Below are positions 1-64,000 of a DNA stretch of 64,000 nt, in pieces. Numbering within the stretch: the stretch's first letter is position 1; the number at the start of each line of letters is the position of its first letter. Source of the stretch: an uncultured Planctomycetaceae bacterium (GTDB taxonomy: Bacteria; Planctomycetota; Planctomycetia; Planctomycetales; Planctomycetaceae). Location: NCBI GenBank assembly GCA_963976765.1, contig CAXBME010000007.1, positions 124,001 through 188,000 of the forward strand. The letters run 5' to 3'. The translations under genes and the position numbers were made by a program. The notes below the pieces were generated by a model, which was given only the letters and a program-made list of their open reading frames with translations, made no database searches and was not told the DNA's origin.

Positions 1-2
1 AA

Positions 3-1955
3 GGACTCGTTCCATCGTCCGATGCCGAAATGCCAGCACTGATTCGGAGGCTTCACTTTGATCTGATCGGGCTTCCGCCATCGCCTGACGCGATCGATCA
101 GTTCGTTGATCGAACCAGCAAAGAAGGCGTCGACAAAGCACTGGCAATTGAAGTTGACGATTTGCTGGCGTCGCCGCAGTTTGGCGAGCGATGGGGCAGG
201 CACTGGCTGGATGTTGCACGGTTTGCCGAGTCCAGCGGCAAAGACGCCAACATCTCGTTCCCCTACGCCTGGCGATATCGCGATTACGTCATCGACTGCG
301 TAAATGCCGACGTGCCGTATGACAGATTTCTGACCGAGCAGCTCGCGGGAGATCTGTTGCCGTTTGATTCGATCGAGGAGCGAGCACGGTTGTTGATCGC
401 GACGGGGTTTCTGGCGGTCGGCACGAAGAATCTCGACGAAATGAACGCGTTGCAGTTTCAGGCAGACATCGTCGACGAGCAGATTGACACCGTGACGCGC
501 GCGGTTCTCGGCAGTTCGGTCGCGTGCGCGAGATGCCATGATCACAAGTTCGACGCGTTCTCGATGAAGGATTACTACGCGCTTGCCGGCATCTTTGCCA
601 GCACGAAGACTTACTTTGGAACGTTCGTCTCACCTGCGAACCGAGTCGGTGGAGATCCGCTGCCACTTCCGGTCGAGGCTGGTCTTCCGGTTTACCATGA
701 GTCGATCAAGCCCGAACGTGTTGCGAAACTGGAAGCCGAACTGGCAAAGCTTCGGCAGGAAGAAAAAGACGGTCGTGCCGCCGTTTTCAAGGCAATCAAG
801 GAAGGCAGGGACGCGTCGAACATCTTCACACTGAGTGACGCGCTTCGAATTTTCTGGCGGACTGGCTCCATCAAAGGGCAACTTGAGAAGGTCGACTCCG
901 ATGGCAAAGCTCTGCCGCTGACGATGGGCGTTCGGGATCGAGAAAAAGTTGTCGACGTTCCAGTGTTGAAACGCGGCGAAATCGACCAGCCTGGCGATGT
1001 CGTCCCTCGCGCGTTTCCGACAGTCTTTGGTTTGCGTCAGGCAAATGCCTTGTCGAAAGATGCCAGCGGTCGGTTGGAGTTTGCTCAGTGGCTGACCGAT
1101 CCGCAGCACCCGCTCACGTCGCGCGTCATGGTTAACAGAATCTGGAAGCATGTCTTCGGCGAAGGACTCGTTGCGACCGTTGACGATTTTGGTTCGACCG
1201 GCCAGCTGCCGAGTCACCCGGAACTGCTGGATTTTCTGGCGTTGCGGTTTGTTGAGAATGAATGGTCGATCAAGTCGATGGTTCGCGAGCTGGTTCTCTC
1301 GCGAACGTACCGTCAGGCATCGACATGGCGCGAAGGGGCGTTTATCTCTGACCCCGATAATCGACTTTTATGGAGAATGCCGAAGCGACGGCTCGAAGCA
1401 GAGGCCATTCGCGATGCGATGCTGGCGGTTTCCGGTGAGCTGGATCGGGCACGGCCTGAAGCTTCGCTTGTCGGGCGGGTCATCGGTGACCGCCCCATTT
1501 CGCTGATCGGCCTGGACAAGCGACTTCCGACCGACCTCGATGGCAGTCTGAATCGATCGGTCTATCTTCCGGTGATTCGCGACCGGCTGCCCGACGTGCT
1601 GGAGCTTTTTGATTTTGCATCGGCCAGCTTCGTGACGGGGGCACGAGAAACGACGAACGTACCAACGCAGGCTCTGTATCTGATGAACAGTCCGTTCGTG
1701 CGGGATCGGTCAACGGCTCTTGCGAAACGTGTTCGTGATGAAACTGGCGACGACCAGAAAGCAGCGATTAACTCCGTTTTTCGATTGTGTTTTGGCCGGA
1801 AGCCTGACGCTGACGAAGAAACCAGCGCGTTGAAGTTTCTTTCGGATGATTCAGAAGCGAACGGCCAGTCACCAGGCAAAGGCGGTGGGGCCGACGCGTT
1901 GGCTCGTTTCTGTCAGGCAATCCTCTGCACGGCCGAGTTCCGAAATATCGATTGA
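3..1955 (+). CDS. DUF1549/DUF1553 (PSCyt2/PSD1) planctomycete cytochrome-associated protein, 5'-truncated by the window
   Basis: Frame open to the window edge; motifs GERWGRHWLDVARFAES, CARCHDHKFD, RVMVNRIWKH, PSHPELLD, RRLEAEAIRD, PTQALYLMN. Confidence 0.9.
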   Translation, partial: GLVPSSDAEMPALIRRLHFDLIGLPPSPDAIDQFVDRTSKEGVDKALAIEVDDLLASPQFGERWGRHWLDVARFAESSGKDANISFPYAWRYRDYVIDCVNADVPYDRFLTEQLAGDLLPFDSIEERARLLIATGFLAVGTKNLDEMNALQFQADIVDEQIDTVTRAVLGSSVACARCHDHKFDAFSMKDYYALAGIFASTKTYFGTFVSPANRVGGDPLPLPVEAGLPVYHESIKPERVAKLEAELAKLRQEEKDGRAAVFKAIKEGRDASNIFTLSDALRIFWRTGSIKGQLEKVDSDGKALPLTMGVRDREKVVDVPVLKRGEIDQPGDVVPRAFPTVFGLRQANALSKDASGRLEFAQWLTDPQHPLTSRVMVNRIWKHVFGEGLVATVDDFGSTGQLPSHPELLDFLALRFVENEWSIKSMVRELVLSRTYRQASTWREGAFISDPDNRLLWRMPKRRLEAEAIRDAMLAVSGELDRARPEASLVGRVIGDRPISLIGLDKRLPTDLDGSLNRSVYLPVIRDRLPDVLELFDFASASFVTGARETTNVPTQALYLMNSPFVRDRSTALAKRVRDETGDDQKAAINSVFRLCFGRKPDADEETSALKFLSDDSEANGQSPGKGGGADALARFCQAILCTAEFRNID

Positions 1956-1991
1956 GTCCGATTGAAAGTGCCGACCAAATCGCCAGGAAAA

Positions 1992-3419
1992 ATGACAATG
2001 ATTCCAGACCTCGTATTACCTCGTCGCTCTGTGCTGAAGTCGCTGGCCTCGGGCTTCGGATACCTGGCTTTCGCTGGACTCGCTCAGGAAGTCGCTGCGC
2101 GCGCGGCAGGCAATTCCGACAGCGAGCTGGCTCCGAAGCCGACGCACTTTGCTCCCCGAGCGAAACGGGTGATCTTCCTTTGCATGAACGGAGGCCCTTC
2201 GCACGTCGACCTGTTCGATCATAAGCCGGAGCTGGCGAAACAGGCCGGCAGCGAAGTGACGAAGTTCGGCCCTCGGATGATGCCTTCGCCGTTTAAGTTT
2301 GCTCAACACGGTGAGTCGGGACTCTCGTTCTCTGAAGTGTGTCCGAACGTGGCGAAACACGCCGACGACATCTGCATGATTCACAGCATGCAGACGGACC
2401 TGCCGAACCACTCGCAGGCGTTTATCCAGCTTCATACTGGAAGCTTTCAGTTCACCAGACCGTCAATGGGGGCCTGGACAGTCTACGGGCTGGGCACAGA
2501 GAACACAGACCTGCCTGGATTCATCACGCTTAACCCGCCTGCCGACAACGGTGGGGCACGGAATTACGGAACGAGTTTTCTGCCGTCGATTTTTCAGGCG
2601 ACGAAGATCGGTACGAATCAGATCCCGGGCTTCTATGCCAAACTGATGGGCATCGATCAGGAGCCGGGGCCGCCTTTGAAGAACATTGACAATTCGCAAC
2701 TTTCGGCCGGACAGCAGCGTCGGCAGCTCGATCTGATCCGCGAGCTGAACGCGTCGAAGTTAAAACGTGACGCGCACCATCCCGAGATCGAAGGCGCGAT
2801 CGAGACTTTCGAGCTCGCATTCCGGATGCAGCATTCGGTGCCTGAGTTGCTCGACCTGAAATCCGAACAGCCGACGATGCTCGAGTCGTACGGCATCGGC
2901 GCGGGACTACCGACGGACCGATTCGGCAGGCAGTGTCTGCTGGCGCGGCGAATGGCCGAAGCCGGCGTCCGATTTATCGAGCTGACCGCGCCGGTCGGCT
3001 GGGACCACCACTTTCTGTTGAAAGACAATCTTGCTGAAAGTTGTCTCGCGACAGACCAGCCGGTGGCGGCGTTGCTGGCCGATCTCAAACAACGGGACAT
3101 GCTGAAAGACACACTGGTGATCTGGGCGGGCGAGTTCGGTCGTACTCCGTACGCTCAAAGCGGTACCGGCCGGGATCACAACAACAAAGGGTTCACGATC
3201 TGGATGGCCGGCGGCGGAGTCAAAGGTGGGATGGCTTACGGAGCCACTGACGAGTTTGGTCACAAAGCCGTTGAAAATCCGGTCAGTATTCACGACTGGC
3301 ACGCCACGATTCTGCATTTGCTCGGGCTCGACCACGAACGACTCACGTTCAATTTCGCCGGTCGCGATTTCCGACTGACGGATGTCTACGGAGACGTCGT
3401 CCACGAAATAATCTCGTAG
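1992..3419 (+). CDS. DUF1501 family protein (Tat-type RR signal)
   Basis: PRRSVL signal, GGPSHVDLFD, GEFGRTP, GRDH, GGGVKGG; typical partner of DUF1553 genes; ATG at 1992 after AGGA. Confidence 0.9.
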   Translation: MTMIPDLVLPRRSVLKSLASGFGYLAFAGLAQEVAARAAGNSDSELAPKPTHFAPRAKRVIFLCMNGGPSHVDLFDHKPELAKQAGSEVTKFGPRMMPSPFKFAQHGESGLSFSEVCPNVAKHADDICMIHSMQTDLPNHSQAFIQLHTGSFQFTRPSMGAWTVYGLGTENTDLPGFITLNPPADNGGARNYGTSFLPSIFQATKIGTNQIPGFYAKLMGIDQEPGPPLKNIDNSQLSAGQQRRQLDLIRELNASKLKRDAHHPEIEGAIETFELAFRMQHSVPELLDLKSEQPTMLESYGIGAGLPTDRFGRQCLLARRMAEAGVRFIELTAPVGWDHHFLLKDNLAESCLATDQPVAALLADLKQRDMLKDTLVIWAGEFGRTPYAQSGTGRDHNNKGFTIWMAGGGVKGGMAYGATDEFGHKAVENPVSIHDWHATILHLLGLDHERLTFNFAGRDFRLTDVYGDVVHEIIS

Positions 3420-3546
3420 ATCACGCTTCGCCTGACGGAGTTCGAACCAATTTGTCGATGATGTGTGCCTGAGACTTCGCCAGGCAGGGTTCGACCTGCC
3501 CGGAAATAACGAACGGACAGCGGCGAGAATGTCATTTTCGGCGAGC

Positions 3547-3581
3547 TTGATACGGGACGTTCTGAGGTTACAATCCCCCGC
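3547..3581 (+). promoter_or_regulatory. Putative sigma70 promoter of rpmB
   Basis: TTGATA-N16-TACAAT followed by GC-rich discriminator CCCCCGC, ~60 nt upstream of rpmB. Confidence 0.55.
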
Positions 3582-3635
3582 TTCACTTAATTGCGATTCA
3601 CGGGGATTCCCGTCTGAAGAAGAGAAAGTCGAGTC

Positions 3636-3899
3636 ATGTCAAGGGTTTGCGACGTTTGCGGAAAAGAAGCTGGTCGAGGCAACAAGCTCTGCCAACGCGG
3701 AAAAGCCAAGTACCTCGGTGGTAACGGTCGAAAGACAACGGGCATTACCAAGCGTTATTACTACCCGAATCTGCAGAATATTCGCGTTCAGACGCCGGAA
3801 GGCGCTGCTCGTAAGAAGGTCTGCGTGAACTGCATTCGGTCAAACCGAGTCCAGAAAGCTGTGGTTCGAGAGCCGTTCACAATTCCTGGACAAGGTTAA
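3636..3899 (+). CDS. rpmB: 50S ribosomal protein L28 (zinc-ribbon form)
   Basis: MSRVCDVCGK...GITKRYYYPNLQ...KVCVNCIRS. Confidence 0.95.
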   Translation: MSRVCDVCGKEAGRGNKLCQRGKAKYLGGNGRKTTGITKRYYYPNLQNIRVQTPEGAARKKVCVNCIRSNRVQKAVVREPFTIPGQG

Positions 3900-4112
3900 T
3901 CGGCGAAACGCGGCGTCACGTCGAGAAATCGTGATGATGCCAGCGCTCGAACGAGAAAATTCAGCACCCCGACTGCTTTCTGGCAGCCGGGGTGCTTTTG
4001 CATCTGATGTTCGGCTTTTGATCAACTTTGCGGACGTCTCGCGAACCGACTGAATGACAGCTTCGGTCCAACGGTGCCGTCTGGATCTCAAGCCAGTTCC
4101 TGGAGATTACCT

Positions 4113-4403
4113 ATGCTGAGTCCCCAAGACGTCCAGAAAGTCGCGACGCTTGCTCGTCTGAAACTATCCGAGGAAGAGTTAAAACAGATTGGGCAACAGC
4201 TCGATGGAATTCTGGGTTACGTCGCCGTGCTGGACGAAGTCGACGTCTCGGAAGTCGAACCGATGGCTCACGTCGCCGATGTTGCGAACGCGTTTCGCGC
4301 CGATGAAGTGCGTCCGAGCCTGCCGCGAGAAGAGTCGCTGTCGAACGCTCCGAAAACCGACGGCAAGTACTTCCTCGTTCCACAGATTCTGGAAAATGCC
4401 TGA
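4113..4403 (+). CDS. gatC: Asp/Glu-tRNA amidotransferase subunit C
   Basis: VATLARL, VEPMAH, FRADEV, NAP...YFLVPQI; upstream of gatA; ATG after GGAG. Confidence 0.95.
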   Translation: MLSPQDVQKVATLARLKLSEEELKQIGQQLDGILGYVAVLDEVDVSEVEPMAHVADVANAFRADEVRPSLPREESLSNAPKTDGKYFLVPQILENA

Positions 4404-4478
4404 CAGTTTTTGACGGCTTTTGCTTTACTCAATCCCGAAGACCAGGCGATCGACCTGGAACACCGGAGCTGATTTGCG

Positions 4479-5942
4479 ATGGACATAACCGGATCGACAA
4501 CTGGCCAGCTTCTCGACGCCATGCAGGGCGGCGCTGTTTCGGCTGTTGAAGTCACGCAGGCTTATCTCGACGAAATTTCGACGCATGGTGAAGCTGTCGG
4601 TGCATTTTTGACCGTTGATGCAGAAGGTGCTCTGGCTCAAGCGGCTCAGGTTGATCGCAAGCGTGTAGCAAAAGAGCCACTCGGAAAACTGGCCGGCCTG
4701 CCCGTTGCTGTGAAAGACAACATCTGCACGAAGGGGCTCGCCACTACCTGCGCGAGTCGCATGCTGGAAAACTTCGTCCCCCCTTACGACGCTCATGTCA
4801 CGACGAAATTGCAGAACGCCGACGCGGTCCTCATCGGAAAAACAAACCTCGACGAATTTGCGATGGGGTCGTCGACCGAGAACTCCGCGCTGAGGGTGAC
4901 GAGAAACCCCTGGAATACGGAACGTGCTCCTGGCGGATCAAGCGGCGGTTCGGCGGCGGCAGTGAGTGCGAGACTGGCAACGCTAAGCCTTGGGAGTGAC
5001 ACCGGAGGTTCGATTCGTCAGCCGGCTTCGTTCTGCGGCGTCGTTGGCATGAAGCCAACTTACGGTCGGGTGTCCAGGTATGGGCTGGTCGCGTTCGCCA
5101 GCTCGCTCGATCAGATCGGACCGTTCTCGGTCGACGTTACGGGCGCGGCGTTGCTGCTGGAATCGATCGCTGGCCACGACAATCGCGATTCGACTAGCGT
5201 TGATCGCCCGGTTCCGAGTTACTCGGCAACGGTCGATCAGCCACTGAATGGTCTGCGAGTCGGAGTGGTGTCGGAATTCTTTGGAGAAGGTATCGACTCG
5301 GATGTTGACTCTTCCGTGCGAGCGGCCATCGACGTTTATCGATCGCTGGGGGCGGAAGTCTCGGAAGTTTCGCTGCCGCACACGAAGTATGCCGTCGCGA
5401 CTTATTACCTGATTGCGTGCTCGGAAGCGTCGAGCAATCTCGCACGCTACGACGGAGTTCACTACGGCCACCGGGCCGAACAGTTCGAAAATATGATCGA
5501 CATGTACGCGGCCAGTCGAGCGGAAGGTTTTGGTGCGGAAGTGAAACGGCGAATCATGCTCGGCGTGTTCGCCTTGTCCGAGGGCTACAGCGATCAGTAC
5601 TACTTGAAAGCCTTGAAGGTTCGTCGCCTGATTCGTAACGACTTCGACGCGGCTTTCGCAAACGTTGACGTGCTGGCAGGGCCGACCTGCCCGACGCCGG
5701 CGTTCAAAATCGGCGAACTCGTTGACGACCCGCTGCAGATGTACCTTTCGGACATCTGCACGATCAGCGCAAATCTTGCCGGCATCCCCGGAGTGTCCGT
5801 CCCGGCCGGATTCAGCGGGAGCGGACTGCCAATCGGACTGCAACTTCTGGCCGGGCCGTTTGAAGAGGAAAAGCTGCTGCGGGCTGCTCGAATGTTCGAA
5901 CGCGAAACGGACTGGCACACGAAGCGTCCGATATTCAGCTAG
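4479..5942 (+). CDS. gatA: Asp/Glu-tRNA amidotransferase subunit A
   Basis: Amidase signature GGSSGGSAAAV, GSDTGGSIRQPAS, SSNLARYDG, EVKRRIMLG. Confidence 0.97.
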   Translation: MDITGSTTGQLLDAMQGGAVSAVEVTQAYLDEISTHGEAVGAFLTVDAEGALAQAAQVDRKRVAKEPLGKLAGLPVAVKDNICTKGLATTCASRMLENFVPPYDAHVTTKLQNADAVLIGKTNLDEFAMGSSTENSALRVTRNPWNTERAPGGSSGGSAAAVSARLATLSLGSDTGGSIRQPASFCGVVGMKPTYGRVSRYGLVAFASSLDQIGPFSVDVTGAALLLESIAGHDNRDSTSVDRPVPSYSATVDQPLNGLRVGVVSEFFGEGIDSDVDSSVRAAIDVYRSLGAEVSEVSLPHTKYAVATYYLIACSEASSNLARYDGVHYGHRAEQFENMIDMYAASRAEGFGAEVKRRIMLGVFALSEGYSDQYYLKALKVRRLIRNDFDAAFANVDVLAGPTCPTPAFKIGELVDDPLQMYLSDICTISANLAGIPGVSVPAGFSGSGLPIGLQLLAGPFEEEKLLRAARMFERETDWHTKRPIFS

Positions 5943-5950
5943 CTCTTCTT

Positions 5951-6020
5951 GTGTGCCACTGGCTTTGCCAGTGCTCCCGAATTGCACTCTCAACTAACAC
6001 TGGCAAGGCCAGTGCCACAC
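5951..6020. repeat. Inverted pair of REP-like palindromes, family A (GTGCCACTGGCnnnGCCAGTGC)
   Basis: GTGTGCCACTGGCTTTGCCAGTGC at 5951-5974 and inverted ACACTGGCAAGGCCAGTGCCACAC at 5997-6020; second occurrence at 18716-18791. Confidence 0.85.
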
Positions 6021-6079
6021 GACACTAAGTTTTAGTCAGCGATTAGCATTAACTGCCAAACCAGCAGACGAGAGTCGAC

Positions 6080-7573
6080 ATGGAATTTACGCCGATCATC
6101 GGACTCGAAGTTCACGTTCAACTTCTGACGAAGTCAAAGCTGTTCTGCGGTTGCGCGAACCTTTTCAACCCGGACAATCCCAATGTGCAGACGTGTCCGG
6201 TCTGTCTCGGTCTGCCCGGTTCGTTGCCCGTCATGAATCAGGAAGCGCTTCGGCTCTCGCAGAAAACGGCGATGGCTTTGAACCTGAATCTGGCGAAGTT
6301 CACCAAGTGGGACCGTAAGCAGTATTACTATCCTGACCTGCCGAAGGCTTATCAGATCAGCCAGTTCGACTTGCCGTTCAGCTATGACGGATGGGTTGAA
6401 GTCACGCTGCCATCGTCCGGTGAAACAACGAAGGTTCGGCTGATCCGGGCTCATCTGGAAGAAGATGCCGGCAAGAACATGCACGACGAGTCCGGTCGTG
6501 GCGGAGATAGTAAAGTCGACCTCAACCGAACCGGGACGCCGCTGCTGGAAATCGTTTCTGAGCCAGACATCCGCTGTGCCGAGGAGGCCCGTGTCTTTCT
6601 GGAAGAACTCCGGCTGCTGCTGCGGTATATCGAAGTTTCTGACTGCAACATGCAGGAAGGCAGCATGCGTTGCGACGCGAACGTCAACCTGCACGTTCTC
6701 GAAGGCGGCGAAAAAATTCCGACACCTATCGTCGAAATCAAGAATCTGAACAGCTTTCGCGGAGTGGAAGCTGCAATTGAATATGAAATCAAACGACAGG
6801 CCAAAGCCTGGGAAACCGAACGCAAGCGGATCGGCGACGTTCCGAAGGAAACTCGAGGCTGGGATGCCGACCGCGGACAGACCTTCGCGCAACGCGGCAA
6901 AGAGGACGCCGCTGACTATCGCTACTTCCCTGACCCCGACCTGGTTCCCGTCACGACGACCGACGAACAGTTCGACGCCATTCGAGCGACACTGTGTGTC
7001 TTCCCTGCCGATCGTCGGAAAAGTTATGTGAACGATCTCGGGCTTTCGGCCTACGATGCCAGCGTGATTGTTGATCAGGGCCGCGAGTATGCCGACTACT
7101 TTGACGAAGTGACCGCCGTCTGCGGTGATGGGAAGCAGGCTGCCAACTGGGTGACTCAGGATGTGCAGCGTGAGCTGAACGACCGCAAGGTGGAGATTGC
7201 CGAGTTTGCGATTCCAGCAGCAGTGCTCGGTAACATTCTTGAGCGAATCGTGAAGGGGGATATCACGGTCAAAAGTGGCCGCGAAGTGTTTGCCGAGTTG
7301 CTGGCCCTGACTGATGACGGCACGGAAGTCTCAGCGAATTCTGTTGAATCGATCATCGCTGACAAAGGTCTGGTTGTCGTAAAAGACACCGGTAAGATCG
7401 ACGCAGCGATTCAGGCTGTCATCGACAATGAGCGAAATGCCAAAGCTGTCGAAGACGTTCGCAACGGAAAACAGCAGGCTGTCGGCCCACTGATCGGACA
7501 GGTCATGCGGGAACTGAAAGGCGCCGATGCTGGCTCGGTTCGGCAGATGATCATCGACAAGCTGACATCCTGA
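6080..7573 (+). CDS. gatB: Asp/Glu-tRNA amidotransferase subunit B
   Basis: [56 protein letters not shown]. Confidence 0.97.
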
Positions 7574-7644
7574 ATCGGTCGGCAACAACGACCAGTCAGG
7601 CGTTGATCGGATCAAGAAGTCTGAAAATTGATTCTGAAGCAACT

Positions 7645-9252
7645 CTACTCGGCGGATCCCTGCGGTTTGTTCTTTCGGATCAGATTCTGGCTCGGCCTGT
7701 TAGGTTTGCTGGGTTTGCCGGGCTGGGGAGACTTGCTGGTTTGCTGCCCGCTCCGTTGCTTAGCGCGACCCTTGCCGGATTTTCTACCTTGTGGCTCGGT
7801 CACTCGTTCCAGCAGAGCCACTGTTTCGATGTGTGCAGTGTGTGGGAACATGTCGACCGGCTGGATCTCGACGATGCGGTAGCCTGACTGAGTCAGGACT
7901 TCCAGGTCGCTGGCCAGGGCCTGCGGATTGCACGAGACGTTGATGATTCGTCGAGGTCGCAGGCCTCGGGCGATGATTTTGACGGACCACTCCGGGCAGC
8001 CGTCGCGCGGCGGATCGAGAATTACTGTTTCGAATTTCAGCGATCGTGGGACGCCCTTCAGGAAGTTCTGCACGCGACTCTGAACGAAGCGGCAGCCGGA
8101 GATTTCATTCTGACGAAGAGTCTCCAATCCGTCGGCGACGGATGTCGGGTTTTCCTCGACGGCGGTGACTCGGTGCCCGACAGCGGCCAGCGGGATCGAG
8201 AACAGGCCGACTCCCGAATACAGATCAAGGATCGAACTCGGCACATTGCCGGGGATGTGTTTCTGTACAAGCTTCAAGAGCTGGTCCGCGCAGTACGCAC
8301 TGGTCTGGAAGAAGGCGTCCGGCGAAACGTGAAACTCGATACCGCCGACGTGTTCAACCAGGCGAGTGTCGCCAGCGAGAAATTTTGTTTCGCGACCGAT
8401 ATAGGTGCTCTTCGCGTCGGTCTGAATGTTGAGATGGACGCCCGCGACTCCGGGGATCTTGAGGAAGGCCTGTTCGGCACCTCGCAGTTCGGAGATTCGG
8501 TCGCTGGTTGCGATCAGGACGACGTGCGATTGTTCGCCGTTTCCTGCTGTGCGGACCAGGACACTCTTCAGCCCCGGCTCGGTCGACTCTGAACTGGCCA
8601 CGGGCACGTTGCGTTCCCGCAGCCACTTCTGCACCTGTCGGGCGATTTCGTCACCGGCAGGATGATGGACGGGGCATTCGTGAATCTGCTCCAGTTCGGT
8701 GCTGTGTTCCTTGTGGTGGCAAAGGTGCAGATTGCTGGTCCGGCCCTGGCCGAAGTCGACGACAGAGTAGTGGATCTTGTTCCGAGTTCCCCACGGTTCG
8801 GGGATACCGATCATCGGCAGAATCGGAAGCCCCTTTTTTCGCAGCTTGTGTTCAAGCGTCGCGCGAACGAGTTCTTCCTTCCAGTGGAGCTGCTCGTCGT
8901 ACTCGATGTGCTGCCACAGGCAACCGCCGCAGCGCCCGAAATGTCGGCACTTCGGAGCGACTCGTGTTTCAGCCGGCTTAGAAACGTTGATCACTCGCGC
9001 CCGACCGAATTTCTTTCCGACGGTGACGACTTTGGCTTTGACCGATTCGCCGGGAATGGCACCGGACACAAACAAAACGTATCCATCAAGTCGGGCGAGC
9101 GATTGCCCTTCGAGCGTCATCGAGTCAATGGTCAGTTCAACTTCCTGGCCGACTGAAACGAATGACCCGTTCACCTCGACAGTTTCGCGCGGCGAGTCTC
9201 GTTTCTGTGGTCGCTTCCAGGGAGAGTCTTCGGATTTGCTGCGAGGATTCAT
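7645..9252 (-). CDS. rlmD: 23S rRNA m5U methyltransferase, RlmD/RumA family
   Basis: TRAM domain, CRHFGRCGGC Fe-S motif, AFFQ, LDLYSGVG, LDPPRDG, VSCNP, DMFPHTAHIE. Confidence 0.85.
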   Translation of the reverse strand: MNPRSKSEDSPWKRPQKRDSPRETVEVNGSFVSVGQEVELTIDSMTLEGQSLARLDGYVLFVSGAIPGESVKAKVVTVGKKFGRARVINVSKPAETRVAPKCRHFGRCGGCLWQHIEYDEQLHWKEELVRATLEHKLRKKGLPILPMIGIPEPWGTRNKIHYSVVDFGQGRTSNLHLCHHKEHSTELEQIHECPVHHPAGDEIARQVQKWLRERNVPVASSESTEPGLKSVLVRTAGNGEQSHVVLIATSDRISELRGAEQAFLKIPGVAGVHLNIQTDAKSTYIGRETKFLAGDTRLVEHVGGIEFHVSPDAFFQTSAYCADQLLKLVQKHIPGNVPSSILDLYSGVGLFSIPLAAVGHRVTAVEENPTSVADGLETLRQNEISGCRFVQSRVQNFLKGVPRSLKFETVILDPPRDGCPEWSVKIIARGLRPRRIINVSCNPQALASDLEVLTQSGYRIVEIQPVDMFPHTAHIETVALLERVTEPQGRKSGKGRAKQRSGQQTSKSPQPGKPSKPNRPSQNLIRKNKPQGSAE

Positions 9253-9319
9253 GATGTCGTAACGGTTTCCAACGAGCGGCGGCTCGCTATGAGCAGAGAT
9301 GTTTACGGAGCCTGTTGAA

Positions 9320-9727
9320 TTAGCTCAGATTATGCGGCCCGAAACTGAGAGGGAGCAGGTCGCCAATGGAGACCCGGATGTCATCCGGTCCGTCGCAAAG
9401 GCTGACGATTTCGATGTCCGGTGCCAATTCGATGATTACCTGCCGACAGGCACCGCACGGAGCTGTCGGTTTGGGAGTCGCCGTGAAAACCAGCAGTAAT
9501 CTGAATTCACGACAGCCGGCGACAATGGCCTGACCAAAAGCATTTCGTTCGGCACAGATCGTCAATCCGTGGGACGCGTTTTCGACGTTGCAACCAGTAA
9601 AAATTCGACCATCCACAGCAAGCAGAGCCGCACCAACGGCAAACCGGCTATACGGACACCACGCGTTTCGGGATGCCTCACGAGCGGCTTTTTCCAGCGC
9701 GGCAAGTTGTGAATCCGAAATGGGCAT
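9320..9727 (-). CDS. cdd: Cytidine deaminase
   Basis: PYSRFAVGAA, GCNVENAS, CAERNA, PCGACRQ. Confidence 0.95.
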   Translation of the reverse strand: MPISDSQLAALEKAAREASRNAWCPYSRFAVGAALLAVDGRIFTGCNVENASHGLTICAERNAFGQAIVAGCREFRLLLVFTATPKPTAPCGACRQVIIELAPDIEIVSLCDGPDDIRVSIGDLLPLSFGPHNLS

Positions 9728-9806
9728 CAGAATGGATCAATCGGTCAGGGGGAAGCAGATGTGTTTCGGTTTCGGTGTGTTATTTCTTCAAGTGTCAGGA
9801 TCAGGT

Positions 9807-10190
9807 TCAAAACAGCGACTCTTCGGACGTTGGGCCGCGACGAGCTTTCGGTTTCTGCGATACCGGTTTGTCGGAGCTGCTCGACCTGCCGCTGGAAGAT
9901 TCTGTCGCCGCCGATGAGGCGAAAGTCGCGGATGCGTCGAAAGTCTCGGTTTCGACAGTGCCGTCCTCGGCGACGCTCGTCAGAACTTCGATCCGTTGTT
10001 CAGCCTGCTCAAGAACTTTGTAGCAGTTTCTCAACAGGGAAATGCCTCTTTCGAACTGCTCCATCGATTCTTCCAGAGGCAGTGATCCATCTTCGAGTTG
10101 TCCGACAATACTCTGCAGCTCGACGATCGCTCCTTCGAACGAGGGAGCTTCGGTTTTCGCCTGATTCTGTTGAGACTTTTTTCCAGCCAC
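9807..10190 (-). CDS. xseB: Exodeoxyribonuclease VII small subunit with C-terminal low-complexity tail
   Basis: [33 protein letters not shown]...LEQAEQRI. Confidence 0.92.
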
Positions 10191-10508
10191 AGTCCGGTAT
10201 CCTGTTTGAGTCTCCTTTGTTGGAGACTTCTGTTCGTACTTGCGTGAGTCGGCGCCCGATCTGCTGCGAGGCCATATTGACGCTCTTTTCCGGGCGGGCG
10301 TAGATTACCGGCAAACGGTTGGGAGTTCTCCTGAGCGACGGTTTTCCTTCGGGAATCCTTGGTAATCGGTGTCGTGATTCAGAACCTGGAACCGCTGGTC
10401 GGGCTCTTCGGCCTGGTCGGCGCTGCGGATAATTCAGGACTTCGAAGTTTGAGAATTGGCAAAGTCTGCTCGTGGGCGGCCTGCTGATCGGTGCAGCATG
10501 GAGGCGGC

Positions 10509-11201
10509 GTGGTTAATTCAGACGGTCAGAAACTGCACAAGCCGTCGGCGGTGGTCACTGAAACGGTCCGTTGCCTGGTCAATCGGCCGGGCATCGTTCC
10601 CGGTTCGCGGGTTCTGCTCTGCGGAATTTCGAACACCGAGCTGATTCACGAACTGACAAGTCTGGGGCTGCTGGTAACCTGCACTGACGAAGTGGACGCT
10701 GATTCGCTTCAGGAAGCAATCCCCGAAGCCGAGTGCTGTTTAGGCAACACACCTCGCGCGCAGTTCGACCAGTCGGACACAGGCTTCGACCTTGTCGTTG
10801 TACCGGTTGCCGAGAAAAGTAAATGCCAGAACACCTTTTCCCGAGCATCGATGATGGAACTGGCTGGCCGGCTGGCATGCCTGCAGCCAGGCGGTTTTCT
10901 GGTCCAACTGGGGGGAACCAGCGACGCTGACAGCGCTCGGACGACGCACTCGTTGCAGTGTTGTCTTCGGCAGGTCACCGCGTTTCCCGGTCGGAGTTCG
11001 ATCCGCTCGTTTGCCGCTTTCCGTCGGCTGAGATTCTCAAAACGCAGCGGGCGGTTTGCCGTTTCGCTTCAGATTCCAGAAAAAAGACTGTCGCCGTTCG
11101 AATGGGACACTCTGGCCATGAACGCTTCGAAACATTTGCCCACGGACTGTTGTCACGGTTCGGCTGAGCAAACCGAAACTGATTTCGAACGCGCTGCATA
11201 A
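10509..11201 (+). CDS. Hypothetical protein with a degenerate class I SAM-methyltransferase-like fold
   Basis: PGSRVLLCG, FDLVVV, LQPGGFLV; GTG start after GGAGG (start uncertain). Confidence 0.55.
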   Translation: MVNSDGQKLHKPSAVVTETVRCLVNRPGIVPGSRVLLCGISNTELIHELTSLGLLVTCTDEVDADSLQEAIPEAECCLGNTPRAQFDQSDTGFDLVVVPVAEKSKCQNTFSRASMMELAGRLACLQPGGFLVQLGGTSDADSARTTHSLQCCLRQVTAFPGRSSIRSFAAFRRLRFSKRSGRFAVSLQIPEKRLSPFEWDTLAMNASKHLPTDCCHGSAEQTETDFERAA

Positions 11202-11465
11202 GATTTGCTGATTCGGCTTTGAGCGTTGTCGACAGGCACAAGCTCAGCCGGACATTTCCGCAGATGCGGCATAATCCGGAGTCGCTGCCAGGTTTGTGGA
11301 CCGGCTGCAACGAATTGTCCAGATCCGCCGCGCCCCGAATCTGCGACGAGGCAGGTTTACTCGTTTCAGATCCGTTCCGCTTTGGATACGATCGAGGGCT
11401 ATTGTTCCCGTCATTGTCGAGTGGTGGCAAAATTTGTCGACCTGTGTTTGGGAGAAGCTTTATTC

Positions 11466-12203
11466 ATGCCCGTGCGACTGGTGCCCGTCTCGCCTGGAAA
11501 GACCATCAAGCTGGACAAGCCTGTCCTGCTGATCGGTCGCAATCCGGACTGCGACGTCATCCTCAAAGAAAGTCGCAAGGTGTCGCGGACTCACTGCCTG
11601 ATCGCCTGCGTCGAAAATACGATCGTCGTGCGGGATCTGGGAAGCACCAACGGCGTCTGGCTCAACAGCCAGCGGGTTGAACGCGAGTCTCGCCTCAAAG
11701 TTGGTGATGAGCTGTCCGTCGCCGACGTTCGGTACAACCTGGTCCGTGTCGAAAAGAGCAACGGCCTGAAAGGAACTCCGAACGCAGAGATTCCGCAAGT
11801 GGTTTCTGCGAAACGGAAAAATGTACCGCAGGCGGCGAGACGGCGGAAACACTCGCCTCTAGATGCTGGACAGGACGTTCCGGTCGCCATCCCTGACGAA
11901 GATGACAGCTTTGTGGTCGAAGCGTCTGCGCCACGACTGCCTCGCGTCTCACCGGAAGCCATGCGGGCTGCCGCGGATGAAAGTGCCAGTGAGAAACGTG
12001 GAAACCGTGAATCTGACTTCCGCGGGGCGTCGTCGCTGGATGACGATTCGGGGTTCGATCTGCCCGAACCGCTGGATATGAGCGACGATTACGAAGCAGG
12101 ACTGGATGGGACTGCTGAGCCGGACGACAGCTCGAATGATGTCCCGATAATTCCGCTCGACGATGAGTCGTACGACGCTCCGATAATTCCATTGGACGAT
12201 TGA
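11466..12203 (+). CDS. FHA domain protein with acidic disordered C-terminus
   Basis: LIGRNPDCD, KVSRTHC, DLGSTNGVWLN; ATG after GGAG. Confidence 0.9.
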   Translation: MPVRLVPVSPGKTIKLDKPVLLIGRNPDCDVILKESRKVSRTHCLIACVENTIVVRDLGSTNGVWLNSQRVERESRLKVGDELSVADVRYNLVRVEKSNGLKGTPNAEIPQVVSAKRKNVPQAARRRKHSPLDAGQDVPVAIPDEDDSFVVEASAPRLPRVSPEAMRAAADESASEKRGNRESDFRGASSLDDDSGFDLPEPLDMSDDYEAGLDGTAEPDDSSNDVPIIPLDDESYDAPIIPLDD

Positions 12204-12495
12204 GCAGCCAGCGAATTCGCCATTGCTGGCGTAACCGCTAATTTATCATCCACGCGGATTCCCGGTTCGCCGTTTGTATGACCTCGCCCACCTGGTGATT
12301 ATGAGTTATCCGAACCCGGCGAACCCCGTATGATGCGACTTCCTTTGTGCCGGTCGCCCGGTTCTCCGACCGCGGCAACGGTTTCGACGCTTGTCGATCC
12401 AGTGTATTTATTTCAGATTTGTTTCAAGCATTAACAACTCGGGTGATGCCGGAGCCAACGCTCGGCAGTTCAATCGCCCCCTGACGGAGGTCACC

Positions 12496-13731
12496 ATGCG
12501 TCCCGGACCTGTCATCGTAGCCGTTCTCTCGTTGATTCTGTCGATCATGGGGGTCGCCTGGCTGTCGCAGAGCATCAGTCAGTCGATCGATATTTCCGGG
12601 AAGCAACCTGTTACGAAAATTGAGGATCAGCCCGATTTTCCAATACCGTCAGAATCTGGCCCTCACCCGAAAGCGATTTTCGAAGAGACCGAATTCGACT
12701 TTGGAACGCGCCCCAGATTCTCAAAAGGGACTCACAAGTTCGTTGTGACGAACAATGGCGAAGCTGAACTGAAGCTCAAGACGGGACGGACCACATGCCA
12801 GTGTACGCTGGGTGAGCTTGGCAGGAGTACGGTCGCTCCCGGCGAGTCGACGACGATTGAGTTGAGCTGGGAAATCAAGCAGGCCGGCCCCGGCTTCAGG
12901 CATTCCGCTCAGATTCACACAAACGATCCAGCGAACCCGGCACAGACTCTGGTTGTGAAAGGTTTTATTGGAGTCGACCTCGCCGTGTGGCCTGCAGACC
13001 GATGGTCACTGGGTTCAATGAAAGTCGATGGACAGGCAATGATTGATGGTTACGTCTATTCTCAGATGTCTGAAAACCTCGAAGTGACAAAGGTCGAGAG
13101 CAGTTATCCAGGATTGACATTCGAAGTCAAGCAATTGACTCGTGAAGAAATGGACGCAGTTGCAAGCCGCCTGACGGATGAGGCTACTCCACCGCCCGAT
13201 CCACATGGCAAAGATGTAAAACCTCAGACTCCGAATATCAAAGCCGCTGCTCGCATCATGGTCACGGCAGACCATCAGATTCCGGTCGGCCAGTTTTCAA
13301 TACCAGTGACGATTCACACAAATCTCGACGAGACGCCGACGCTCTCGATCGCTGTGACTGGTGTCCGTCCGGGACCGTACCAGTTCTTCCCGCAGCCAGG
13401 CACAGGCTATCAGCACAGCACGATGTCGATTGCCGCCGGGGAAATTTCCGCGACGGAAGAACATGAGGCCTCGCTTCTGCTGATCTGTCGAGGCTTCAAT
13501 GAAGAATTGAAACTCACGGAAGTCGTGGCTGATCCGAGCTGGCTGAAGGTTGAGATTGAGCCTGCCCCTGGCGAAGGTGACGTTCGCCGTTATCGCCTGT
13601 TGCTGAAATTTCCTGCGGGACTGCCTTCGATTGTTCGGACCTCGTCGGATCCTGCAACGCTGAAGCTTCGGACAAATCATCCTGATGCAGAGATTCTCAA
13701 CCTGAAAGCGACATTCGTCGTCAAGGAATAA
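12496..13731 (+). CDS. DUF1573 (Ig-like) membrane-anchored protein
   Basis: N-terminal TM; FDFG...HKFVVTNNGEAEL...TTCQCT...APGES; HTNDP; ATG after GGAGG. Confidence 0.8.
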   Translation: MRPGPVIVAVLSLILSIMGVAWLSQSISQSIDISGKQPVTKIEDQPDFPIPSESGPHPKAIFEETEFDFGTRPRFSKGTHKFVVTNNGEAELKLKTGRTTCQCTLGELGRSTVAPGESTTIELSWEIKQAGPGFRHSAQIHTNDPANPAQTLVVKGFIGVDLAVWPADRWSLGSMKVDGQAMIDGYVYSQMSENLEVTKVESSYPGLTFEVKQLTREEMDAVASRLTDEATPPPDPHGKDVKPQTPNIKAAARIMVTADHQIPVGQFSIPVTIHTNLDETPTLSIAVTGVRPGPYQFFPQPGTGYQHSTMSIAAGEISATEEHEASLLLICRGFNEELKLTEVVADPSWLKVEIEPAPGEGDVRRYRLLLKFPAGLPSIVRTSSDPATLKLRTNHPDAEILNLKATFVVKE

Positions 13732-13733
13732 TC

Positions 13734-15356
13734 ATGCGCGCCAGTTCATGGATTGGACTTTCGGTGGTCGTCCTGCTGACGATCTGTTTCTCAGGTTGCT
13801 CGAAAGAGGCCGGCAATCAGAGCAGTGACGTTCCGCCGCCGTCGCCAGATGCGAATGCCTCTGCTGAAAATTCCGAGACACAGGCCGGAACGACTGATAC
13901 GTCATCGACCGATCGGCAGTCGGAAAATTCACACGAGCCATCGTCCGGAAAAAGTCACATTGCCGCGAGTGCTGATCCGGCTTTCGGCCCCTACTGCGAC
14001 GGCTGGGAAAAACCGGCTGTCGTATTCGCCGCGACCGGCCAGATGCACGGCTACTTCGAACCGTGCGGTTGTTCGGATCCGCAATATGGTGGCGTGTCTC
14101 GTCGAGCAGAACTGCTGCGGCAGCTTGAAGAACGTGGCTGGCCGGTCGTTCCGGTCGACCTTGGCGGGACAATGAAGCGAGTCCGGCAGCAGAGCCAGTT
14201 CAAGTTTCAAACGCTGCTGGCAGCTCTTAAGGATATGAAGTATCGGGCCCTGGCTCTCGGCACCGAAGAGCTTCAACTGGGAGCTGGCTGGCTGCTTTCA
14301 CAACACGTGCCGCACGATTCCGATCCGAATCTGACCCTGTCGTTTCTCGCTGCCAACGTCGTCCTGTTTGGAACGGCCGACCTCGGCACGCCGGTGCATC
14401 ATCGAGTTGTGCAGGCTGGCGAGCAGAAGATTGGTTTAACCGCGATTTACGATCCAGGACTTCTCGACGGCAGCGGGAACCTCGATGCTGATACGGTGCA
14501 GGTTATCGATCCGGTCGAGCCGCTGAAGAAAGCTGTCGCAGCGTTGCAGGCCGAGAACGTCGATCTGATCGTGCTGCTTTCGCACTCTCGCCTGGCAACG
14601 TCGAAGGAGCTGGCAAAACAGTTTCCCGAGATCCCGCTGATCCTCAGTACGGGGCCGATCGAAGAGCCGCTCACGGACAACCCGTTGAAGATCGGCGAGA
14701 CCACGCTGATCACCGTTGGCCACAAAGGGAAACATGCCGGACTCGTTGGCTGGTACCCCGCAGCGACGGATGGCGAATTCAAATTCGACCTGGTCAAGCT
14801 TGACGGCAAGCGGTTCAAAGACGACCCGCGCATGGTCGAGCACATGAAGTTTTACCAGGACATGCTGAAGGATTCACAGCTTGCCGAAACTGAACCCGTG
14901 CTCCAGCATCCGAGCGGCGCGAAGTTCGTTGGTGCTGAAAAATGCGGCGAGTGTCACACCAAAGCCTTTGCCAAATGGAGCGAAACGGGGCACGCATCCG
15001 CCTTCGACAGTCTTCGCGAAGGTCGACGAGGCATTCCGCGAATGTTCGATCCGGAGTGTCTGTCGTGTCACGTCACCGGCTGGCATCCTCAACAGGTCCT
15101 GAGATACGACTCGGGGTACATCAACGAGAAACTGTCCGCTCACCTGCTGGGCAATCAGTGTGAAAACTGCCACGGCCCCGGCAGCCAGCACATCGAACTG
15201 ATCGAGAACGACGATATAGAAGCGGCCCGCAAGCTGGTCAAAGTAACGTTGAAGCAGGCTCAAACATTCTGCTACGACTGCCACGACCTCGACAACAGCC
15301 CGCACTTCGTCTTCGAAGAGTACTGGCCGGAAGTTGCACACCCAGGCCTTGACTGA
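13734..15356 (+). CDS. Lipoprotein: UshA/5'-nucleotidase-like domain fused to a tetraheme cytochrome c (c554-like) domain
   Basis: Lipobox FSGC; GYFEPCGC...GGVSRR, VDLGG, LLSH; four CxxCH motifs (CGECH, CLSCH, CENCH, CYDCH). Confidence 0.85.
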   Translation: MRASSWIGLSVVVLLTICFSGCSKEAGNQSSDVPPPSPDANASAENSETQAGTTDTSSTDRQSENSHEPSSGKSHIAASADPAFGPYCDGWEKPAVVFAATGQMHGYFEPCGCSDPQYGGVSRRAELLRQLEERGWPVVPVDLGGTMKRVRQQSQFKFQTLLAALKDMKYRALALGTEELQLGAGWLLSQHVPHDSDPNLTLSFLAANVVLFGTADLGTPVHHRVVQAGEQKIGLTAIYDPGLLDGSGNLDADTVQVIDPVEPLKKAVAALQAENVDLIVLLSHSRLATSKELAKQFPEIPLILSTGPIEEPLTDNPLKIGETTLITVGHKGKHAGLVGWYPAATDGEFKFDLVKLDGKRFKDDPRMVEHMKFYQDMLKDSQLAETEPVLQHPSGAKFVGAEKCGECHTKAFAKWSETGHASAFDSLREGRRGIPRMFDPECLSCHVTGWHPQQVLRYDSGYINEKLSAHLLGNQCENCHGPGSQHIELIENDDIEAARKLVKVTLKQAQTFCYDCHDLDNSPHFVFEEYWPEVAHPGLD

Positions 15357-15419
15357 TTTTCGAACGGCCTTGTCGAAACTTCTGCAGCACCCAATTCAGA
15401 CGCGTTCTGGTTGAGCGAC

Positions 15420-16730
15420 ATGACACCGACAACAAAGACCGATAACAGCCCACAAGCCACATCGCCGACCGATCTGTGGGAGCTGTTCCCGGCTCTGCAC
15501 CTTCTTCGAGCATCCGGCCTGGCGATTGACCCACGAAAGATGTTCCTTGGTGGGCTTGCTCTGGTTCTTCTGGCATGGGGTGAGTCGCTGTTCATGCTCC
15601 TGCCATTTGCTCCGTCCGCACGATTGAGCGAGATCACATTTCAAAGGGAGCCAACGATCGTTTCCTGCCTGGCTGGTTGTGCGGGTTTTACTGCCCGACC
15701 GCATCTCAATACTTGGCTGTCGTGGGATTCGGCGGCGTTTTCGCTGCTGACACCCGTCCGTACGTTGATCGAACCGGCCCGAGTGATTTTTCAGGCGAAT
15801 CAGACGTGGCCAGTTCTCGCTTTGGGATGGACTCGATTATTGTGGGCATTGATCGTCTGGTCGCTCGTCGGCGGAGCGCTGTGCCGGATGAACGCGCTGC
15901 AGTTCGCTGCTCGAAAGCGAATCAGTCTCCGAGCGGCGTTCGGATTCTCGCGGCGGCAGTTACTCAGTTACCTCGTCGCTCCGATTCTACCGCTGAGCGC
16001 CGTTCTGATTCTGTATGGATTCAACGCGCTGCTGGGCTGCGCTGCCTCATTAGCTCCAACGGTCGGTAGCATCGCTCTCGGGATCGGCTGGGGCATTGTC
16101 TTGTTTACGGGTTTTCTCATGGCGATGCTGACTCTGGGGCTTGCTCTGGGCTGGCCGTTGATGATTGCGGCCATCAGTGCCGAAGACAGCGACGGTTTCG
16201 ACGGTCTGAGTCGAACTTTCGGATACCTGTTCGATCGTCCCTGGCACGCAGGTCTGTTTGCCGTGTCAGGATTTTCGGTTTTTGCTGTGTCGCGAGTTCT
16301 GATCGCCACGTTGGTTGGTCTGGCGATTTCACTGGGAGCTGAAGCGGTCGAATGTGGAGCCGAATCGATGCTGCCGTTTGAGGAATCGACAGTCAGTTTC
16401 AGACTGGGGCGGCACAGTCAGTTGAATCCTGCAGGCGTGATTGCCAGTCAGCTTGAAGCAGTGTTGACGGAAGGTCGTCGCTTTGACTGGCAGAACGTTG
16501 TTCGTGGCTCTGGTCCGGTTGCCTGGACGCTGGTTCCCGTGTTGCTTTACGTTGGTTTCGGGCCGTCGTTTTTCTGGTCGGCGACAACGGTCAGCTATTT
16601 TCTGTTGAGAAAGTCTGACGATGGAACGCCGTTAGATTCCGTGGTGGACTGGCCTGGGAAGGTCGAGTCTGAATCGCTGACAGCGACGGGCAATTCTCTG
16701 AGCGAAACTCCGCCGGACAGCGAGACATGA
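15420..16730 (+). CDS. Polytopic membrane protein of unknown function
   Basis: Several hydrophobic helices; GWPLMIAAISAEDSDGFDGLSR; YFLLR. Confidence 0.75.
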   Translation: MTPTTKTDNSPQATSPTDLWELFPALHLLRASGLAIDPRKMFLGGLALVLLAWGESLFMLLPFAPSARLSEITFQREPTIVSCLAGCAGFTARPHLNTWLSWDSAAFSLLTPVRTLIEPARVIFQANQTWPVLALGWTRLLWALIVWSLVGGALCRMNALQFAARKRISLRAAFGFSRRQLLSYLVAPILPLSAVLILYGFNALLGCAASLAPTVGSIALGIGWGIVLFTGFLMAMLTLGLALGWPLMIAAISAEDSDGFDGLSRTFGYLFDRPWHAGLFAVSGFSVFAVSRVLIATLVGLAISLGAEAVECGAESMLPFEESTVSFRLGRHSQLNPAGVIASQLEAVLTEGRRFDWQNVVRGSGPVAWTLVPVLLYVGFGPSFFWSATTVSYFLLRKSDDGTPLDSVVDWPGKVESESLTATGNSLSETPPDSET

Positions 16731-16755
16731 ATTCGTTGCAGCCTTGCGCATGAGA

Positions 16756-17826
16756 TCAGTTGGCTGGCTTTCTGCGGTGGTCGACGAGCAGGATTCCGAA
16801 GATTGTCAGCCCGCAGCCGATAATCAATGGCCATGTCATTGGCTCGGCAAAAAGCAGGACGCCGCCGATGGCACACATCGCGTTCTGCGAGGCGTTCAGA
16901 ATGTTGAGAAACGTCACCGGAATTCGTTTCAGCGAACCAGCTACTGCAAAGAACGCTGCGGCGTTCAGAATTCCCGCTCCGATGATTGCCGGCCAGTGAC
17001 CTTCAGAGAGTGCGAAGAGTTTCTCTGGGCCGTCAACCAGAAGGGCGTGGGCGGTCATCGTCACGGCGCCTGTCGTGCTGAGAACAACCAGCGACGACGG
17101 AATGGTCAACGAGCTGGTTACAAGTCTTCGCACGACGACTCCGGTTGCTCCGTAAGTGACTCCTGACACGGCGGCTGAAAGTATCGCCAGCGTTGCTGTT
17201 TGCCAGGAATCAGCATGCCCCATTGCTGTTGTCGCCGAGCCGGCGCCGCTGCTCAGTACACCGACTGCAACGATCAGAATTCCGATCGCTCCCATCGTTT
17301 TCGGTGTGATCTCTTCGCCACAAACCAGCCGCGACATCCACGCTCCCGCGCTGATCAACATCGAGAAACAGACAGGCACGGTGATGGCCAGTCCGCCGAG
17401 ACTCAGTGACCACTGAAACATGAAGTTGCCGGCGTACTGCATGGCCAGGCCGACCAGAACCAGTCGCCAGATCATCCGGCCCGGCGGCAGGCCAGGTTCA
17501 CCTCTTGACCATTGCAAAGCGATCATAATCCAGGCAATCACCGCAGCCGGGATCGCCTTGTTCGCTGTGACCCAGATCGCCCAGCCAGGGTCGTTCGGAA
17601 TGGCCAGTTGCCGCAGGGCGAGGTTTGCTCCTGAGTACCCAACGGCAGCGCAGATTCCCAGCAGAATTCCCAGACCCAGCTCATCGTCGATTCGCCGCGA
17701 TCTGCGTTCTGGTTGAGTGTCGGCGGTGTCTGTCTGAGCTGGTGGGCTCTTTAACGTTCGCAGGCCGGATCCGTGCTGGTCGGATTTTGAGTCTAGAAGC
17801 TGATTGTTTGTCTCGTCATCAGACAT
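16756..17826 (-). CDS. DMT/EamA family transporter
   Basis: About ten TM helices in two repeats, LFAEPMT...GCGLTIFGILL; start placed at MSDDET. Confidence 0.8.
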   Translation of the reverse strand: MSDDETNNQLLDSKSDQHGSGLRTLKSPPAQTDTADTQPERRSRRIDDELGLGILLGICAAVGYSGANLALRQLAIPNDPGWAIWVTANKAIPAAVIAWIMIALQWSRGEPGLPPGRMIWRLVLVGLAMQYAGNFMFQWSLSLGGLAITVPVCFSMLISAGAWMSRLVCGEEITPKTMGAIGILIVAVGVLSSGAGSATTAMGHADSWQTATLAILSAAVSGVTYGATGVVVRRLVTSSLTIPSSLVVLSTTGAVTMTAHALLVDGPEKLFALSEGHWPAIIGAGILNAAAFFAVAGSLKRIPVTFLNILNASQNAMCAIGGVLLFAEPMTWPLIIGCGLTIFGILLVDHRRKPAN

Positions 17827-18033
17827 TGACGGCTGATCCGGATTGAAGAGTTCGATAAAGTCCGCATTGGGCGGGGCAATAAGGCAGGAGTTTCGAGAGT
17901 GACTGAACGCGGACACAAGACGAGCGGCGAATGTTCAACCGCCGAGTATCAGAACAGATTCGCTGTGGCCTGAGAACCATCACGTCCTGCTCAACGCTCC
18001 ACTGACATGACCACACGGAGAGATAAAACAGAA

Positions 18034-18630
18034 ATGGATCGCACGCAGCACTGGAATGAGCGATACGAAACCGGCAGCACTCCGTGGGACAGCGGCCTGC
18101 CTTCGGTTGAGCTTCGTCGTGTCATCTCGGAAGCGAAGATCCAGCCGTGTCGTGTGCTGGAACTTGGCTGCGGCACGGGCACCAATGCTGTCCTGCTGGC
18201 TCAGCTCGGCTTCGAAGTCACAGCTATCGACCTGTCGGCGCTTGCGATTGAACAGGCCATGCAGAAAGCTTCCGAAGCCGGCGTCGAAGTAACCTTCATT
18301 TGCGGCGACGTTTGTTCGATCGCCAGGCCATCAGAGCCGTTTCCACTGGTCTTTGACCGAGGCTGCTTTCACTGTATCCGTCGAGACGTCGGCGTTGGCA
18401 TCATTCTGGAAACGCTCGAACGAGTCACCGCTGCTGGGTCGCAACTCATCGTCTTCACCGGAAACGCCAACGAAAAGCGGGACCACGGTCCGCCGGGACT
18501 TTTCGAAGAAGATATTCGACAAGAACTCGATGGTCTGTTCGAAATCAGTCAGCTTCGACCATTTTTCTTTGAAGACGCAGGCGGCGAGCAAGGCCCGCTC
18601 GGCTGGAGCTGCCTGGCGATTCGGCGTTAG
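18034..18630 (+). CDS. Class I SAM-dependent methyltransferase (TPMT-like)
   Basis: WNERY...TPWD, VLELGCGTG, AIDLS, FDRGCFH. Confidence 0.9.
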   Translation: MDRTQHWNERYETGSTPWDSGLPSVELRRVISEAKIQPCRVLELGCGTGTNAVLLAQLGFEVTAIDLSALAIEQAMQKASEAGVEVTFICGDVCSIARPSEPFPLVFDRGCFHCIRRDVGVGIILETLERVTAAGSQLIVFTGNANEKRDHGPPGLFEEDIRQELDGLFEISQLRPFFFEDAGGEQGPLGWSCLAIRR

Positions 18631-18715
18631 TTTTTCGCCGCCGTCACGATGGTTTCATGAGAAGCCGGTCGCCTCTTCGCTGCCAGTTGAAAAACAGTTG
18701 ACCATTCAATTTTTC

Positions 18716-18791
18716 GTATACCACTGGCTCTGCCAGTGCGGAAATACTTGTCGCCGTCGATTCAAGGAAGCACTGGCAGAGCCAGTGGCAC
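18716..18791. repeat. Inverted pair of REP-like palindromes, family A
   Basis: CCACTGGCTCTGCCAGTGC (18721-18739) and GCACTGGCAGAGCCAGTGGCAC (18770-18791); matches 5951-6020. Confidence 0.85.
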
Positions 18792-18849
18792 TCGTTTTCA
18801 GCGGGCTGTTAGAATGCCGCCTTTTCAACGCGGTGACGGAGCGCTCCTG

Positions 18850-19485
18850 GTGGCTTTAATTGATCTCGACATAACGATCGAACGTGGGCGCATTCCCGAG
18901 TCGATCGATAAGTTCCTGCATGAAGCAAACCTCCGCACCAACGATTATCTGAACCATAGCCGGGTTCGACCGGGCAGTTTTGTGCCATCGGATTTTGTCG
19001 CGGCTTACTACGCGCTGAATGCGGTTATCCAACAGAACCTTGCGCCGGGGCGTCTGTTCTGTGAATGGGGCAGTGGTTTTGGAGTTGTCGCGTCTCTGGC
19101 TTCGCAACTCGGGTTTGACGCCTGCGGAATCGAGATTGAAGAAACGCTGGTGGACGCCGCTCGCGATCTGGCGGACGCTCACTATCTTGACGTCGAGTTT
19201 GCTCTGGGCAGTTACATTCCCGATGGCGCCAGCGAAGATTCCGGCGGAGACCACGATCGAGAAGGTTTTGTGTGGGATGTTGACAGCGACGACGCTTACG
19301 ACGAACTGCAAATCGGACCGGACGAGTTCGATGTCATTTTCTGTTACCCGTGGCCGAGTGAAGAAGAAGCGACGGGCCGCCTGTTCGATTACTGTGCCGC
19401 CGACGGTGCGTTGCTGCTGACGTATACCCAACTGGACGACATTCGGATCCGCCGTAAGGAAGGTGCCCCTGAGGAGCTGTATTGA
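18850..19485 (+). CDS. Putative class I SAM-dependent methyltransferase
   Basis: FVPSDF, FCEWGSGFGVV, GIEIE, FDVIFCYPWP; the longer ORF start runs through the repeat, so GTG at 18850 was chosen. Confidence 0.75.
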   Translation: MALIDLDITIERGRIPESIDKFLHEANLRTNDYLNHSRVRPGSFVPSDFVAAYYALNAVIQQNLAPGRLFCEWGSGFGVVASLASQLGFDACGIEIEETLVDAARDLADAHYLDVEFALGSYIPDGASEDSGGDHDREGFVWDVDSDDAYDELQIGPDEFDVIFCYPWPSEEEATGRLFDYCAADGALLLTYTQLDDIRIRRKEGAPEELY

Positions 19486-19498
19486 CTGACTGTCAATC

Positions 19499-19567
19499 GC
19501 AGGGTGGGCATTGCCACCAGCTTAACGGATCCATGATCAAGCGAATGGTGGGCGATGCTCACCCAGC
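19499..19567. repeat. Inverted pair of GTAG-type REP-like palindromes, family B
   Basis: GCAGGGTGGGCATTGCCACC and TGGTGGGCGATGCTCACCCAGC; second occurrence at 30697-30749. Confidence 0.75.
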
Positions 19568-19590
19568 AGATTTATTAAAGGGAGTGTTGC

Positions 19591-20559
19591 GTGTCGTTGC
19601 GTCTTGTCATGCTGGGAACTGGTTCATTCGCCCTGTCGACGTTCCAGGGCCTTTACGAAACATCGCACGAGGTTGTCGGACTGGTTACTCAGCCGGACCG
19701 TACCGGGCGAGGACACCACAACCATGTCAATCCGATGAAGGAGCTGGCGACCGAGCACGGGACGCCGGTTTTTCAGCCGGCTAAAGCGAACGCGCTGGAA
19801 TCACTGGAACGTCTGCGCGAGTTCAATGCTGATCTGTTCGTCACCGCCGCGTACGGCCAGATTCTGTCCGCCGAACTGTTGAGTATTCCGCGGCTCGGAG
19901 CGATCAACGTTCACGCGTCGCTGCTTCCCAAATACCGAGGTGCCGCGCCGATTCAGTTTGCAATTATTAATGGCGAGACTGAAACCGGCATCACGATTTT
20001 CCGCATCGAACCGAAACTCGATGCTGGTCCGATTCTGGGCGTTGTCAAAACGGAGATCGGCGAAAAGGAGACGTATGGCGAGCTTCAGGACCGGCTGGCA
20101 GAACTCGCCGTGCCGCTGACTTGCCAGGTCGTTGACGACCTGGCAAGCGGCACGGCGCAGGAATTGATTCAGGATGCCAGCCTGGTGACCAAAGCGCCGC
20201 GGCTTCAGAAAACTGACGGAACCGTTCCCTGGAACAAATCGTCGCGACTGGTCGGCTGCCACATTCGGGGGGTGCAGCCGTGGCCGAAGCCTTCAACTGT
20301 ACTGCACTCGGGTGACGCGACTATCCGCATGCTGGTGCTCGACGTCGAGTCGTCCGACCAGCCGGTCGCCGGAGAACCGGGAACGGTCGAAGTGGTCGAC
20401 AGGAAAAGATTGTTCGTTAAAACCGAAGACGGCAGTGTCGAACTGTTGTCCGTTCAGCCGGAAGGCAAACGACCGATGACCGCCGCCGAGCTTCTCAACG
20501 GCAAAGCCATTTCAACCGGCGACCGTTTTGAAATTCCGGCTGCCGGACCCAACCCCTGA
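19591..20559 (+). CDS. fmt: Methionyl-tRNA formyltransferase
   Basis: VTQPDR, AAYGQIL, INVHASLLPKYRGAAPI, LDAGPI. Confidence 0.96.
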   Translation: MSLRLVMLGTGSFALSTFQGLYETSHEVVGLVTQPDRTGRGHHNHVNPMKELATEHGTPVFQPAKANALESLERLREFNADLFVTAAYGQILSAELLSIPRLGAINVHASLLPKYRGAAPIQFAIINGETETGITIFRIEPKLDAGPILGVVKTEIGEKETYGELQDRLAELAVPLTCQVVDDLASGTAQELIQDASLVTKAPRLQKTDGTVPWNKSSRLVGCHIRGVQPWPKPSTVLHSGDATIRMLVLDVESSDQPVAGEPGTVEVVDRKRLFVKTEDGSVELLSVQPEGKRPMTAAELLNGKAISTGDRFEIPAAGPNP

Positions 20560-20582
20560 ATGAAGAATCAACGAGGTTACCT

Positions 20583-21797
20583 GTGAAATTTGCCCTCGCG
20601 TTCCTCGTGTTTATCTCGACGTTCGTTTCACCATGTCAATCTGCCGAATCCTGGCAGCGGCACACGATTGACAATTCGTCGCGCGGTGCAGACGGAGTTC
20701 GCATGACCGATGTCAACGGCGACGGGCATCTCGACATCGCGACGGGCTGGGAAGAAGGCGGCGTCATTCGAGTCTACCTGAATCCAGGCCCGACGAAGGT
20801 GGCAGCTGCATGGCCCGCCGTTACCGTCGGTTCGGTGAAGTCTCCCGAAGATGCCGTGTTCGCCGACCTGGACGGCGATGGGGCGACCGACGTTGTCAGC
20901 TCGTGCGAAGGCAAGACGCGGACGGTGTTCTTTCATTGGGCTCCGAAATCGCAGGACGAGTATTTGAATTCGGAATCATGGAAGACCGAAGCCGTATCAT
21001 GCACAGCAAAGCAGCAGTCCTGGATGTTCGCCTTGCCGATGGACGTTGACGGGAAGAACGGCATCGATCTGATTGTCAGTTCAAAGGGTGACAACGCATC
21101 GATCGGGTGGCTGGAGTCGCCACCAGATCCACGAGATGTCGCCGCCTGGAAATACCATCGCTTACGAGATGCCGGCTGGGTGATGTCGCTTGTTTCGTAC
21201 GACATGGATAACGATGGCGACCTTGACGTTGTGGCGTCTGATCGAAAGGGGGCGAAACGCGGCGTACTCTGGCTGGAGAATCCGGGTGCGAAAGCCACGT
21301 CTGAAGGAGCAGCCTGGAAAGACCACTCGATCGGCGGCACCAGTCGCGAGAACATGTTTCTTGATGTGATCAGCCATCGAGGCAAGTCGGCTGTGGTTTA
21401 TTCAGCAGTCAAGCCAGCGGGACTGGTTCGTTTTCAAAGTTCCCGCTATCGACAGCCGGCGGCCGTCGATGAAGGGCCTGGCTGGGTCAGCTTCACGATT
21501 GAAATTCCTGGCGAGAAACTCGGGACCGGAAAATCGATTCGCAGTGCCGATGTCAATCTCGATGGTCACGACGATCTGGTTTACTCGTGCGAACAGGCCA
21601 ATGGCGCAAAGCACGGAGTGGTCTGGCTGGACGCTACACCCGAGGGGATGAAGATCCGCCCAATCAGCGGACCGGAAGGCGTCAAGTTCGACCTGATTCA
21701 AATGGTTGATCTCGATGCGGACGGCGACCTCGATGTCATCACCTGTGAGGAACGAACGAACCTGGGAGTCTTCTGGTACGAAAACCCGACTCGGTGA
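20583..21797 (+). CDS. Secreted FG-GAP/VCBS repeat protein
   Basis: Signal peptide; repeated DxNGDGxxD motifs (DVNGDGHLD, DLDGDGATD, DMDNDGDLD, DLDADGDLD), WLENP/WYENP. Confidence 0.85.
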   Translation: MKFALAFLVFISTFVSPCQSAESWQRHTIDNSSRGADGVRMTDVNGDGHLDIATGWEEGGVIRVYLNPGPTKVAAAWPAVTVGSVKSPEDAVFADLDGDGATDVVSSCEGKTRTVFFHWAPKSQDEYLNSESWKTEAVSCTAKQQSWMFALPMDVDGKNGIDLIVSSKGDNASIGWLESPPDPRDVAAWKYHRLRDAGWVMSLVSYDMDNDGDLDVVASDRKGAKRGVLWLENPGAKATSEGAAWKDHSIGGTSRENMFLDVISHRGKSAVVYSAVKPAGLVRFQSSRYRQPAAVDEGPGWVSFTIEIPGEKLGTGKSIRSADVNLDGHDDLVYSCEQANGAKHGVVWLDATPEGMKIRPISGPEGVKFDLIQMVDLDADGDLDVITCEERTNLGVFWYENPTR

Positions 21798-21919
21798 CGC
21801 GCGAAGCAGCTGGCTGTAGACCATTTTCATGGTTTGTGGGCAGAAGCTGGCACCCGGAATAAGGCTTATTCCCTTTGTGGCCTTCCTGCAGAACACGGAA
21901 AATGAATTCTGAAAGTGCT

Positions 21920-22621
21920 CTAACCAGGCAGCATGCGCCCACCGGTTTTCAGAAAGTGCTCGGCCAGCTCCAGTACCGGGCCGTCGATTCCGTTCTCAGA
22001 CATGTTCTGCACGGTTGCCGCGACGTCGTACTCGACTCGTCGAAATGAAACTTCGCCGTCTTCAATGACGCAGTAGGCCGCTCGCGGGTCTCCATCACGG
22101 GGCTGCCCGACGCTGCCGGGATTGATGACTTTCGTACCGTCCACGTCAACGCAGAATTGAGTGTGCGAGTGGCCGACGATGACATAGTCGGCTTCGATGC
22201 CTTGCAGTCGAGCCCGCCAGCCATCTGAATCGTCTTTCAGATACTCGTCGAAAGGGTCGCGTGGAGTGGCGTGGACCAGGTAGAAGATCTTTCCGTCGAG
22301 TTCCACACGCCGAGTCACTGGCAGTCGTCCCAGAAACTTCAGATGTGAATCGCTCAGCTTCTCCCAGTGGACAGGTCGAGCAATGCCGGCCAGCCGGGAA
22401 AGCCCAGTCTTTTTCTTGACGGGAATTCGCTGAGCGACGGCGTGATCATGATTGCCGCGAATAGCCGCGTGAACGTTCTTACGAACCCACTCGATGCAGG
22501 GGACCGGATCTGTGGCGTAGTCAACGAGGTCGCCGGCAAACAGGCACGCGTCAAAAGATTCGTCGATCGCCTGAAGGGCCTGCCAGTTTGAATGGATGTC
22601 TGCGAGCAGAAGGATTTTCAT
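21920..22621 (-). CDS. Metallophosphoesterase (YfcE/calcineurin-like)
   Basis: ADIHSN, GDLVDY, GNHD, GHSH, NPGSVGQPRDGD. Confidence 0.93.
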   Translation of the reverse strand: MKILLLADIHSNWQALQAIDESFDACLFAGDLVDYATDPVPCIEWVRKNVHAAIRGNHDHAVAQRIPVKKKTGLSRLAGIARPVHWEKLSDSHLKFLGRLPVTRRVELDGKIFYLVHATPRDPFDEYLKDDSDGWRARLQGIEADYVIVGHSHTQFCVDVDGTKVINPGSVGQPRDGDPRAAYCVIEDGEVSFRRVEYDVAATVQNMSENGIDGPVLELAEHFLKTGGRMLPG

Positions 22622-22959
22622 GGCCAGTGATATTGTTCAGCCGGTGCGTCCGAAAATGCATACCGACGGGAGTCTGTGCAAAGGTAATTCTGCCGCGTTG
22701 TTGCTGCAGAGCCCGCTCAAATTTCCATGCTACCGACCTGATGAACGGGACGCGAATCCGTTGCTACCGGATTGCCATTTGCTTCTGGCAGATTTCATAC
22801 AAACGTTCTGACCGTTTCGGAGCTTACGTTCGACAATGAGCAAGTCGCTTATCCCCTATCGTTAACGTCTGCCCGCACTCGGTAACCACCATGAACCGGC
22901 ACAAGTGGCGACAGACGCTCCGCAGGTCCGATAAGAGAGAGTAGCCTTCGCTGGAAATC

Positions 22960-24771
22960 ATGCGACCGGAATCCGCGCTCATGAGCAAGACGATCAGCCG
23001 CAACACAGACTCGACGACGACCAGTCGAAGATCAATCTGGATTCTGGACCCGGCGCGTGATTTGCTTCTGTTCGTCGCGACGCCTTTGTTAATACTGCCA
23101 CTGGCCTGGGCGATTCGCGCTTCCGCTTCGGACCAGTTTTTCGCACTGGTCGTGGCTGCGTTTGGGCAGGTGGGGCACAATCTGCCGGGATTTATTCGAG
23201 CGTACGGGGACCGCGATCTGTTTCGGCGATTCCGCTTTCGCTTCATCGTCGCGCCGGCGCTGCTGGGGACCGCGTGTCTGTTCGCCGCGTTTTACAATAT
23301 CCATGCGTTGATTCTGGCGAGCGTTGCGTGGGCAATCTGGCATGCCCTCATGCAGACGTACGGTTTCATCCGGATCTACGCGGCCAGGGCTGGAGAGAAC
23401 TCGCCGTTCGATCGTTGGCTCGATTTCAGTATCTGCTTCCTGTGGTTCAGCGGGGCGATTCTGCTGAATGAGAACCCGCTCAAGCTGATGCTCAGTCGCT
23501 GGTATCGCTGTGGCGGATTTCTCATACCGGCAAGTTGGATCGACAGTCTGCAAGGTTTGTGGTTAGGGCTTCTGGCCATCGCGTCCGGGCTTTGGATTAT
23601 TCGCCTGATCTACGGCTGCGTTAAAGGCTCGTTTCCGAGTCCGGTCAAGGTTCTGGTGACGATCTCAAGTGTCGGCTTTTACTGGTACGCGTACGCGATT
23701 GCGGGAAACATTCTCATCGGTGCGGCGATGTTTGAAGTTTTCCACGATGTGCAGTACCTGGCGATTGTCTGGCTCTTTAACCGTCGCCGAGTTGAGCAGT
23801 CAGACAATGCCGGAGCGTTCCTCAAGTTTGTTTTTGGACGCAGTGGAGCCCTGATTGGAATTTACGTTGGCCTTTGCTTTGCATTCGGAAGTTTTCGTTT
23901 TCTTGAGTACGGCCTTGCGGATGGCGTGGCCAGAAATGTCGTACTGGCGTTTCTCGCGACGTCAGGATTGCTCCACTACTACTACGATGGTTTCATCTGG
24001 AAAATTCGCGAAGCGGACACCAGTCAGAGACTTGGGCTGAGCAATGCACGAGGGTCACTGTTCGATGTCCCAGCCTTGCTGCACGCTGGCAAGTGGGCGA
24101 TCGGTCTGGTTCCGGTAATCATCCTGACGCTGATCGAGATCAACGCATCGCCAAACGTAGCACAACGCAGCGTCAACCTGAGCCTGTCGCTTCCCAACAA
24201 TCACGCTGCTCAAGTCGAAGCCGGCGAGCAACTGGCCGCTCACGATCGGCTCGCCGAGTCCGCTTTGAAATTCCAGCGAGCGCTCGAACTGGCACCCGCC
24301 GATCATGCAACGCGGGTACGACTGGCAGAGGTTCTTCATCAGCGAGGCCGGATCAACAACGCTCTTCAGGAATGCGCTCTGGTCATGCAGGTTCAGCCGG
24401 ACAATATCGATTCGCGACTTCTGGCGAGTCGGATGCTGGCTGAGTCTGGCAATCCGGTCGCGGCCGAAAATCAACTTCGCGAAGTGCTGGCCCGCAAGCC
24501 GGACCTTGTCGATGCGCGGACAAACCTCGGCATCGTTCTGGCAATGGTCGGTCGACTTGACGAGTCGGTTACGGAGTTCAGTCGGTCCCTGAAAATTCGC
24601 AGCGACCCGGACACGCATTTCAATCTGGCCAACGTTCTCACTCAACAAGGGAATCGCAACGAAGCACGGCGACACTATCTGCAGGCACTCGAACTGCGAC
24701 CTGATTTCGCAGCCGCGGACAGAGCGCTCTCTCAACTTCGTCACGAAATTCCAGGTCCGGATACTCTCTAA
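22960..24771 (+). CDS. Polytopic His-rich membrane protein with C-terminal TPR domain
   Basis: About ten TMs with GH, WH..MQ.YGF, FHDVQY, HYYYDGFIWK; TPR repeats (ARTNLG, THFNLANVL, ALELRPDF). Confidence 0.8.
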   Translation: MRPESALMSKTISRNTDSTTTSRRSIWILDPARDLLLFVATPLLILPLAWAIRASASDQFFALVVAAFGQVGHNLPGFIRAYGDRDLFRRFRFRFIVAPALLGTACLFAAFYNIHALILASVAWAIWHALMQTYGFIRIYAARAGENSPFDRWLDFSICFLWFSGAILLNENPLKLMLSRWYRCGGFLIPASWIDSLQGLWLGLLAIASGLWIIRLIYGCVKGSFPSPVKVLVTISSVGFYWYAYAIAGNILIGAAMFEVFHDVQYLAIVWLFNRRRVEQSDNAGAFLKFVFGRSGALIGIYVGLCFAFGSFRFLEYGLADGVARNVVLAFLATSGLLHYYYDGFIWKIREADTSQRLGLSNARGSLFDVPALLHAGKWAIGLVPVIILTLIEINASPNVAQRSVNLSLSLPNNHAAQVEAGEQLAAHDRLAESALKFQRALELAPADHATRVRLAEVLHQRGRINNALQECALVMQVQPDNIDSRLLASRMLAESGNPVAAENQLREVLARKPDLVDARTNLGIVLAMVGRLDESVTEFSRSLKIRSDPDTHFNLANVLTQQGNRNEARRHYLQALELRPDFAAADRALSQLRHEIPGPDTL

Positions 24772-24876
24772 CGTGAGCGTATGTTGCTTTCGATAAGGAA
24801 CGAGCCCTGCTAAAAGTTTGTGCTGCGATGGCTCGAGGAATTGTCATGCGACGCGCATTCAATTGGAGCGTTTTCA

Positions 24877-25881
24877 ATGAGATATCTGTGCGGACTTTTT
24901 CTGCTGACTACTGCTTTTGGGATTGAGCTCGGTGCAGCCGACGCGCTTCCGGTTGTGACTGGCGCTCGCCTTAAATTCGAAGGCAAAGTCGCGTTTGTCG
25001 AAGGGCCATCCTGGCACCCCACAGGCAACGTCTATTTCAGCGATATCCCCAATGAGCGGATCATGCGCCGGGATCGGAATGGTGAGCTTCACGTCTTTCG
25101 CACCTCGTCCGGGTTTACGAACGGAACCTGCTTTGACCTTCAGGGCCGGATGATCTGCTGCGAAGGCGGCGGTGCAGCGAGCAAACGCCGAATCACTCGG
25201 CTGGAACTGGACGGAACAATTACGGTCCTGGCAGACAGCTTCGACGGCAAACGAATTAACTCGCCGAACGATTGCACGGTCGATCGCAAAGGCCGCGTCT
25301 ACTTTACCGATCCCCGGTACGGCAACCGCGCGGGGCTGGAACAATTCAACGCAGCGAGTGAAGAAATCGAAGGCGTTTACCGCATCGACGATGTCGGGAA
25401 AGTCTCGCGGATTCTCGCTGACGAGATTCAACGACCGAATGGGATTGCCATTTCTCCGGACCAGAAGTTTCTTTACGTCGCCGACAATAACAACGACAAG
25501 CCGACAGACAACCGCAAACTCTGGCGATTCGATTTGAAGGCGGACGGAAGCGTAAACGTGAAAAGTCAGAAACTTCTGTTCGACTGGGGCACCGATCGCG
25601 GCCCGGACGGGATGGCGATTGATTCTTTGGGGCAACTGTACGTGACAGCGGGATTTAACAATCCTGAACCGCCATCCCAAACTGCCATCAAATATAAAGC
25701 TGGAATCTACGTCATCACTTCCGAAGGAAAGCTCGTTCAGTTTATCCCGGTCCCAACCGACATGATCACAAACTGCGCCTTCGGCGACGACGATCTGAAG
25801 ACGCTGTACATCACCGCCGGCCACAAGCTGTGGAGCATTCGCACTGAAGTCGCCGGACACGTCGAGTGGCTTAAGAAGTAG
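24877..25881 (+). CDS. SMP-30/gluconolactonase/LRE family protein
   Basis: EGPSW, FSDIP, NSPND, FTDP, RPNGIAISPD, PDGMAID, TNCAFG; signal peptide. Confidence 0.93.
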   Translation: MRYLCGLFLLTTAFGIELGAADALPVVTGARLKFEGKVAFVEGPSWHPTGNVYFSDIPNERIMRRDRNGELHVFRTSSGFTNGTCFDLQGRMICCEGGGAASKRRITRLELDGTITVLADSFDGKRINSPNDCTVDRKGRVYFTDPRYGNRAGLEQFNAASEEIEGVYRIDDVGKVSRILADEIQRPNGIAISPDQKFLYVADNNNDKPTDNRKLWRFDLKADGSVNVKSQKLLFDWGTDRGPDGMAIDSLGQLYVTAGFNNPEPPSQTAIKYKAGIYVITSEGKLVQFIPVPTDMITNCAFGDDDLKTLYITAGHKLWSIRTEVAGHVEWLKK

Positions 25882-25940
25882 CACAAGTTTTCTGCTGGTT
25901 CTGTGTCGACGCTCCGAGCTGTTTCCGGAACGCCGAAGCT

Positions 25941-27218
25941 TCACTCCCTGGCAGCATCCGTTGGCGTTCGAATCAAAACCGGTTCGCACCAGTTAGCATA
26001 GTCGAGCACGTTGCCTCGGTCGGCATTTTCGACGATCAGGGACAGGTGGTCCGCGCCGGAAAGATTGACGGGTGGAATCTCGACAGGTGCAGAGGTGCCC
26101 GTCAGCAGATCGCTTTTCCAGACGTCAGTGCCGTCGACGAGAACTTTGAAGATAACACTGCCGGCTCCCTGAGCAGCGTCGTCAACTCCGACGGTCACTC
26201 GAAACTGATTGTACTGACCGTCGAGCGACCACGTTTGAGTCGTGCCGCTGCTGACTCCAAAGCCCGACGGGACAAGTCGGCCTCGCAGGCTGAGAAATCC
26301 TCCGATGGCGTTTTGATTCGTTTGGGGCTGGCGAGTCATTGTCAGGTAGGAGACGACTTTCGTTTCTGCCGGCGTAATTTTCGTCAGGTTGACGCGGTTC
26401 GAATCGTAAAAGCGGATTGCCCGAAGCGTGATCACGGGAATGCTGAGTTCAAACCCGCCGAGCAATTCTGCGACGAGCAGGTCACCGTCTGAACTGATCG
26501 ATCGTAGGCCGAGAGTCGAACCATCGCTGAGCATCAGCACTGCGAAGGCCTCGGACACTTCAGGCAGACTGATGAGGTCCGGGTTAAAGGCCAATGATCG
26601 AGTCTGGCCGACGCTTGTCTGTACTTCACCGATGCTTGTGTCGAGTGTGAAATGTTCATCCTGAAAGCCGACGAACTCTCCCTCAATGCGATCTCCGTTA
26701 CTCAGCGTGATCAGGTCAACTTTCTGCTGATGATTCAGGATACTGTCGAAGCTGCGTCCCTGTTTCGAAGACGACGAAGGGATCTGCATCACGATTCCAC
26801 GACACAACTCCAGTGGCAATGAAACTGGCGGCAGCAGCGAGAAAGAATGCCACCTCGCCATGATACTTTCATCGTCGACGCCCAGTGGCGTCATGCGCAG
26901 ACGGTCGCCTGTCGAAAGAAACAGCCATGGAGTCTTCGAGATCTCTGGGACACGGACGGCGTCGAAGTCTGTTGCTGAAATAGCCAGAACATCCTTGAGG
27001 TCAAGTGTCTGAATCTGGCCTGAGTCGTCCCGGAGTTCAAGTTGTGAGTCACTGAGTCTCGCGAGTCGCCCGGTTACTGGTTGTTTGGAAATTGTCTCGA
27101 CGCGAACCTTCACCTGTGCAATACCAGTCTCCAGGCAGAGGCCGGTGTTGGCCAACGCGGCAACCATCAGCACGACAAGGACACGGTTTTGGATGTGGTT
27201 CGTTAGAGAGCCATTCAT
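25941..27218 (-). CDS. Secreted protein with C-terminal NPCBM/NEW2 carbohydrate-binding-like domain
   Basis: FRVTVGVDD...GSVIFKVLVDG...LSLIVENADRGNVLDYANW; repeated LSxGD/GS motifs. Confidence 0.8.
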   Translation of the reverse strand: MNGSLTNHIQNRVLVVLMVAALANTGLCLETGIAQVKVRVETISKQPVTGRLARLSDSQLELRDDSGQIQTLDLKDVLAISATDFDAVRVPEISKTPWLFLSTGDRLRMTPLGVDDESIMARWHSFSLLPPVSLPLELCRGIVMQIPSSSSKQGRSFDSILNHQQKVDLITLSNGDRIEGEFVGFQDEHFTLDTSIGEVQTSVGQTRSLAFNPDLISLPEVSEAFAVLMLSDGSTLGLRSISSDGDLLVAELLGGFELSIPVITLRAIRFYDSNRVNLTKITPAETKVVSYLTMTRQPQTNQNAIGGFLSLRGRLVPSGFGVSSGTTQTWSLDGQYNQFRVTVGVDDAAQGAGSVIFKVLVDGTDVWKSDLLTGTSAPVEIPPVNLSGADHLSLIVENADRGNVLDYANWCEPVLIRTPTDAARE

Positions 27219-27293
27219 TTCGCGATTGTTATTCCTTCTGAATGTGGATAATCGCTTAAGCAGACATGACGGATGCCTTTGAGATGTGAATCG

Positions 27294-27333
27294 AAAAACG
27301 CCGGCACCCAATTGCAGGACACCGGCGTTGTTT
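27294..27333 (-). terminator. Probable intrinsic terminator after the peroxiredoxin gene
   Basis: AAAAACGCCGG ... CCGGCGTTGTTT inverted repeat with a U-tract on the minus strand. Confidence 0.6.
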
Positions 27334-27370
27334 CAATGAGCAAAGTCTGGTGACTTTCCGTCGCGGTCGG

Positions 27371-27916
27371 TCAGCCCTTCTTCTTTGGAGCTTTCTCGAT
27401 CTTTAGCTTTGCGAGTTCGTCGGAAATCTGTTTGGCGTGATCGTCCGTCTTAACCTTAGTTTCGATATGCAGAATTTTCCCGTCTTTGCCCACGATGAAT
27501 GTAACACGCGACGAGAAACCGCGGTCGTTCAGAATTCCGTAGGCTTTCGCGACTTTCGTGTCGGGATCGCTGAGAATCGGGTAATCAAGTTCCAACGACT
27601 TGGCGAAGTCGGTGTTTTTTTCGACAGGGTCGCAGCTGGCAGTGAAGTAAGCGACGTTGTACTCACGCAACACTTTGCCGTTGGCTCGGAGCGACTTGCA
27701 TTCCTTTGTGCATCCGCCGGTGAAAGCTTTCGGAAACCAGGCGACAACGACTGCCTGTTTGTCTTTGAACTGAGAAAGTTTGTATGTCTTTCCGTCGCTT
27801 CCCTTCATTTCAAATTCGGGAGCTTTGTCTCCGACTTTGAGTTCGGCAGCATCCGCTGGCATTCCAATTGACATTACAACTCCCAGCCCAAGTATCAGGT
27901 TCCAAAGAGATTTCAT
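27371..27916 (-). CDS. Exported peroxiredoxin, BCP/PrxQ type
   Basis: Signal peptide; VGDKAPEF, WFPKAFTGGCTKEC, YPILSDP. Confidence 0.9.
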   Translation of the reverse strand: MKSLWNLILGLGVVMSIGMPADAAELKVGDKAPEFEMKGSDGKTYKLSQFKDKQAVVVAWFPKAFTGGCTKECKSLRANGKVLREYNVAYFTASCDPVEKNTDFAKSLELDYPILSDPDTKVAKAYGILNDRGFSSRVTFIVGKDGKILHIETKVKTDDHAKQISDELAKLKIEKAPKKKG

Positions 27917-28265
27917 AAGTCGTCTCCATGTGTCAGGAAAACACTTCCTCGGCCACCGGCACATTTTCCGGTTCCGATATTCTTCAGCGAATACTCTACC
28001 AATTTGAGCGACAACTCACACGCGTGCGGAAACTACGACGCAGATCAAATCCGCACCATACACACAGCTGAAGAGTTCCCGTATGTCGTCACGAGAAATG
28101 CGAACAGCTCTCTTTCTGAAGAGCCGTTGCTTGTAGCTGTAACCGCTTCGTTGGCAAAGAGTTCAGACATCGATAGACTTTTTTGCTTCGCGCCGGATGC
28201 CGGTACGGCTTTTCCTGATCCAAAGCGTGCGTCACGCATGCCATTCAACTTTGACGGAGACATCA

Positions 28266-29876
28266 ATGGACCCGAACGCCCGCGGCAAGCTGATGCTTGC
28301 CAGCTTTTTGACACTCGTCGCTTCTGGAGTCGGCTTTGCCAATCGTGCTGCCGCTGGGGGAGTCTGGGAACGTGAATTCGGGATTGGCGGTGGCGACTTC
28401 GGAGCCATCATGGGAGCCGGGTTTCTCGGCTTCGGCGTGATGATTTTCTTTGGTGGAGTGCTGGTCGAAAAGTTTGGCTACAAGCTGCTGCTGACGGTTG
28501 CTTTTATCGGACATTTGATTAGTGCTGGGTTACTGTTTGCGGCGAATCCAATGTTTGCAGGCTGGCGTGAAGCGGACCCGTCAACCGCGACGACTAACGT
28601 CGTCCAATTGCTCTACTGGAGTACGTTCATCTTCTCGATTTGCCAGGGACTTTACGAAGCAGTTATCAATCCAATGATTGCTCAGTTGTATCCCGAAAAC
28701 CAAACGCATTATCTCAATATTCTGCACGCCGGATGGCCGGGTGGGATGATTGTCGGCGGTATTTTTGCCGCGTGCTTCCTTGGGAATGATGCCTGGATTG
28801 CTTCACTGCCCTGGACAATCTGTCTGTCGAGTTTTGCCGTCATCGTCATCGCTTACGGTGTCATTGCATTGCCTCAGAAGTTCCCCGCGACTGCGGCCGC
28901 TGTTGGCGGTGGGGACTTCGCGAAGGTCTTCTCATGCTTCGCTTCGCTTCCCTTTCTTGTACTGATCGTCATGCACGGCCTGATCGGGTACATGGAACTT
29001 GGCGTTGACTCCTGGATGGCCAAGCTGATGGAAAACCTGCTTCCAAATGCAATCCTCGTTCTGGTCTATACTTCAGCCCTCATGTTTGTGCTTCGGTTCT
29101 TTGCTGGTCCGATCGTTCACCGCATCAACCCGATTGGATTGCTCTTCGGCAGCTCAGTCATTGCATGCCTGGGCCTGCTATGGCTTGGTCAGCCAATCGA
29201 AAGCGTTTTCATGGTTTTCGTTGCAGCAACGTTCTATAGCTTTGGCAAGGCGTTCCTATGGCCGACCATGCTTGCAGTTGCAGGTGAGCGATGGCCACAG
29301 TGCGGCTCGGTGGCGATGGGCGCCCTCGGAGCCGCTGGCATGATCACCGTCGGTCAGATCGGCGGGGCTCGAATCGGTACACAGCAGGGCTATCATATGT
29401 CGCAGAATCTGGAGCAGACCGCTCCTGAGACATTTGCTCGCTATGCGTCTGATAAGCCCAGCAGCGGATTCGGGTATGAATTCAGGCCAGTCATTGCTGA
29501 ACGACTTGGTGCCGTAAACAACATTCATGTCGCTGAAGATGGATCGATCAGCTCGACCGACCCAATCAAAAATGCAGGACTGATCGACGAAGCCGACAAG
29601 CAGGTTCTTGTTGACAATGCCGCTGTGGACGTGCCGGCGGTTCAGGATTCATACCTTGCCGGTGGTCGACAAGCGCTGATTGATACGGCGCAGATTCCAG
29701 CCGGTATGGCAATCGGGTTTCTGCTCCTGCTTGGCTATTACAAAGCGATCGGCGGTTACAAAGTCCTCGACGTAAATGGGAATCCGATTGAGCAAGGTCA
29801 TGGCTCCGGTGATGGCGACGCTGCCACCACTGGTGGGAATGCTGCCAGTGAGGATGCACCGCCCGCTGAAGGCTGA
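28266..29876 (+). CDS. MFS transporter
   Basis: About twelve TMs, EAVINP, NILHAGWPGG, FLWPTML. Confidence 0.88.
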   Translation: MDPNARGKLMLASFLTLVASGVGFANRAAAGGVWEREFGIGGGDFGAIMGAGFLGFGVMIFFGGVLVEKFGYKLLLTVAFIGHLISAGLLFAANPMFAGWREADPSTATTNVVQLLYWSTFIFSICQGLYEAVINPMIAQLYPENQTHYLNILHAGWPGGMIVGGIFAACFLGNDAWIASLPWTICLSSFAVIVIAYGVIALPQKFPATAAAVGGGDFAKVFSCFASLPFLVLIVMHGLIGYMELGVDSWMAKLMENLLPNAILVLVYTSALMFVLRFFAGPIVHRINPIGLLFGSSVIACLGLLWLGQPIESVFMVFVAATFYSFGKAFLWPTMLAVAGERWPQCGSVAMGALGAAGMITVGQIGGARIGTQQGYHMSQNLEQTAPETFARYASDKPSSGFGYEFRPVIAERLGAVNNIHVAEDGSISSTDPIKNAGLIDEADKQVLVDNAAVDVPAVQDSYLAGGRQALIDTAQIPAGMAIGFLLLLGYYKAIGGYKVLDVNGNPIEQGHGSGDGDAATTGGNAASEDAPPAEG

Positions 29877-29930
29877 AAACCGTAAAGTCGACGGCCTCTT
29901 ACGGTCGGTCTTGCTGTTTCAGTAAATCCA

Positions 29931-29970
29931 GGAACGCAGCCTCGCCAGTCCGGCAGGCTGCGTTTCTTCT
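29931..29970 (+). terminator. Probable intrinsic terminator or hairpin
   Basis: GAACGCAGCCT...AGGCTGCGTTT followed by CTTCT. Confidence 0.55.
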
Positions 29971-29998
29971 GCGCTTCCTGAGTTGAGTCACTTACCTG

Positions 29999-30694
29999 AT
30001 GACAACGCCCATCGCCGAATTGATCACGATTCTGCTGGCTTATCTTTGCGGCTCGTTGCCGTTTGGGTTGCTGATCGCGCGAGTCGTTGCGGGGATCGAC
30101 ATTCGTGAAAAGGGCAGCGGCAACATTGGCGCGACGAACGTCGGACGCGTACTGGGAGCCAAATGGGGATTCGCGGCGCTGCTGCTTGATGCGATGAAAG
30201 GGCTGTTTCCCGTTCTGTTGATCCCTCGCTGCTTCTCAGAAGCGAGCAGCGGCTGGTTTGTCCTGCTTCAGGTTCTTGCGGGAGTATCGACTGTCGTTGG
30301 GCATATGTTTCCCGTCTGGCTGAAGTTTCGGGGCGGCAAAGGAGTGGCTACTTCGCTCGGGGTTGTTGTTGTATTGACCCCTGTTGGTTCGCTCGCGGCG
30401 TTCGGCGGTTTTGCGTTGTGCATGCTGGCGTCGAGGATTGTGGCGCTCAGTTCAATCGTCGCCGCGCTGATATTTGCGATCGGCCAGATGTTTATCCTTC
30501 AGCCAAATCCGTTTGCCGTGGAAAAGTTACCCTTGTCCGTTTTCAGTCTCGCCGTACCGGCACTGATTGTCGTTCAGCATCGAAGTAACATTGGGCGACT
30601 GATACGTGGCGAGGAAAAGAGGTTTCAGTTCGGGAAGTCGAAAGCAGGCAACGAAGTTGAATCCTCAGATCAAGACAGCCTGGGGACGGAATAG
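29999..30694 (+). CDS. plsY: Glycerol-3-phosphate acyltransferase PlsY
   Basis: GSGNIGATNVGR, DAMKG, GHMFPVWLKFRGGKGVAT, HRSNIGRL. Confidence 0.96.
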   Translation: MTTPIAELITILLAYLCGSLPFGLLIARVVAGIDIREKGSGNIGATNVGRVLGAKWGFAALLLDAMKGLFPVLLIPRCFSEASSGWFVLLQVLAGVSTVVGHMFPVWLKFRGGKGVATSLGVVVVLTPVGSLAAFGGFALCMLASRIVALSSIVAALIFAIGQMFILQPNPFAVEKLPLSVFSLAVPALIVVQHRSNIGRLIRGEEKRFQFGKSKAGNEVESSDQDSLGTE

Positions 30695-30696
30695 CG

Positions 30697-30749
30697 GTAG
30701 CGTGGGCATCGCCCACCATTGAAATACTGGTGGGCCGTGCCCACCCTGT
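30697..30749. repeat. Inverted pair of GTAG-type REP-like palindromes, family B
   Basis: GTAGCGTGGGCATCGCCCACCA and TGGTGGGCCGTGCCCACCCTGT. Confidence 0.8.
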
Positions 30750-30766
30750 AATTGTCAGGGATCAAA

Positions 30767-32386
30767 ATGAGCGACGACAAGCAAACCGGCATGCCGCTGC
30801 ACTTTCGGATTCTGATTGCTCTGGTAGTCGGAACGGTCGTTGGGGTCGCCATCAACCCTGGCGCGATCGAACTGCCGGATGAGCAGGTTCCCGCAGAACT
30901 GAAGATCGAAGCGGTCGACGGAGGGAATGGATTCGCCGTCGATGTCAAAGAATCGGGCGGGTTTGAAAGTGTGCGACGGAAGTTTCAGACGCGGGAAGCG
31001 CTCAACGTCGCCCTGCCGCAGGATGAAGCAGGCGTGACAGAGTCAGGCCTGCCGGCTGCGATGATCTCTGTCACCGAGCGAGCTGTTCACATTGCCGAAA
31101 CCGCTGGGCGGATCACGATCGAGTACACACGGAAGCACAACGGTCAGCCGGTATCGACGACCGTCAAGGCAGGGTCGACCAGCGAGTTGCCCGAGCACTG
31201 GCAAAAGATTCACGCTCAACACGGAGGGGGCTGGAAGCGAACATTGACAGCAGCGGCGAAGTATGGAGGTGATCTATTTCTTAGATTGCTCAAGATGATC
31301 ACCGTTCCGTTGATCGTTACATCATTGATCACGGGCGTCGCTGGTCTGGATAATACCAGCCGTTTCGGAGCGATGTTTGGCCGCACGCTGGCTTACTACG
31401 GCATCACCAGCATGCTGGCGATCACGACCGGGCTGATTATTGTCAACATTGTGCGACCAGGAATTGGCGCTGAACTTCCAGGCGGTACCGAGGCGGTGCT
31501 TCACGGAGGCGATGAATCGCTTACCGGTATTCTGCTTGGCCTTGTCGACAACATGATTCCGACGAACCCGATTGAGTCGCTGGTGTCGAGCAATTTTCTG
31601 TCGATCATCACGTTCAGTATTATTTTTGCCGTCTTTCTGGTTCGAACGGGTGGCGAACACGCTCGCATATTGCGTGAATTCTTCCAGGCTGCTTTCGAAG
31701 TGATGATGCGCCTGACGATGGCCATCATCTCGCTCGCTCCGTACGGTGTTTTCTGCTTCATGGTTTACGCGACCGCTTCGCAGGGGCTGGCGATCTTTGG
31801 AACGCTGGCGTGGTATATGCTTGCGGTGTTTCTCGCGTTGCTGGTACATGCGGCGATCACGCTGCCGCTGCTGGTGAAGTTTGTGGCGAAGCGATCGCCC
31901 ATTGAGTTTGCGCGAGCCATGAGCCCTGCGTTGATGACCGCTTTTTCTACCGCCTCGTCGAACGGTACATTGCCGCTGACGATGACCTGTGTTGAAGAGC
32001 GTGCGAAGGTTTCGAACAAGGTGAGTTCGTTTGTGCTGCCGCTCGGAGCGACCGTCAACATGGATGGTACGGCGTTGTACGAAGCCGTTGCCGTCTTGTT
32101 TATTGCTCAGGCCTACCGCGGCGACCTTGTCCTGGCTGATCAGATTCTTGTGGCAGTAACGGCATTACTGGCGAGTGTCGGAGCGGCCGGAATCCCTCAC
32201 GCCGGACTCGTCATGATGGCGATCGTGCTGCAGGCCGTGAATCTGCCGCTCGAAGCTCAGGGCATTATCATTGCCGTCGACCGGGTTCTCGACATGTGTC
32301 GAACGTCGGTCAACGTCTGGAGCGATTCGTGCGGCTGTGCAATTATCGCTGGGCTGGACTCATCGTCGAACGAGCCTTCTGAGTAG
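30767..32386 (+). CDS. Dicarboxylate/amino acid:cation symporter (DAACS, GltP-like)
   Basis: FLRLLKM, AFSTASSNGTLP, GATVNMDGTALYE, AVDRVLDMCRTSVNV. Confidence 0.93.
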   Translation: MSDDKQTGMPLHFRILIALVVGTVVGVAINPGAIELPDEQVPAELKIEAVDGGNGFAVDVKESGGFESVRRKFQTREALNVALPQDEAGVTESGLPAAMISVTERAVHIAETAGRITIEYTRKHNGQPVSTTVKAGSTSELPEHWQKIHAQHGGGWKRTLTAAAKYGGDLFLRLLKMITVPLIVTSLITGVAGLDNTSRFGAMFGRTLAYYGITSMLAITTGLIIVNIVRPGIGAELPGGTEAVLHGGDESLTGILLGLVDNMIPTNPIESLVSSNFLSIITFSIIFAVFLVRTGGEHARILREFFQAAFEVMMRLTMAIISLAPYGVFCFMVYATASQGLAIFGTLAWYMLAVFLALLVHAAITLPLLVKFVAKRSPIEFARAMSPALMTAFSTASSNGTLPLTMTCVEERAKVSNKVSSFVLPLGATVNMDGTALYEAVAVLFIAQAYRGDLVLADQILVAVTALLASVGAAGIPHAGLVMMAIVLQAVNLPLEAQGIIIAVDRVLDMCRTSVNVWSDSCGCAIIAGLDSSSNEPSE

Positions 32387-32400
32387 TCGGCAGTAATCAC

Positions 32401-32445
32401 AAAAGCCCTCCGGCATCAGGTATGACGCCAGAGGGCTTTTTTGTT
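32401..32445. terminator. Bidirectional intrinsic terminator
   Basis: AAAAGCCCTC...GAGGGCTTTTTT between the symporter and a convergent small ORF. Confidence 0.75.
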
Positions 32446-32472
32446 GAGTCAGGTGAGCCCGCTTTTTCAGGA

Positions 32473-32664
32473 CTATGTAGCGATGATGGTTGCCAGGGCG
32501 AAGGAAATGCAGGCGACTCCCGCAACGACAAAGCTGCGGAAAACGCCAACATGTCGACGAGTTCTGCTGACCGTATTCCGTACTTCGACCTGATCACGCA
32601 TTTGATCATTGATCCATGAAACGAAAGAAACGCTCAGCTCCATTGAGACTGCAGATGAGGTCAT
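32473..32664 (-). CDS. Possible small membrane protein (63 aa)
   Basis: GGAG 9 nt before the ATG; C-terminal hydrophobic segment; ends next to a bidirectional terminator. Confidence 0.4.
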   Translation of the reverse strand: MTSSAVSMELSVSFVSWINDQMRDQVEVRNTVSRTRRHVGVFRSFVVAGVACISFALATIIAT

Positions 32665-33121
32665 GTGAATTCACTCCGGGAAGCTGCAGGTGGGAAACCA
32701 TCACGAAAAAGTAGCCCGCTGGTGACCGCGTGATGGGAGAGGAATCGGGTTGAGCAACTGACAGCCAGTTGCCTGGCACCGCCAGCTCAACGCTGACAGT
32801 ACCATCGGCAAACGAGGTAGAGAGAGTCGAGGCTTCCGAAATCGAACTCTGGAGAAGCTACCGGTTGTCTGCACGAAAAGACTATACCCCGGAATTGACT
32901 CATTGGTTGGAATAGTCAGCCTGGTAAAGCTGAGAATTCTATCATCGATCCGTTGTCGATTCCGGCTGTAACCATCGCGCCGGCGGCAGTGGGCGACAGG
33001 AAATCGTTGCTGTCTGGCTGTAGAATTTCGATCGATTGATTGAAGCCGAGCGGTGGGCTGTGGCCTTCCTTTTGAAACCGTTCGATCTGAACCTGCTGCC
33101 CAAACGAAAAAGCGGAATACG

Positions 33122-33784
33122 ATGATTATTACGATCGATGGCCCGGCAGGAGCTGGTAAGAGCACTGCGGCGAGGATGCTGGCTGAACGGCTCGGCTTTG
33201 AATTCCTGGACACAGGTGCGATGTATCGAGCTGTCGCCTGGGCCTGTGTTGATCGCAACATTGATCTCAAGGATGCCGCCGCCGTCGCTGAAACTGCGGC
33301 TGGGATTTCGATTCAGTTCGAGGAAGATCGGATCATCTGCAACGGCCAGGATGTCAGTACTGAAATTCGTTCGGGAGAGGCCGGTCATGCAGCATCGATT
33401 GTTGCGGCCGTGCCTGCCGTACGTCTCGAAATGGTACGTTTGCAACGCGAGTCCGCCGCCGGGCACAACTACGTGACTGAAGGTCGTGATCAGGGCAGCG
33501 AAGTTTTTCCTGACTCGGTATGTAAGTTCTTTCTAACGGCGGATCCACAGGAGCGAGCTGAACGACGATTGCTGGAACTTCAGAATCGCGGGCAGGCAGG
33601 GTCGATCGAGGAAGTTCTAACACAGATCGTTGATCGCGATGAGCGAGACCGTTCACGAGCTATCGGCCCGCTGGTGAAGGCAGAGGATGCTGTCGAAGTC
33701 GACACTTCCGGAAAGACGATCGAGCAGGTCGTGGATTTCCTGGAGCGAACATCGCGCGAGCGGCTTTCGCTGTTGAGACTGTGA
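33122..33784 (+). CDS. cmk: Cytidylate kinase
   Basis: ITIDGPAGAGKST, LDTGAMYRA, EGRD, RDERDRSR. Confidence 0.96.
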   Translation: MIITIDGPAGAGKSTAARMLAERLGFEFLDTGAMYRAVAWACVDRNIDLKDAAAVAETAAGISIQFEEDRIICNGQDVSTEIRSGEAGHAASIVAAVPAVRLEMVRLQRESAAGHNYVTEGRDQGSEVFPDSVCKFFLTADPQERAERRLLELQNRGQAGSIEEVLTQIVDRDERDRSRAIGPLVKAEDAVEVDTSGKTIEQVVDFLERTSRERLSLLRL

Positions 33785-34100
33785 AACCCTGTGACAGCAT
33801 GACCACAGGCAGGGACAGGACCGCTGGTAGGATGTATGGCCGCCACCACCGCCGGAGCAATCGGCATAACCGGTAAGGTCGTGTCGGATTGGATTCTCCG
33901 GTTTTACTGATCCGACCGTTCCGGCAATCTCTCGGCAATATCGGACGACTCTACTTTAATCGTCTGCGGCTTCGGTCGATCTGAAGAGACAGGACTCTCT
34001 GCCGACAACCGGCGGAGCAAACGACGGCGACCGTCACCTGGCGTCAGTAGGGACTACGACGCTGACGCGTTCGGGTCGAGCCAATCAGGGAAGATCTTTC

Positions 34101-36650
34101 ATGCGTCCGTTGAGTGAGATGCTTGCGCGAAGCCGCCGACGTCGTCGAGTCAGACGGTGTTCTTCAGATCGACGTGTCTCAACGGAAACTCTGGAACGCC
34201 GCATCCTCTTGACGTTTGATCCAAGTCCGCTCGAACAGGAAATGCTTGAGCTGCTGAATCGGTTTCGGGATAACCCTCAGGCTGAACTGGACAAGCTATT
34301 GTCGAGTCATCCGAGTCCGTTGACGGCTCGTGATGCAGACGTCCAGGCGGCATTGGATTTCTTCAGTGTAAATGGGGCCGCGCTGGAGTCTCAGTTTTCA
34401 GGTTTAAGCCCGGCGCCGCCGCTTGCCTGGAACGAGGCACTGACCGATGCGGCCGAGAATCACAACGATCTGATGATCCAGTTCGATCTACAGTCACATC
34501 AACTGCCAGGCGAGGCTGGGCTGCTGGATCGAGATGTGGCTGCCGGCTACGACTGGCAGTTTTCAGTACGGGTGGGTGAGAACATTTTTGCTTATTCGCA
34601 GTCGGTTATTTACGGGCATGCGGCCTTTGTTATTGACTGGGGATTTGGGCCGAATGGAATTCAGGATCCGGCCGGGCATCGCATCAACATGCTCGACCAG
34701 GGATTTCAGGAAGTCGGGATCTCGATCGTTGAGGAAGCAGATCCGTCGACGCTTGTTGGGCCGCTGGTGATTTCGCAGGAGTTCGGTCGTCGCGGCAATT
34801 ATGGAAATCCAGCCGTCGTCGGTGTTGTCTTTGACGATCTGAATGCCGACGGTTTCTACAACGCGGGAGAAGGTCTCTCCGGAGTCACCGTTGAGTTATC
34901 CGGTACGAATGGGACGTTTACGACGACGACGCTCAGCGCCGGCGGCTATCAGGTCAAAGTGCCCAGTGGAGCTTATACAGCGACAGCATCGGGAGGTGCT
35001 CTTGGCGGTGAGATTCGCGAATTCAACGTGATGGTGGGCGGCAGCAACGTCAAGGTGGACTTCGATGCTGCCGGCGCCGTCGATGTGCCGACTCACACAA
35101 TCGATCTGGCCGACGGATCGTCTCACGTCGTCGTTATTCAGGACGACGGGGTTGCAGGAAACGGAGTCAGCCGGGTCATTATTGATGGTGTCGCTTCCGT
35201 ATTTTCAGTTCCCACGACGACGATCATCATCAACGGCGGTGATCAGGGGGATTCCATTTCCGTGACCGGCGTGGACAGCTCGTTCACCGGTTCAATCGTC
35301 ATCAATGGAAACTCGGGCAACGATGTGATTGATGCGTCGGCCATCAATCTCTCGACCAGTCTGATTGGCGGGTTCGGTGATGACGTGCTGATCGGCGGCG
35401 CGGCCTCCGACCTGCTGAACGGTGGCGCGGGCGACGATACGGTTACAGGCAATGAAGGAAATGACACGATCACCGGCGGGTCGGGACGGGATTCGCTCGA
35501 TGGCGGAGCTGGTGACGATACCGTGTCCGGTCAGGGCAGCAGCGGCGATGTGCTGACTGGCGGAAGCGGCAACGATCGGATCGACGGCGGTGCGGGGATC
35601 GACACGGTTTTCGAAACTGCCGATACGAATTTCACACTCACTGCGACGTCGCTGGCGGGGCTCGGATCCGACACGCTTGTCAGTGTGGAGCGAGCGATTC
35701 TGGTCGGCGGCTCCAGCAACAACACGATCGACGCCAGCATGTTTACGGGTGTGGGCATCGAGGGGGTGCTGCTGCTGGGTGACGACGGCGATGACGTGCT
35801 GATTGGTTCGCCGCACATCGACCAGTTAAATGGCTCGGCCGGCAATGACACACTACTGGGGGGGGACAGCCGCGACACACTGCGTGGCGGAAGTGGTGCC
35901 GACGTTCTGAATGGCGGAGGTGGTAATGATCTGGTCGTAGGGCAGGGCGGTTCGGGCGATGTCCTGACCGGGGGCACTGGAGACGACACTCTGAATGGTG
36001 GAGCAGGGACAGATTTTCTGGTCGAACAGGGTGATACCGACTTCACACTGACGAACACAACTTTGACCGGCCTGGGCACCGACAGCCTGACCGCTCTCGA
36101 AGTCTTTCGTTTGACCGGTGGCGAGTCAGCCAACTCGATCGATGCGTCAGCTTTTTCATTGGCCGGTGCCATGCTGATCATCAGTGGCGAAGGTGGTGAC
36201 GACGTCATTGTTGGATCGATGGGCAACGACACAATCATCGGCGGCGCCGGTAATGACAGCCTCCGAGGCGGAACCGGCAATGATGTTCTCGACGGTGGAA
36301 CCGGCAACGACACGTTGAACGGTGGAGCTGGCGACGACTCACTCATTGGTGGCGATGGTGCCGACGGACTTTCAGGTTTTACCGGCAACGATTTTCTGAA
36401 TGGAAATTCGGACGACGACACACTCTTCGGCGGTGACGGGAACGATACCCTGCTGGGGGCCGCTGGTAACGATACGGCCATCGGCGGAAACGGTATCGAC
36501 GTTGTCAATGGGCAGGGCGGGACGGACGTGCTCGCTGGCGGCAGCGGAGCGAACGATCCTGATCCTGCCGATCTGGTTCTCGGAGTCCCTGATGAAATCG
36601 ACGAAGCGTTTCAACTGAACCCGTTTCCAGGCTGGGTCGACAATGTGTAG
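34101..36650 (+). CDS. Large secreted protein: LEPR-XLL-type N-terminus, CAP/SCP domain, Ig-like domain and RTX-type Ca-binding repeats
   Basis: ETLERRILLT; PLAWNEAL...GENI...GHRINML...EVGI; many GGxGxD nonapeptides. Confidence 0.85.
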   Translation: MRPLSEMLARSRRRRRVRRCSSDRRVSTETLERRILLTFDPSPLEQEMLELLNRFRDNPQAELDKLLSSHPSPLTARDADVQAALDFFSVNGAALESQFSGLSPAPPLAWNEALTDAAENHNDLMIQFDLQSHQLPGEAGLLDRDVAAGYDWQFSVRVGENIFAYSQSVIYGHAAFVIDWGFGPNGIQDPAGHRINMLDQGFQEVGISIVEEADPSTLVGPLVISQEFGRRGNYGNPAVVGVVFDDLNADGFYNAGEGLSGVTVELSGTNGTFTTTTLSAGGYQVKVPSGAYTATASGGALGGEIREFNVMVGGSNVKVDFDAAGAVDVPTHTIDLADGSSHVVVIQDDGVAGNGVSRVIIDGVASVFSVPTTTIIINGGDQGDSISVTGVDSSFTGSIVINGNSGNDVIDASAINLSTSLIGGFGDDVLIGGAASDLLNGGAGDDTVTGNEGNDTITGGSGRDSLDGGAGDDTVSGQGSSGDVLTGGSGNDRIDGGAGIDTVFETADTNFTLTATSLAGLGSDTLVSVERAILVGGSSNNTIDASMFTGVGIEGVLLLGDDGDDVLIGSPHIDQLNGSAGNDTLLGGDSRDTLRGGSGADVLNGGGGNDLVVGQGGSGDVLTGGTGDDTLNGGAGTDFLVEQGDTDFTLTNTTLTGLGTDSLTALEVFRLTGGESANSIDASAFSLAGAMLIISGEGGDDVIVGSMGNDTIIGGAGNDSLRGGTGNDVLDGGTGNDTLNGGAGDDSLIGGDGADGLSGFTGNDFLNGNSDDDTLFGGDGNDTLLGAAGNDTAIGGNGIDVVNGQGGTDVLAGGSGANDPDPADLVLGVPDEIDEAFQLNPFPGWVDNV

Positions 36651-36782
36651 CAGCGGCTGCGAAACTGAGCATTGCTGACAAGTCATTTCTGTCGAACAGT
36701 TTCTTCACATCGACCAGGAAAACTTCGTTTCGGCCCCACTCCTCAGCCATCGCAGGTCAGAAGCTCAGGCCCGGAAACATTC

Positions 36783-38174
36783 ATGACCACCGAGCGAATC
36801 CTCTTTGTAACCGGACGGTTTGCCGAGCAGCCACTTCGAGACCTGGTCAGTGGACTGGCCGCGAAAGTCGGATTCGTCCCCCATGTCGCCGCGACAAAGA
36901 TCAGTGTCGCGGCGTTGCTGCATGTCGACTGGCTGGCCGGACAGCTCGCGATTGACGAACCAGTTGATCGAGTCATCCTGCCAGGCTGGTGTCAGGGGGA
37001 TCTTTCGCGACTTGAGTCGCAGTTTAACGTTCCGTTTGAACTCGGACCAAAGGATCTGTTCGATCTGCCGGAACACTTCGGTTCGAGGCAGAAAGAACCA
37101 GTCGATCTGTCTCAATACTCGATTGAGATTCTCGCCGAGATCAATCACGCCCCGCGGATGACCGATCAGGAGATCGTCTCGCTGGCTGAGCATTATCGAA
37201 TCAGCGGCGCGGATGTGATCGATCTGGGGTGCATCCCCGGCGAGTCGTGGCGCCGGGTTGCCGATGTGACGAAACTGCTTGTTGATCGCGGCCTGCGGGT
37301 TTCGATCGACAGTTTCGATCGCACAGAAGTTGAAGCGGCGGTGAAGGGCGGCGCTGAACTGGTTCTTAGCTGCAATCAGTCGAACATTGACTGGGCGTCG
37401 CAGCTTGATGCCGAACTGGTGGCGATTCCTGAAGCACCATTTGAGCTGGACTCGCTTGAGCAAACGGTTCAGCAGTTGACCGACTGTGGCGCGAGTTTTC
37501 GCGTGGACCCGATTCTTGAACCGATCGGCTTTGGTTTTGCCACGTCGCTCGGAAGGTATTTCGATGCGAGGAAACGGTGGCCCGATCTCGACATCATGAT
37601 GGGCATCGGAAATCTCACGGAGCTGACGGAAGTAGATTCTGCAGGTGTGAATTTCCTGCTGGCTGGTATTTGTGAAGAGCTCGGAATTCGCAGCGTGCTG
37701 ACGACAGAGGTGATTAACTGGGCGAGATCAGCGGTTCGTGAGTTTGATCTGGTTCGAAGATTGACTCGGCACAGTGTCCAGAATCGAGCGTTGCCGAAAC
37801 ATGTCGATTCGCAGCTTGTCGCGCTGCGGGATTCAAAACTGCGAGAGCAGGGTGAAGAGGTTCTCGACACATTGGCCGGTCAGATCACTGATCCCAATTT
37901 CAGAATCTTTGCGGAACGCGGCAAAATTCACGTGATGAATCGTGACGGTTACTGGCAAGGCACTGACCCGTTCGAGCTGTTCCGTCGAGTTCGAGAAAAC
38001 GCCGAAAAGCCACTGTCGGAAGGGCACTCGTTTTATCTCGGATATGAAATCTGCAAAGCAGCCACGGCGCTGCGGCTGGGTAAGCAGTACATCCAGGACG
38101 AAGAGCTGAGCTGGGGATTTCTGTCGAGCGACGGTGCTTTGGGGGCTTCCGGTCGGCACGAGACAGCATATTGA
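36783..38174 (+). CDS. Dihydropteroate-synthase-like pterin-binding protein (Orf20-like, tetrahydromethanopterin-linked)
   Basis: ILFVTGRFAE, GADVIDLGC, SIDSF, DPILEPIGFGF, MGIGNLTELT, HSFYLGYE...YIQDE. Confidence 0.75.
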   Translation: MTTERILFVTGRFAEQPLRDLVSGLAAKVGFVPHVAATKISVAALLHVDWLAGQLAIDEPVDRVILPGWCQGDLSRLESQFNVPFELGPKDLFDLPEHFGSRQKEPVDLSQYSIEILAEINHAPRMTDQEIVSLAEHYRISGADVIDLGCIPGESWRRVADVTKLLVDRGLRVSIDSFDRTEVEAAVKGGAELVLSCNQSNIDWASQLDAELVAIPEAPFELDSLEQTVQQLTDCGASFRVDPILEPIGFGFATSLGRYFDARKRWPDLDIMMGIGNLTELTEVDSAGVNFLLAGICEELGIRSVLTTEVINWARSAVREFDLVRRLTRHSVQNRALPKHVDSQLVALRDSKLREQGEEVLDTLAGQITDPNFRIFAERGKIHVMNRDGYWQGTDPFELFRRVRENAEKPLSEGHSFYLGYEICKAATALRLGKQYIQDEELSWGFLSSDGALGASGRHETAY

Positions 38175-38502
38175 GTTCAACGTGTCAGTCAGCCTGAAAG
38201 TATTTTCTTTTCGCCGGTCGTCAATCTTTAGCAGACACGCAGAATCCTGAGGATTTCCTGCTCGAATTGCCGGTGCGAACGGTCTGCTCTGTTTTCAGTG
38301 ATTCGCATCCGATTGCTGACGATTTGAATTGTTCCCGTTGTCAGCAGAATGCCTGCCTGAACGGTACCGCTTGTTCTTCAGAAGAAACGGTCGCCGTCCA
38401 GGTAACTGGGAATCTTCGAGACCTGCTTCTGATTTTTGCTCACGAAAATCTCATTTTTATTCGTTTGAGAGATTGCGAGTCTGAGTCCGAGGCAATGCAA
38501 TC

Positions 38503-38952
38503 ATGGTTCAATCTACACTGCAGAAAAGCTCATTGATGAAGGGCAACAACTTCTGGGAAATTCGCATTCCCAGTCAGGTGTCTGATGGACGTCGAGAAGT
38601 CGACAACTTTGTAGCGAGACTTGAGGAGTGGGGTGTTTCCCATGAAGAGTCGCTCGCGTTGCGGCATAGTCTGCACGAAGCCGTCGTCAACGCCGTTCGG
38701 CATGGCAACGGTGGAGACTCAAGTCGGCATGTCCGAATCTGCTACCGGTTTCTGAACAACGACGTTTTTATCGAAGTCGAAGATGAAGGTCGCGGATTCG
38801 ATCGCTCATCCGTCGCTGATCCGACGACCGATGAAAACCGAGTTCGTCCCGGCGGTCGAGGCCTGTTGATGATGCGTCACTTTATGAACTCCGTCGAGTA
38901 CAACGATCGAGGCAACTGCGTGATGATGCGTCGAACCTGCCAGCGCAATTAG
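38503..38952 (+). CDS. Anti-sigma factor / Ser-Thr kinase, RsbW-like (HATPase)
   Basis: EAVVNAVRHGN, EDEGRGFD, GGRGLLMM, YNDRGN. Confidence 0.88.
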   Translation: MVQSTLQKSSLMKGNNFWEIRIPSQVSDGRREVDNFVARLEEWGVSHEESLALRHSLHEAVVNAVRHGNGGDSSRHVRICYRFLNNDVFIEVEDEGRGFDRSSVADPTTDENRVRPGGRGLLMMRHFMNSVEYNDRGNCVMMRRTCQRN

Positions 38953-39074
38953 CCCGAATTGTTCAGGAACGTCGGTCTGACTCTCGATTAACGTTCACAG
39001 GTTGGCGATTGGTTTGAGTTGACCTGACCAGACCTGGATTGTGGAGATCGAAGACGCCGTCGTCTGATCACCCG

Positions 39075-39312
39075 CACGCGAAGCCTGTCCGTAACAGCGA
39101 GCCGAAACGGAAACGTGTCGACCAGCACAGACACTCATAGTTTGAACGCATGCTCTTCCCGATGACGGAGTGCGAAACCGTCGCTTCGTGCAGGCCGGAG
39201 AGGTGTGTGGTTACGGGAGGGCTCTGCGTGACACGAACTCCGAGCCGATCCGACAACAGGTTTGCGATGTCGAGATCCGTCCAATCGTCGCTTCGGGTTG
39301 CCGAACGATGAT
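39075..39312 (+). ncRNA. Candidate structured RNA of unknown family
   Basis: 21-nt closing helix (19 pairs including 3 G-U) enclosing nested helices, plus two downstream hairpins. Confidence 0.45.
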
Positions 39313-39362
39313 GTTTCCAGCCACGATGGACGTCTCACAGAATTTGTTGGAGAGATTCTGCA

Positions 39363-40754
39363 ATGCTCACATTCGGCAGCAGCACCAGTCAGCGGGATTG
39401 TTCCGGTATTTGCCGCAGAGACTTCCTTCGCGCGGGCGCGTTGGGGCTGGGCGGGCTGTCGTTGCCGTGGCTGCTTCAGCAGAAAGCGAGCGCGCAAAGT
39501 ACGAACTTTGTGAAAGACCGCTCGGTCGTGTACCTGTTTCTGTCCGGCGGCGCCAGCCACATCGAGACATTCAATCCAAATATGGATGCGCCATCGCCGT
39601 ACTGCAGCGTGACGGGCGACGTGCAGACTTCCGTGCCGGGCGTTGCCTTCGGAGGAACGTTTCCGCTGCTGTCGAAGCATGCCGACAAGATGGCGGTGGT
39701 TCGATCGTTTCAGCATTCGAACGGCGGGCACGTCCAGGCCATCGTCCACATGCTTACCGGCGGCACCGATCCGACCGGCAATGGAGCACAAGGTTTCGGA
39801 ATGGGCGCGGCGTATTCGCGACTGCGAGGTTCCAATCATCCCGAAACTGGCATGCCGACCAACACGCTGCTCCTGTCGAAGGAAGTCGACCCGCAATATC
39901 ACAATGAAACCAAACGGATCGAAAAGGGCTCGCGGCCGAATTCGCTGGGCAGTTCGTACGCACCGTTCAATCCGTCCGGCGCCGGAGACGCGACGAAGAA
40001 TCTCAAACTGAATCTCGACCCGAACCGCTTCAGCGATCGTCGCAGCCTGCTGGCCGAGTTTGGGCGACTCAGACAACAGGCCGATGATCAATCGGACGTC
40101 GTCAGCACTTACACGCAGCAGGCGTACGATCTTCTGCTCGGCAGCGCGTCGGAAGCCTTCGACCTCTCGAAAGAAGATCCAAAACTTGTCGAGCGGTACG
40201 ACACCAGCGGCTATTTGATCGGCAAGAAGAAATTCCGACCATCCGATCTTGGTCAACATTTTCTGACGGCTCGGCGTCTGATCGAAGCCGGTTGCGGATT
40301 CGTCACCGTCCACAGCGCGGGATGGGACATGCACGAAGACACTAACAACCCCGGTATCGAACGCGGCATGAAGATGCTCGGCCATCCCGTCGACAAGGCG
40401 GTGTCAGCCTTCATCGAAGACCTCGAAGACCGAGGCATGCTCGACAACGTGCTGCTGGTGATCGGCGGCGACTTCGGCCGCACTCCGAAGATCAACGGGC
40501 GAGGCGGACGTGACCACTGGACCAGCCTCTGCACGCTGGCCTTCGCCGGAGGCGGCATCAACCAGGGACAGGTCATCGGCCAGGCTTCCCGCAAGAACGA
40601 CGTTCCGACCAGCGAACCGGTTGGCATCTCGCAACTCTTCGGAACAGTGATGCACTCCCTGTTCGACGTCGCCGAACTCCGCCTCAACCGCGGAGTCCCC
40701 CGCGACCTGATGAGCCTGCTCGAAACTTCAGAGCCAATCCCCGGAATCGTGTGA
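39363..40754 (+). CDS. DUF1501 family protein
   Basis: CRRDFLRAG Tat-like signal, LSGGASHIETF, GWDMH, GDFGRTPKIN, GRDHW. Confidence 0.9.
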   Translation: MLTFGSSTSQRDCSGICRRDFLRAGALGLGGLSLPWLLQQKASAQSTNFVKDRSVVYLFLSGGASHIETFNPNMDAPSPYCSVTGDVQTSVPGVAFGGTFPLLSKHADKMAVVRSFQHSNGGHVQAIVHMLTGGTDPTGNGAQGFGMGAAYSRLRGSNHPETGMPTNTLLLSKEVDPQYHNETKRIEKGSRPNSLGSSYAPFNPSGAGDATKNLKLNLDPNRFSDRRSLLAEFGRLRQQADDQSDVVSTYTQQAYDLLLGSASEAFDLSKEDPKLVERYDTSGYLIGKKKFRPSDLGQHFLTARRLIEAGCGFVTVHSAGWDMHEDTNNPGIERGMKMLGHPVDKAVSAFIEDLEDRGMLDNVLLVIGGDFGRTPKINGRGGRDHWTSLCTLAFAGGGINQGQVIGQASRKNDVPTSEPVGISQLFGTVMHSLFDVAELRLNRGVPRDLMSLLETSEPIPGIV

Positions 40755-40787
40755 GCAAGCGTCACAAAGGAAACGAAATTCGCAACG

Positions 40788-41207
40788 ATGAGCGATCGAT
40801 TCCGCTACTCGTATTTTTCGGTTGTCTTTGCAAACGGGTGGGATGCAAGAATCCGTGACCCAGAAGGCTACCCCTCCATCGCTATCGCCCCATTCGACAA
40901 TGACGTCCAACTCTGTTTGTCCCCCAAGACGTTAGCACTCGACGGTCAGCATTGGGTGCAACATATTGCTGACCTCAACCGCAAGAACCGTCGAGTTGTA
41001 TTTCCTGTGGAGTGCGGCGAGTTCAGCGGGTATGTAGTCCCTTGGAAAATTCGGAACCTATGGGGACAAAGCTGGGCGCTTCATAGTCGAGGTGCAGCAA
41101 TCGAGGCAATGTACCATTGCGAAGAAGAACTACGTGGACGAGACGATTATGCAGTCTCAGATATCCTCGCTTCTTTGAGATATGAGCCTGAAGCTTGTGA
41201 TTCATAA
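40788..41207 (+). CDS. Hypothetical protein
   Basis: ATG-started 139-aa ORF filling the gap between co-oriented genes; no recognised motif. Confidence 0.5.
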   Translation: MSDRFRYSYFSVVFANGWDARIRDPEGYPSIAIAPFDNDVQLCLSPKTLALDGQHWVQHIADLNRKNRRVVFPVECGEFSGYVVPWKIRNLWGQSWALHSRGAAIEAMYHCEEELRGRDDYAVSDILASLRYEPEACDS

Positions 41208-41283
41208 CGCTCGGATTCGGGCGTCTTCAAACATTGGTTGCAACGAGCAGCCTTTCTTTTCCAAGCCAACTTGAAGGCAACCG

Positions 41284-42156
41284 ATGAGCAGCACCATGAA
41301 TGACCGCACAGTTCTAATTACGGGCGGCACGCGAGGCATCGGCAAAGGGATTGGGCTGCGAGCCGCTCGCGACGGCGCGAACGTCGTCATTCTTGGAAAA
41401 ACGACTGAGCTACACCCAAGTCTTCCGGGAACGATCTACTCGGCCGCCGAAGAGATAGAAGCCGCAGGCGGAAAAGCATTGGCGATTCCGTGCGACCTGC
41501 GAAACGACGAGCAGGTGGAAGCCGCGGTTGCTCAAACAGTCGAACGCTTCGGCGGAATCGACATCCTTGTCAACAATGCCAGCGCGATCTTTCTTGCCGG
41601 AACGCTGCAGACTCCGATGAAACGTTTCGACCTGATGCATCAGGTGAATACTCGCGCAACATTTCTGGCGAGCCAGCTTTGCCTGCCGCATCTGCTGAAA
41701 TCATCGAACCCGCACATCCTCTGTCTCGCTCCGCCCGTCGACATGGACAAAGGCTGGTTCGCCGGCACGCTGCCTTACACGCTGGCCAAGTACGGCATGA
41801 GCCTCTGCGTCCTCGGTCTGTCGCAGGAGTTTTCCCGACAGGGCATCGCCGTCAACGCTCTATGGCCGGAAACCGGTATCGCGACCGCCGCTGTCGCGAA
41901 TCTACTCGGAGGCGAAGCTGCCGTGCAGTGCTGCCGCAAACCCGAGATCGTCGCGGACGCCGCTCGTGAGATCCTGACTCGCAACAGCCGGGAATGCACC
42001 GGTAACTTTTTTATCGATTCGGAAGTTCTCACTGAAGCCGGGATCACAGATTTTGATCAATACGCGATAACGCCTGGTGCGCCGCTGATGCCCGACTTCT
42101 TCCTCGGGAAGCCCGACTTTGCCGCCCTTTCTAAATTGCTGCACAGCGACGAATGA
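41284..42156 (+). CDS. Short-chain dehydrogenase/reductase (HSDL2-like)
   Basis: TGGTRGIG, NNASAI, YTLAKYGMS, NALWP. Confidence 0.92.
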   Translation: MSSTMNDRTVLITGGTRGIGKGIGLRAARDGANVVILGKTTELHPSLPGTIYSAAEEIEAAGGKALAIPCDLRNDEQVEAAVAQTVERFGGIDILVNNASAIFLAGTLQTPMKRFDLMHQVNTRATFLASQLCLPHLLKSSNPHILCLAPPVDMDKGWFAGTLPYTLAKYGMSLCVLGLSQEFSRQGIAVNALWPETGIATAAVANLLGGEAAVQCCRKPEIVADAAREILTRNSRECTGNFFIDSEVLTEAGITDFDQYAITPGAPLMPDFFLGKPDFAALSKLLHSDE

Positions 42157-42227
42157 TTCGCGACACGGATCGCTTCCTGAAATGACACGATTCGTTCACT
42201 CAGCATCTGAATAACGAGGGTTCGACC

Positions 42228-42401
42228 TTGAAGAGTATCAGTGCCTCAATCGTCATTTTCGCGGGCGTCGCCGCGATGACCGCCTGCGGATTCATTTCCC
42301 ACGGAGACACTCAAGCCTTCGTCGGAATTATGGGCGGCGGAGTTACGTTTGTCGGTTTCGCAGTGTGGTTCCGGACGCTCCAACAGCACAATGCTGACTG
42401 A
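42228..42401 (+). CDS. Small two-TM membrane protein (57 aa, below the ORF track cutoff)
   Basis: TTG start after GAGGG; (M)KSISASIVIFAGVAAMTACGFISHGDTQAFVGIMGGGVTFVGFAVWFRTLQQHNAD. Confidence 0.55.
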   Translation: MKSISASIVIFAGVAAMTACGFISHGDTQAFVGIMGGGVTFVGFAVWFRTLQQHNAD

Positions 42402-42436
42402 CCGAAGGCGCGGGGCTGTCTGCCGAAGTCATTCTG

Positions 42437-45007
<2,571 letters not shown>

Positions 45008-45142
45008 GAGTCAATCCTTGAATCGTGAATCAATCAGCGAAAGGTCCCCACTTCGGTCGAGTCAGACGACACAAAAGCAGGAGACGACGGACGAAAGATC
45101 TATTCCCGCCCGCCGCCAATCCGTACGGAGAGCAAACGGCGA

Positions 45143-46885
45143 CTACCGAGCCGACGCGACCTGCGGAGTTGGTGCGACCAGTGATTTCAGAAACGAAATC
45201 ACCTGGAAGCGTTCCGCGTCAGACAATGCGAAGAATTGTTGTGCTGAGCGAGCCGATTCGCCGCCGTGCATCGCGATGGCCTGCTCAAGGTTCTCAGCAC
45301 GACCGTCGTGCAGGTAAGGAGCGGAATCCCGGACACCCCACAGCGCCGGGGTTCGCCATTCCTGACGAGTCGCTCCGGTCACCTGTCTGGATTCCCGAGT
45401 CTGCTGCGTCGGCAGGCCGATCGGGTCGATAATGTCGCCTTCGGGCGTCGAGTTCGGGATGAAGACGTCGTAGCTGCCGGTGTCGCCGAGTTCTCCGCCC
45501 ATATCATGCAGCAGCAGATCGCTGAAAATCCCGGCAACTTCGCCAACATTTTCGACGTGACAATCAGCACAGCCGACTCTGGCAAACAACGCATGACCGC
45601 CTTTGATGTACCCTTCGTCGATCTCGTCGCCGAACAGGCGTTGTTGCGGAGTCGGCAATTCGGTGATGTACTCAATCAGTGCGTCGCACTGAGCCTGGTT
45701 CAGGTCCAGTCCCGCCGGTATGTAGTCAGCATTCTGAGGATGGCCGGCCTGCGGATGATCGGGCACGTTGAGCCCAACTTCGACCGCACAAGCCGTCATC
45801 ACAAAACTGTCGAGACGTGCTTTCTGAGCCTTCCAGCCGAACCGGCCAGCGGAACCGTCTTTCAACCGAGCCACTCGGCCACTGACGACTTTGTTCTTCG
45901 CCTGAGCCGCTTCCAGTTCTTCCAGAATGCTCGTCGGAATTGAGTCAATCAAACCCGCTCCGAATAAAGCGGTCGTATTTCGCTGAGACCTCGTGATGAC
46001 AAAGTTGCCCTGCCGCGACGATGCGTTCATGCCCCGCTGCCTGGCCACCTGCACCTGCTGCCTGAGCTGTGCCATGACTGTTGCACCGTTGCTTCGTTGT
46101 GTTCTGGTTGTCGGTGCTTCCTCGGCTGCCGCAACCTGTGGGGCAAACATCTGCACCTCGACACCCAGCCGTTGCTGCGAGCCGAACGGCATTCCTGCAA
46201 CCTGGCTCCGCCAGTTTTCGTATCCGGAAAATGTCGCCCCTTTGTGGAGTACAACGCTGTTTGCAAACGCAAATCCCGGGTGCAGCTTCGTCAGCACCTT
46301 CCGGTCTGCTTCCATCTGCATTTTGCGAAGCTCGGCCTGCTTCTTTTGTTCCGCAGCCGCACGCTCGGCAGGAGTAAGCTGCGGCTCATCGGCTTCCGAA
46401 GTCGCCGGTTGAACGTCGTGATTCGCGGCGGCTTGAGCGGGGATACTGTCCAGATTTCCGAATACCGACTGAAAGACAATTCCTGGCAGCGTCTGAGGAA
46501 TGTTGAACCGCTCCGCCTGCTGTCGCTGATGCTGCTGCGGAGCGTGGAAGGCCGTCACGATGTCGACGTTCTTGCTGGCCGGCCCGGCACCGCCTGTTCC
46601 GCCCTGGTTGTGACACGCGACGCACGAACTGTCGTTGAACACAGGGCCGAGCCCGTCGCCACCATGCGATCGCCGATCGCCAGGGATCCACTCGCGAGTA
46701 AAAATTTCCGCACCATCGATCGATGCCTGCACCGCCTCGGCAGATTGCGAGCCTCGCGTCTGGACAGGCTCGTCGGCAGCGTTCGCCGCGCTGTTCAAGC
46801 CGAAGATGCCGAGAACAGTCAGAGCAGCCAACGCTGCGGAGTGCTTTCTGAAATGCACCCATCGAGTCAGCAGTAAATACGACAT
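45143..46885 (-). CDS. Di-heme oxidoreductase (DHOR-like) cytochrome c protein
   Basis: GDGLGPVFN, CVACH, GRFGWKA, CADCH, SDLLLHDMG, WRTPALWG, YLHDGRA. Confidence 0.88.
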   Translation of the reverse strand: MSYLLLTRWVHFRKHSAALAALTVLGIFGLNSAANAADEPVQTRGSQSAEAVQASIDGAEIFTREWIPGDRRSHGGDGLGPVFNDSSCVACHNQGGTGGAGPASKNVDIVTAFHAPQQHQRQQAERFNIPQTLPGIVFQSVFGNLDSIPAQAAANHDVQPATSEADEPQLTPAERAAAEQKKQAELRKMQMEADRKVLTKLHPGFAFANSVVLHKGATFSGYENWRSQVAGMPFGSQQRLGVEVQMFAPQVAAAEEAPTTRTQRSNGATVMAQLRQQVQVARQRGMNASSRQGNFVITRSQRNTTALFGAGLIDSIPTSILEELEAAQAKNKVVSGRVARLKDGSAGRFGWKAQKARLDSFVMTACAVEVGLNVPDHPQAGHPQNADYIPAGLDLNQAQCDALIEYITELPTPQQRLFGDEIDEGYIKGGHALFARVGCADCHVENVGEVAGIFSDLLLHDMGGELGDTGSYDVFIPNSTPEGDIIDPIGLPTQQTRESRQVTGATRQEWRTPALWGVRDSAPYLHDGRAENLEQAIAMHGGESARSAQQFFALSDAERFQVISFLKSLVAPTPQVASAR

Positions 46886-47111
46886 CTCCCGCCCCTTTGT
46901 GTTGAAGCCAGTTTGTGCTCGGCAGCTTCCGATGCGAGCGTACGACTCGCCGACTGGCCTGGCAACAGGAGTCGGCGAATTCTGGGGCGTAGTTACCGAT
47001 GTTTTACAACAGGCAAAATTGAAAAAATTCAGATTCGCTGCCAACCAACCGTCTCAAATTCGACGGAGCGGTGCCTGATGTTGTTCCGGCCGGCTTCAAT
47101 CAGTCGGATTT

Positions 47112-48449
47112 TCAGTTGGCGGTTGGGGACGCGGCGACTCGCAGGTTGCGGAAACTCAGGTCGGTTGTCGGATCATGTCCTTGCAGGCTGATCGGGCCGG
47201 CTTCGACTTTGGAGCCTCGACGAGGATTCGCGTCCGCGGGGCGAGTGTCTTCCCAGTCGGTGACCTGGAAACCGTTGACCCAGGCGGCGACGCGCGGGCC
47301 GTGAGCGATCAGGGTCATGGTGAACCACTCGTGATCGTTCGGGACGACCCATCTGGCTTTTGTGCGGCGGAAGATGGCTCCCGTGCCGGCGTCGTCTTTC
47401 GGCTGAGTTCGATCGTTGTTCGCAAACACGTTTTCAATCTGAAGTTCGTAGCCGTGCGACGGTGCTTCTTCGGTGCCGGGGATGAGTCGGAAGAAGACTC
47501 CGCTGTTGAGGCCGTCGCCGTTTGTCTTTGCTTCGAATTGGAGGACGAAGTTGGACCAGGCGTCGTCGGATTCCAGAAATCCTGGCCCGTTGCTGACGGA
47601 GATGGCTTCGTCGGCAACGGCGAATTCGCTTTTTGATCCGGCGACTGAATGCCAGCCCGTCAGGTCTTTGCCGTTGAAGATTGACTTCGTGCTCAGAGGC
47701 TTCACGAAGACGTTTCGAAATTTGACGAGGCCAGCGTTTTTCTGCAGGCCGATTCGTCCGCTGGCCAGAAAGTTCTCGGTTTCGTCTTGAAAGTCGAGCA
47801 CGGCCTCGCCGTCGAGGCTTGCGGTGAAATGGTTGCCTTCGACTTTGATGACCGCCGTTCGCCATTTCTCTTCGCCGAGCGATCTGGCGATCGGTTCCGT
47901 ACGGCCGACCAGGCTGCCGGTTCCAAACTGGTCGCGCGAGTCGAAGATGTTGAACTCGTAGCAGTCTTTGGTGGGGTTGGTCGGTTCGGGCGCGCACCGC
48001 AGGAAGATGCCGCTGTTGCCGCCTTCCGCAACCCAGTAGTCGCAGCGAAGTTCGAAGTCTGCAAACGGAACGTTCGTCAGCAGCAGGCCGGGTTCGCCTT
48101 TGCTGGCTTCGATGAGGCCGTCGTCGGTGATGTGCCAGTCGACGTCGTTGGTGGGCGTCCATCCGGCGAGCGTCTGTCCGTCGAAAAGCTGAATCCAGCC
48201 GTCGCGAATTTCGTCTTCGGAAAGAAGTAGCTTGGGTTCGTTTTTCAGAGGTAAGGCAGTGGGCTCCTTTGGTGGCGTCGGCTTTGACGCAGACTTCGAT
48301 TCATTTGGCGATGATTCGTCCGTGGCAACGGTCGTCGTTGCTGGCGAAGCAGACGGACCTGCCTCAGGAGTTTCGGAACCGCAGCCACTCAGGCCGACAG
48401 TGCCCGACACAAGAATACTCAGGAGCAGAAACTTTGAGGCGAGGTTCAT
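47112..48449 (-). CDS. Lipoprotein with tandem DUF1080 (3-keto-disaccharide hydrolase-like) domains
   Basis: Lipobox LSGC; LFDGQTLAGW/IFNGKDLTGW, GNSGIF/LNSGVF, GPISLQGH, FRN. Confidence 0.88.
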   Translation of the reverse strand: MNLASKFLLLSILVSGTVGLSGCGSETPEAGPSASPATTTVATDESSPNESKSASKPTPPKEPTALPLKNEPKLLLSEDEIRDGWIQLFDGQTLAGWTPTNDVDWHITDDGLIEASKGEPGLLLTNVPFADFELRCDYWVAEGGNSGIFLRCAPEPTNPTKDCYEFNIFDSRDQFGTGSLVGRTEPIARSLGEEKWRTAVIKVEGNHFTASLDGEAVLDFQDETENFLASGRIGLQKNAGLVKFRNVFVKPLSTKSIFNGKDLTGWHSVAGSKSEFAVADEAISVSNGPGFLESDDAWSNFVLQFEAKTNGDGLNSGVFFRLIPGTEEAPSHGYELQIENVFANNDRTQPKDDAGTGAIFRRTKARWVVPNDHEWFTMTLIAHGPRVAAWVNGFQVTDWEDTRPADANPRRGSKVEAGPISLQGHDPTTDLSFRNLRVAASPTAN

Positions 48450-48740
48450 AGCGAAGGTCTCGGTAAGTGTACGAAGTCGGTGAGTTGACGAGCGGATCCA
48501 GCAGAGACTGTAGCGTGGTTTGGAGCGGGTTGACAAAGCGCCGAAGCGTCGTCAAAACAGCCGCGCTCACAGGTCGTGTAAGAAAGCGATCGTCGCTCAG
48601 CGTGAAGTTTTGCTGAACTTCTGCTTGAGCCTTATCGACATTTATCGGGATCGGTCGTCCTCCGCGAGACGTCGAGGTATCGGCCACCCACTTCCTTTAA
48701 AGGCGTCAATAACGACGCGGCAACCACGGAGAGTTTCAGT

Positions 48741-48959
48741 ATGAGTGGACCCATCGTCCGAACCGGCACAACGCCAGAATTCTGGGCCAACTACGACCAG
48801 GTTTTCGGTAACAAGAAAGCTACAAAGAAAAAGGCAGCGAAGAAAAAGGCAGCCAGTGCGGCAGGCACCAAAAAGAAGGCGACGAAGAAAGCTGCCGTGA
48901 AAAAGAAGGCTGCTGCGAAGAAACCAGCAAAGAAAAAGGCTGCCAAAAAGAAAAAATAG
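48741..48959 (+). CDS. Small Lys/Ala-rich histone H1-like protein
   Basis: 24-aa head plus KKKAA repeats (25 Lys in 72 aa); GGAG RBS; followed by a terminator. Confidence 0.8.
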   Translation: MSGPIVRTGTTPEFWANYDQVFGNKKATKKKAAKKKAASAAGTKKKATKKAAVKKKAAAKKPAKKKAAKKKK

Positions 48960-49001
48960 AGATCGCGCTGAGCGATCGACTGCTTGCTTGATTGAAATTA
49001 G

Positions 49002-49040
49002 AACGCCCGGTGACTTGAAAAAGTTGTCGGGCGTTTTTTG
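49002..49040 (+). terminator. Intrinsic terminator
   Basis: AACGCCCGGTGACTT-GAAA-AAGTTGTCGGGCGTT-TTTT. Confidence 0.75.
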
Positions 49041-49055
49041 TAGTTGGAAATTATT

Positions 49056-49120
49056 TAGCCACGGATGGGCACGGATATTTCGGGATGTCATCCGTGCCAA
49101 TCGGTGTGTATCCGTGGCTA
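49056..49120. repeat. Nested CACGGAT/ATCCGTG inverted repeat element, family C
   Basis: TAGCCACGGAT/ATCCGTGGCTA (perfect 11 bp) enclosing GGCACGGAT/ATCCGTGCC. Confidence 0.75.
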
Positions 49121-49226
49121 TGTTCTTGCCTGTTTTGACGACGACCATCAGATTTGACGGTCGAATTGAAGGCGGTGATACTCGGGGGCAATCGTTTTCG
49201 AATTCGTAACCGGAGATTTGATTCGT

Positions 49227-50600
49227 ATGGCCAGCTTTGATGATCGCCGACTCGGACGTTGTCTTACTTTCCTGTTTTGGGCCATTTGTTGCTCGGGGAT
49301 GCTCGCGCAGGCTGCGAATGCTCGGCAGCCGAATGTCGTTTTGATTTACACGGACGATCAAGGCTCGGTCGATGTGAACTGCTACGGGGCGAAGGATTTG
49401 ATCACTCCGTCGCTGGATGATCTGGCGACTCGCGGGGTGAGGTTTACTCAGTTTTATGCGGCGGCTCCGGTTTGTTCGCCGTCGAGGGCCGCGATGCTGA
49501 CGGGCAGGGTGCCTCAGCGAGCGGGCGTGCCGGGGAATGTTTCGTCGACCCATGGAGCGTCCGGGATGCCGACCGAACAGGTCACGATTGCCGAGATGAT
49601 GAAGAAGGCCGGGTATGCGACCGGCCATGTCGGCAAGTGGCATCTTGGCTACACGCCGGAAACGATGCCGAACGGGCAGGGGTTTGATTCGTCGTTCGGG
49701 CACATGGGCGGGTGTATCGATAACTGGTCGCACTTTTTCTACTGGCAGGGGCCGAATCGTCACGATCTCTGGCAGAACGGCGAGCACATCTGGCGAGACG
49801 GTGAGTTCTTTCCGGACCTGATGGTTCAGCAGGGGCACGAATTCATCGAGCAGAACAAGGATCAGCCGTTTTTCCTCTATTGGGCGATCAATCTGCCGCA
49901 CTACCCGCTGCAGGGAACGGACAAGTGGCGGAAGAAGTACGAGCACCTGCCGGCTCCGCGGCGAATGTACAACGCATTTGTGTCGACGATGGACGAATCG
50001 ATCGGCAAGCTGCTGGCGAAGCTCGACGAGCTGAAGCTTCGCGAAGACACGATCGTCATTTTTCAGTCGGACCACGGGCACTCTCACGAGGAGCGGACAT
50101 TTGGCGGCGGCGGAAGTGCCGGGCCGTATCGCGGAGCCAAATTCAGCCTGTTTGAAGGCGGAATCCGAGTTCCGGCGATGATTTCCTGGTCGGGAAAACT
50201 GCCGGCGGGAGAAGTGAGGAGTCAGCTGGCAACGGCCTGCGACTGGATGCCGACCATCGCTGAGCTGGCGGGTGTGGAGCGTCCTGATCGAAAGCTCGAC
50301 GGACGCAGCATTGCGAAAGTAATTCAGTCTTCGGACGCAGACTCGCCACACAAGCAGTTTCACTGGCAGAGTGGCGGCGGAAAGAATCCTCAGTGGGCTG
50401 TCCGAGACGGCGATTGGAAGCTGATCGGCAATCCTCGCGACACGAGTAACAAGGCTCCGATTGGGAAAGGCGACTCGCGGTTCCTGGTGAATCTGGCCGA
50501 TGACCTGTCCGAGATGAAGAATCTGGCGGGTGAAAATCCGGAGATTGTCGGCCGGCTCGAAAAACTGCATGACGCGTGGGAGAAGGACGTCAGCAAGTGA
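49227..50600 (+). CDS. Sulfatase (formylglycine-dependent, Cys type)
   Basis: PNVVLIYTDDQG, CSPSRAAMLTGR, GKWHLG, SDHG, EGGIRVP. Confidence 0.95.
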   Translation: MASFDDRRLGRCLTFLFWAICCSGMLAQAANARQPNVVLIYTDDQGSVDVNCYGAKDLITPSLDDLATRGVRFTQFYAAAPVCSPSRAAMLTGRVPQRAGVPGNVSSTHGASGMPTEQVTIAEMMKKAGYATGHVGKWHLGYTPETMPNGQGFDSSFGHMGGCIDNWSHFFYWQGPNRHDLWQNGEHIWRDGEFFPDLMVQQGHEFIEQNKDQPFFLYWAINLPHYPLQGTDKWRKKYEHLPAPRRMYNAFVSTMDESIGKLLAKLDELKLREDTIVIFQSDHGHSHEERTFGGGGSAGPYRGAKFSLFEGGIRVPAMISWSGKLPAGEVRSQLATACDWMPTIAELAGVERPDRKLDGRSIAKVIQSSDADSPHKQFHWQSGGGKNPQWAVRDGDWKLIGNPRDTSNKAPIGKGDSRFLVNLADDLSEMKNLAGENPEIVGRLEKLHDAWEKDVSK

Positions 50601-50754
50601 GTTTTCCGGCTGGCTACTGGCGAATTCGGACGGTCTGATTGCGAGATCTCATTCTGTCCGTTAAGCAGTGCGCTGGCCTGCGGTTGGCTTCTGGCTGAGT
50701 GGCTGAATTGACGTAGCCGCCGCGTTCTCACTCTACGATTGACGGATTGTGACC

Positions 50755-51900
50755 ATGTCGAGCGAAATTGAATCCCGCCTCGCGACCATCGAGGAAAAAG
50801 TCCACGCTGAAGAACGATTGTCGTTTGACGATGGTCTTTTTCTGGAAGAACACGTCGACGTGCTGACGCTCGGCCAACTGGCGAACACAGTGCGGGAGCG
50901 GAAGAACGGAAACCTCGCGTACTACAACACCAACATTCATCTGAACCCGACGAATGTCTGCGTTTATCGCTGTGTTTTCTGTGCATTCCGGTCGGATCTG
51001 AAGGCGGAAAAGGCCTACACTTTTACGGACGACATGGTCCGCGAGCGGGCTCTGGAAGCTCGTGCTCAGGGGGCGACCGAGATTCACGTCGTCGGCGGGC
51101 TGCATCACCAGAAGCCGTTTCAGTGGTACGTCGACGTCGTACGAGTCATTCACGAAACTTGCCCGGAACTGCACATTAAGGCATGGACAGGCGTTGAGAT
51201 TAACTGGTTCAGCCACCTCACAAAGAAGCCGTACAAATGGTGCCTTGAGCAGCTCATTGAGGCCGGCCTGGGCAGTATGCCGGGCGGTGGGGCGGAGATT
51301 TTCGATGAGGAAGTCCGGTCCCAGATCTGCGAGCACAAAGCGGATTCTCAGTCGTGGATCGACATCCATCGAGACGCTCATCAGCTCGGGCTGCGGACCA
51401 ACGCGACGATGCTTTACGGCCATGTTGAACAGGCCAGGCATCGCATCGATCATCTGTGCAAACTGCGGGAATTGCAGGACGAAACGGGCGGCTTTCAGAC
51501 ATTCATCCCACTGGCATTCCACCCGGATAACACTGGTCTGGACCACATTCCGAAGCCCAGCGGTCTGCAGGATTTGAAGACAATCGCGATCTCACGGCTG
51601 ATGCTCGATAACTTCGACCATATCAAGGCCTACTGGATCATGCTCGGTGAGAAGATCGCCCAGACGGCACTCAGTTTCGGGGCGGACGATCTTGACGGCA
51701 CGGTAGTGCATGAGCTGATCTATCACGACGCCGGGGCCGAGACTCCTGAAGGTATTACGGTCGAGCATTTGCACGCCTTAATCCGCGAAGCCGGGCGGGA
51801 ACCGGTCGAGCGAGACACGCTCTATCGACGCGTCATTCGAAACGGAGCAAAATGGCACGTCGGTGAATCGCTCGCGTCTGACGTCGCTGTGACCGTTTGA
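50755..51900 (+). CDS. mqnE: Aminofutalosine synthase MqnE (radical SAM; MqnC/CofH family)
   Basis: NPTNVCVYRCVFCAF, EIHVVGGLH, MPGGGAEIF, NATMLYGH, HIKAYWIM, GADDLDGT. Confidence 0.88.
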   Translation: MSSEIESRLATIEEKVHAEERLSFDDGLFLEEHVDVLTLGQLANTVRERKNGNLAYYNTNIHLNPTNVCVYRCVFCAFRSDLKAEKAYTFTDDMVRERALEARAQGATEIHVVGGLHHQKPFQWYVDVVRVIHETCPELHIKAWTGVEINWFSHLTKKPYKWCLEQLIEAGLGSMPGGGAEIFDEEVRSQICEHKADSQSWIDIHRDAHQLGLRTNATMLYGHVEQARHRIDHLCKLRELQDETGGFQTFIPLAFHPDNTGLDHIPKPSGLQDLKTIAISRLMLDNFDHIKAYWIMLGEKIAQTALSFGADDLDGTVVHELIYHDAGAETPEGITVEHLHALIREAGREPVERDTLYRRVIRNGAKWHVGESLASDVAVTV

Positions 51901-51980
51901 ATTTCACCGCAATTTAACGTGTTGAACAGTTGGATGGAGTCTCTGAAGGCACCGTCGTTACCTGCGGATTGGGTCTCGCG

Positions 51981-52874
51981 ATGAGCAGTTCAGCTATCGA
52001 AGAAAAACGCGACAGGCTGCTACGGATTCTGCAGGGTTACGAATCTGTCGTCGTCGCATTTTCGGCTGGCGTTGACAGTACCGTCCTCGCAAAAGCCGCT
52101 GCCCTTGCCTGTGGAGACAATGCCGTTGCAGTGACGGCGCTCAGCCCAAGCCTTGCGTCTGGCGAACTCGATCAGGCTCGCGAACTTGCCAAATTGATTG
52201 GAATTCGCCACGAAATCGTCAAAACCGACGAATTCAAAAACCCTGCCTACCTGGCCAATCCGGCCAACCGCTGTTATTTCTGCAAAACCGAGCTGTACGG
52301 TCACCTTGGTCCACTCGCAGAAAAGATGGGCATTAAAGTCGTTGTTAACGGCGCAAACCTCGACGACCAGGGTGACTACCGGCCAGGTATGGTGGCTGCT
52401 GCTGAAAATTCTGTATCCAGCCCCCTCGTTGACGCAGAATTCTCGAAGGCACACGTTCGAGAGTTAGCCAAATTATGGGGGCTTCCAGTCTGGGACAAAC
52501 CTGCTACGCCGTGCCTGTCCAGTCGAATTGCTTATGGCGTCGAAGTGACCCCCGAACGGGTTTCCATGATCGACGCCGCTGAACGGTTTCTGTCGCAACT
52601 AACTGGAGTCACACAACTTCGAGTTCGCCTCGAGTATCAGGACCTCGCTCGAGTTGAGGTGCCGCTCGGTCAGTTTGCTGCTATCACTGAGCCGGCGGCA
52701 GCCAGCGCTATCGTTACAAAACTGCTGAGCCTTGGCTTTCGTAACGTCACACTGGATCTTCAGGGGTTCCGATCAGGCAGCATGAATTCTGTCCTTCGGG
52801 ACGTCCCGAATCTGGTGCCACTCAGTAACTTCTCGCAAGAGGACTGGCAGCCTGCTGAGCTTGAGCAAGGCTGA
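51981..52874 (+). CDS. larE: LarE-family ATP-dependent sulfur insertase (PP-loop)
   Basis: AFSAGVDS PP-loop, NRCYFCK, DYRPG, PCLSSRIAYG, GFRSGSMN. Confidence 0.88.
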   Translation: MSSSAIEEKRDRLLRILQGYESVVVAFSAGVDSTVLAKAAALACGDNAVAVTALSPSLASGELDQARELAKLIGIRHEIVKTDEFKNPAYLANPANRCYFCKTELYGHLGPLAEKMGIKVVVNGANLDDQGDYRPGMVAAAENSVSSPLVDAEFSKAHVRELAKLWGLPVWDKPATPCLSSRIAYGVEVTPERVSMIDAAERFLSQLTGVTQLRVRLEYQDLARVEVPLGQFAAITEPAAASAIVTKLLSLGFRNVTLDLQGFRSGSMNSVLRDVPNLVPLSNFSQEDWQPAELEQG

Positions 52875-52974
52875 AGCTACGACCAAATCGCGTCTAACGT
52901 TCGTCGCCTATGCAGCCGATAAGGCTTACTTCAGATTGAGTCCGAACTTTCTGCATGGATCTCTTCCCGGTTCG

Positions 52975-53010
52975 TTGACACTCTGAGATTTCGTCAATAG
53001 TATCCCCGCT
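52975..53010 (+). promoter_or_regulatory. Near-consensus sigma70 promoter of the S10 operon
   Basis: TTGACA-N17-TAGTAT followed by discriminator CCCCGC, 55 nt upstream of the rpsJ ATG. Confidence 0.8.
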
Positions 53011-53058
53011 TTCCCGCACAGGTTCGCGGGGTCGGACAGCGTCTAAAGGCAGTGTGAG

Positions 53059-53376
53059 ATGACTCAGGAACGAATTCGAATCCGAATGGAAGCGTATGAT
53101 CACGCCATTCTGGATCTGTCAGCGACCGATATTGTGAACACGGCAAAGCGTACTGGTGCTGATGTTCGGGGGCCGGTTCCGCTGCCGACTCGGTGTGAGC
53201 GTTACACAGTGCTTCGCAGTCCGCATATTGACAAGAAGTCTCGGGAGCAGTTCGAGATTCGAACTCACAAGAGGCTGATTGAGATTCTGCAGCCGACGGG
53301 TAAGACGATTGATGCTTTGAATAAGCTGTCGTTGCCTGCTGGTGTTGATGTAAAGATTAAGGCAGGGGCTCGCTAG
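53059..53376 (+). CDS. rpsJ: 30S ribosomal protein S10
   Basis: [40 protein letters not shown]. Confidence 0.97.
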
Positions 53377-53539
53377 GCTGTTGCTTTTGTTGTGTTTCGC
53401 AGAGCCTTTGGTGGTTGCTCTGCTGAGATGCATAGACTTCTCTCAAGTGGCTTGAGGGATGAGGTTCTGGTTGAGCTTGCTGCTTGGTCAGGAATGGCGA
53501 TGTCGCCTCTGGTGACCTCTCAGCGATATGAGGATAGAG

Positions 53540-54121
53540 ATGCATACTGCGATTCTCGCAACAAAAGTCGGCATGACACAGGTCTATGACGATGGTGGGA
53601 ATGTTCAGCCTGTGACGGTGCTTGAAGTTGGGCCGTGCAGGGTTGAGTTGCTTCGCACTCTTGAGTGTGATGGTTATAGTGCTCTGCAGATGTCGCTTGA
53701 GCGAAGTGGCAAGGTTGTTGCTCGGCGTGAATCTCGCATTGAGCCGGATGTTCGGCAGTATGAAGTCGGTGAGCGGCTTGATGCCCCGTTTATTGAAGTT
53801 GGCGGTAAAGTTGATGTTGTCGGGACGAGTAAGGGTCGCGGCTTTGCTGGCGTTATGAAGCGTCACAACTTTGCAGGTCAGAGGGCGTCGCACGGTGTTA
53901 AAAAGTGCCATCGGCATCCTGGGTCGACTGGTATGAGTGCTGACCCTGCTCGGGTGATTAAAGGTACTAAGATGTCCGGTCGCTACGGTGGTGTGAAGTC
54001 GACTGTTCGCAATCTTGTTGTTGTTCGGTACGACGCGGAGCGTGGTGTTCTGGCTGTGAAGGGGGCGGTTCCGGGGCCGAATGGCGGCCTGGTTGCGGTT
54101 CGCATGCAGGTTGAGGCCTAG
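53540..54121 (+). CDS. rplC: 50S ribosomal protein L3 (short, internal deletion)
   Basis: KVGMTQV, PVTV, DGYSALQ, GTSKGRGFAGVMKRHNF, KGAVPGPNG. Confidence 0.95.
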   Translation: MHTAILATKVGMTQVYDDGGNVQPVTVLEVGPCRVELLRTLECDGYSALQMSLERSGKVVARRESRIEPDVRQYEVGERLDAPFIEVGGKVDVVGTSKGRGFAGVMKRHNFAGQRASHGVKKCHRHPGSTGMSADPARVIKGTKMSGRYGGVKSTVRNLVVVRYDAERGVLAVKGAVPGPNGGLVAVRMQVEA

Positions 54122-54182
54122 GTCTGTTGGTTTAGGTTTTTGTTGATAACTGAAATGAACAGTCGAATTCTGAGGCGGCCAG

Positions 54183-54809
54183 ATGGCTCGGGTTAATAAG
54201 CTTAATTCAGATCTTACAGTGGCAGGTGAAGTTGGTGTCGACGAGACGCAACTTGCAGCCAAGGTGACGAAGCAGCTCGTTCATGATGCTTGTGTGATGT
54301 ATCACGCAAACAGGCGTGTCGGGACAGTGCGGACGAAGTCGCGTGCTGAGATTGCCGGGACGCGAGCGAAGATGTATCGACAAAAGGGTACGGGTCGCGC
54401 GCGGGCCGGACATAAGCAGTCTCCGGTTCGGCGAGGCGGTGGTCACGCGTTTGCGAAGCGGCCTAAGGATTGGTCGTACGCGTTACCCCGGAAGGCCTTG
54501 CGGGTGGCGACGCGAATGGCTCTTCGTCTTAAGATAGAGGCGGGCCAGTTGAGTGTTGTTGAGTCGTTGGATTTGCCAGAGGTGCGTACCAGGTATGTGG
54601 CGGCGGCGATTCGGAGCGGTGGGTATCAAGGGCAAAGCTGTCTGTTTGTTACAGAAGGTGTGAATGCTGGTCTTGTGCGAGCTGCTCGAAATATTCCAAA
54701 AGTTTCAGTGCTGCCACGGGCTGACTTGAATGCCGATGTTTTAATGAGGCATCGGAACGTTCTGGTTCTGGGTGAGGCGGTGCCTTTGCTGTTTCGGCAG
54801 GAAGCTTAG
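54183..54809 (+). CDS. rplD: 50S ribosomal protein L4
   Basis: GTVRTKSRAE, RQKGTGRARAG, RGGG, ARNIP. Confidence 0.95.
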   Translation: MARVNKLNSDLTVAGEVGVDETQLAAKVTKQLVHDACVMYHANRRVGTVRTKSRAEIAGTRAKMYRQKGTGRARAGHKQSPVRRGGGHAFAKRPKDWSYALPRKALRVATRMALRLKIEAGQLSVVESLDLPEVRTRYVAAAIRSGGYQGQSCLFVTEGVNAGLVRAARNIPKVSVLPRADLNADVLMRHRNVLVLGEAVPLLFRQEA

Positions 54810-54857
54810 TTTTGAAGTTGATTGTTGTGTGTTTGCCAAGTGTAGGTTGGGTTGAGC

Positions 54858-55151
54858 ATGGTGGATCAGAGAGTTCGGTCAGAGCACATTCTTAAGGGTG
54901 TCATGCTCACAGAGAAAACTGCGTTCCAGGCGGAGAATCAGAACGTCTATTCGTTCGATGTGCCTCTCAGTGCGAACAAAGTTGAGATTCGTGAAGCGGT
55001 CGAGGCTGCTTTCGGTGTTCGTGTCTTGTCTGTGAATACAATTACTCGCTTGGGTCGGCCGAAGCGTCATCGGGCTCATTTCAGCCAGGGTCAGACAAGA
55101 AAACGTGCTCTGGTGAGGCTTCACGGCGAAGATCGAATCTCGCTGTACTAA
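54858..55151 (+). CDS. rplW: 50S ribosomal protein L23
   Basis: [30 protein letters not shown]; operon position. Confidence 0.92.
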
Positions 55152-55176
55152 TATCGAAAGATTGCGGAGATACGTT

Positions 55177-56034
55177 GTGGGAATTCGCATATACAAGCCA
55201 ACTAGTGCTGGGCGGCGCAATGCGTCTGTAAGTACGTTCGAAGAGCTGACCTTTAAGGGGAATAGGCCTGAGAAGAGTCTGATTCGGCGTGCTGCAAAAA
55301 CAGGCGGGCGAAATCATCAGGGCAAGATTACGGCACATCATCGTGGCGGTGGTCACAAGCGGATGTATCGTATTATTGATTTCAAGCGGCGGGTTGACGG
55401 CGTTGCTGGCTTGGTGAAGTCTGTTGAGTACGATCCAAATCGCTCCTCAAATATTGCTCTGGTGTGCTATGAGGACGGTCAGAAAGCTTATATTATTGCC
55501 CCGGCAGGATTGGTGGCCGGGAGTAAGGTTTACAGTGGTGATTCCGGTGTTGAGCCGAAAGTTGGGAACTCAATGCCGCTGTCACAGATTCCTTTGGGGT
55601 CTGTGATTCATAACATTGAGCTGCAGCCGGGGCGTGGTGGTCAGTTGTGTCGAAGTGCAGGCACAAGTGCCGTTATGAATGCTCGCGAGGGGAACTGGGC
55701 TCAAATTACTTTGCCATCGGGTGAGGTTCGGCGAGTGCCGGCCAGTTGTCGAGCCACAATGGGTGAGGTTGGCAACTCTGATCACCAGAATGTGGTGTTA
55801 GGGAAAGCTGGGCGGCGACGCTGGATGGGTTGGAGGCCGCATGTTCGAGGGACCTGCAAGAACCCTCATGATCACCCTCATGGGGGTGGTGAAGGTCGGA
55901 CCAAGGGGGGGCGTCATCCATGCAGTCCTACTGGGAAGCTGTCTAAAGGTGGGGCCACGAGGAAGAAGAAGAAAGCCTCAAGTGACGCAATTCTTCGCCG
56001 GCGGAAGTCGCGTAGGAATGGTCAGCTCAAGTAG
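55177..56034 (+). CDS. rplB: 50S ribosomal protein L2
   Basis: [40 protein letters not shown]. Confidence 0.97.
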
Positions 56035-56099
56035 CTGGTCTGGCAGACATGAACTGTTAGTAATAGTTACCCGGTTGTGTAGAGATTGAGGAAGGCTAG

Positions 56100-56363
56100 A
56101 TGTCACGGTCGCTCAAAAAAGGTCCATATGTCGACGAAAAGCTTCTGCAGAAGATCGACCGTATGGGGCCCACTAAACAGCCGATTAAAACATGGGCTCG
56201 TAGTTCAACGATCGCGCCGGAGTTTATTGGTCACACGTTTCTGGTGCACAACGGAAAGATCTTTTTGAACGTCTACGTGACGGAAGAAATGGTTGGGCAT
56301 AAGCTTGGTGAGTTTTCGCCAACCAGGACGTTTCGCGGGCACGGTGCTCGAGGTAAGCGGTAG
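56100..56363 (+). CDS. rpsS: 30S ribosomal protein S19
   Basis: [30 protein letters not shown]. Confidence 0.97.
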
Positions 56364-56401
56364 GCGATTCTTAAACGGCGGATGGTTCCTGAGGTTTAAT
56401 T

Positions 56402-56743
56402 ATGGCGCTTGTGAAAAGCGAACATCGATATGCAAGAATCGCTTCTACGAAAGTGAATCGAATTCTGCCAATTATTCGTGGTCGCGAAGTTGGCGACAGT
56501 CTTGACTTGTTGAAAACTCTGCCAAATCTGGCGGCTCGGTTGGTTGAGGCTGTGGTGCAGACTGCTGCTGCTAATGCCGCCGAGGCGGGCGTTCGTAACG
56601 TTGAGAAGCTTCGCATTACAGAAGCGGTTGCTAATTGCGGTCCAATGTATAAGCGAATTCGGCCGGGAGCCCGAGGGATGGCTCATGTGGAAAAGCACAG
56701 AACATCCCATATTCGTGTCAAAATCGATGTGCCCGAACTCTAG
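56402..56743 (+). CDS. rplV: 50S ribosomal protein L22
   Basis: RYARI, IRG, AAANA, GPMYKRIRPGARG, RTSHI. Confidence 0.93.
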   Translation: MALVKSEHRYARIASTKVNRILPIIRGREVGDSLDLLKTLPNLAARLVEAVVQTAAANAAEAGVRNVEKLRITEAVANCGPMYKRIRPGARGMAHVEKHRTSHIRVKIDVPEL

Positions 56744-56794
56744 GTCGGTCTGGTCTTTGGTGTTTTGGGATCAACAGTAATTCGGGGTAACGGA

Positions 56795-57493
56795 ATGGGA
56801 CAGAAAGTAAGGCCGACTGGTTTTCGTGTTGGAATTACGGAGCCTTGGCGAAGCCGCTGGTATGCTCCAAAAAAATACTACGGAGAGCTTCTGGTTGAAG
56901 ATCAGAAGATTCGTGAGTTTATCCGGAAGAAGTATCAGTTTGCTGGTGTCTCAAGAGTCGAGATTGAGAGAACTCGCGATCAGGTGGTAGTTCATCTCCA
57001 TACTTCACGGCCTGGGATCATCATCGGTCGTAAGGGGCAGGAAGTTGATCGGCTGAAGGCTGAGATGGAAGCGCTAACTGGTCGTCATCTCGATCTTAAG
57101 ATTGTCGAAATCAACCATCCGAACAGAAATGCATCGTTGGTTGCTCAGGATATTGCCCAGCAGTTGTCAAAACGTGGTTCGTTTCGACGCACGATTAAGC
57201 GTTCGCTTGAGCAGGTGATTGAGGCGGGCGCAAAAGGTATTAAGGTGCAACTGTCGGGGCGACTCGGCGGTGCGGAAATGTCTCGGTGTGAAAAAGCAAG
57301 CAGGGGTTCGGTTCCTCTTTCAACGTTAAGGCGTCACATTGATTACAGCCTCGCTGAGGCTAATACAAAGATGGGCGTGATTGGCGTAAAAGTCTGGATT
57401 GACCTCGGCGACTATAGTGAGGAGTTAACTGATGGCCCTGATGCCAAAACGAGTAAAGCATCGCAAAAGCCAAAGAGGTCGTATAAAAGGTAA
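56795..57493 (+). CDS. rpsC: 30S ribosomal protein S3
   Basis: MGQKVRPTGFRVG, RPGIIIGRKG, SGRLGGAEM, GVKVWI. Confidence 0.97.
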   Translation: MGQKVRPTGFRVGITEPWRSRWYAPKKYYGELLVEDQKIREFIRKKYQFAGVSRVEIERTRDQVVVHLHTSRPGIIIGRKGQEVDRLKAEMEALTGRHLDLKIVEINHPNRNASLVAQDIAQQLSKRGSFRRTIKRSLEQVIEAGAKGIKVQLSGRLGGAEMSRCEKASRGSVPLSTLRRHIDYSLAEANTKMGVIGVKVWIDLGDYSEELTDGPDAKTSKASQKPKRSYKR

Positions 57494-57857
57494 TGCGACT
57501 CGCGGCCACAGGGTGTCGTTTGGTGATTTTGGCCTACAGGCTGCTCAGCCGGGTCATATTACAGCGCAAACGATTGAAGCCTGTCGAATTGCGATCATGC
57601 AGTACATTCGCGGCGAAGGAAAGCTGTACATACGAGTGTTTCCTCATCGTTCCGTGACATCCCGCCCGCTTGAAACCCGAATGGGTAAGGGTAAAGGGGA
57701 TCCGGATCACTGGGTGGCTGTCGTGAAGCCTGGGACAGTGATGTTCGAGGTCGCAGGTGTGTCACTGGACGCTGCAAAAGAGTGTTTTGCACGTGTGGCC
57801 TACAAGCTGCCCGTTAAAGTTAGGTTAGTTGGTCGACAGCTTGGAGCAGGATCGTAG
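57432..57857 (+). CDS. rplP: 50S ribosomal protein L16
   Basis: MPKRVKHRKSQRG, IRVFP, RMGKGKG, KLPVK. Confidence 0.97.
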   Translation: MALMPKRVKHRKSQRGRIKGNATRGHRVSFGDFGLQAAQPGHITAQTIEACRIAIMQYIRGEGKLYIRVFPHRSVTSRPLETRMGKGKGDPDHWVAVVKPGTVMFEVAGVSLDAAKECFARVAYKLPVKVRLVGRQLGAGS

Positions 57858-57865
57858 GTCTGGCT

Positions 57866-58063
57866 ATGGCGAACACGAAACAGCTGAGAGAAATGACAAC
57901 TGAGCAGTTGCAGCACGAACTGGCTGAGGCGAGGAAGAATTTTCTCGATCGGTCAGTGCGGACTTCTGCTTCTCAGGATGAGACAGGGCCCAGTCGCATG
58001 CAGTTGCGGCGGGGTATTGCCAAGATTCGAACAATTTTGCGTGAGCGCGAAATCGAAGCCTGA
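57866..58063 (+). CDS. rpmC: 50S ribosomal protein L29 (divergent)
   Basis: LREMTTEQL...LRRGIAKIRTILRER; operon position. Confidence 0.9.
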   Translation: MANTKQLREMTTEQLQHELAEARKNFLDRSVRTSASQDETGPSRMQLRRGIAKIRTILREREIEA

Positions 58064-58077
58064 AAAAGGGTGATCCG

Positions 58078-58317
58078 TTGAAACAAACACTGATTGGTAT
58101 TGTCACCAGTACAAAATCTTCGAAGACCCTGCGGGTGGAAGTGCCACGTAAAGTTCGGCACCCACTTTATGGCAAGATCGTAAGCCAGAGAACTGTCTGT
58201 CACGCTCACGACGAGAACGAAGAAGCGCAGGTCGACGATCGTGTTGAGATTGTCGAAAGCAGGCCGCATTCACGCCTGAAGAGATGGGAATTGGTGAAGG
58301 TGCTTTCCCGTCATTGA
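58078..58317 (+). CDS. rpsQ: 30S ribosomal protein S17
   Basis: [30 protein letters not shown] start. Confidence 0.95.
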
Positions 58318-58378
58318 TTGCTCACATTTGGAAACTTTGTCAGCCTACGAGTTGATATATTTACTAGGAATTGTGTCG

Positions 58379-58747
58379 ATGATCCAGATGCAGACGGTGC
58401 TGGACGTAGCTGACAATAGCGGCGCCAAGGTTGTTCGTTGCATTAAGGTTCTTGGTGGAACCGGGAAACGGGTGGCCGGACTGGGTGAGGTCGTCGTGTT
58501 GAGTGTTCAGAAAACTGTCCCTGGTGGTGCCATCAAGAAAGGGCAGGTTGTTCGCGGCGTGATCGTTCGCTGTCGTAAGGCAACTCGTCGATCTGATGGG
58601 TCGTACGTTCGGTTTGATCGAAACGCCGTTGTGATTGTGGATGCAGATGGAAATCCGCGGGGAACGCGAATCTTCGGAGCTGTTGCTCGTGAGCTTCGCG
58701 AACGCCGGTTCATGAGAATCATCAGTTTGGCAAGCGAAGTTGTCTAA
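58379..58747 (+). CDS. rplN: 50S ribosomal protein L14
   Basis: [38 protein letters not shown]. Confidence 0.97.
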
Positions 58748-58795
58748 TCTGAGAGCTGGGTTTAATTTCGCTTTGACGGGTAAGGCAGTCGGAAG

Positions 58796-59350
58796 ATGGC
58801 ACGAGTACAGCAGCGGTATCAAACTGAGATCATTCCAGCTCTTGCGAAAGAGCTTGGGCTGAAGAATCAACTGGCTGTTCCGCGAATCGAGCGGGTCGTC
58901 GTCAGTATGGGGATCTCTAATTCTCATACTGACAGGAAGCGACTTGAGCAGTCCGCGGAACAACTGGGTATCATTACAGGCCAGAAAGCAAAGATCACAC
59001 GAGCACGGCGGTCCATCGCCAACTTCAAACTTCGCGAGGGGATGGAGATTGGATGTTGTGTAACCCTTCGTCGGGCAAGGATGTGGGAGTTCTTGGATCG
59101 TCTGATCTCTATTGCTCTTCCTCGAGTCCGCGACTTCAGGGGGTTGAATGATAAAGCTTTTGATGGGCGTGGAAACTTCAGTATGGGGCTGACTGAACAA
59201 CTTGTGTTCCCTGAGGTTGACGTAGACAAGGCGACTTTCGTCCAAGGCATGAACATCACAGTTGTTACGACAGCGAAAACAAACGACGAGGGGCGTGCAC
59301 TTCTGAGGGCTATTGGGTTCCCGTTCCAGAAGCCGGAAGTCACTAACTGA
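58796..59350 (+). CDS. rplE: 50S ribosomal protein L5
   Basis: ITGQKA, FKLREG, LPRVRDFRG, FDGRGN, EQLVFPE. Confidence 0.97.
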   Translation: MARVQQRYQTEIIPALAKELGLKNQLAVPRIERVVVSMGISNSHTDRKRLEQSAEQLGIITGQKAKITRARRSIANFKLREGMEIGCCVTLRRARMWEFLDRLISIALPRVRDFRGLNDKAFDGRGNFSMGLTEQLVFPEVDVDKATFVQGMNITVVTTAKTNDEGRALLRAIGFPFQKPEVTN

Positions 59351-59401
59351 ACCAACAGGCCAGCGGCGGCTGGCTGATTGAGACCTTGGGGAGCCAAAGA
59401 A

Positions 59402-59587
59402 GTGGCAAGTAAGTCTAAAATCGCAAAGTCCAAAAGGACGCCAAAGTTCAGCAGTCGAATTCAACGGCGTTGTCAGCTTTGCGGTCGCCCTCGGGCGGTT
59501 TATCGAAAGTTTCATGTCTGCCGAATCTGTTTCCGGAACCTGTGCCTCGACGGCGTAGTGCCTGGTGCCAGAAAAGCCAGTTGGTAA
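59402..59587 (+). CDS. rpsN: 30S ribosomal protein S14, zinc-binding (type Z)
   Basis: [23 protein letters not shown]...KASW; GTG start. Confidence 0.96.
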
Positions 59588-59606
59588 GCGGCGTCCGGAG
59601 AATATT

Positions 59607-60002
59607 ATGCACAGTGATCCAATTGCTGACATGTTGACGCGAATCAGGAACGGTGTTTCAATCGAACGTCCGTTCGTTGACGTGCCTTATTCCAGATTGA
59701 AACATAACGTTGCGGAAGTCTTGCAGCGCGAAGGGTTTATCTGGGATGCAGAGGTTGTCGAGAGTGAGCCGGTTCGCACGCTTCGCGTGAATCTCAAGTA
59801 CGGCCCTAACGGTGAAATGGTCATCAACCACATTCAGCGTGTGAGTCGACCTGGTCGCCGCGTGTACGCGGCTGCGTCTGAGATGAATCGTGTTCGGCAC
59901 GGCACAGGCATCACGGTCGTCACTACTCCGCAGGGTGTTCTGAGTAATCGCGAAGCACGAAAAGGCCATGTTGGCGGCGAAGTGCTCGCTGAGGTCTGGT
60001 AA
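59607..60002 (+). CDS. rpsH: 30S ribosomal protein S8
   Basis: DPIADMLTRIRN, RVSRPGRRVY, GGEVLAEVW. Confidence 0.97.
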   Translation: MHSDPIADMLTRIRNGVSIERPFVDVPYSRLKHNVAEVLQREGFIWDAEVVESEPVRTLRVNLKYGPNGEMVINHIQRVSRPGRRVYAAASEMNRVRHGTGITVVTTPQGVLSNREARKGHVGGEVLAEVW

Positions 60003-60053
60003 TTCCACGTTGATTCATGCGACGCATGGAACACGTCTGTATCGAGAGTTGAT

Positions 60054-60602
60054 ATGTCACGTATCGGTAAAAAGCCAATCGAGATTCCGGCAAAGGTCGA
60101 AGTCTCAGTCAGTGGCCGAGATGTTACTGTTAAAGGCCCGAATGGTACTCTGCAGTGGCAGCACCCTGAGGGGGTCAGTGTTGAAGTTGACAGTGAGGCG
60201 AAACGTGTCACTGTCACCCGCGAATCTGACGCCGGGTCGTTGCGTGCATTTCACGGGCTCACTCGGGCGCTTTTGAATAACATGGTGGTTGGCGTCGTTG
60301 AACACTTCGAGAAGCGTCTCGAAATTCAAGGAGTCGGCTATCAAGCAACATTAAGCGGAGGGGAGTTGCGACTGCAAGTTGGCTTCTCTCACTCTGTCGA
60401 CCTTAAGGTTCCTTCCGATATTGACTGTTCTCTTGTCAGTCCGACATTGATCGTGGTCAAAGGCTGTAACAAGCACTCAGTCGGCCAGTTTGCAGCAAAC
60501 ATAAGAGCAGTCCGCCCCCCAGAGCCCTATAAGGGCAAAGGCATTCGTTACCAGGGTGAACACGTTCGCCGCAAAGCTGGTAAGGCGTTTGGCTCGAAGT
60601 AG
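60054..60602 (+). CDS. rplF: 50S ribosomal protein L6
   Basis: MSRIGKKPI, VKGPNG, PEPYKGKGIRY, RRKAGK. Confidence 0.97.
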   Translation: MSRIGKKPIEIPAKVEVSVSGRDVTVKGPNGTLQWQHPEGVSVEVDSEAKRVTVTRESDAGSLRAFHGLTRALLNNMVVGVVEHFEKRLEIQGVGYQATLSGGELRLQVGFSHSVDLKVPSDIDCSLVSPTLIVVKGCNKHSVGQFAANIRAVRPPEPYKGKGIRYQGEHVRRKAGKAFGSK

Positions 60603-60665
60603 GGTGGCAGTAGATTTTTAACGGTACATACAGGCAGGTTAACAACGCGTGCGGGGACGTCGGCA

Positions 60666-61034
60666 ATGGTAAGTAATATTAAACGGCAGCAACTTAGAAG
60701 GAAACGGCGCGTTAATCGTGTCAGGAATTCAATTCGGCGTTGCTCAACACGTCAGTACCGCCTGTCCGTCTTCCGAAGCAACAGCAATATCTATGCTCAG
60801 CTGATCGATGACGCTAAGGGGATTACCGTGTGTGCTGTAAATACGCTGCAAGGTAGTGTTTCAAACGCGAATGGTGGGAGTGTCGCCGCGGCAACTCAGG
60901 TCGGTACTCGAATTGCCGAACTCGCGGTCGGATTAAACATTAAAGAAGCGGCGCTTGATCGTGGTGCCTATCGTTATCATGGTCGTATCGCAGCGTTGGC
61001 TGATGCTGCTCGAGCGGCTGGATTAAATTTATAA
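60666..61034 (+). CDS. rplR: 50S ribosomal protein L18
   Basis: [35 protein letters not shown]. Confidence 0.95.
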
Positions 61035-61087
61035 GTTTGAGTCAGAACGTACCCTCGCATCGGATTGATGTGAGCTTGGAGACGGTA

Positions 61088-61582
61088 ATGTCTGAAGTTG
61101 TAAGTCGGCAGGAATCTGCTGAGCACGTAGTATCGATTCGCCGTTGTGCCTGTGTTGTAAAGGGTGGGCGTCGGTTCAGCTTTACAGCGCTCGTCGTTGT
61201 CGGGGACCGGAATGGTCGAGTCGGCTGGGGGTATGGCAAGGCGCCAGAAGTTCCTCAAGCTGTAGAAAAAGCCGTGAAGCAGGCTGAGAGGAAACTTGAG
61301 ACCGTTTGCTTGAAGCAGATTGAACCGGGCGTCACTGTCCCGCATGAAATTGTTGGTCGTTACGGTGCGGCTCGAGTCTTGTTAATTCCAGCCCGACCGG
61401 GAACTGGAGTTATCGCAGGAGGCTGTGTTCGGTCTGTGCTGGACGCTGCGGGTATCACGGATATCCTTACCAAGAGTCAGGGATCGAACAACCCCCTCAA
61501 CCTTGTGAAGGCAACACTTAACGGACTAGGTCAGCTTCAGGCGCTGGAAGACGTGCAGCGGCTTCGAGGCGTGAAACTGTAA
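61088..61582 (+). CDS. rpsE: 30S ribosomal protein S5
   Basis: [38 protein letters not shown]. Confidence 0.97.
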
Positions 61583-61630
61583 GTTTAATGACCTGTTCGA
61601 TGGCTATCAAAATGCCATCAGGAGAAATCA

Positions 61631-62077
61631 ATGGTCAGTCTCTCTGACATCAATCATGATATCGTGCGGCACAAGCGTAAGCGGCGTGTTGGGCGAGGTA
61701 ACGGTAGTGGATACGGTAAGACGGCTTCTCGAGGCGAAAACGGCGCTGGAAGCAGGGCTGGTAATCGTCGGCGACGCGGGTACGAAGGTGGCCAGATGCC
61801 ACTGTTCAGACGCGTCGCGAAACGAGGATTTTCGAATGCTGCGTTTACCGGCGAGATCGTCGTAATTAACGTCGATCAGCTGGAGACGAGGTTTGAAGAT
61901 GGTCAGGACGTCACGCTTTCAGAACTGAAGAAGGCGTTCTCGCTGTCCCGAAAAGTGGAAGTCAAAATTCTCGGCCGCGGTGAGCTGACGCGAAAGCTTA
62001 ATGTGTGCGCAAACGCCTTCTCCGCATCAGCTGAGGCTGCGATCACTGCCGTCGGCGGTTCTGTGGTTCGCGTTTGA
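61631..62077 (+). CDS. rplO: 50S ribosomal protein L15
   Basis: RRVGRGNGSG, EGGQMPLFRR, KILGRG. Confidence 0.96.
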   Translation: MVSLSDINHDIVRHKRKRRVGRGNGSGYGKTASRGENGAGSRAGNRRRRGYEGGQMPLFRRVAKRGFSNAAFTGEIVVINVDQLETRFEDGQDVTLSELKKAFSLSRKVEVKILGRGELTRKLNVCANAFSASAEAAITAVGGSVVRV

Positions 62078-62098
62078 CGCCGGATAGGAACGTGACTG

Positions 62099-63460
62099 AT
62101 GGTCGAGAAGTTTTTGCTGCTGTTTAAGATTCCCGAGCTTCGTCGGAAACTTCTGCTGACTGTGATCCTGCTGGCCGTTTATCGGATGGGATTCTGGATT
62201 CCCTTGCCTTTTGTTGATCAAGCGGCAATTCGGGAGAGTATCCAGAAGATGCAGGAGGGCGGCGACACCGGCTTTGGCCAGGTGATGCAGATCGTGGCGT
62301 TGTTTTCGGCTTCCAAGGTCGGAAATGCGACGATATTTGGCCTCGGTATCATGCCGTACATATCTGCGTCGATTATCTTTCAGCTGCTCGGACAGGTCTA
62401 CCCACCGCTTGAGGCTCTTCAGAAGGAAGGCGAGTCCGGGCGAAAAAAAATAAACGAATACACGCGGTACGCCACCGTATTGATATGTCTCGGTCAGAGC
62501 TTCTTTTGGATACTGGCGTTATCGAGTGGCAAGTTGTTTGGCGTGAATGTCATTCTCAATGAGTGGAACCATTGGTATTGGCATCTTGTTGGTGCACTTT
62601 GGATGACAACCGGAACGGTTGTCCTGATGTGGATTGGCGAGCAGATTGACGCCTACGGTTTAGGTAATGGAATCAGCCTGTTGATCATGGCTGGGATTGT
62701 CGCTCAGATGCCTAACGGTGGAGCGATGCTTTTTGAACCAGCACTCAGGAATGGAATCCGAATTGGAACCGAAACTGGCATCGAAAGGTTTCTGATGCTT
62801 GGCGCGGTGTTTGTTGGGGTGGTTGTTTGGGTGGTGCTAATCACGCAAGGCCAGCGGCGGATTCCGATACAAAGCGCAAAACATGTTCGCGGACGTCGCC
62901 AGGTTGGCGGTCAGCGGCAGTTTTTGCCGTTGCGGCTCAATCAAGCGGGTGTGATGCCGATTATTTTTGCATCCAGCCTCCTGATGTTTCCTTACATGGT
63001 CTTTAATTGGCTGGCACAGGTTGTTGATAACAGGCTCATTACTATACTCGCTCAGGCTTTCGGAGGAGGCAGGGGATATATCTACTCGATGTGTTACATT
63101 GGGTTGATTTACTTTTTCTGCTATTTCTGGACGGCAATCACCTTCAACCCTCGAGAGATTGCGGCAAATTTGAAGGATCACGGAAGCTTTATTCCAGGCT
63201 ACCGCCCAGGTGCAAGAACATCGAACTACCTAGAGTCAGTAATGGTGCGAATCACTTATGTGGGGGCAGCTTTTTTATCGCTGATCGCGGTGATTCCGAC
63301 CTTGATTGCCAGCTCTATGGGGATCGACCCTTTGATTGCGAGCTTCTACGGCGGAACTGGGCTCCTCATTGTGGTGTCGGTCGCACTCGACTTGGTTCAG
63401 AAAATTGACAGTCATTTGATCACGCGGAACTACTCCGGGCTACTTGAGTCCGATAATTGA
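62099..63460 (+). CDS. secY: Preprotein translocase subunit SecY
   Basis: LGIMPYISASII, GNGISLLI, AGVMPIIFASS, IPGYRPG, GGTGLLIVV. Confidence 0.97.
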   Translation: MVEKFLLLFKIPELRRKLLLTVILLAVYRMGFWIPLPFVDQAAIRESIQKMQEGGDTGFGQVMQIVALFSASKVGNATIFGLGIMPYISASIIFQLLGQVYPPLEALQKEGESGRKKINEYTRYATVLICLGQSFFWILALSSGKLFGVNVILNEWNHWYWHLVGALWMTTGTVVLMWIGEQIDAYGLGNGISLLIMAGIVAQMPNGGAMLFEPALRNGIRIGTETGIERFLMLGAVFVGVVVWVVLITQGQRRIPIQSAKHVRGRRQVGGQRQFLPLRLNQAGVMPIIFASSLLMFPYMVFNWLAQVVDNRLITILAQAFGGGRGYIYSMCYIGLIYFFCYFWTAITFNPREIAANLKDHGSFIPGYRPGARTSNYLESVMVRITYVGAAFLSLIAVIPTLIASSMGIDPLIASFYGGTGLLIVVSVALDLVQKIDSHLITRNYSGLLESDN

Positions 63461-63484
63461 TTGAAACTTCAGTAGGATTGAGTA

Positions 63485-63601
63485 ATGAAGGTCCGGTCCA
63501 GTATCAAACGAATATGCGAACAATGTAAGATTGTTCGACGCCGAGGCAAGGTTTATGTGATTTGTCCGGCCAACCCAAAGCACAAGCAGAGGCAGGGATA
63601 G
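63485..63601 (+). CDS. rpmJ: 50S ribosomal protein L36 (zinc-ribbon form; not in the ORF track)
   Basis: Manual translation: [38 protein letters not shown]. Confidence 0.96.
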
Positions 63602-63605
63602 GATA

Positions 63606-63992
63606 ATGCCACGTATTCTCGGGGTCGACGTACCAAACGATAAGCCGACATATATTGCACTGACCTATCTTTATGGGGTTGGGACAGTTACGGCTATTTC
63701 TCTGTGTTATCAGCTTGGTGTTGATCCGCAGGCCAAAGCTTCAGCGCTGGGCGAAGACGACATCGCCCGTATTAACACGCACCTCGACAAAGAGCTAACT
63801 GTAGAAGGTGCTCTGCGACGTAAGGTGCAGCAGGACATTTCGCGTTTGAGGGAAATTCGATGTTATCGCGGAATCAGGCACCGAAGGGGATTGCCTGTCA
63901 GAGGGCAGCGGACCAGGACTAACGCACGCACGCGTAAAGGTGTCAAGAAAACTGTGGCGGGAAAAAAGGGCGTGAAGGATATGAAGCACTGA
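63606..63992 (+). CDS. rpsM: 30S ribosomal protein S13
   Basis: MPRILGVD, ALTYLYGVG, YRGIRHRRGLPVRGQRTRTNARTRKG. Confidence 0.97.
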   Translation: MPRILGVDVPNDKPTYIALTYLYGVGTVTAISLCYQLGVDPQAKASALGEDDIARINTHLDKELTVEGALRRKVQQDISRLREIRCYRGIRHRRGLPVRGQRTRTNARTRKGVKKTVAGKKGVKDMKH

Positions 63993-64000
63993 TCCATCTC

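Follow-up and report, generated by a model that had tools for sequence, protein, structure and literature searches.

A promoter-proximal C-to-T and A-to-G shift, probably set by the replication strand, in the native S10-spc-alpha operon of an uncultured Planctomycetaceae bacterium

The ribosomal protein cluster described here is the only S10-spc-alpha operon of its organism and was vertically inherited, and its G/T-rich composition is genuine without being foreign. At synonymous sites and in spacers the coding strand has gained T at the expense of C and G at the expense of A, above all near the promoter; the tuf operon of one congener runs head-on to the replication fork, and there the opposite strand carries the shift. 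The pattern is probably due to local C>T and A>G transitions on the lagging-strand template, boosted in promoter-proximal DNA that is presumably heavily transcribed, with deamination or uncorrected replication errors as the putative chemistry. In itself the operon is unremarkable. It provides the normal ribosome and SecY, uL24 being encoded elsewhere, and there is no alternative ribosome.

Results

Identity and gene content of the operon

Coordinates refer to the window, the whole 64,000-nt stretch of DNA that was analysed; G000 denotes the source genome, and other G and L labels denote related genomes. The 22 open reading frames from rpsJ to rpsM (53059-63992, program-made list), read from the sequence as uninterrupted and including secY, are indeed unbroken, and 21 of the 22 proteins pass their NCBIfam cut-offs, the exception being uL23 (80.7 vs. 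81). The canonical genes of the S10-spc-alpha cluster are present in canonical order, minus rplX and rpmD (Table 1), and the 22-gene order is preserved in congeners. Past the window end the operon extends into genes which, from their translations, we take to be rpsK-rpoA-rplQ. S14 passes the type Z model (not the zinc-free form), L36 the canonical model while failing type B, and SecY the canonical model while failing SecY2 (155.6 vs. a cut-off of 353). The secY and rpmJ genes do lie close together, 24 nt apart (2-1107 nt in relatives). Motif expressions for other ribosomal proteins gave many false matches, and the clear ones alone were used.

Profile searches bore out larE as the upstream gene, with mqnE beyond it. 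The near-consensus promoter proposed earlier was recovered as one sigma-70-like site (TTGACA-17-TAGTAT), a match that is weak by itself since shuffles give 0.4 ± 0.6; TTGACA occupies an identical position in G001-G004, G006 and G014. At 53008-53065 a leader hairpin gave no structural signal (z = -0.07).

Table 1. Features of the operon and its upstream region, in window coordinates.
Position	Strand	Feature	Basis
51930..52874	+	larE, same-strand upstream neighbour, without skew (4-fold C 0.33)	profile match; conserved junction
52975..53003	+	sigma-70-type promoter, 10/12 consensus; skew starts shortly downstream	
53059..53376	+	rpsJ (uS10); T excess +0.41, G excess +0.17; skew rank 6 of 5448 genes	
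53377..53527	+	rpsJ-rplC spacer; 5' spacers pooled, 67% G+T	
53528..54121	+	rplC (uL3), likely start 53540; clade-wide deletion; skew rank 3 of 5448 genes	
54183..54809	+	rplD (uL4); stem ratio 1.59	
54852..55151	+	rplW (uL23); stem ratio 2.33	
55162..56034	+	rplB (uL2); strong skew, protein not accelerated (0.67)	
56100..56363	+	rpsS (uS19)	profile match
56402..56743	+	rplV (uL22); stem ratio 1.77	
56765..57857	+	rpsC (uS3) and rplP (uL16)	profile match
57866..58063	+	rpmC (uL29); stem ratio 2.64	
58078..58747	+	rpsQ (uS17) and rplN (uL14)	
58748..58795	+	48-nt gap at the usual place of rplX	
58796..62077	+	rplE, rpsN (type Z), rpsH, rplF, rplR, rpsE, rplO; skew weaker; no rpmD	
62099..63460	+	secY, canonical, sole copy; protein not accelerated (0.70)	
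63485..63992	+	rpmJ (bL36) and rpsM (uS13); operon runs on beyond the window	

Copy number, descent and upstream junction

The sequence-only reading had left three options, namely a paralogous operon, a sole copy under accelerated evolution, and a chimeric join. In tblastn searches of the source genome (scored 100% complete, 0.49% contamination) each of the 22 proteins matched itself alone, which together with a canonical SecY leaves the paralogous operon unsupported. The rplK and rpsB genes are also present once each, and uL2 gave a single match in 38 of the 39 matching genomes (41 searched), the exception, G018, carrying five overlapping fragments at one place. An identical five-taxon clade was recovered in all seven protein sets, from the S10 and tuf operons alike, and a tree with named records nests it among family members, supporting the planctomycete source that had been suspected. 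The chimeric join is likewise unsupported, the mqnE-larE-rpsJ arrangement recurring in G001, G002, G003 (with an insert), G006 and G007 and not in G004, i.e., in five of the six congeners covered. Contigs from two DNA runs of one study list no joint at 53 kb, but are too shallow to bear on the junction. We therefore give next to no credence to a second specialised operon, to a block gained by horizontal transfer or to a chimeric join, although the atypical codons and the long branches of some proteins would suit them and the rRNA, 23S included, is unassembled, so that the assembly is not literally whole.

Missing, moved and shortened proteins

The absence of rplX from the cluster holds at the locus, between rplN and rplE, and the gene is present elsewhere in the genome as a solo copy (G000:C30:60105-60464(-)). 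The best tree groups this copy with two genomes of another family; a foreign origin was not retained, as monophyly with the operon copies of the family was not rejected (AU p = 0.307). The rpmD product uL30, missing here, was found in none of 41 genomes of the class. The internal deletion reported for uL3 was confirmed and is clade-wide, being common to a three-genus clade of uncultured Planctomycetaceae: the protein measures 192-198 aa in six clade members vs. 230-247 aa in eight other family members, a deletion of about 37 aa relative to the family (the gap to mycobacterial uL3 is about 20 aa), while uS17 measures 79 aa vs. 82-137 aa in other family members.

As to the option of a sole, accelerated copy, the single copy stands and the acceleration holds in part: long stems were found for uL22, uL23 and uL29 and for uL3 and uL4, and not for the other 50S proteins, the 30S proteins or SecY. 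The tunnel-exit proteins uL22, uL23 and uL29 thus show a burst of change on the stem of the clade. Co-evolution with exit-site partners was considered and set aside, since neither trigger factor (stem ratio 0.52, signature loop intact) nor Ffh (0.51) is accelerated.

Composition and codon usage

Third positions are dominated by T and G, as first read, with a GT3 of 0.631 in the operon vs. 0.502 in the genome and a GC3 of 0.523 vs. 0.639; rpmB is less skewed, also as read (GT3 0.50). The reported use of usually avoided codons holds for AGG (share of 0.12 in the operon vs. 0.05 in the genome), ATA (0.07 vs. 0.02), TTA (0.06 vs. 0.02) and AGT (0.25 vs. 0.12), and not for AGA (0.06 in both). To call the operon compositionally alien, however, mistakes the cause, the native tuf-rpoBC operon being more extreme. 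The bias is common to the S10, tuf-rpoBC and atp operons, which contain the seven most skewed of 8342 3-kb intervals, and tuf, rplK, rplC, secE, rpsJ and nusG take ranks 1-4, 6 and 7 among 5448 genes. Codon selection is overridden (S -0.91 vs. +0.96 for groEL), and 4-fold divergence of the S10 genes exceeds that of other genes in all seven congeners, significantly in five.

Decay from the promoter and reset at rpsJ

The skew decays along the operon (rho -0.60 for S10, 24 genes; -0.93 for tuf, 12 genes). Where rpsJ directly follows fusA, T/Y jumps from 0.40 to 0.72 in L197 (Fuerstiella sp.), from 0.40 to 0.54 in G010 and from 0.47 to 0.61 in L184. On the G000 branch the 5' genes of the tuf operon show C>T at 0.30 and T>C at 0.05 by parsimony polarisation, which is possibly biased under a composition shift. 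These data bear on the reading that no local boost exists and that the operons, having stayed long on one strand, display the full replication skew while other genes were scrambled by inversions. The genus is heavily rearranged and its genome-wide skew is weak, as that reading needs, but fusA and rpsJ share a common history in the fused clusters and yet differ sharply, mqnE-larE is linked to rpsJ throughout the genus without skew, and one branch shows per-site rates 2-3 times those of co-oriented genes. The reset at rpsJ largely refutes this explanation, and we hold it to be very unlikely.

Replication orientation and reversal in a congener

Replication strand was inferred from flank composition in draft genomes. 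On this basis the S10 and tuf operons of G000 are both co-directional, and its lagging rpsB-tsf and groEL show no comparable skew. A T shift is lacking in rpsA, eno and rpmA, the flanks of which range from weakly to clearly leading, and this counts against the lagging-template explanation. In G003 the tuf operon is on the minus strand; all six stretches sampled from its contig are G/T-rich on the plus strand. The composition of this operon is inverted, with a T/Y of 0.31 and a G/R of 0.42, below the lagging background of 0.53-0.59. The same rplK-rplL spacers have a G+T of 0.64 in G000 vs. 0.47 in G003, where the tRNA spacers 5' of tuf, against expectation, remain 61% G+T. On the G003 branch, T>C affected 45 of 175 sites in tuf vs. 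51 of 428 in nine ordinary lagging genes (p = 7e-5) and G>A 37 of 165 vs. 45 of 585 (p = 7e-7), rates 2-3 times higher. The swing between the two orientations (+2.68 vs. -1.23 log units; flanking genes 0.2-0.8) is about five-fold the ordinary leading/lagging difference. Against its own background the mirror profile of G003 has a mean of +0.64 and a rho of 0.98, a context correlation that is inflated and was downgraded because co-directional operons correlate with their own mirror too (rho 0.5-0.7), probably via strand-symmetric TA gain and CG loss.

The one clear reversal is that of G003; its sister G005, along with G008 and G002 (polarity unreadable), lends partial support. The sign of the shift follows fork direction (rho 0.60) over 22 of 25 operon cases, kin among them not being independent; the other three, without opposite-strand flank genes, were left out. 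Some relatives fit the lagging-template explanation poorly: the tuf operons of G009 and G019, both operons of G010 and the S10 operon of G023 are positive (+0.49 to +1.02) on lagging-like flanks, requiring either an orientation-independent part or recent inversions.

Ordinary replication asymmetry, equal in size for all strand-mates, disagrees with the swing, the gradient and the reset. Deamination of the non-template strand by transcription, added to an ordinary replication skew, would account for a gradient and a reset tied to the promoter and for the positive excess of several operons on neutral or lagging-like flanks, and coding-strand C>T is its textbook direction in the portions of PMC2031905 available. 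A process yielding a T/Y of 0.76 should nonetheless keep a head-on copy T-rich, contrary to both T/Y and G/R in G003, so that orientation independence breaks down there, though not in the tuf operons of G009 and G019. As the main cause we regard it as improbable; it may make a smaller, orientation-independent contribution. Selection for an mRNA poor in C and rich in G and U (e.g., against Rho-dependent termination, or for structure) appears more improbable still: C is scarce on the coding strand near the promoter and the genome has two matches to a Rho motif, but such selection should not flip with replication orientation, the orthologous operon of G003 being C/A-rich, and synonymous divergence is raised rather than lowered.

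Discussion

Under the lagging-template explanation, a strong promoter would bring heavy transcription to the nearby DNA and a few-fold more transitions, the strand of which would be set by replication, with C and A mutating on the lagging-strand template. It is conceivable that slowed forks leave this template single-stranded for longer, so that C and A deaminate; a slightly less likely route is that replication errors on it escape mismatch repair. In either case mutational flux would beat weak selection on codons, so that codons ending in T or G or containing TA accumulate and the synonymous rate is high. Loss of repair genes was rejected as the cause: mutS, mutL and mfd were found, as was one UDG, and ung (6 of 41 genomes) and nfi (17 of 41), neither of which was found in the genus, do not track the skew, G013 and G020 being skewed with ung and G012 and G019 with nfi.

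Replication-strand bias in E. coli is reportedly the topic of a 2016 study by Bhagwat, going by its title. In mismatch repair-defective E. coli, mutations at A and C are about two-fold more frequent when these bases lie on the lagging-strand template, and among ribosomal genes expression correlates with substitutions (rho 0.44); orientation had no effect on overall substitution frequency, which counts against the proposed mechanism (PMC8510543, available portions). That bias involves the same two transitions under the same strand rule, but was about two-fold, genome-wide and seen in repair mutants, whereas the planctomycete signal is confined to a few promoter-proximal regions with mutS and mutL kept. 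Replication-error hotspots in E. coli are likewise enriched at dense RNA polymerase; they are experimental and pre-fixation, and the accessible text of PMC11754648 gives neither a strand-specific spectrum nor an evolutionary footprint. Transcription-associated mutagenesis ties coding-strand C>T to transcription, as here, although its sign should not reverse upon inversion, as it does in G003 (PMC2031905, in part).

Compared with the bacterial S10-spc-alpha cluster as outlined in the accessible parts of PMC8046335, PMC6735719 and PMC2481283, the operon has the same genes and order in single copy, and differs in lying apart from fusA, in the relocation of rplX and absence of rpmD, in having nothing between secY and rpmJ or between rpsK and rpoA, and in its short uL3 and uS17. 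Highly expressed or ribosomal genes of atypical composition have been noted in Xylella fastidiosa and Nitrosomonas europaea (PMC2639113 citing Sharp et al. 2005; PMC8495750), similarly a low-GC ribosomal cluster distorting estimates of codon selection in a slow-growing bacterium. The portions available of these accounts give no promoter gradient, orientation reversal or substitution spectrum, and in PMC8495750 selective or energetic explanations are preferred. The literature searched, subscription papers falling mostly outside its coverage, held no account of such a pattern in planctomycetes.

It is possible, though we put it forward tentatively, that in Planctomycetia the few kilobases that follow each of the strongest housekeeping promoters form a hotspot of replication-strand-polarised transitions even when co-directional; with similar reserve, transcription and fork passage would interact there, and natural inversions would record the strand flip. 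If true, this process is strong enough to invert the codon bias of ribosomal genes and to raise their synonymous rates. It is disputed whether point mutations arise from replication-transcription encounters (PMC8510543 vs. PMC6220195, both in part), and natural inversions of one operon among congeners constitute an evolutionary test of that dispute, with a planctomycete signal large enough for direct measurement. The finding also offers a mechanism for the unexplained composition of the ribosomal cluster in slow growers such as Xylella, and in this group codon-adaptation indices, island detectors, binning and GC-skew inversion calls that rely on ribosomal genes will mislead.

Identity and gene order of the operon

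The sequence-only reading of the S10-spc operon (rpsJ to rpsM, with secY) was accurate as to its 22 ORFs, promoter, codon bias, absence of rplX, short uL3, close secY-rpmJ spacing and larE as neighbour, and its codon list stood apart from AGA, the only codon without enrichment. Its headline, a second ribosomal protein set, was refuted, as each of the 22 proteins matches only itself in the 8.57-Mb source genome (G000; completeness score 100%). Downstream of rpsM the operon runs into rpsK-rpoA-rplQ, and gene order is the same in seven congeners as far as their contigs extend (identity 71-100%). The mqnE-larE pair lies upstream of rpsJ in five of the six congeners with upstream DNA covered; the operon is often detached from fusA, which precedes it in 4 of the 11 family loci checked. 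A chimeric join was likewise rejected, since order and the mqnE-larE junction are kept in the congeners and trees nest the clade inside the family, beside named Planctomycetaceae. Given the single matches, conserved order and trees, the operon is neither paralogue nor chimera, and is a known system.

The single rplX match lies on another contig, flanked by an LRR gene and a deacetylase gene, and rplX is also out of the operon in G001, G003-G006, G014 and G023. In a Fuerstiella MAG (L197) there is no rplX between rplN and rplE (L197:15477-15523) and uL3 is full-length, suggesting an independent excision. Most operon-encoded uL24 of the family carry CxxC pairs, absent from the solo uL24 (L001), which retains the family's loop motif and may represent a native move or a displacement.

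Composition and its gradient

GT3 was 0.63 in the operon vs. 0.50 in the genome. Sharp-type S was -0.91 in the S10 operon and -0.70 in the tuf-rpoBC (tuf) operon, against +0.96 in groEL; codon selection therefore exists in this organism, and both operons oppose it. When 5448 genes were ranked by skew, tuf, rplK, rplC and secE came on top, and ranks 6-9 went to rpsJ, nusG and two atp genes. The background derived from a home-made gene caller (5920 genes) that gave several operon genes very low scores and missed rplD and rplB, so that the operon is understated in the rankings. Family matches named tuf, rplK, rpsB and groEL; the remaining tuf-operon and atp names are presumed from translations and gene order. 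Rank 5 fell to a small ORF on C51, which may mark another strong promoter or a non-coding RNA.

Skew declines along the operon (rho -0.60 in S10, -0.93 in tuf), as it does in 17 of 19 operon cases, the exceptions being G002 S10 (+0.53) and G003 tuf (+0.31). With fusA as direct neighbour, skew restarts at rpsJ clearly in L197, G010, L184 and L248, slightly in L222, L226, L185 and L213, and not at all in L198. Spacer composition parallels the codons, and 4-fold-site divergence across seven congeners was 0.49-0.65 in S10 vs. 0.39-0.57 in ordinary genes and 0.25-0.48 in groESL. Gradient, restart, spacers and raised divergence together point to mutation tied to promoters. In raw values, uncorrected for genome background, the 5'-heavy shift recurs in other Planctomycetia (L197, 0.71/0.79; Aureliella L217, 0.64/0.73; L184, 0.60/0.68). 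Many of the 24 planctomycete loci surveyed show it weakly or not at all, and that of Rhodopirellula europaea (L185) is rich in C/A.

Dependence on strand

In the source genome both operons are on the strand that is G/T-rich in their flanks, and rpsB-tsf and the C23 groEL pair, on the opposite strand, have no skew. In the congener G003 the tuf operon lies on a 323-kb contig, on the strand rich in C/A, and T/Y is 0.31 and G/R 0.42 in its 5' genes vs. 0.76 and 0.79 in G000; the co-directional G003 S10 operon retains 0.69 for both. With G001 for polarisation, C>T was 0.30 and A>G was 0.27 on the G000 branch, and on the G003 branch T>C was 0.38 and G>A was 0.29. The G003 tuf rates are 2.2- and 2.9-fold above nine ordinary lagging genes of the same contig. 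Read on the opposite strand, the G003 profile has the sign and shape of the co-directional profile (mean +0.64, rho 0.98), a rank match that is partly strand-symmetric. Excess follows flank polarity over 22 operon cases (rho 0.60), and in all four genomes with two operons of clearly different polarity the leading operon is the more shifted. The G002 S10 5' genes are shifting in reverse (T>C 0.22, G>A 0.23), on a contig too short for polarity. Against a strand rule count the positive excess of G009 tuf, G019 tuf, G010 S10 and tuf, and G023 S10 despite lagging-like flanks, and the lack of a T shift in rpsA, eno and rpmA.

Protein change at the tunnel exit

On a fixed 17-taxon tree, the clade stem is long for uL22, uL23 and uL29, which ring the tunnel exit (ratio 2.14; 5-95% of 25 bootstraps 1.72-2.69), and also for uL3 and uL4 (1.49); ratios for the other 50S proteins, the 30S proteins and SecY were 0.70-0.73. 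The group was picked after an earlier look at the data, hence this burst counts as a lead. Because the neighbours uL2, uS19, uS3 and uL16 show no acceleration, the burst is not explained by place in the gradient. Neither trigger factor nor Ffh showed a matching burst.

Other features of the genome and class

The three large tRNA arrays, possibly mobile, have a similar order and include tRNA-Ile(TAT) and tRNA-His(ATG) calls. Both giant ORFs are probably surface proteins; the Lys/Ala-rich ORF had no Pfam match. In the class, uL30 (PF00327) was found in none of 41 genomes and family-1 ung in only six.

Coordinates of features in the source genome (G000) and the window
Feature	Location	Strand	Remark
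tRNA-Thr/Tyr/Gly/Thr-tuf-Trp-secE-nusG-rplKAJL-rpoBC-rpsLG-fusA operon	G000:C4:90863-73366	(-)	single tuf, genome's most skewed gene
Solo rplX (uL24)	G000:C30:60105-60464	(-)	no CxxC pairs; loop motif retained
Small ORF	G000:C51:5777-6187	(+)	
Similar 110-118 aa ORFs, cluster	G000:C30:92034-101562	(+)	pilin-like in appearance; among most C/A-skewed genes
tRNA array, 38 genes	G000:C5:82893-88140		
tRNA array, 13 genes	G000:C27:60-1338		
tRNA array, 24 genes	G000:C74:74-3820		
Giant ORF, about 17,250 codons	G000:C8:68930-120691	(+)	
Giant ORF, about 6,400 codons	G000:C1:198485-217696	(+)	
Lys/Ala-rich 72-aa ORF	window 48741-48959	(+)	histone-H1-like make-up
ORF	G000:C2:325025-326851		presumed fit to Rho motif
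ORF	G000:C4:312813-314168		presumed fit to Rho motif

Proposed mechanism

The strand of the shift agrees with the reported E. coli replication rule (PMC8510543) and its position with dense transcription (PMC11754648). A purely additive model of transcription and replication was rejected because the contrast between the co-directional G000 and the fork-facing G003 tuf operons, 3.9 log units, is roughly five times as large as the usual difference between leading and lagging genes. We infer instead an interaction, whereby a fork passing through promoter-proximal, polymerase-dense DNA would leave more lagging-template C>T and A>G, boosted through longer single-stranded exposure or escape from mismatch repair. 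A>G peaks at sites followed by C, resembling a replication-error context of repair-deficient E. coli, and the context of C>T does not fit its counterpart there. Searches for repair genes gave no explanation for the shift. What remains is a mutation gradient, promoter-proximal and replication-polarised, that prevails over codon selection and that, as far as our partial coverage of the literature shows, is a new form of known strand-asymmetric mutagenesis.
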